This document shows, in pieces, positions 1 through 27,682 of a stretch of DNA of 27,682 bases. The translations under genes were made by a program, and so were the position numbers. The stretch's first letter is position 1. Every line of letters begins with the position of its first letter. The notes under the pieces are model-generated. The model searched no databases. It was given only the letters and a program-made list of their open reading frames with translations, and was not told the DNA's origin. This DNA is from Candidatus Hydrogenedentota bacterium (GTDB taxonomy: Bacteria > Hydrogenedentota > Hydrogenedentia > Hydrogenedentales > SLHB01), in NCBI GenBank assembly GCA_029974275.1, contig JARKSN010000259.1, positions 1-27,682 of the forward strand, in the 5' to 3' direction.

Positions 1-716
1 GGCCAGGGACACACAACCTTCGAAGGCTTGTCGCCCAGATAAGTCCAGATATTTCCCGTAGCGGCGACCGGCTTCGGCGATCCCATGACGTAATGGGCCA
101 TTTCCATGATGTGCACGCCGATGTCGATCATCGGGCCGCCGCCCTGCAATTTCTTTTGGCCGAACACGCCCCAATTGGGAATGCCGCGACGCCGCAGCGC
201 CTGGCATTTCACGAACATGATGTCGCCGAATTCTCCGTTGTCGCGCGCCCGTTTGAGAAACTGGGTGTTGGGGTGGTAGCGGTACTGGAACCCGATGACC
301 AGTTTTTTCTTCGCTTTTTTCGCGGCGGCGATCATTTTCTCGCACTCGGCGGGATTCATCGCCATCGGCTTTTCGACGATGACATGGCAGCCAGCGTTGG
401 AGGCGTCGATGGAGGGAGCGGCATGGACGCCGTTCGGCGTGCAGACGCTGACGCCGTCGGGCCGGACCTCCTTCAACATGGTCTTCCAGTCTTTGTAGAG
501 TTTCGTGACGCCCCACCGGTCGCCAAAAACCTTGAGCCGGTCCTTGTCGATGTCAACGCCCGCCACGATCTCCACGTCCGGCATTTTCGCCAGCGCCACG
601 GCATGCGTGTGGCTGATGCCGCCGCATCCGACAAACGCCACGCGAAACTTCCTGCCTTTGTACTCCTTCGCGATTTCTATGGCCAACGAATCCGTGCTAA
701 CGCTTTTCTCCGCCAT
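1..716 (-). CDS. Gfo/Idh/MocA family oxidoreductase (3' end runs off the window)
   Basis: Manual minus-strand translation from ATG at 716 (RBS GAGGGG): MAEKSVS...FRVAFVGCGGIS...VSVCTPNGVH...HVIVEKPMAMN...RRRGIPNWGVF...GGGPMIDIGVH. GxGxIS, EKP and DxGxH motifs are typical of the family. Absent from the ORF track because it has no stop in the window. Confidence 0.93.
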   Translation of the reverse strand, partial: MAEKSVSTDSLAIEIAKEYKGRKFRVAFVGCGGISHTHAVALAKMPDVEIVAGVDIDKDRLKVFGDRWGVTKLYKDWKTMLKEVRPDGVSVCTPNGVHAAPSIDASNAGCHVIVEKPMAMNPAECEKMIAAAKKAKKKLVIGFQYRYHPNTQFLKRARDNGEFGDIMFVKCQALRRRGIPNWGVFGQKKLQGGGPMIDIGVHIMEMAHYVMGSPKPVAATGNIWTYLGDKPSKVVCPW

Positions 717-810
717 ACTGCAATCCCCTCGTCTGTGCCCGTTTCAGGGCGGTTTGATGGACATCCCGCGCCTTTCCCTCGCATGAAAAAGACGCTTCTT
801 CAAAGCGCAT

Positions 811-840
811 ACTCTAGCGCGGCGGCCTGTCGGATGCCAA
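811..840 (-). promoter_or_regulatory. Putative sigma70 promoter of the Gfo/Idh/MocA gene
   Basis: Minus strand TTGGCA-18 bp-TAGAGT, about 95 bp upstream of the start codon. Confidence 0.4.
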
Positions 841-1091
841 TTTTTCTCAGGGGCATCGATTGAAACGCGCCTCCCCCCGGTTTTCGTTTCGCGGCGTGCG
901 CATGCACCACGCCGTTGGCGCCTTTTGTGCCCGGCGGGGACAGAAAAGCAAGCGCCTCGGCAACGAACCGTTATACTAGTTATCTGATTCAAACCCGTAT
1001 AGGCCAGAGCCGACGCCGCAAGGATGCCGTCGCGTTCACGGACGTTCCTAATTACATCTGGCGCTTGGGCAAGGGGCACGCCCTCGACCCG

Positions 1092-1126
1092 AAAAAAAGG
1101 CCCGGCCTTTGTCGGAAGACCGGGCC
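1092..1126 (-). terminator. Rho-independent terminator of the phosphofructokinase gene
   Basis: Minus strand GGCCCGGTCTT-CCGACA-AAGGCCGGGCC followed by T7, about 20 bp after the stop codon. Confidence 0.9.
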
Positions 1127-1147
1127 AAGACCGTCGTGCAGACGGCG

Positions 1148-2365
1148 TTATTTTTTGCTCAACAGCTTCCGGACTTTCGGGGCGGCGATGCGCTCCATGA
1201 TGGGCAGGTTGCCGATCAGGGGGCGCGCATACTTGATGAACGCGTCGGTGACGAAGTTGCCTTCCTTGTTGAGGAACTTGGCCGGCATGCAGGTCGATTC
1301 GCGGGCGACGTCCTTGAGCGCGGCCAGGAAGTATTCGACCGCGTAATCGCCGATGCGGCGGATCGCCACGGAACCGTCCTTGTGGTGCCATAACGCGAAT
1401 TGGGCGGCCTTTTCCCCTACTTCGCGCGCCTCGAATTGGTCGACCTCGCTCACGCAGCCCAGAAAACTACGCTGCAAGTATCCGAAGGTGTCCGCGCGGA
1501 CGCGCTTGATGTCGGTCCCGTTCTTCACCCACGAACTGAGCAGATCGCCAAGGGCCCCGGTGCCGGAAAGCTGCACGTTTCCGTGCGAATCCTTCTCGCC
1601 GCCAGTGAACTGTTCGACAATCGCCCGGCCTTTTGCGTCCACGATGCCCTCGGAAGCCGCCACGATGCAGCGGCCGTACTTGGCATGCGTCTCCTTGACA
1701 TCCTTGAGAAACTGCTCCTTTTTGAAAGGACGTTCCGGCACGTAAATGAGATGAGGGCCGTCGTCCGGATATTTCTTGGCCAACGCGGCGGCAGCCGTCA
1801 AGAAACCTGCATGGCGGCCCATGACGATCGCGATGTAGACGCCCGGCAAGGCGCGGTTGTCGAGATTGGCGCCCGCAAACGCCTGCGCGACGAACTTGGC
1901 TGCCGATCCGTAGCCCGGGCAGTGATCGGTGACTTTCAGGTCGTTGTCGATGGTCTTGGGAATGTGGATGACGCGCAATTCATAGCCCGATTTGTCCGCT
2001 TCCTCGTTGACGATCCGGCACGTATCGGCGCTGTCGTTTCCGCCGATGTAGAAGAAGTACCGCACATCGTGCGCCTGGCACACCTTGAACACTTCGCGGC
2101 AGTATTCCACCGTAGGCTTGTCGCGGGTCGAGCACAACCCCGACGAGGGCGTTTCGGCGACGGCTTCGAGGTTATGCGTCGTAGCTTCCGTGAGGTCGAG
2201 AAAATCCTCGTTGATGACTCCGCGCAAGCCATGCACCGCGCCATACACGCGGGTGACCTGCGGGAACTTGCGCGATTCGAGCACCGCGCCCACCATGCTC
2301 TGATTGATCACCGCAGTGGGGCCGCCCCCTTGCGCCACCAATACTTTTCCTTCCAAGAGGCCCAT
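1148..2365 (-). CDS. pfp: 6-phosphofructokinase, probably pyrophosphate-dependent
   Basis: QGGGPTAVIN, GGNDS, PKTIDND, MGRHAG and GYLQRS motifs. Asp in GGND plus Lys in PKTIDND is the PPi-type signature. RBS AGGAG. Confidence 0.9.
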   Translation of the reverse strand: MGLLEGKVLVAQGGGPTAVINQSMVGAVLESRKFPQVTRVYGAVHGLRGVINEDFLDLTEATTHNLEAVAETPSSGLCSTRDKPTVEYCREVFKVCQAHDVRYFFYIGGNDSADTCRIVNEEADKSGYELRVIHIPKTIDNDLKVTDHCPGYGSAAKFVAQAFAGANLDNRALPGVYIAIVMGRHAGFLTAAAALAKKYPDDGPHLIYVPERPFKKEQFLKDVKETHAKYGRCIVAASEGIVDAKGRAIVEQFTGGEKDSHGNVQLSGTGALGDLLSSWVKNGTDIKRVRADTFGYLQRSFLGCVSEVDQFEAREVGEKAAQFALWHHKDGSVAIRRIGDYAVEYFLAALKDVARESTCMPAKFLNKEGNFVTDAFIKYARPLIGNLPIMERIAAPKVRKLLSKK

Positions 2366-2693
2366 GTCCCATTCTCCTTCTTTGCTGGACGGTTCCTGCC
2401 GTTACGCGCCGGTGCGCTCGCACTCGGTCTGTTGGCTCGGTTCGCTCCCTGCCCTGGCGTGGACGGCGAAGCCAAGCCGCCTCGCCCCTTGCCGCTGCAT
2501 TGCGGCCCGGACAGAAACGGGCGGATTATACACAAACCCGCGCGTCTTTTCAGGCCGCCGATCGGGCGGGTTCGCGGCAATGTCGCCGCGAATCCGGAGC
2601 CCCGGGAATATTTCTCGCTTCCCGTATGTGAACGTAGGAGGCATGGCTGATGGAGCGCCCTCGAAGGGAAGCGACGCCCGAAGGAGGTCTACG

Positions 2694-3611
2694 ATGCGTC
2701 TGCGACATGCGGCGTATCTCATCGCGGGAATGATTGTCTGCGCCGGGGAAGGATGGGCCGATCTCATGAATATGCCCGCGTTGACGCCGGAAGAGGAACG
2801 GGTCATCGTGCACAAGGGCACGGAGCCGCCGTTCAGCGGCGCCTACCTCGACAACAAGGCGGCAGGGCTCTACGTGTGCCGGCGCTGCGGCGCCCCGTTA
2901 TACCGCTCCGAAGCCAAGTTCGATTCCAGGTGCGGATGGCCCAGCTTCGACGACGAACTGCCCGGCGCGATCAAGCGCCTTGCCGATCCCGACGGCGCGC
3001 GCACGGAAATCGAATGCGCGAAATGCGGCGCGCACCTGGGACATGTATTTCTTGGCGAAGGATTCACGCCCAAAAACACGCGTCACTGCGTCAACTCCGT
3101 CTCGATGCATTTTACGCCGGACCCGGCGAGAACCGAAAAGGCCTTCTTCGCGGGCGGATGTTTCTGGGGCGTCGAATACCATTTCCAGCGCGCCGAAGGC
3201 GTCGTGTCGACGCGCGTCGGCTACGCCGGCGGCCACAAAAGCCATCCTGCCTATGAAGACGTTTGCCTCGGCGGCACAGGACACATCGAAACCGTCGAGG
3301 TTGTCTACGATCCGGCGCGCACGAGTTACGAAACCCTGGCCAAGCTGTTCTTTGAAATTCATGATCCAACCCAAACCGGCGGTCAAGGCCCCGACATCGG
3401 CGAGCAATACCAATCCGTGGCGTTCTATCTGAACGACGATCAAAAGGCAATCGCCGAGCGACTGATCGGAATCCTCAAGGGAAAAGGGCATGCCGTGATC
3501 ACGCAGCTGCGCCCCGCAACCGTGTTCTGGCCCGCGGAAGACCTCCACCAACGCTACTACGAAAAGAAAAACGGCGTCCCGTATTGTCATGCGCGCACAA
3601 AACGCTTCTGA
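2694..3611 (+). CDS. msrAB: Bifunctional peptide-methionine sulfoxide reductase, MsrB-MsrA order, with N-terminal signal-like peptide
   Basis: ATG at 2694 after AAGGAGG. MsrB motifs GTEPPF, CRRC, CGWPSF, CAKCGAHLGHVF, RHCVNS. MsrA motifs GCFWGVE, GQGPDIGEQY, AEDLHQRY, PYCH. Confidence 0.95.
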   Translation: MRLRHAAYLIAGMIVCAGEGWADLMNMPALTPEEERVIVHKGTEPPFSGAYLDNKAAGLYVCRRCGAPLYRSEAKFDSRCGWPSFDDELPGAIKRLADPDGARTEIECAKCGAHLGHVFLGEGFTPKNTRHCVNSVSMHFTPDPARTEKAFFAGGCFWGVEYHFQRAEGVVSTRVGYAGGHKSHPAYEDVCLGGTGHIETVEVVYDPARTSYETLAKLFFEIHDPTQTGGQGPDIGEQYQSVAFYLNDDQKAIAERLIGILKGKGHAVITQLRPATVFWPAEDLHQRYYEKKNGVPYCHARTKRF

Positions 3612-3673
3612 GCCGCACGCGACCCGCCCGGCTTTCTGTTCCCGCAGCCAGTCAGCCTCAATTCGGGCGACGC

Positions 3674-3691
3674 CAGGCAATCGCATTAAAA
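3674..3691 (+). mobile_element. Solitary degenerate terminal inverted repeat of the ISAs1-like MITE family
   Basis: CAGGCAATCGCATTAAAA compared with element ends CAGGGCAATCGCATTA (27434) and the reverse complement of the copy-1 right end, CAGGGCCATTGCATTAAAA. No partner end or TSD found. Confidence 0.55.
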
Positions 3692-3704
3692 CCTACATAG
3701 CCAT

Positions 3705-4247
3705 GTGGATTTCCCTCGGGTAGTCGTTGTCCCATTCAGCTTGGATGCGTTTTGCTTTGACGCCAAGGCGAAGCGCCTCGCCGATAAGGGCGATGCGTTT
3801 ACGGCGCGGGCCTTTGGCATCTGCATGCTGGAAACAAATCCGAGCAAACTCTCGACATTCGGCGCGCATCTGAAGCGCAAGTATGACGGTGTGTACACGC
3901 ACCAGAACGTCGCGCAGATCGCGGTGGCCAACCGCTTTGACCCGGGCACGATGCCTGCCTGGGGTCATGCACAGGCGCAAGGCCTAATGCTGGCCTATCC
4001 GGACGGACCCAAGTGGACCCGCAAGGTCAACCTGTTCCAGGATGCGCGCTTCACCACGCGCGACGCAACCTACGTGAACCAGGCGGCCCTGCCGCATCAG
4101 CGCGTGCATGTGGATTTCGATCCGCAGCGATCCGCAGCGCGGGCCACGGGCGGTGAACTCAGCTATTCGTATCAGTACACGAACCATGAATTCCCGTACG
4201 CGTACTGGATGCTGCGTATCTCCGGCGACATTCTTGCCCCGCAATAG
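3705..4247 (+). CDS. Hypothetical protein, possibly a 5'-truncated remnant
   Basis: 180-codon ORF with protein-like composition, followed by a strong terminator. GTG start has no RBS, and the upstream in-frame TAA lies inside the IS-like end. Confidence 0.55.
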   Translation: MDFPRVVVVPFSLDAFCFDAKAKRLADKGDAFTARAFGICMLETNPSKLSTFGAHLKRKYDGVYTHQNVAQIAVANRFDPGTMPAWGHAQAQGLMLAYPDGPKWTRKVNLFQDARFTTRDATYVNQAALPHQRVHVDFDPQRSAARATGGELSYSYQYTNHEFPYAYWMLRISGDILAPQ

Positions 4248-4262
4248 GCCCTCACATCGCAG

Positions 4263-4304
4263 AAGCAGCCCCCGGGTTCCGGCCCGGGGGCTGCTTGTTT
4301 TCTT
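4263..4304 (+). terminator. Rho-independent terminator
   Basis: Perfect 14-bp stem AAGCAGCCCCCGGG-TTCCGG-CCCGGGGGCTGCTT followed by GTTTTCTT, 15 bp after the ORF stop. Confidence 0.85.
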
Positions 4305-4335
4305 ACGCTACCCTCAAGCCGGCCCCGGACGGAAT

Positions 4336-4382
4336 CACGGCCAAGATGGCCGTGCTACGTATCACGGGCATCTCTGCCCGTG
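4336..4382. repeat. Two back-to-back GTAG/GTAT-type REP hairpins
   Basis: 4336-4358 minus strand = GTAG-CACGGCCA-TCT-TGGCCGTG; 4359-4382 plus strand = GTAT-CACGGGCA-TCTC-TGCCCGTG. Both have perfect 8-bp stems. Confidence 0.75.
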
Positions 4383-4704
4383 CGCCGTGGCGTGTAGAGC
4401 TACCGCCCCGCAATCCTATCGCCCGGGTGAAGTCACGGCGCCAGCCCCCCGGCGATCTTCGCTGGGGACAGTCCCTCGTGTGTTCCTCGCATTTAACATG
4501 GTGAGAAAGCGCAGCAAAAGGGGACTGACCCAGCGACGAAGGAGCGGCCGGGTCTGTACCCTTCTTGCGGAGCGGCCTCGGATTTCGTCGGGATTGTTCC
4601 GGTCGTAGCCGATTCTCACGGTGAGGGGTGGTCCTGCCAACGAACGTTCCATCATCTGCGATTAGGGTGCAAGCGCCTGCAGACGTGACGTCGGCTTCCA
4701 GCGG

Positions 4705-4762
4705 CAGAGCATTTGATGTCCGTGCTACGCTGCTCCCTCGCGTAGCACGGCCAATCCTGCGG
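4705..4762. repeat. Two degenerate REP copies of the same class
   Basis: 4705-4728 minus strand GTAGCACGGACATCAAATGCTCTG; plus strand from 4742 GTAGCACGGCCAATCCTG. Confidence 0.55.
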
Positions 4763-4763
4763 G

Positions 4764-5630
4764 CTACCCCAAGCGCGCCTGTATGCGCCGGGCGCCGTAA
4801 TGGAAACCCCACCACGCAAACAGCACAAGGGCGAGGGGCAGAAGCGTGCCCACCTGCGCAGCCACCACAGAGCTCACGGGCGAGAACTGCCTGGAGGGAT
4901 TGAGCAACACTACCATTCCCGCTTTCAGAAACTCGAGCGTGAGATGCAGGAGAAAATACGCCCCGACAGTGTTGATAGACGTGCGCCAACGGCGCGGCGG
5001 CAGGTCGGCCCACCATAGCCACATGAACGGCATCATGAGCCACGAGACAAGCACCAGGAGCTGAGAAAGCAGCCTAGGCAGAAAGGACACCGTCGTGATA
5101 GGCGGGGAGTAGTCCAGCCAACCGTGGTAACTGACCAATGGAAGCGCGATGGCAACGCCGAGCGCCACCCATCGGGTTTTCCCGTGTTCCCACCACATCG
5201 ACTGGCCCCGCCGCTCTTGGCGCCGCCACTGTAGAAGGATCCATACTGCGAACAGCGTCCACAGGATCAGTGAGATCGGCCAAAGGTCCCGGATGGGCAG
5301 TTGCCCGGACGCGAGAGCGCCGGCATGCCACACCAGCGTGAGCACGGCAACCGGAACTAGCCGCACGTAGAAGCGGCTGTGGTCCGCCTGCGCGTGCACC
5401 GACCCCAACCACTCTTTCAACGCCCGCGCATCGCCGAAATGCTCGCGCGTCAACAGAATGGCATCGTCCTCGGTGACGGCCTCTTCCCCTGACAGATAGG
5501 CCAGGGCCTGGTCTTCCAGGTGGCCGAACAATTCCTCCTGGACTTCGGCATCCAATTCATGCGAAGCGCCAATCTTCCTGGCCAGCGCCCGCAATTGCTC
5601 TTCCCCCTTGCTCGTCAGGTGCGCATCCAT
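4764..5630 (-). CDS. PadR-associated membrane protein (permease-prefix-like N-terminal domain)
   Basis: N-terminal EVQEELFGHLED...DAILLTREHFGD helical prefix followed by about 6 hydrophobic segments. Abuts the padR stop codon. Confidence 0.8.
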   Translation of the reverse strand: MDAHLTSKGEEQLRALARKIGASHELDAEVQEELFGHLEDQALAYLSGEEAVTEDDAILLTREHFGDARALKEWLGSVHAQADHSRFYVRLVPVAVLTLVWHAGALASGQLPIRDLWPISLILWTLFAVWILLQWRRQERRGQSMWWEHGKTRWVALGVAIALPLVSYHGWLDYSPPITTVSFLPRLLSQLLVLVSWLMMPFMWLWWADLPPRRWRTSINTVGAYFLLHLTLEFLKAGMVVLLNPSRQFSPVSSVVAAQVGTLLPLALVLFAWWGFHYGARRIQARLG

Positions 5631-5960
5631 TTAACAACCCTCCGCGGACCGCAGCACCATCGCGTGCCACTGGTTCCATTGCGACACGCCTTCGCTCAGC
5701 GTTTCGCGCCCCTTCTTGGTGACGTGGTAATACTTCCGGCGGCGGCCGGTGTCGGCCTGACGCCACTCGGCCTCCACGAGCCCCTCCTGCTCGAGCTTGT
5801 GCAGGATGGGATACAGGGTCCCCTCCTGCCACGTGAACAGCCCGGTGGCCTCCTCGTTCACCTTCTTGAGCAGCCGGTAGCCGTAGGTCGCCTCCCGGGA
5901 GAGAGACGAAAGCACCAGCAGCGCCGTGCTGGCCCCCACCAGCTCCTTGTCGATCTTCAT
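5631..5960 (-). CDS. PadR family transcriptional regulator
   Basis: YGYRLLKKV...EGTLYPILHKLEQEGLVEAEW...RRRKYYHVTKKG winged-helix signature; RBS AAGGAGG. Confidence 0.95.
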   Translation of the reverse strand: MKIDKELVGASTALLVLSSLSREATYGYRLLKKVNEEATGLFTWQEGTLYPILHKLEQEGLVEAEWRQADTGRRRKYYHVTKKGRETLSEGVSQWNQWHAMVLRSAEGC

Positions 5961-5973
5961 GATGCCCCTCCTT

Positions 5974-6021
5974 ACCTTGAACTTCTATGGTTATATTACC
6001 AAGAACTTCTTGGCATGTCAA
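5974..6021 (-). promoter_or_regulatory. sigma70 promoter of the padR operon with a palindromic operator
   Basis: TTGACA (6016-6021)-17 bp-TAATAT (5993-5998). The spacer holds the perfect palindrome CCAAGAA-C-TTCTTGG (5999-6013). An imperfect second copy lies at 5974-5991. Confidence 0.8.
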
Positions 6022-6529
6022 GGGGCGCTTCCCTTCCGTCGGCGGTTGGGTCTTCGTTGCCCTGTCTTGGAAGACATCGATAATCATTTCCAACATTGTC
6101 CGGCTCACCCATTGCCGCGGCGGTGTGAGGCATCTATCCACAGTGCGTTGCGATGATTTTGGGCATCCGAGAGGCTTGCTCGCAGAGGCTGTGCGTTGCA
6201 GGGATCCGCCGGGGACGAACCCAATGCGAACGACAGGAAGTTTTGCAAAGCGTGACGATTTCAATCATCATGGATGCGTGCCCGGTGGATCTTGCAGGTT
6301 CAATGGCGGCAAGGCGCACGATTACATGCGAGACGCGCCTCGTTCCGGAACGCATCAAGGCGATGACGGGGCTGAGGAAAGCCATCTCCCGTCCACCCGA
6401 CGTCGGTTCGATAGACTCCCCTGTCTCAACAACGCGCCACGAGGCAGTGGCTGTGCACCGCAATATGCGCGTGACGAATTCCCGCGAAACGGGAGAGCCG
6501 TCACGGTCACCATGGAGGCGACGGTAAAC

Positions 6530-7333
6530 ATGTCAGATGCATTGCAGACACGGGAAGACGCCTTGCGCGCGTTGTTGCAATCGTACGGTTCGATTGCGGT
6601 GGCGTATTCGGGCGGCGTGGATTCGACGTATCTCGCGGCGACGGCGCATGCCGTGTTGGGGAGCGAAGCCGTGATGGTGATCGCCGATTCGCCCAGCATT
6701 CCGCGCAGCGAAATGGCGGCGGCGATCGAAGTCGCGCATGCGCGCGGGTGGAATCTCGCCATCATCGAGACAGCGGAGTTCGAGCGCGAGGAGTATCTGC
6801 GCAACGACGAAAACCGCTGCTACATCTGCAAATCAGAGCTGTTCGATCGAATGGAACGGTATGCCGCGGAAAAGGGCATCGCCGTGATCGCGTATGGAGC
6901 CATCCTCGATGACCTCGCCGATATGACGCGCGTGGGCCATCTTGCTGCAAAAGAACATCGCGTAACGGCGCCGTTGCAGGAAGCGGGACTGAGCAAGGAC
7001 GACATTCGCGTTCTCAGCAAAAAAATGGGTTTGCCCACCTGGAACAAGGCGTCGTTTGCATGCTTGGCCTCTCGGGTGCCCACGGGCGCGCCTTTATCCG
7101 CGCAAACCTTGTCAAAGGTGGAGCAAGCAGAGGAGAAATTGAAGGCGTTGGGGTTCCGGCAGTACCGCGCGCGACATCACGACGACGTGTGCCGCATCGA
7201 GATCGACCCCGCCGATTTCGTGATGCTGCTCGACGTCGAGCGGCGTGAAGGGCTTGTGCGCGATTTGCGCGCCATCGGGTACAAGCACGTCACGCTCGAT
7301 CTCGCCGGGTATCGCACCGGAAGCACGGCGTAA
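6530..7333 (+). CDS. larE: LarE family ATP-dependent sulfur transferase (NPN cofactor biosynthesis)
   Basis: ATG at 6530 after GGAGG. PP-loop AYSGGVDS, RCYICK, ACLASRVP, RARHH and DLAGYRTGS motifs. Confidence 0.93.
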   Translation: MSDALQTREDALRALLQSYGSIAVAYSGGVDSTYLAATAHAVLGSEAVMVIADSPSIPRSEMAAAIEVAHARGWNLAIIETAEFEREEYLRNDENRCYICKSELFDRMERYAAEKGIAVIAYGAILDDLADMTRVGHLAAKEHRVTAPLQEAGLSKDDIRVLSKKMGLPTWNKASFACLASRVPTGAPLSAQTLSKVEQAEEKLKALGFRQYRARHHDDVCRIEIDPADFVMLLDVERREGLVRDLRAIGYKHVTLDLAGYRTGSTA

Positions 7334-7349
7334 CGCGCGCAACCGAAAG

Positions 7350-7874
7350 TCATCCCCGCGACGCAGTCAGCCAGTGCGTCAACGCCCGTGATCGCACAAC
7401 CAGCGCCACGCCCGCGATCAACGCCAAGATCGACGAAATCGAAGACTGAAAAGGCGCGGACGCGATGAAATCGGCGATGCCCTTTTCCGATCCTATCGTA
7501 AGCGTGACGGCGATAGCGGCAAGGGACGCTATCGCATGCGGCAAGCCGATCGCCAGCAGCGTCAAGCCTGCAATCCGCACGATCAATTCGTACCATTCCG
7601 AGGGCGCGGCGTCTTTGACGGCGATCCCTTCGTTGTCTGTGGCGCCCAGGAGCCGCGCAATGAGCGGCGCTTGCCATACAACCAAAGCGGCTAACGCCAG
7701 GCACGGCACGCCCATCAAGAGAAACGCCTGCGCGTCGGAGATATCCGGCACGCGGAGGGGGGCGCCGGGAACCGGTCGTATGGGAAGAAACAGCACCAGC
7801 ATCTCGAATGGCTTCAACATGAACCACAATCCCATCAGACGAATGATCAGCGTGATCGTGCGTTTCTCGGTCAT
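7350..7874 (-). CDS. Hypothetical integral membrane protein (about 4 TM)
   Basis: 174 aa, four hydrophobic segments, RBS GAGGAG. Confidence 0.75.
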   Translation of the reverse strand: MTEKRTITLIIRLMGLWFMLKPFEMLVLFLPIRPVPGAPLRVPDISDAQAFLLMGVPCLALAALVVWQAPLIARLLGATDNEGIAVKDAAPSEWYELIVRIAGLTLLAIGLPHAIASLAAIAVTLTIGSEKGIADFIASAPFQSSISSILALIAGVALVVRSRALTHWLTASRG

Positions 7875-7889
7875 GTCAAGCGCAACTCC

Positions 7890-8438
7890 TCAAAAAGCCG
7901 ACGGACGATCGGCAATCTCCTTGTTTCTCGCGGGAACCACAAACGACGCTATCGGCCGCGTGAATCCTAGCAGCGCAAATGCCGTGGCAAGCCACGCCAG
8001 GATTTTAAGCCCTTGCACCATCAGGGGCAACGTTGGCGGAGCGGGGACGCCTTGCATGAGAAGCAGCATGCCTGGGATCCGCGTAAAACCCGGCCATGCG
8101 TATTGAAGAAAGATGAACATTCCCAGGGCGCCGAGACAGACGGCGCACGCGTCGGCTTGGGGTGAACGCGTCGATCCGCGCAGCACCAAGCGGGCGATAG
8201 GAGATGAGAGCCCCGCCACGACCGCCAGGAAGACCAATTGAAGCGCCAGGAAGACCAGTCTCCGGGAAAACATCGCGACGCCGATGCCGAATGGAACAGC
8301 CTCTCCTTGGATGTGTGCCGCATGCGCGAAGCTATACATCGACACCAAAACGCTGCACGTCACTCCCAATGCGGTCCAAAAGGCGATCGCCCGGATAGCG
8401 AGCGAAAGCGTGCGCACGTGTTTCATCTTGCTCTCCAT
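7890..8438 (-). CDS. Hypothetical integral membrane protein (about 4 TM)
   Basis: 182 aa or slightly shorter (alternative Met starts), four hydrophobic segments, 15 bp from the next gene. Confidence 0.7.
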   Translation of the reverse strand: MESKMKHVRTLSLAIRAIAFWTALGVTCSVLVSMYSFAHAAHIQGEAVPFGIGVAMFSRRLVFLALQLVFLAVVAGLSSPIARLVLRGSTRSPQADACAVCLGALGMFIFLQYAWPGFTRIPGMLLLMQGVPAPPTLPLMVQGLKILAWLATAFALLGFTRPIASFVVPARNKEIADRPSAF

Positions 8439-8486
8439 CCGATTCGCGCAGGCGCATGATCCGTGCGACGCGATCGGTTCCAGGCG

Positions 8487-9362
8487 CTACGCCGCCGCTC
8501 CGGCGGCAATCGCCCCCATCATGCCGCGGCTGTTGTCCAATTGCGTGCGGATGCGTTCGACCATCGAATCGTCCAAGCCCAACAGCTCCGCGGCAGGCGC
8601 GTAGACATGGCAGGGCGCATCGGGTTTCACGGCCCGGATCGTCAGCCAATTCGTCACCGCATTCGCCGCATGGGCGGCATACGCCAAGGCCTGATGGTCC
8701 GTTGCCTGCTCGGGGGCATGGTGCAGCGCTATGGCGTGCGTCAGCGAAGGCGGAAGCTCCCACATCTCCGCCAGCCAGCTTCCAATCGCAGGGTGGGTCG
8801 CTCCATCCAACACTTCCCGCTCGGCATCCAGGTTGTCTACGCCCTCTTCCTGCCGCACCCGCGCAATCGCCGGCAACGCTTCCGGAAAATACTGCGCGAT
8901 CACGACCTTGCCAATGTCATGCAGCAGACCGGCGACATGGGCATTGGACAGTTCGGCGCGCGGCGCTTGGCTCGAAGTCTCCAACACGCTCGCCGCCACC
9001 GAACACGACAGACTGTGCTGCCAAAGCAGACGCAGGCACCGATTGCTTTTGGCGTCGTGGCCAAAGAGATTGATGACGGAAATGGCAAGGGCAAGGCGTT
9101 CGACCTCGGCAAAACCAAGAATGACGACGGCCTCGGGGATGGCGGCGATTCGGCGTCGAAACCCGTAATAGCCTGAATTCACCGCCCGCAATACGCGCAA
9201 GGTGAGCGCTTGATCGGCCGATATTTCCGCGGCGAGTTCGACGGCCGTCGAGGTTTCGTCCTGGACCAACGACAGAATATGCGCCAACACCGAGGGCAGC
9301 GTGCCCACCTCTTTGATCGCGTGCATTCGCTCATACACGTTCGTGACACGCACACTCGTCAC
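8487..9362 (-). CDS. HDOD domain signal-transduction protein
   Basis: LPSVL...DQALTLRVLRAVNSGYYG...AVVILG...LWQHSL...GLLHDIGK...HPAIGSWLAEMWELP...HH. GTG start at 9362 follows GGGAGG. Confidence 0.92.
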   Translation of the reverse strand: MTSVRVTNVYERMHAIKEVGTLPSVLAHILSLVQDETSTAVELAAEISADQALTLRVLRAVNSGYYGFRRRIAAIPEAVVILGFAEVERLALAISVINLFGHDAKSNRCLRLLWQHSLSCSVAASVLETSSQAPRAELSNAHVAGLLHDIGKVVIAQYFPEALPAIARVRQEEGVDNLDAEREVLDGATHPAIGSWLAEMWELPPSLTHAIALHHAPEQATDHQALAYAAHAANAVTNWLTIRAVKPDAPCHVYAPAAELLGLDDSMVERIRTQLDNSRGMMGAIAAGAAA

Positions 9363-9437
9363 GCTCGAAACCTCCCGCCGGCGCTGCGTTTGGGGAGCGC
9401 AGGCCCAGCGTTCTTCCCTCAACTATCGTGCAAGGCG

Positions 9438-9466
9438 ACTATATGATCGCATCGGGAAAAAGTCAA
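9438..9466 (-). promoter_or_regulatory. sigma70 promoter of the HDOD gene
   Basis: TTGACT-17 bp-TATAGT. Confidence 0.7.
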
Positions 9467-9485
9467 GGAATGCCGACGGCCGCGT

Positions 9486-10802
9486 CTACCCGACGCAGAC
9501 CATGTTTTTGCCGCCGGATTTGGCTTGATACAACGCGGCGTCGGCCGCCCGGACAAAGGCGTCGCCGCTCATGTTTTCCGTCATCTGCGCCACGCCCATG
9601 CTCATGCTGGTTTCGTAACGAGCCGCGCTGCTGAACTGTGCGCGGATGCGCTCGGCCACGTGCCGCCCCGCCTCCGCGTCCGCGCCCGTCAACAGAATGG
9701 CAAACTCATCGCCTCCATACCGGAATCCGTCATCTTTCTCGCTCCGGATGTTATTCAAGATGAGTTCGCCCACCAGATGCAACACCTCGTCGCCGGCCGG
9801 ATGCCCGTACGTGTCGTTGCAATGCTTGAAATTGTCGATGTCGATAAAAACCAACGTGACCGGTTGATGGGTCTTGCGCGCCCGCGCCATCGCGCCTTCC
9901 AGACGCGTACAGAACGCCCGGTGATTGAACAAACCCGTCTTGCCGTCTTTTTGGGCGATATCCGCCAGACGCTGCTGCATTTCCCGCTGAACCGTGACAT
10001 CCTTGAACGTCAGCAGCAGCACCGGCTCGGGCTCCACGTGAATATACGTGACGCTGATGTCGAACCATGCATCCCCTGCCGTTTCCGAAACGACGCGGAT
10101 ATCGGCCAACGTTCCTCGGCCTGTCTGGGCGATCATGCCCAGTCCTTCCTCGAGACGCGTCCGCTCGGAAGAGCCGAAAACGTCAAAAAGACAAGCCCCC
10201 ACCACCTGGGAAGACGACACGCTGAAACACTCGCAAAACGCCTGGTTCACGTCGCGGATCACATGCCCCTGGGGCGCCACCAACAGCATGCCGCTCATGC
10301 TGAGTTCGAACAGGCTGCGGTATTTCTTCTCCGCCTGATTCTGAGCCGCCCGCATCGCCTCGATCTCTTCCCGATCCCGTTGAATCTGAAGCCGCTCGCG
10401 GCGAAGTTCCTCGGTCAGCGCCCGCTCCTTGAAAACGCGCACCAACTTGGCGTGCATTTCGCCCAGCTGACAAGGCTTCGAAATAAAATCGGACGCGCCC
10501 GCCTGGATGATCTCTACGTAGGCAAAGGCCTCGGCATACGCCGTCATGACAATGATCGACACATCCGGCCATCGCGAGTTCACCTCGGAAATGAGTTCCA
10601 ACCCGCAACGCCCCGGCATGACCATGTCGGAAACGAAAACATCAAACGAGCCCGAGGAAAGCGCCGCCAGCGCAGACGCGCCATCGTTCGCCCGGGTCAC
10701 CTCGCACCCGAGCCTCTCCTCCACCAGTTGCGCCAGAGCATCGACCGCCGCAGGCTCATCATCCGCTATCAAAACGCGCCGACCGCCGTATAATTCTGTC
10801 AT
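9486..10802 (-). CDS. Response-regulator diguanylate cyclase (REC, coiled coil, PAS, GGDEF)
   Basis: REC motifs LIADDE, SDMVMPG, MTAY, KP; PAS YRSLFE...DVNQAF...KDVT; GGDEF motifs DIDNFKHCNDTYGHPAGD, RYGGDEF, ADAALYQAKSGGKN. ATG at 10802 follows GAGGAGGA. Confidence 0.95.
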   Translation of the reverse strand: MTELYGGRRVLIADDEPAAVDALAQLVEERLGCEVTRANDGASALAALSSGSFDVFVSDMVMPGRCGLELISEVNSRWPDVSIIVMTAYAEAFAYVEIIQAGASDFISKPCQLGEMHAKLVRVFKERALTEELRRERLQIQRDREEIEAMRAAQNQAEKKYRSLFELSMSGMLLVAPQGHVIRDVNQAFCECFSVSSSQVVGACLFDVFGSSERTRLEEGLGMIAQTGRGTLADIRVVSETAGDAWFDISVTYIHVEPEPVLLLTFKDVTVQREMQQRLADIAQKDGKTGLFNHRAFCTRLEGAMARARKTHQPVTLVFIDIDNFKHCNDTYGHPAGDEVLHLVGELILNNIRSEKDDGFRYGGDEFAILLTGADAEAGRHVAERIRAQFSSAARYETSMSMGVAQMTENMSGDAFVRAADAALYQAKSGGKNMVCVG

Positions 10803-10829
10803 CAAATTCCAGTCCTCCTCCGATCCCTG

Positions 10830-10858
10830 AGTGTACTCAACCCGCCCGATTAAATCAA
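10830..10858 (-). promoter_or_regulatory. sigma70 promoter of the diguanylate cyclase gene
   Basis: TTGATT (10853-10858)-17 bp-TACACT (10830-10835). Confidence 0.65.
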
Positions 10859-10871
10859 TCGCCCTTTCTCG

Positions 10872-11134
10872 CAGGGCAATCGGCATTACATGGCCGAGGG
10901 AAATGGTGCGTGGGAATGGCCATCGTTAATGTCTTTGTAGCGCCCGGTCTCTGTGCCGGGCGGTTTTACGGCAAGCGATGAGACGAATCCACACCCCCCG
11001 GATCATTGCGCCCAGACCCGCCCGGCACGGAGACCGGGCGCTACAAAGACGAAAATCGTGCGCCAACGGTGAAATCGGAACGTATATGGAGCCAAAAAGC
11101 CCTAATGACTCAGAATTTTAATGCAATGGCCCTG
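10872..11134. mobile_element. 263-bp MITE with ISAs1-like ends, copy 1 (complete)
   Basis: Left end CAGGGCAATCGGCATTA, right end TAATGCAATGGCCCTG (imperfect inverted repeats). Exact 10-bp direct repeat CCCTTTCTCG at 10862-10871 and 11135-11144. Near-identical copy at 27434. No transposase ORF. Confidence 0.9.
10931..11050. repeat. REP doublet (REPIN-like) inside MITE copy 1
   Basis: 33-bp inverted arms at 10931-10963 and 11018-11050 (1 mismatch) with a 54-bp spacer. Each arm is GTAG plus hairpin CGCCCGG-N8-CCGGGCG. Confidence 0.88.
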
Positions 11135-11307
11135 CCCTTTCTCGCCTGCCGCGACAAAGGCAGAGCCCGCAGACACGGGATACCGAAAAAACCGGCGTGT
11201 AGAAAAGCGGAAGGCAGCGGCGCGATCGATCGCCTATGCCCCGCCGCCGTTCTCGTCGGCACGGCGGAATCCACAATCAGCACGCGATGGCCCCGGCGCG
11301 ACGCGCA

Positions 11308-12666
11308 TCATCCGTGCACGTATCCCGCTCCCGGCGATGCATGCGCGAGGAGGATAGCCTCGGGCGGGATGGGGAGGTTGCGAGAGGCGAGATAACGTTC
11401 GTGGTACTCGCGACGGACGCGCTCCTGAAAATTCTGGACTGCATCGCGATGAACCAAATTGACGGTGCAGCCGCCGAAGCCTGCTCCGGTAAGGCGCGCG
11501 CCGATGGCCCCGGCCTCGCGCGCGATCGCCACAAGGGCGTCGAGTTCCGGGCAACTCACGCCGTAATCGCCGGCGCAACTCTCGTGCGAGGCGTTCATGA
11601 GATCGCCGAAGGTCTCCGCGTCGCCCGCAACCAGCGCGTCGCGAGCCGCCTCGACGCGCTGGTATTCGGTCAACTGGTGGCGCGCGCGCGCCTGCAATCG
11701 GAAGCCGCCCTCGGGTTCGGGCAGGTCGCCGATGTAACGGCGGCGGACCTCTCCTGCGCCGATGCCGAGCGCTTTTGCGGCGTCCTCCAACGTGGTGCGA
11801 TCGGCGGGAAAAGCCTTCTCGAAGATTTCGCGCACCTCGCCGTGCGTGAGGCAAAGCGGGCCGTACCATAGATCAGCCAGCGAATGGATATTCACCTCCT
11901 CGCCGAAATCCTTCTGGACCTGGCGCTCGGCCAACGCGCGAATGAGGCGGCATGTTGTCGGTCCGGCGTTGTACCGATGCAGCGCGGCGCCGGTTTTTGG
12001 CGCCGTCACAAGCGTGTTGCACACGACAAAAACGAAATCGCGCGGCAAGGGAACGTGCTCGATGCGCAACGGCGCAAAATCGATCTTGCAGGCGTCCTGA
12101 TCGCTGCCGAGAAGGATGATGGCCTGGTCCATGCCGCCGCCGCGCGTGCCGACGTACTGTTCGGCCTCTGCGAGCACCCCCGCGAGATCGATGCGCGAAA
12201 CCGAGTTGCCCAACGCGCGCCCCGAAACATCGAGATACGCGAGCGCGCACGCGACGACCAGCGCCGACGAGGAACTCAACCCCGCCGCAACCGGCACATC
12301 GCCCGCAACGAACAGGTCCATGCCCGCATGCTCGCGAAAACCGAAATGATCATTGATCCCCGCGATGGCCGCCTTGCAGTAATTTTCCCACGAGCCCGGC
12401 AACGACGCAGGAATGTCCGCGCGGTTCTCGAAGACGACACCCGGAAACGCGTCATGCCACGACCGCATCCGCACGACATGATCCGCGCGCGGCGCAAAGG
12501 CGACGCACACGTCGCGGTCCACCGTCATCGGCAACACCGGCAAGCCGTTATAATCGAGATGCTCCCCGATCAGGTTCACCCGGCCTGGCGCCCGACAGAC
12601 TCGCGGCGGCGCCGCGCCCGGAAAAGCGCACGAATACCCTTCCATTAGTTCCGAAACGTTCGTCAT
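11308..12666 (-). CDS. galK: Galactokinase (GHMP kinase)
   Basis: APGRVNLIGEHLDYNG, PVAAGLSSSSA, GGMDQ and GARLTGAGFGG motifs. Confidence 0.93.
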   Translation of the reverse strand: MTNVSELMEGYSCAFPGAAPPRVCRAPGRVNLIGEHLDYNGLPVLPMTVDRDVCVAFAPRADHVVRMRSWHDAFPGVVFENRADIPASLPGSWENYCKAAIAGINDHFGFREHAGMDLFVAGDVPVAAGLSSSSALVVACALAYLDVSGRALGNSVSRIDLAGVLAEAEQYVGTRGGGMDQAIILLGSDQDACKIDFAPLRIEHVPLPRDFVFVVCNTLVTAPKTGAALHRYNAGPTTCRLIRALAERQVQKDFGEEVNIHSLADLWYGPLCLTHGEVREIFEKAFPADRTTLEDAAKALGIGAGEVRRRYIGDLPEPEGGFRLQARARHQLTEYQRVEAARDALVAGDAETFGDLMNASHESCAGDYGVSCPELDALVAIAREAGAIGARLTGAGFGGCTVNLVHRDAVQNFQERVRREYHERYLASRNLPIPPEAILLAHASPGAGYVHG

Positions 12667-12711
12667 AGCCCCCCGATTTCAACGCTATTTGCCGTAGATT
12701 CACGAGGAGCG

Positions 12712-12740
12712 ATTCTACTGGCCTGCGCGGGGAGGTTCAA
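12712..12740 (-). promoter_or_regulatory. Putative sigma70 promoter of galK
   Basis: TTGAAC-17 bp-TAGAAT. Confidence 0.6.
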
Positions 12741-12854
12741 CCGGCCGGCATGCATTCCATCCTGACCCAGTAGTTGGGACGGGCATGAACAGACGGAAAA
12801 TCCACAACCTGTTGTTTTTCGGATTGGGGGAATACAGGATATTGGGATTATTGC

Positions 12855-12883
12855 TTGACACAGACACGATTCTTGTCTACACT
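12855..12883 (+). promoter_or_regulatory. sigma70 promoter of the lytic transglycosylase gene
   Basis: TTGACA-17 bp-TACACT. Confidence 0.8.
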
Positions 12884-12943
12884 AAGGACGACAGGGGGAA
12901 CCCTCGACGTTTGTGACAAGCCCTCGCATCAGGGAGATTGTGT

Positions 12944-15376
12944 GTGAAAATCCGACTATGCCGAGTGCTGTGTGGCGTTGTGGCGGCCGGTATGCTGAGT
13001 GCGGTCGGCTGCACGACGACCACGAAAAACAGCGCCGCTCGCCCAGCGACCGCCCATACACCTTCCAAAGAAGCCTCGCTTTCCGCCGCCGAAGCGGCGC
13101 AGCCGCGATCGGCCACGGAGTTGTTGCGCGCGGCGAACGAGGCGTTTCGCAAGGCCAACGAAGCCCAGGAATCGGGCGATCGCGAAGCCGCGTTGCGTCA
13201 CTACACGCAGATGCTGGAACTCCTCATCAAGGCCGATCTCGATCCGGGCGTGTTTTATACGTTGCGGGGAGAATTCGAGCGCATTTTGGTCGATAAAGGG
13301 CCTCAGGAGGCCGATCTGTCCGACAAAGACCGTCCGCGTTCCGGGGATTACGCAAAGGAATTGGGCGATTTGCGGTTGCCGGGCCCTTTGCCGGAACGTG
13401 TATTGCAGCAATTGGATCAAATCCAGCGCGCCTACCCCAAGAATTTCCAGGCGGGATTGAATCGCAGTTACAAGTACGCGCCGCATATCCGGCAGGAATT
13501 CGCCAAGGCGGGCCTTCCGGCAGACCTGATGTGGCTGGCGCAGGTGGAAAGTCAGTTTTCTCCGAAGGTGGTGTCGCGCGCCGGCGCGGGCGGCATGTGG
13601 CAGTTCATGCGGGGCACTGCCAAACGCTATGACATTCGGATGGATACGTACGTGGACGAGCGGTTCAATTGGAAGAAATCGACGCGCGCCGCGGTCAGCT
13701 ATTTGACCGAACTGTACAATCGCTTTGATCAGAATTGGCCCTTGGCGATCACGGCCTACAATATGGGCGAGGGCGGCGTCGAGAGAGCCATTGCGGCCAA
13801 TGGCGGCGAACGCGATTTGTGGAAGCTGATCGAGACCCCCCCCGCCTCCAACATGATGCAAAACGAGACAAAGGACTTTTACGCCAAGCTGCTCGCCACG
13901 ATTATCGTGGCCCGAAATCCCGACCGGTATGGCATGACGGTCGAGCCGCGCAATCCGGACGATACGGTGGAAATCCCCGTGACGGGGACGTATGCGTTGT
14001 CCGATTTGGAGCGTGCGTGCGGCGTTGGCGAGGACGCGCTTCAGGAATTGAACCCGGATCTGCTTCGAGGAGTGACCCCGCCGGACGGTCATCCCGTGGT
14101 TGTCCCTAGCGCCATTCGAGAGCAATTTTTGGTCGCCTTGAACGAAGTGCCCCAAACCAAACGCATTCCTCGGGTGGCGGTGGCTTCGTCGCAGGAAAGC
14201 GAACGGCGCGGTTCGACGGGCAGCGCCTCGTACGTTGTCCGGAAGGGGGACACGCTGGCGGCGATTGCGGCGAAACATCATATGTCGGTGAGTGAATTGG
14301 CCTCCGCCAACAAGATGCGTTCGTCCGGACGGCTGCTTTCCGGACAGCGTCTTGTGATTCCCGAAAGGCCTGGAAAAGACAAGGGGTTCGTGAAGTCGGG
14401 TCCGGACGGAAAGGTGCAGATAGCCCAAAAAAAGGCAGCCGACGCGGAGGCTCAAGGGGATACCGCCGATAGCGGATCGGATGTTGCGATCGCCAAGGAT
14501 CGGCTGCATCGCGTGGAACGCGGCGAGACGCTCGTGAACATCGCCAAAGCGGAAAACGTGAGCGTTCGCGAGATTGTGGCGTGGAATGGAATCAAGGAAA
14601 ACGATCTTCTTCGGGTCGGGCAGCAGCTAATCGTTCAAAAGGGGACGTCCAAAGCGGCGGTTCCAGCCAAAGGTTCGTGCGTCGAACATGAGGTGAAGGC
14701 GGGCGACACAGCATCCCGGATCGCTCAGACGTACAACGTCGCCATAGCGGATTTGTATGCGTGGAACGATCTCGGGCCGAAATCGGTTCTGAAAACGGGC
14801 CAGAAGCTCGTGCTCCAACCTCCTGCAGGCGCGACAAACGTCTCCGCCGCCCAAACGTCCGGGGGGCGCTCCGAAGAAGCGGCGCGCGCATCCCAGGGGA
14901 AAGAGAAATCGGAATCCGCCACGCGGGAAACGCCGCACATGCATACGGTCGCCAAAGGCGACACCGCGTTGGCGATTGCCAGCAAATACGGGGTTCCATT
15001 GAAAGCGTTTTTGGAATGGAACAATCTCAACGAGGGATCGGTGCTCCGGGTAGGAGATGAATGCGTCATTAGCCTTGCGGCCGCCAGCGGCACGTTGACG
15101 GAGAAGCCTGTGGCGGCGATTCCGGACGCGAGTGCAAAGGAAACCGCCAGTGCTGCGAGCAAAGCGGGCAAGAACGCCAAGGGGGCGCCATCGTATCGGA
15201 CCGTTACGGGCAAGGGCAATGCCGCAAAAACGACGTACGTGGTGGTCAAGGGGGACAGCCCTTCGTTAATCGCTCAGAAGTTCGGCGTTTCGCTGCGCGA
15301 CCTCTACGCGTGGAATAAGTGGGACAAGTCCACCGTTCTTCGAGTGGGACAGCAGGTGACGGTTTCTCGCCCGTAA
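12944..15376 (+). CDS. mltD: MltD-like lytic murein transglycosylase lipoprotein with five LysM domains
   Basis: Lipobox-like LSAVGC; SLT motifs VES, AGGMWQFM, AYNMGEG, ETKDFY; five (Y/H)xVxxG(D/E)(T/S)...IA...N repeats. Start is GTG 12944 or TTG 12938, after GGGAG. Confidence 0.92.
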   Translation: MKIRLCRVLCGVVAAGMLSAVGCTTTTKNSAARPATAHTPSKEASLSAAEAAQPRSATELLRAANEAFRKANEAQESGDREAALRHYTQMLELLIKADLDPGVFYTLRGEFERILVDKGPQEADLSDKDRPRSGDYAKELGDLRLPGPLPERVLQQLDQIQRAYPKNFQAGLNRSYKYAPHIRQEFAKAGLPADLMWLAQVESQFSPKVVSRAGAGGMWQFMRGTAKRYDIRMDTYVDERFNWKKSTRAAVSYLTELYNRFDQNWPLAITAYNMGEGGVERAIAANGGERDLWKLIETPPASNMMQNETKDFYAKLLATIIVARNPDRYGMTVEPRNPDDTVEIPVTGTYALSDLERACGVGEDALQELNPDLLRGVTPPDGHPVVVPSAIREQFLVALNEVPQTKRIPRVAVASSQESERRGSTGSASYVVRKGDTLAAIAAKHHMSVSELASANKMRSSGRLLSGQRLVIPERPGKDKGFVKSGPDGKVQIAQKKAADAEAQGDTADSGSDVAIAKDRLHRVERGETLVNIAKAENVSVREIVAWNGIKENDLLRVGQQLIVQKGTSKAAVPAKGSCVEHEVKAGDTASRIAQTYNVAIADLYAWNDLGPKSVLKTGQKLVLQPPAGATNVSAAQTSGGRSEEAARASQGKEKSESATRETPHMHTVAKGDTALAIASKYGVPLKAFLEWNNLNEGSVLRVGDECVISLAAASGTLTEKPVAAIPDASAKETASAASKAGKNAKGAPSYRTVTGKGNAAKTTYVVVKGDSPSLIAQKFGVSLRDLYAWNKWDKSTVLRVGQQVTVSRP

Positions 15377-15495
15377 TCGGCCGACCGGCCCCCAAGGTCT
15401 TGTGGCGTTGAAGCGGGGGCAACGCCGCGACAGGAAGCGGGGCATCGCGCCTCGTCCAGCACGCAATCCAAGGAGGAGCGCCGCCAGGGCAGGCT

Positions 15496-17313
15496 ATGTC
15501 AACAGGAGCAGGGGCAACAGGGGCAGGACAACGGGCCCTGCAATCGCTCGGTTATGTTCCGGTGTTGCATCCGGAGCTGTTGGCGCTGTATCCGGTCTTG
15601 GGCCTGTACGCCCACAACGCGGGCAAATTGCCCATGTCGTTTCTGGCAAGGCCCGCCGCCTTCATGGCGCTGGGGGCTTTGTTGCTTTGGGTGCTGCTTT
15701 CCCTGCTCTTGCGCAATATCCATCGCGCGGGTCTCGTGACGTCTTTGCTGGTGTTTTCCGCCTTTTCGGGGTGGGGCGTTTGGGCCTCGTTGATGGAGGC
15801 GGCGCTGCCGATCGCGAGCGGTCTTCACGCCTCTGTGTTCATGGCGGCGTATGCGGCGATCGTGACGGGATGCGTGTTGTTGTTGGTGCGGTATCGTCCG
15901 CGCGCGGAGCAAGGCGCGTCCACGCGAAAAGGCGTGGCCGTTTTCGTGGCCGCCGCCTGCGTGATTGGAGCGGCGGCATGGGCGCTGCTTGGGCCGGTGC
16001 TGCCTCGCGGCGGCGATTGGATGATGGCGGCATATCTTGGCATTGTCGTGGCCGTATACATGCTGTTGCTGGCGTTTCGCGGCGATTGCCGTCAAGCGAC
16101 GCGCACGCTGAACTGGTTCGCATTCGTGTTGATTTTATTGACGGCGGGCAACATCGCGTTGCGCCGTCACGAGGAGCCCGCGATTGCCATTCCCCCGCTG
16201 GAGGAAGCCGCGTCGCGGACCGTTCGCTCGGCGACGCCGGAGTCGCCGTATCCCGACATTTATTTGATTGTGCTCGAGGGGTATGCGCGGGCGGATGTGC
16301 TTCGCACGACATACGGCTACAACAATCTTCCTTTTCTTGACGCCATGCGCGCCAAGGGTTTCCAGGTGGCCGATCGGAGTTTTGCCAACTATCCCGTATC
16401 GCTGGCTGCCGTGGGCTCCATGCTCAACCTCGATTATCTGCATGCCCTGATCGGACCCGAAACGTCCGCCGACGCCGGGTTGCCGTCGCTTGTTCATGCG
16501 TATACGGAGAATCGGGCGTTTCAGTTTTTGCGGTCGCGAGGATATCGCATCGTGGCGTTTTCGCCGCGCGAGGACGCCTTGGAGCCTTGCCCGCCCATGG
16601 CCGATGTGGCGCTCAAGCCTCCGTTCGCCGTCAGTGAATTCGAGCAGGTGCTGTTGCGCAATTGCGCGTTCGCGCCCATGCTCGACAGCGCCTATTATTG
16701 GCGACACGGCGTTTCGGGCTATTGGCTGAACGCGTTTAGCCGTCAGCGCGTGCGGTATATCGTTTCCAACATCGCTTCCGCGGCCGGCGATGCCCCCCAA
16801 CCCTGCCTCGTGTTCGCGTATTTGCTCGTGCCGGAACAGCCCTTCTTGTTCACGCACGGCGGCTGGTGGGCGAAGCCGGTGGGTTTTTCGCTGCGCGGCG
16901 AGCCGGTTCGGGCCACGTGGCGCCAGTATTTCGAGGGGTATGTCGAACAGCTGCATTACGTGAACCGGCGGCTTCTCGAGATAAGCGATGCCTTGACGGC
17001 TTCCTCGACGCGTCCGTCGGTCGTGCTGATAGTATCAAGCCGCGGTCCCGGTTTTGAGCCTGCTTCCGCGCATGGCGACATGGCCGCTTTGCGCGATCGG
17101 TTCCCCAATCTTGTCATGGTCCGGTTTCCCGATGCGTCCGGCGCGGACGCCGCGCGGCTTCCGCAAAACATTAGCCTCGTGAACGTGCTGCGTTTCACGT
17201 TTGATCGCGTGTTTGGCGCTTCGTTCGGCCTGCTGCCGGACGAGGCCTTTGTCTCTTCCGATCGATCTCCTCTTGACGTCAAGCCGCTTGCTGTGTCCGA
17301 ACTGTCCAAGTGA
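15496..17313 (+). CDS. Membrane-anchored sulfatase/alkaline-phosphatase-fold protein with degenerate metal motifs
   Basis: About 7 N-terminal TM segments, then PDIYLIVLEGYARADVL, ANYPVS..SMLNLDY, FAYLLVPEQPF and VLIVSSRGP. Confidence 0.75.
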   Translation: MSTGAGATGAGQRALQSLGYVPVLHPELLALYPVLGLYAHNAGKLPMSFLARPAAFMALGALLLWVLLSLLLRNIHRAGLVTSLLVFSAFSGWGVWASLMEAALPIASGLHASVFMAAYAAIVTGCVLLLVRYRPRAEQGASTRKGVAVFVAAACVIGAAAWALLGPVLPRGGDWMMAAYLGIVVAVYMLLLAFRGDCRQATRTLNWFAFVLILLTAGNIALRRHEEPAIAIPPLEEAASRTVRSATPESPYPDIYLIVLEGYARADVLRTTYGYNNLPFLDAMRAKGFQVADRSFANYPVSLAAVGSMLNLDYLHALIGPETSADAGLPSLVHAYTENRAFQFLRSRGYRIVAFSPREDALEPCPPMADVALKPPFAVSEFEQVLLRNCAFAPMLDSAYYWRHGVSGYWLNAFSRQRVRYIVSNIASAAGDAPQPCLVFAYLLVPEQPFLFTHGGWWAKPVGFSLRGEPVRATWRQYFEGYVEQLHYVNRRLLEISDALTASSTRPSVVLIVSSRGPGFEPASAHGDMAALRDRFPNLVMVRFPDASGADAARLPQNISLVNVLRFTFDRVFGASFGLLPDEAFVSSDRSPLDVKPLAVSELSK

Positions 17314-17396
17314 GGCGGGGCGAGCAAGGATAGGCCGTTATTCGTCGTGTATCGGAGCGACGTTCCCGGCGAGAAACGCGATCAACAAAACGCGGA

Positions 17397-18641
17397 TCAT
17401 CGCGTCAATCGGTACAATACCTCGCCCGCATGAGGAACCAGCAAGCGCCCCTCGTCCTCGCGGTCTTTCCAGTCGTTGGGATTGATGGACGCCGGGTCGC
17501 GGTAGCCGAGGTTGATGCCGCGGCATTCGGCCTCGGGGATGCCGGTGGCCAGGGTCACCTGCACGCGCGGTTTTTCGACGCCATTCTCGAACGTGCCGAT
17601 GCCGCGGACGTGCGTGCTGTGCGCGAGGATGCCGCCGGGGATGTCGGTGAACTTGTCCATCTGCGCAAGGAAATAATCGCGCGTGTGGTAGCCGATGCGG
17701 CGGATGAGATCGCCATGCGTGACGCTGATTTCGTGCAGGTGCGGCGCATAGATGATGAGTTCGCCGCCGTCCGCCACGACGGGTTCGAGCTTGTACATGC
17801 ACTTGCCCGCGACCCAGAGTTCGTCGTACATCGCCGGGGCCATGGCGAGCACGCTCTTGAACGGCTTGTCCTTGTAGACGATGTGGGTTTTTGCGGAGAG
17901 GTCGGCGGCGGCGGACCATGCGGATTCCGGCGCGCCGTAGAAGATGCCCTTGCAGTCCTTGCCCATCACGTTGAGGCAGAAGCAGCGTTTTTCGATCGGG
18001 ATGAGCGACGCGGCCTTGTCGACCACCGCGCGCACCGGCGTGTACTTCGTGCCGTTGATGAGCGGGTTCGTGATGAGCGCGCCGAGCCAGTGGAAGAGAT
18101 TGAGGATTTCCTCGCCCGCGATGCCGGGGAAAAAGTACTTGTTGCCGCCGCTGAACCCGACGACTTCATGCGGAAACACAGGCCCCGCGATGCAGAGCAG
18201 ATCGTAGTCGAAAATGCGTTTGTTGACGCAAACCTCCGCCGCGCACCGCAGCAGACCGTTCGACAATTCGGCGATTTCGTTCTCGGTGACGGTTCCTATA
18301 TGGCGCAACGCTTGGGGGTTTTTCCATTCGTGGTTGATGATTTCGATATCACCATATGTGCCGCGCCGCTCGTCTTCCGTGATGCCCAACAGCGCGTTGA
18401 TCGCCGCGTCGCTCATGGGCGGGTGCGTGCCCAACGCGATCATGAAGTCCGCCTTCGCCGCGCGTCCCTTCACGGCGCGCAACAACGCGCGAAACATCGC
18501 CGGCATCGGCATGCTCCGCGTGCTGTCGGGAATGATGAACAACACGCGCTTGCCGTCAACGGACTCCTTCGCGAACGCCTCGTGCACAAACGACGACAAT
18601 TCATCGGCGTTGAGGCAACCATTGTCTTTGATTAATTGCAT
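17397..18641 (-). CDS. LarA-superfamily (lactate racemase-like) nickel-pincer-dependent 2-hydroxyacid racemase/epimerase
   Basis: PDSTR, ALGTH, PHEVVGFSGGNK, FHW and GKCMYK motifs match the LarA active-site pattern. Confidence 0.88.
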   Translation of the reverse strand: MQLIKDNGCLNADELSSFVHEAFAKESVDGKRVLFIIPDSTRSMPMPAMFRALLRAVKGRAAKADFMIALGTHPPMSDAAINALLGITEDERRGTYGDIEIINHEWKNPQALRHIGTVTENEIAELSNGLLRCAAEVCVNKRIFDYDLLCIAGPVFPHEVVGFSGGNKYFFPGIAGEEILNLFHWLGALITNPLINGTKYTPVRAVVDKAASLIPIEKRCFCLNVMGKDCKGIFYGAPESAWSAAADLSAKTHIVYKDKPFKSVLAMAPAMYDELWVAGKCMYKLEPVVADGGELIIYAPHLHEISVTHGDLIRRIGYHTRDYFLAQMDKFTDIPGGILAHSTHVRGIGTFENGVEKPRVQVTLATGIPEAECRGINLGYRDPASINPNDWKDREDEGRLLVPHAGEVLYRLTR

Positions 18642-18667
18642 ACTATGTACCTTTTAATGAAGATTCG

Positions 18668-18798
18668 CCACAGAGTCACGGAGCACACAGAGAAAGCACG
18701 GAGAAAGAAAGATGAAACCACAGATGAACACAGATGGCCACAGATAAAAACGGGAAAGATTTCTCTGTGCTCTCAGCGCCTCTGCGTTAGATTCTTTT
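18668..18798. repeat. Intergenic CAC(A/G)GA(G/T) short-unit repeat tract with an inverted arm
   Basis: CACAGAG/CACGGAG four times (18669-18703), CACAGAT three times at 10-bp period (18719-18745), and inverted CTCTGTG/CTCAGCG/CTCTGCG (18763-18786). Confidence 0.7.
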
Positions 18799-18826
18799 TC
18801 CCTTGTTTCGTTGCGTTGAAAAATTT

Positions 18827-19969
18827 CTACACTGCAAAACCCAATTTCATCAACAATCCCGCCAACAACCGGCTCTCAGGCTGCACTATCGCCCGCGTAT
18901 GTTGAAATTCGCGGCGGCGCGGATATTCCTTGCGAAGACGATCGAAGCGCGGGCCGCGTTCTTCCTGTGGCGCGTCGAGTAGCGTGCGCATGGCTGCGTC
19001 GTCGCGCCGAATATCATACACCTTTCGCACGGCCTCGCGCAGTTCGGCTTGCGGGTTGGATGTATCGCCGCGTACGGTCACTTCCGGACATTCCGGCGCG
19101 GGCAACAGCGGTGCGGGGTCCCATGTCGGCGCAACGCCAAGAAACGCGCAGGCCGCGCGGTATATCTGCACCGTGCCGTTCACCTTGCCGTCGAAGGAAT
19201 ACCCCGCGATGTGCGGCGTGCCGATGAAAACCTGTTTCAGCAATTCCACATCGACGAGCGGTTCGCCTTCCCACACGTCCAACGCCGCCGCGCGCATGCG
19301 GCCGCTCGCCAGGGCAACGTTGAGTGCGGCATTGTCCACGACGGCGCCGCGCGAAGTGTTCAGCAGAATCGCGCCGGGCCGGAGTGACTGAAAAAACGCG
19401 GCATCGGCCAGATGGTAGGTGGCGTCGGGACCGTTCTTTGTGAGGGGAACATGAAACGTAACGACGTCGCATGCCGCCGCATCTTCCAGGGTCCCGAATT
19501 CCGCGCCGCCTTCCGCGCGCGCGCGCGGCGGATCGTTCAACACACAACGCATGCCCAGGGCGCGGGCCGCGCGGGCCACGCGCGATCCGACGTTGCCGAC
19601 GCCGATGACGCCAAGCGACATCGCGCCGAGTTGGAGCGTGTAGCGTCCCGCCAGTTCGAGCAATGCCGCCGCGATATATTGCGCCACGCTTTCGGCGTTG
19701 CAGCCGGGCGCGGAGGAAAACCCGATGCCGCGCTCCGCCAAGTAGCTTTTGTCGATGTGGTCTTCGCCAATCGTGGCCGTTGCGACGAAACGCACCGATG
19801 AACCTTCGAGCAATGCGGCGTTTACCTTGGTGATCGAACGCACCATCAACAGGTCCGCATCGCGCACGGCCTCGGGCGACAACGTGCGGCCCGGCAGCGC
19901 CGCGACTTCGCCCAAGGTCGAGAAGGCTTCGCGCGCGTACGGAATGTTTTCGTCGGCCACGATTTTCAT
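18827..19969 (-). CDS. pdxB: 4-phosphoerythronate dehydrogenase
   Basis: MKIVADENIPY, VRSITKV, ATIGEDHID, APGCNA, GVGNVG, FHVPLT, DVWEGEP, TPHIAGYS and FDRLRKEYPRRREF motifs. Confidence 0.95.
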   Translation of the reverse strand: MKIVADENIPYAREAFSTLGEVAALPGRTLSPEAVRDADLLMVRSITKVNAALLEGSSVRFVATATIGEDHIDKSYLAERGIGFSSAPGCNAESVAQYIAAALLELAGRYTLQLGAMSLGVIGVGNVGSRVARAARALGMRCVLNDPPRARAEGGAEFGTLEDAAACDVVTFHVPLTKNGPDATYHLADAAFFQSLRPGAILLNTSRGAVVDNAALNVALASGRMRAAALDVWEGEPLVDVELLKQVFIGTPHIAGYSFDGKVNGTVQIYRAACAFLGVAPTWDPAPLLPAPECPEVTVRGDTSNPQAELREAVRKVYDIRRDDAAMRTLLDAPQEERGPRFDRLRKEYPRRREFQHTRAIVQPESRLLAGLLMKLGFAV

Positions 19970-20012
19970 GGCAGGGCTTGTCTCCTGTCGCTTCGCCGAT
20001 TTCGCGGAAAGA

Positions 20013-20846
20013 TCACTCGTGCGTCTCGCGATCGCGGCGGTTTTTGGTCTTGCGACGCGGCGCGGGGGCGTCTTCGTCGGACGAGACGGTTTTTCGGGGG
20101 CGACGGGCCTTGGGCGGCGGGGCGTCGTCTTCTTCGTCGTCCTGTGCGCGCGCACGCGGCGCGGCGCTTTTCCGCGCGGACTTGGGCGTTGCGTTCGCCG
20201 GGGCGCCCGGGATCGAGTAGACCGTCGCGCCCTTGCGGCGGCGGCGCTTGGGCTGCGCTATCATGTCGATGGCTTCTTCCCCCGTCGTGTCGGCGTCGGG
20301 GCAAAACGATCCCGTGTTGCTTTGGGCCGCCTCGGCGAGGCCGACGATCAAGCGCTGTCCCAACGGCAACCGCGCGTGCGCGTGGCGTTCGCGTTTTTTG
20401 GGGCGCGCCATGGCGATGAGGCACGCCGCTGCTGCCGCAGACGCCATGAATGCGATGTCGCCCCATCCGAAGGAGTTCGCGACGAGGGAGCCAAGCCGGG
20501 CAAATGGAACCCGCGTCACAAGGGAAAAAATCGATTCGGCGTTCTGCGATGCCGTGAACAGGCATACGCTGCCGATGGCGCCCAGCAGAATGCCCGGCGC
20601 GGCGCATGCCGCGGCTGTCAGACCCAACGCAATGCTTCGGCGGCGTTCCTGCGTAGCGAAAAAGACGCCAAGTCCCGCGGCGAAACCGACGGATACCGAA
20701 GCGGCGCTTTCCAGGCAGTGCATGGCCGCCGAGATCATCACCCAAACGAGAGCGCCTACGGCCGATCCTGCGAGCCCCAAGGCTATGGCCGTCGCGAAAT
20801 CTTTTGCCGCGGCCTTTGGCGGCCTTTCTTCTGTCGCGTTTTCCAT
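20013..20846 (-). CDS. Hypothetical membrane protein with a charged low-complexity C-terminal tail
   Basis: About 4 TM segments, then an Arg/Lys/Asp-rich tail. Fits between the HAD gene and pdxB with short gaps. Confidence 0.7.
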   Translation of the reverse strand: MENATEERPPKAAAKDFATAIALGLAGSAVGALVWVMISAAMHCLESAASVSVGFAAGLGVFFATQERRRSIALGLTAAACAAPGILLGAIGSVCLFTASQNAESIFSLVTRVPFARLGSLVANSFGWGDIAFMASAAAAACLIAMARPKKRERHAHARLPLGQRLIVGLAEAAQSNTGSFCPDADTTGEEAIDMIAQPKRRRRKGATVYSIPGAPANATPKSARKSAAPRARAQDDEEDDAPPPKARRPRKTVSSDEDAPAPRRKTKNRRDRETHE

Positions 20847-20871
20847 GATGGGAACGAAACCCGATGGCGCT

Positions 20872-21771
20872 CTACCCGCGCGTTTTTTTCCATGGCGGCG
20901 TTTCGGGCAACAGTTTGCCGAACTCGGCGATCAACGAGTCTTCGTATTCGCCGGCGAAGGAACCGCTGAAGAAACGGTCGAGGCCTTCGTCGTGAAAGCG
21001 CCGCCACGATTCCTCTTCCTCTCCGGGATTGATCGGGAAGAACAGGGCTCCGTTGGCGCGGGCGGCCTTCAGATCGCCGAGGGCGTCGCCGATCATCAGC
21101 ATCTTGTTTTTCTCGTAGCGGCCTTCCGAGCAGAGGGCGATGTGTTCAGCCTTGGTGCCGAATTCCTGGCCGGCGATGGTGAAGACAAAGCGTTCCAGCC
21201 CCTGCTCGCGCCACTCGCGCACAAGGGCCTCGGTCGGCGTTTGACTGCACACCAGCAAATCGGCTTTTTGTTCTGCGCGCTCGAAGGATTCGCGCACGTG
21301 GGGAAACGCGGGCAATCCTCCCTGCACGATATCCTCGACGGCGGCATTCACGGCCTTGCTCCATTCGAGCGCCTTGCGCAAATCTTCTCCGTCGTGCCGT
21401 TGACAGTGCGCCTCGAGTTGTGCGTTGCCCAATTTGGTCTCGGTCTCGATCCAGCGGCGCAGGTTCGGCGTCTTGGGCACGTCAAAGCCGCGTTCCTGGA
21501 CCTTGTCCCATTCCGCCAGCAGGTCGAACACCTTCGTGAGCGCCGGGAAACGGTTGATGCCGCGCCATTTTGAATAGAGATTCACGAATTCGGCGGCTTG
21601 CCGCACGTATTTGGAGATCGGCTGCAGCCCCCACATCTTGATGTGCGTGGGGATGAAGCATTCCTTCTGCTTGATTTCCATGGTGTCGAACACGCAGCCG
21701 TCCGAGTCAATGGCGATAAGATATTCGTATTTCGGCGTGTGGTCTCTGAGGGCGGCGACTGGGTCTGTCAT
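20872..21771 (-). CDS. HAD-superfamily hydrolase
   Basis: Motif I IDSDGCVFD, motif II VCS, Lys in GTK, motif IV MIGDALGD. Confidence 0.9.
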   Translation of the reverse strand: MTDPVAALRDHTPKYEYLIAIDSDGCVFDTMEIKQKECFIPTHIKMWGLQPISKYVRQAAEFVNLYSKWRGINRFPALTKVFDLLAEWDKVQERGFDVPKTPNLRRWIETETKLGNAQLEAHCQRHDGEDLRKALEWSKAVNAAVEDIVQGGLPAFPHVRESFERAEQKADLLVCSQTPTEALVREWREQGLERFVFTIAGQEFGTKAEHIALCSEGRYEKNKMLMIGDALGDLKAARANGALFFPINPGEEEESWRRFHDEGLDRFFSGSFAGEYEDSLIAEFGKLLPETPPWKKTRG

Positions 21772-21789
21772 GCGTCTTTTCCTTTTCTG

Positions 21790-22614
21790 TTATACGCCGG
21801 AGAACGCGGAAAAACCGCCGTCCACCGGCAATACGATGCCGGTGACGAAACGCGCCGCGTCCGAGGCGAGCCAGACCGCGGCGCCGACGAGATCCTCTGG
21901 CTTGCCAAAGGAGCCCATCGGCGTGTGCGCGAGGATGGTCTTGCCGCGATCGGTCAATTCCCCGGTTTCCTTATCGGTGAGGAGGAAGCGGTTTTGTTCC
22001 GTGAGGAAAAAGCCCGGCGCAATGGCATTGACGCGCAGCGTGCGGCTGTACTCTTGCGCGAGATGCACCGCGAGCCATTGCGTGAAGTTGCTGACGGCCG
22101 CCTTGGCCGCGCTATAGCCGGGGATGCGCGTCAACGGACGGAACGCGTTCATCGAGGAGATGTTGATGATCGATCCGCCGTCGGGGTTGTCTTTCATGCG
22201 TTTGCCGAACGTTTGCGCAGGCAAAATCGCCCCGCCCAGCAAATTCAGATCGATCACCTTGCTCAGCGCGTCGGCAGGCAGATCAAAAAAGGAAAGATCG
22301 GGGGAGGTCGTTGCGTTCTTCATGTTGCCGCCCACGCCGCTGACCAGAATGTCCACACGCTCGAAATCGCGGCAGATCGCGTCGCAACATGCGTCGAGCG
22401 ACGTTTTTTCCAACGCGTTTACGGCATAGGCGGCCGCCGTGCCTCCCGCTTGGCGGATTGGGTCGGCGCATGCTTGCGCCAACTCCCGCGACAGATCGGC
22501 CACGGCGACGGCAGCGCCTGCGGCGGCGAGCCCTTGCGCGATGGCGCCGCCCAAAACGCCGCCGCCTGCCGTAACCACGGCCACTTTCCCGTCCAATCGC
22601 AAAGAGGGCAGCAT
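21790..22614 (-). CDS. uxuB: SDR oxidoreductase, D-mannonate oxidoreductase (UxuB-like)
   Basis: TAGGGVLG, GGN, SSMNAFRPLTRIPGYSAAKAAVSNFTQWLAVH, HTPMG and VDGGFSAFSGV motifs. ATG at 22614 follows GAAGGGAG. Confidence 0.82.
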   Translation of the reverse strand: MLPSLRLDGKVAVVTAGGGVLGGAIAQGLAAAGAAVAVADLSRELAQACADPIRQAGGTAAAYAVNALEKTSLDACCDAICRDFERVDILVSGVGGNMKNATTSPDLSFFDLPADALSKVIDLNLLGGAILPAQTFGKRMKDNPDGGSIINISSMNAFRPLTRIPGYSAAKAAVSNFTQWLAVHLAQEYSRTLRVNAIAPGFFLTEQNRFLLTDKETGELTDRGKTILAHTPMGSFGKPEDLVGAAVWLASDAARFVTGIVLPVDGGFSAFSGV

Positions 22615-22663
22615 GTCTTTTTCGCGACTCCCTTCTGTTTTTCGTCGAAAAACGCAAAATGGG

Positions 22664-22692
22664 ACTGTAGCACATGCCCGCCATGGGGTCAA
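22664..22692 (-). promoter_or_regulatory. sigma70 promoter of the SDR-HAD run
   Basis: TTGACC-17 bp-TACAGT with an extended -10 TGn. Confidence 0.75.
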
Positions 22693-22696
22693 AAAA

Positions 22697-22725
22697 GCGA
22701 ACTTGATTTGCGAACTTGATTTGCG
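22697..22725. repeat. 13-bp tandem direct repeat in the divergent promoter region
   Basis: GCGAACTTGATTT-GCGAACTTGATTT-GCG. Confidence 0.8.
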
Positions 22726-22822
22726 TTGCAAAAGCGTGTTATGTACGCAGACTCGTGTCGGCGGCGCGGTTTTCAGGATGGCGCGATGCGCGCCAAGCCC
22801 TATTGGTTAGGGAAAGGATGCC

Positions 22823-23161
22823 ATGTCTCACTACGTGACCGAACCATGCATCAAGTGCAAGTACACCGATTGCGTAGCGGTTTGTCCGGTGGACTGTTTT
22901 CACGAAGGCGCCAACATGCTGGCCATCGATCCCGGCGAGTGCATCGATTGCGGCGCTTGCGTGGATGAATGTCCGGTGCATGCCATTTATCCGGAGGAAG
23001 ACATTCCGGACAAGTGGAAGGACTTCATCGATCTGAACATCAAATACGCGGCGGAATGGCCTGTCATTACGGCGACGCAGGACCCCTTGCCCTCGGCCGA
23101 GGAATACAAGGACAAGGAAGATAAGCTGGGCGAATTCGATCCCAGCCCGGCGCCGCGCTGA
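22823..23161 (+). CDS. fdxA: Ferredoxin, 7Fe ([3Fe-4S][4Fe-4S]) FdxA type
   Basis: YVTEPCIKCKYTDCVAVCPVDCF...IDPGECIDCGACVDECPVHAI...WPVIT; RBS AAAGGA. Confidence 0.95.
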   Translation: MSHYVTEPCIKCKYTDCVAVCPVDCFHEGANMLAIDPGECIDCGACVDECPVHAIYPEEDIPDKWKDFIDLNIKYAAEWPVITATQDPLPSAEEYKDKEDKLGEFDPSPAPR

Positions 23162-23192
23162 AACGGTTGTGGCCAAGGCGCGCGGCGTTTTG

Positions 23193-24302
23193 TCAGGGCG
23201 TTGACGCGGAGGCGGTTCCTGCTGCGGGGGCGATGCGCTCGGCGGCGCCGCGACGGCGGATATGGATGGATCCTTGAATTGCATCGTATCCGAACTCAGG
23301 CGCGAGCCACTGCCGCACCAGCAAGTCCATCGCCGTGGCCACGCGCACGTTTCGCAGGGTCACGGGATTGACCGGCAGACCCTGTACGTCTTTCTCCGCC
23401 GTGATGGGCGCCGCCGCCTGTTCCGAAAGAGTCCCCAGCACGGAGTCAAGCCGGCTTGCCGCAAAACGCAGGGGGAACCGGGCGGGGTCTTTGCTGCGTT
23501 GGGGCAGATACACGTCGATTCGTTTATCGAGGAGAGCCTTCGAGGCGGCGTCGAGGCGATCGGCGTTGAGCAATGCCGAGGGAGGATTTGCGTTGGCCGG
23601 ACTTCGAAGCAACACGTATTCTTCGGTGGCCTCGATCGTCACGGTTACGACGCGCGCGGACTTCAGCATCGCCTCCAGCGCGTCTGGAACGCTTGCATGG
23701 GCGAGGGCTATTTCGCCGCATTGAGCGTCGCCGACGGCATTGTCAGCGACCAGCGTGACGTTCAGCGCGTGCCCCATCCACGCCAAAGCGGCATACAGCG
23801 GCATCCCGGCTCCGAATGCGATGGACCCGGTGATTTCCCGGTATTTGGACGGCAGTTGTCCCGTCAGCGAGATGTCCGTCAGTTGTTCGTATCCGGGGAC
23901 GTACACAAACGCGTATGCGGGCATGGTTTGCACCTGGCACTGCCCGACGGAGGCAAAGGCGTCGGCAATCTGCTTGGCGGATCGGCCACGCGAGAAGTTC
24001 AGCGGTTTCTCCAGGCGGATGTCTTGAAGCCCCATCATCAGCGCGATGTTCGCCTCCGACGTCTCGCCGGCGTGGCGGACCGCCCATCCGAGCGTGTTGC
24101 CGTCGAGGCGGGAGCCTTCGGCGGGCGACGGCTCCTGCGCCGCGGGTTGCGGTTTCTCCTTGCGTCCGCGTTTGCGCGTCCCTGCCGATGGCGTCGCTTT
24201 TTCCGCCGCCGTGGCGTTTTGCTCGTCATGAGCGTCGGCGAAGGACGCGTCCGGAATGGCAAGCAGCGCCGCTACGATACAGAGGACTGCGCTACGAAAC
24301 AT
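23193..24302 (-). CDS. Exported hypothetical protein with STN/secretin-N-like repeats
   Basis: Signal peptide ending ASFA. Repeated pattern PLYAALAWMGHALNVTLV...SVPDALEAML and RLDSVLGTLSEQAAAPI...VTLRNVRVATAMDLL. Confidence 0.7.
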   Translation of the reverse strand: MFRSAVLCIVAALLAIPDASFADAHDEQNATAAEKATPSAGTRKRGRKEKPQPAAQEPSPAEGSRLDGNTLGWAVRHAGETSEANIALMMGLQDIRLEKPLNFSRGRSAKQIADAFASVGQCQVQTMPAYAFVYVPGYEQLTDISLTGQLPSKYREITGSIAFGAGMPLYAALAWMGHALNVTLVADNAVGDAQCGEIALAHASVPDALEAMLKSARVVTVTIEATEEYVLLRSPANANPPSALLNADRLDAASKALLDKRIDVYLPQRSKDPARFPLRFAASRLDSVLGTLSEQAAAPITAEKDVQGLPVNPVTLRNVRVATAMDLLVRQWLAPEFGYDAIQGSIHIRRRGAAERIAPAAGTASASTP

Positions 24303-24476
24303 CCGGCCCGCCTCTCTGAAAAAAGCCCAAAGTCATCGTTGAACTCCCCCCCAGGATGCCCGAAAGGCTTCTGCCGGGGCCGTTCCTGTTCAGGCTCTCT
24401 TGTCGCCGCGCCCGGCGCCACGAAAGCGGCGCCGAAACCGTTTCCCTACGTTCATCTCCCAAACCGCGGGAGAGTT

Positions 24477-25085
24477 TCACGCGCCGTCCGAGTCGGCATA
24501 CACCATCGGTCCGCGAAAACAACGAGGACATAGCAGCGACCCGTCCTGCGTGCGATTGCGGGTCGCTTGCTCGCAACACGCGACGCACACCGCGGCGTTG
24601 CAGCGCGAACACGCCAGCCCCGTATCCGGCGGAAGCCCCCTGAGGACGCTTGGGCGATCGAGGCGTGCGTCGTGCGGCGGCGCGGATCGAGCGAGAACCG
24701 TGCGGCATTCCGCGCAGCGATGGGGCGTCGCATGCGGCAAATACATATTGGCGCCGATCCATTCGTAGCCGCGACGGCTTGCCGCAAAGACGTGGGCGGC
24801 GTTGCAGCCGGGACAGACATAATCCCACAATTTGCGCCCCACCAAGTCGGGCCGCATCCGGACCGTCAAGGCCATTTCCTCTCGCGACAAGGGCGTGAGG
24901 TCCTTGCCAGAAAATATCATGAGAGCCTGACACGTCGGGCACTTGCGGTCAAGCGATCGGCTTCCGGCGGGCGTTCGCGTGGAAGACGCCGACATCCGCG
25001 ATCGCTTCGCCATCCAGGCAACCCATCCGAAGCCCAGCGTTGCAACGGCCAGCGCCGCCAGCAGGCTGTATAATTCATCGTTCAA
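24477..25085 (-). CDS. Membrane-anchored multi-CxxC (putative zinc-finger) protein
   Basis: Likely TTG start at 25085 after AGGA. One N-terminal TM, then CPTC, CPGC, CAEC, CSRC, CVACC and CPRC. Confidence 0.75.
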   Translation of the reverse strand: MNDELYSLLAALAVATLGFGWVAWMAKRSRMSASSTRTPAGSRSLDRKCPTCQALMIFSGKDLTPLSREEMALTVRMRPDLVGRKLWDYVCPGCNAAHVFAASRRGYEWIGANMYLPHATPHRCAECRTVLARSAPPHDARLDRPSVLRGLPPDTGLACSRCNAAVCVACCEQATRNRTQDGSLLCPRCFRGPMVYADSDGA

Positions 25086-25123
25086 AAGAGCATTCCTGCA
25101 ATGGCGGGGCTCCGAGATCCAGA

Positions 25124-25759
25124 TTATTCCTGGGTCTGGGTCACGCTGATCACGGTTTCGTTGTTGTTGGAGATGATCATGACCATGGCCATGCGATCGT
25201 CTTTCTCGCCGTGCAACATGATCATCGTCTGACCCACGGTTTGCTCCATTTTCTGAGCGAGGGTCCACCCGTTTTCCTGCAAGGCTTTTTCGTAATACGC
25301 GGCCACCTCGGACATGGGGGAGGACGTTTTCCATTGAGCCGTGATCGTCTTGTCCTCTTTGCTTTCGCTGGCCAGCGTAAGCGTGGCGTTGCTGTACTGA
25401 GGCAAGTCCTTCGGGTAGTTGTCGGGCAGCTTGGCTGCGTCGCCAATCGTCGCGGAGAAATCGCCTTTTTCGGCGGATATTTTCATCGAATTCGCCGTCA
25501 TTTCAACCGTGCCGTCCGACGATTCGGCCGTCATCGACCCGTCCTTGTGAAGCGTCATTTTCCCGCCGTCGGGTCCGGAGAAGACGACCTGCGCCGGGGG
25601 CTTGGCGCCTTCCGTTTGGGAGGTTTTCGATACGTCTGCAGCCGGCGGGGAAGGCGGCGGCGCGTCCTTTTTGCCGCATCCCGTCAGGGAAGCGAGGACC
25701 CACCCTGCGGCCATGGCCCAGACGGCAAAGACCGCCACTGTTTTCATCCTTGCGTTCAT
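25124..25759 (-). CDS. Hypothetical lipoprotein
   Basis: RBS GAAAGGAG, lipobox LTGC, Pro-rich linker, LPDNYPKDLPQY...EVAAYYEKALQENGW. Confidence 0.85.
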   Translation of the reverse strand: MNARMKTVAVFAVWAMAAGWVLASLTGCGKKDAPPPSPPAADVSKTSQTEGAKPPAQVVFSGPDGGKMTLHKDGSMTAESSDGTVEMTANSMKISAEKGDFSATIGDAAKLPDNYPKDLPQYSNATLTLASESKEDKTITAQWKTSSPMSEVAAYYEKALQENGWTLAQKMEQTVGQTMIMLHGEKDDRMAMVMIISNNNETVISVTQTQE

Positions 25760-25825
25760 GATGCCTGCTCCTTTCGAAATCCATGCGGTATGAAGCCACG
25801 GCGCCACGGCCCAATCCGAGACGGG

Positions 25826-26827
25826 CTACGGCGCGGGAAACACAGCGTCAATGCGCGCCAACTCTTCCTCCGAAAACGATATGTTTGCAAGAGCTCCGAC
25901 GCAGTCGATGATTTGTTGCGGCGTTCGCGCGCCAATGAGGGCGCTGGTGACGCGCGGGTCGCGCAAGGTCCAGGCAATGGCGAGTTGCGCCATGGTCTGG
26001 CCGCGTTCCGCCGCCAACTTCGCGATCGCGCGGACTTTGTCTACGGCTTCCGGCGTGACGGCTTTTTCCTGGAGGAAGCCGTCCGGATCCGCCGCGCGCG
26101 ATTCCTTGGGAATCGGGTTGGCGGGATCGAGGTACTTCGAAGTCAGCAGTCCTTGCGCCAAGGGAGAGAACACAATCGTGCCAACGCCGTAACGTTCTGC
26201 ATGCTCGAGGATTTCCTTCTCGGCCCGGCGAAGGAACAGGTTGTACACGGGTTGATTGATGACGATGGGGCTCCAGCCGCGCCGTTGCACGGTTTCGATC
26301 GCTTGGACGAACACCGGCCCGAAATAGCTGCTGATGCCTGCATACAGCGCCTTGCCTTGCCGCACGACCTGGTCCAGCGCGCCCAATGTTTCCTCGAGCG
26401 GCGTGTGGGGGTCGTGCCGATGCGAGTAAAATATGTCCACGTACTCCAACCCCAGCCGCGCGAGGCTCTGATCGAGGCTGGCAACGAGGTATTTCCGGCT
26501 GCCCCATTCGCCGTACGGGCCTGGCCACATGCGATAGCCTGCCTTGGTCGAAATGATGAGTTCGTCACGGTGGGACGCAAAATCGCTCTTGAGGATGCGG
26601 CCGGTCCGTTCCTCTGCGCTGCCCGGCTCCGGCCCGTAATTGTTGGCCAGATCGAAATGGTTGATGCCCAAATCGAAGGCCGTCCGCATCATGTCGCGGC
26701 AGACGGCATGATCCGCGCGCGTGCCGAAATTGTGCCACATCCCCAGCGAAACGGCCGGCAGCAGCAACCCGCTTCGCCCCGATCGCCGATAGGTCATGTG
26801 TGCATACCGATCCGTGCGGAAGGCCAT
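25826..26827 (-). CDS. yghZ: Aldo/keto reductase, YghZ/Gpr (L-glyceraldehyde-3-phosphate reductase) type
   Basis: YRRSGRSGLLLPAVSLGMWHNFG, FDLANNYGP, STKAGY..WPGPYG..GSRKYL, YSHR and SPLAQGLLT motifs. Confidence 0.92.
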   Translation of the reverse strand: MAFRTDRYAHMTYRRSGRSGLLLPAVSLGMWHNFGTRADHAVCRDMMRTAFDLGINHFDLANNYGPEPGSAEERTGRILKSDFASHRDELIISTKAGYRMWPGPYGEWGSRKYLVASLDQSLARLGLEYVDIFYSHRHDPHTPLEETLGALDQVVRQGKALYAGISSYFGPVFVQAIETVQRRGWSPIVINQPVYNLFLRRAEKEILEHAERYGVGTIVFSPLAQGLLTSKYLDPANPIPKESRAADPDGFLQEKAVTPEAVDKVRAIAKLAAERGQTMAQLAIAWTLRDPRVTSALIGARTPQQIIDCVGALANISFSEEELARIDAVFPAP

Positions 26828-26854
26828 GATCGCCCCTTTCGTGGAGAACGGCGT

Positions 26855-27283
26855 CTATTTGAGGCGCTTCACCGTCTGGCCGTTGAAAAGCAGGCCTTTG
26901 CCCTGAATTTGCATCACCGGCTTCATGGCCCCAAAGGCCTGCGCCGTCAAGGTGACCTTGTCGCCTTCGACCTGATAGGTTCCGGTTCCGATGACCTTGT
27001 CGCCCTGTTTGCCGATGAGTTCGCCGTTGGGCCCAAAAGCGAGCACATATGCGCCCAGATCATGTTCCGTTCCCGCGAGCGTTTCGGCGGTCAGCGGGGG
27101 GAACGCCTCGTTCGAGACGGGTGCGGCCGGGGGGGCGGCCTGCGACGCCTTTTCCTCGGATCTTTTCGCCGCCGCCTGGGAAGGCGTCTGGGGTTTTTCG
27201 GCAGTGACTTGTTTATAGATGATGCCGCCGACAATCACGATGACCGCCACAAGCAAGAGGACCTTTATCAACTTCTGGTTCAT
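26855..27283 (-). CDS. Hypothetical membrane-anchored or exported protein
   Basis: ATG at 27283 after AAAGGGAAG; N-terminal TM, Ala/Pro linker, beta-rich domain with GTYQVEGDKVTL. Confidence 0.8.
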   Translation of the reverse strand: MNQKLIKVLLLVAVIVIVGGIIYKQVTAEKPQTPSQAAAKRSEEKASQAAPPAAPVSNEAFPPLTAETLAGTEHDLGAYVLAFGPNGELIGKQGDKVIGTGTYQVEGDKVTLTAQAFGAMKPVMQIQGKGLLFNGQTVKRLK

Positions 27284-27394
27284 GTGTCTTCCCTTTTTCC
27301 CGCACACCTGCTGATTGCGGAGTTGCCGGCTAGGGCGTTTGGAGGCCGCCCTGCCGCTTGGCTGCTCACCGCCCATTTCCGGCGGCAAGCTCAC

Positions 27395-27423
27395 AGCATA
27401 CACGCGCCGTGCCTCGCCGTCAA
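27395..27423 (-). promoter_or_regulatory. sigma70 promoter of the 27283 gene
   Basis: TTGACG (27418-27423)-17 bp-TATGCT (27395-27400). Confidence 0.72.
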
Positions 27424-27433
27424 TTCCCCGGCG

Positions 27434-27682
27434 CAGGGCAATCGCATTACATGGCCGAGGGAAATGGTGCGTGGGAATGGCCATCGTTAATGTCTTTGTA
27501 GCGCCCGGTCTCCGTGCCGGGCGGTTTTACGGCACGCGACGAGACGAATCCACACAGCCCCGGATCGTTGCGCCCAGACCCGCCCGGCACGGAGACCGGG
27601 CGCTACAAAAACGAAAATCGTGCGCCAAACGGTAAAATCGTGACGTATATGGAGCCAAAAAGTCCTAATGACTCAGAATTGT
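27434..27682. mobile_element. MITE copy 2 (right end cut by the window edge)
   Basis: Colinear with 10872-11119, with roughly 15 differences by eye. Identity begins at the CAGGGC end. Perfect 30-bp inverted REP arms at 27495-27524 and 27580-27609. Confidence 0.9.

Follow-up and report, generated by a model that had tools for sequence, protein, structure and literature searches.

We analysed a 27,682-bp stretch of DNA (the window) from a Candidatus Hydrogenedentota bacterium. The window is contig C329 of genome G000 (4.38 Mb, 342 contigs, 60.6% GC), and the public sequencing runs that share most of it are wastewater, sludge and digester metagenomes. A 263-bp element lies downstream of galK (ca. 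170 bp away) and 70 bp upstream of a response-regulator/GGDEF gene with a likely start at 10802 on the minus strand (Table 1). A previous sequence-only reading of this DNA had described a non-coding unit with imperfect inverted repeats of about 16 bp, an exact 10-bp duplication on either side and two inverted GTAG hairpins with 33-bp arms, and each of these features was recovered. The element contains no gene model except for an upstream, in-frame ATG located in its left end. The terminal inverted repeats (TIRs) match at 14 of 16 positions, setting aside one extra G in the left end, and with this one-base insertion the window copy may no longer be mobile. The two arms (10931-10963 and 11018-11050) are 33 nt long and 97% complementary, with GTAG-headed 26-nt units beginning at 10937 (plus strand) and 11044 (minus strand). 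Older copies have a spacer of 109-120 bp, of which the 56-bp spacer between these arms is a version with an internal deletion.

Element boundaries are marked independently by loose contig ends which, in contigs from four public runs, cluster at 11134 and near 10883. The element folds with a z of -5.8, equalled by none of 200 shuffles. It had been considered that the unit might prove to be a known structured RNA; an Rfam search of the element returned three weak matches and no family at gathering score. Scanning for promoters and terminators at this copy revealed no promoter- or terminator-like site. A second copy, previously reported at 27434, is 94.7% identical to the first over 247 nt and is truncated by the contig end; the missing right half was located on contig C283, joined by its own exact 10-bp duplication.

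Two further observations concern the window. At 10802-10886, the open frame of the GGDEF gene reaches into the element, whose left end provides an in-frame ATG 28 codons ahead of the likely start. Separately, positions 3673-3763 hold a decayed ISAs1 right-end remnant that is 78% identical to the active insertion sequence (IS) end over 88 nt and has lost one base in its terminal repeat.

Table 1. Features of the element and of its second copy, in positions of the window.
Feature	Position	Strand	Basis or remark
Left target duplication copy, 10 bp, CCCTTTCTCG	10862..10871	.	
Entire 263-bp element, an ISAs1-type MITE with a REPIN inside	10872..11134	.	
Left terminal inverted repeat	10872..10888	+	One inserted base, absent from the left ends of other copies
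Left REP: GTAG foot, 7-bp stem, 8-nt loop	10937..10962	+	
REPIN spacer, 56 bp	10963..11018	.	
Right REP, inverted relative to the left REP	11019..11044	-	
Right terminal inverted repeat	11119..11134	-	
Right target duplication copy, 10 bp, CCCTTTCTCG	11135..11144	.	
Left 10-bp target duplication of the second copy	27424..27433	.	Partner flanks the right half on contig C283
Second element copy	27434..27682	.	Cut by the contig end
Left REP unit of the second copy	27498-27523	+	
Right REP unit of the second copy	27581-27606	-	

Copies of the element and a resident ISAs1-like IS

About 30 copies of the element, intact or decayed, are present in G000, where a search with end profiles located 33 left and 29 right ends on contigs. 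The flanking repeat had been taken for a target duplication, and the other copies bear this out. An exact 10-nt partner flank beside a right end was found for 12 of 19 left ends, and none of the 19 had such a partner at 8, 9, 11 or 12 nt. The left ends tested were those of REP-bearing copies, either two-ended or broken by a contig end; 14 more, decayed or solo, were excluded from this count, their best partner matching at 7/10 positions or fewer. For seven of the 19 an exact partner is missing. Two of the 12 matches link different loci, with C125 (31215-31467) paired with C145 (22746) and C314 (20299), which may result from recombination between copies or from misassembly.

The ends form two clades, a young one differing from the window copy by 4-16% and an old one differing by 39-46%. 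According to a simple self-trained gene model nearly all MITE ends are intergenic, and most copies are found 50-300 bp from a gene end, often the 5' end. In strain X3 the element occupies the same site as in the window. The sequence-only reading held that a REPIN was captured by a DDE-mobilised MITE and now spreads as its cargo. The cargo part is supported, as detailed below; as to capture, no pre-capture MITE was found in G000 and no joint skipping the element, that is, no empty target site, was present in contigs of four of the 21 listed public runs. The REPIN may have inserted into an existing MITE, or the MITE ends may have arisen on either side of the REPIN. Two REP-less copies (C135:25241-25357 and C156:11149-11327) were considered as ancestors and rejected, as both retain REP or spacer remnants and are thus read as deletions. 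When the element ends of G000 were sought in 40 relative genomes, the REP alone matched, in seven of the 40.

A separate family of 65-bp elements, which have AGAGCAT-type inverted ends and a flank that is conserved on the upstream side, is represented in G000 by ca. 13 copies (for example at C18:1563, C104:24078 and C158:76304), one of which is fused to the MITE at C156:3656-3921. This family is free of cargo and represents a single short control.

An IS with ends matching those of the MITE had been anticipated, and an 11-copy ISAs1-like IS with such ends resides in the same genome. Its 11 left and 11 right ends are 100% identical and all located at contig breaks; 10 of 11 pair via an exact 10-bp duplication. 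Leaving the extra G aside, MITE and IS ends show one to two differences in their first 16 positions, and the right TIR of the window element resembles the left IS end out to ca. 25 nt. Profiles NF033564 and PF13808 gave no match in G000 because the middle of the IS was lost in assembly, and for the remaining 39-residue C-terminal piece alone no NCBIfam family scored. The best matches of this piece are ISAs1 transposase loci of related genomes (56-62% identity), several of them full-length and above the NF033564 cut-off. The MITE shares its TIR type and 10-bp duplication with the resident IS and with four complete ISAs1 elements of relatives, which have CAGGGC-type ends and exact 10-bp duplications. 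Judged by these sequence features, the MITE is very probably moved by an ISAs1 transposase. One clue offered earlier for this family had to be dropped: the end reading (F)NAxAL is not diagnostic, since the helper transposase stops before the end and FNAIAL is read in another frame.

Targeting of REPs by the IS was considered and rejected, with just 1 of 22 IS ends lying within 500 bp of a dispersed repeat. For 15 of the 22 IS ends, the nearest DNA they face includes a gene start within ca. 400 bp, and one end is inside a predicted gene, a bias towards gene starts that could reflect target preference or selection.

The REPIN core and its probable passage with the MITE

A RAYT gene flanked by the same REP, which the earlier reading had suggested looking for, was found on contig C268. 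The 168-residue protein scores 100.9 bits against NF047646 (cut-off 80), carries HLH (HUH) and YxxxNP motifs, the latter being a Class 2 RAYT motif (PMC6006769), and has E. coli TnpA-REP (4ER8) as its best PDB match. Among RAYTs, Groups 2 and 3 are those linked to REPINs. Two inverted doublets of the MITE's REP flank the gene, and the left REP of the window element is identical to the consensus of these flanking REPs. The spacers are related as well: the window spacer aligns to the RAYT-flanking spacers with z of 5-7 and those of most young copies with z of 5-9 (0/200 shuffles as good in each case), with weaker values for old copies and C125. In the spacer tree the RAYT-flanking doublets sit on a long branch and are unreliably placed, so that we claim no donor. 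REPs are defined by a GTAG tetranucleotide 5' of a hairpin (PMC8266576), a definition the MITE cargo fits; a CT dinucleotide directly precedes GTAG in most arms, and the window doublet is inverted, spaced and hairpin-forming, as in a REPIN. By these sequence characteristics we consider the MITE core to be a true REPIN. One ISAs1 IS copy is inserted ca. 530 bp downstream of the RAYT gene (C268:123297). A second RAYT paralogue on C195 (L004:1306-1932; NF047646, 95 bits), 45% identical to the first, is flanked by a variant REP cluster with different loops.

The REP pattern has 100 matches in G000 and none in a shuffled genome. Free REPINs were also among the things the earlier reading had proposed to search for, and free REPs and doublets do exist, with 43 of the 100 units located outside MITE ends and six doublets free. 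Four relatives encode homologues of the C268 RAYT with related REPs alongside, and the pattern also matches 16 other genomes among 135, indicating that the REP family exists independently of the MITE. Inside MITE ends are 57 of the 100 units, a count in which some units appear twice through contig overlaps, or 28 of 64 away from contig ends (44-57%). Seventeen of the 23 doublets are MITE-borne, and a doublet is held by 5 of 1181 other intergenic segments of the genome. With the REPIN apparently copied along with the MITE, about half of the REPs of this family in G000 seem to have spread as passengers.

Spacer and end distances of 14 copies are correlated with a Mantel rho of 0.81 (0 of 5000 permutations), a value which the test overstates because the copies are kin. 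Young copies have one internal spacer deletion in common, and their short spacers are 91-95% identical. Spacer and ends have thus diverged together, which argues that the unit moves as a whole.

The REP arms are also the points at which cores have been rearranged. The core is in forward orientation in 11 of 17 reconstructed copies and reversed in six, with both states in both end clades; the short spacer is reversed in C151, C314 and two metagenome contigs. Arms of 26-33 nt are far below the contig overlaps of ca. 140 nt, which argues against flips introduced by assembly. An arm is duplicated in some copies. Two other spacer types are attached, at the arm, to a total of five MITE ends, bringing the number of spacer types on the same ends to at least three. 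One alternative type is shared with a tandem array and with a free doublet (C193:47505). The array, at C193:10211-11270 (L029), comprises five units of 241-243 bp, each consisting of a REP and a CTCTGCG-rich hairpin repeat, and is fused through the REP arm to a MITE left end. Elsewhere, at C222:85400-85900 (L030), partial REP arms are repeated in a long tandem series, with a period of 26 bp, after an old MITE copy. Of 33 full-length arms, 31 agree with the consensus at every position, whereas the mean difference between ends is 27%. Among 25 ends with at least two TIR mismatches, 11 are accompanied by a perfect REP, three by a damaged one and 11 by none that could be scored (one of these at a contig end). 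The GTAG foot and the loop are conserved exactly, beyond what pairing alone would need. Selection, conversion or RAYT-linked repair could each account for perfect arms on decaying ends.

Recurrence in other genomes

The sequence-only reading correctly recognized the composite nature of the element but treated it too narrowly, as other genera and phyla have the same kind of arrangement. We carried out a pattern search across 135 genomes of the phylum. G019, from another genus, contains a 450-470-bp element with ISAs1 ends, 10-bp duplications and different subterminal DNA. Its cargo consists of two doublets, the outer one belonging to the same REP family as in G000 and the nested one being of a second type, and its core flips too. 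Young copies with duplications are present, and nearly all matches to the REP in this genome are MITE copies. Neither REP was found within ca. 1.5 kb on either side of the three Y1 genes of G019, an assembly of 80 contigs from which a REP-flanked Y1 gene may thus be missing. Subterminal DNA of the G000 and G019 elements shows no similarity (equalled by 100 and 92 of 100 shuffles) in a test that is weak, as it barely links the two subfamilies of G000 itself (4/100 shuffles).

G067 has a MITE of its own, in an empty 220-bp and a filled 283-bp form, with a cargo that occurs free in five genomes of that genus; the empty form fits either insertion or clean deletion. In genus g4, related MITE ends carry different cargo. 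MITEs of ISAs1 type with good duplications and no cargo were found in G072 (142-143 bp) and G011 (141 bp). A strong inner stem (score of at least 10) is present in 11 of 15 further elements picked by their ends, which come from 12 genomes and seven genera (5/7 when counted by genus), compared with 17% of 200 intergenic windows in a background drawn from G000 alone. By eye, the cargo of G065 resembles the NTS/SRM motif of PMC11893778.

More elaborate nesting was also observed. At L114:1323-2217 in G067, an intact-looking IS200-like tnpA gene is located inside an ISAs1 MITE bearing a REP doublet, giving three nested layers, and ISAs1 MITEs of 460-990 bp with nested second and third palindrome families are found at L119, L120 and L128 (G079) and L156 (G123). 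In a Caldilineaceae genome (G139, L349), one broken full-length ISAs1 copy is accompanied by short C-terminal remnants, at least 12 in number, which suggest a MITE that retains the transposase tail.

A scan of GTDB genomes requiring a GTAG foot yielded 30 loci, a selected set that implies no rate; 11 have a GTAG-headed REP-like hairpin and 13 of the 30 a duplication matching at 9-10 of 10 positions. In Desulforhabdus sp. TSK the REP of the MITE cargo is identical to the REPs around a RAYT scoring above the cut-off, and in a Phototrophicaceae (Chloroflexota) genome the cargo is identical to the REPs around a RAYT-like gene below the cut-off. The Azoarcus and Accumulibacter cases have poor duplications, and a cognate RAYT was identified for neither. 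The search for one covered the two RAYT matches of Azoarcus, and the Accumulibacter and Caldilineaceae genomes gave no RAYT match at E 1e-10. Scanning viral contigs (at least 120 loci) revealed, among the matches listed, no complete element with a duplication. In a metagenome scan, 4 of 13 loci are G000-type elements and the others apparently chance matches.

Possible modes of spread and known relatives

We propose, with a probability of roughly 0.8, that the REPIN spreads as cargo of an ISAs1-type MITE in a two-tier element. The outer tier would be a non-autonomous ISAs1-family MITE whose ends are recognized by the resident ISAs1 DDE transposase. This enzyme would carry the whole 250-340-bp unit to intergenic DNA without sequence preference and leave a 10-bp duplication. 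The inner tier would be a REPIN of the family flanking the G000 RAYT gene, which probably joined the lineage once, long ago, and would have been copied with the MITE ever since. The REP arms would act as recombination joints for inversion of the core, duplication of an arm, deletion, or exchange for the spacer of another REPIN. It is from the sequence patterns described above that we infer which enzyme performs each step.

A different history, in which the MITE spread empty and the RAYT later and repeatedly inserted REPINs at a preferred site in each copy, would make the REPIN a tenant rather than cargo. Cores in either orientation, several spacer types on the same ends and perfect arms on 11 of 25 decayed ends are what such insertion would produce, as are the empty and filled forms in G067 and the different cargo on related ends in genus g4. 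It does not readily explain why spacer distance follows end distance or why young copies carry one and the same deleted 56-bp spacer; moreover, the REP-less copies of G000 resemble deletions, and just six doublets are free. We therefore regard repeated insertion as improbable. That the RAYT moves the whole unit, with the ISAs1-like ends and duplications being relics of an old insertion, is hardly credible, despite an intact RAYT gene and arms that are far better conserved than the ends. The 10-bp duplications are each of their own sequence, begin exactly at the TIR boundary and have the length seen for the IS. HUH enzymes are not known to leave such a target duplication. Young copies in G019 have duplications, yet no REP-flanked gene is among its three Y1 genes. 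In addition, TnpA-REP is described as an enzyme that cleaves single-stranded DNA at C|T in the vicinity of the REP (PMC8266576).

It is also conceivable, if rather unlikely, that the hairpin core has a function in the MITE, such as end pairing, transcription termination or a lower cost to the host, which any pair of palindromes could serve, the REP identity being incidental. The unrelated palindrome pairs and frequent strong stems in ISAs1-ended MITEs of relatives and the location of most G000 copies close to genes point in this direction. Cargo-free ISAs1 MITEs with good duplications (G072 and G011), the lack of a terminator- or promoter-like site at the window copy and the exact conservation of foot and loop argue against it. 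A functional core would be compatible with spread as cargo and would alter only the reason for which the cargo is retained. As a tentative generalization of the cargo model, which we hold to be somewhat doubtful in this broad form, ISAs1-type MITEs may represent a general and repeatedly evolved vehicle for REPINs and further enzyme-linked palindrome pairs across bacterial phyla, with a DDE enzyme dispersing them, an HUH enzyme flipping and swapping their cores, and REP families outliving their RAYT. If the latter holds, as G019 suggests, REP abundance need not mirror RAYT activity.

The element is an apparently new combination of two known kinds, an ISAs1-type MITE and a REPIN. Our literature search covered listings and passages of mostly open-access papers, so that an earlier description may exist; it found no description of a REPIN-carrying MITE and, among the papers listed, none devoted to an ISAs1 MITE. 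Published work, in the sections available, sets REPINs apart from MITEs and describes them as dispersed by RAYTs at very low rates (bioRxiv 2021.07.10.451892, PMC5581495, PMC3116915, PMC3337134), calling the evidence for RAYT-driven REP movement indirect (PMC5581495) and the mechanism of REP spread still to be elucidated (PMC8266576). The G000 element would provide a second and directly testable route of REP dispersal, through an ordinary DDE transposase and marked by duplications. Where a single mechanism is assumed, estimates of the REPIN replication rate would be biased by such a route, which would also explain orphan REP families and blur the boundary drawn in print between REPINs and MITEs. 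For ISAs1 elements, it would add a large and apparently little-described class of MITEs.

Like RUP, Correia/NEMIS, ERIC and Nezha, the element is short, non-coding, intergenic and multicopy, with terminal inverted repeats shared with an IS and a target duplication (PMC3184786, PMC3733652). As far as these MITEs are covered in the sections available, it differs in that its partner is an ISAs1 element and its core a complete element of another system. With REPIN/RAYT systems it has in common the GTAG hairpins, the inverted spaced doublet and the association with a flanked Y1 HUH RAYT gene, together with strong arm conservation and tandem arrays (PMC3116915, PMC3337134, PMC5581495, bioRxiv 2021.07.10.451892, PMC8266576). 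Unlike REPINs as portrayed in these excerpts, most G000 doublets reside inside a carrier that appears to be DDE-mobilised and has ends and a duplication of its own.

BrickBuilt/MITEPgRS of Porphyromonas gingivalis is similar in being a MITE with two different ends that always contains a hitchhiking internal repeat; its ends are of the IS5 family and its cargo is a tandem minisatellite without an enzyme of its own (PMC4596501, part of the text). REP dimers regularly found within a longer palindromic repeat are described for GTAG-15 of Anabaena variabilis and CGTC-1 of Halothiobacillus neapolitanus (PMC3733652), for which Di Nocera et al. did not find an empty form of the outer repeat, according to the part of the article available. 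By analogy, these are possibly unrecognized cases of the same arrangement, although that part of the article describes them without an IS partner, target duplication or mobility of the carrier. Physical nesting of IS-type elements and REPs is likewise seen for IS1397, IS621 and IS1594 (PMC3184786) and for ISPpu9 (PMC12288879), where, in the passages available, the nesting is reversed and the REP is the insertion target.
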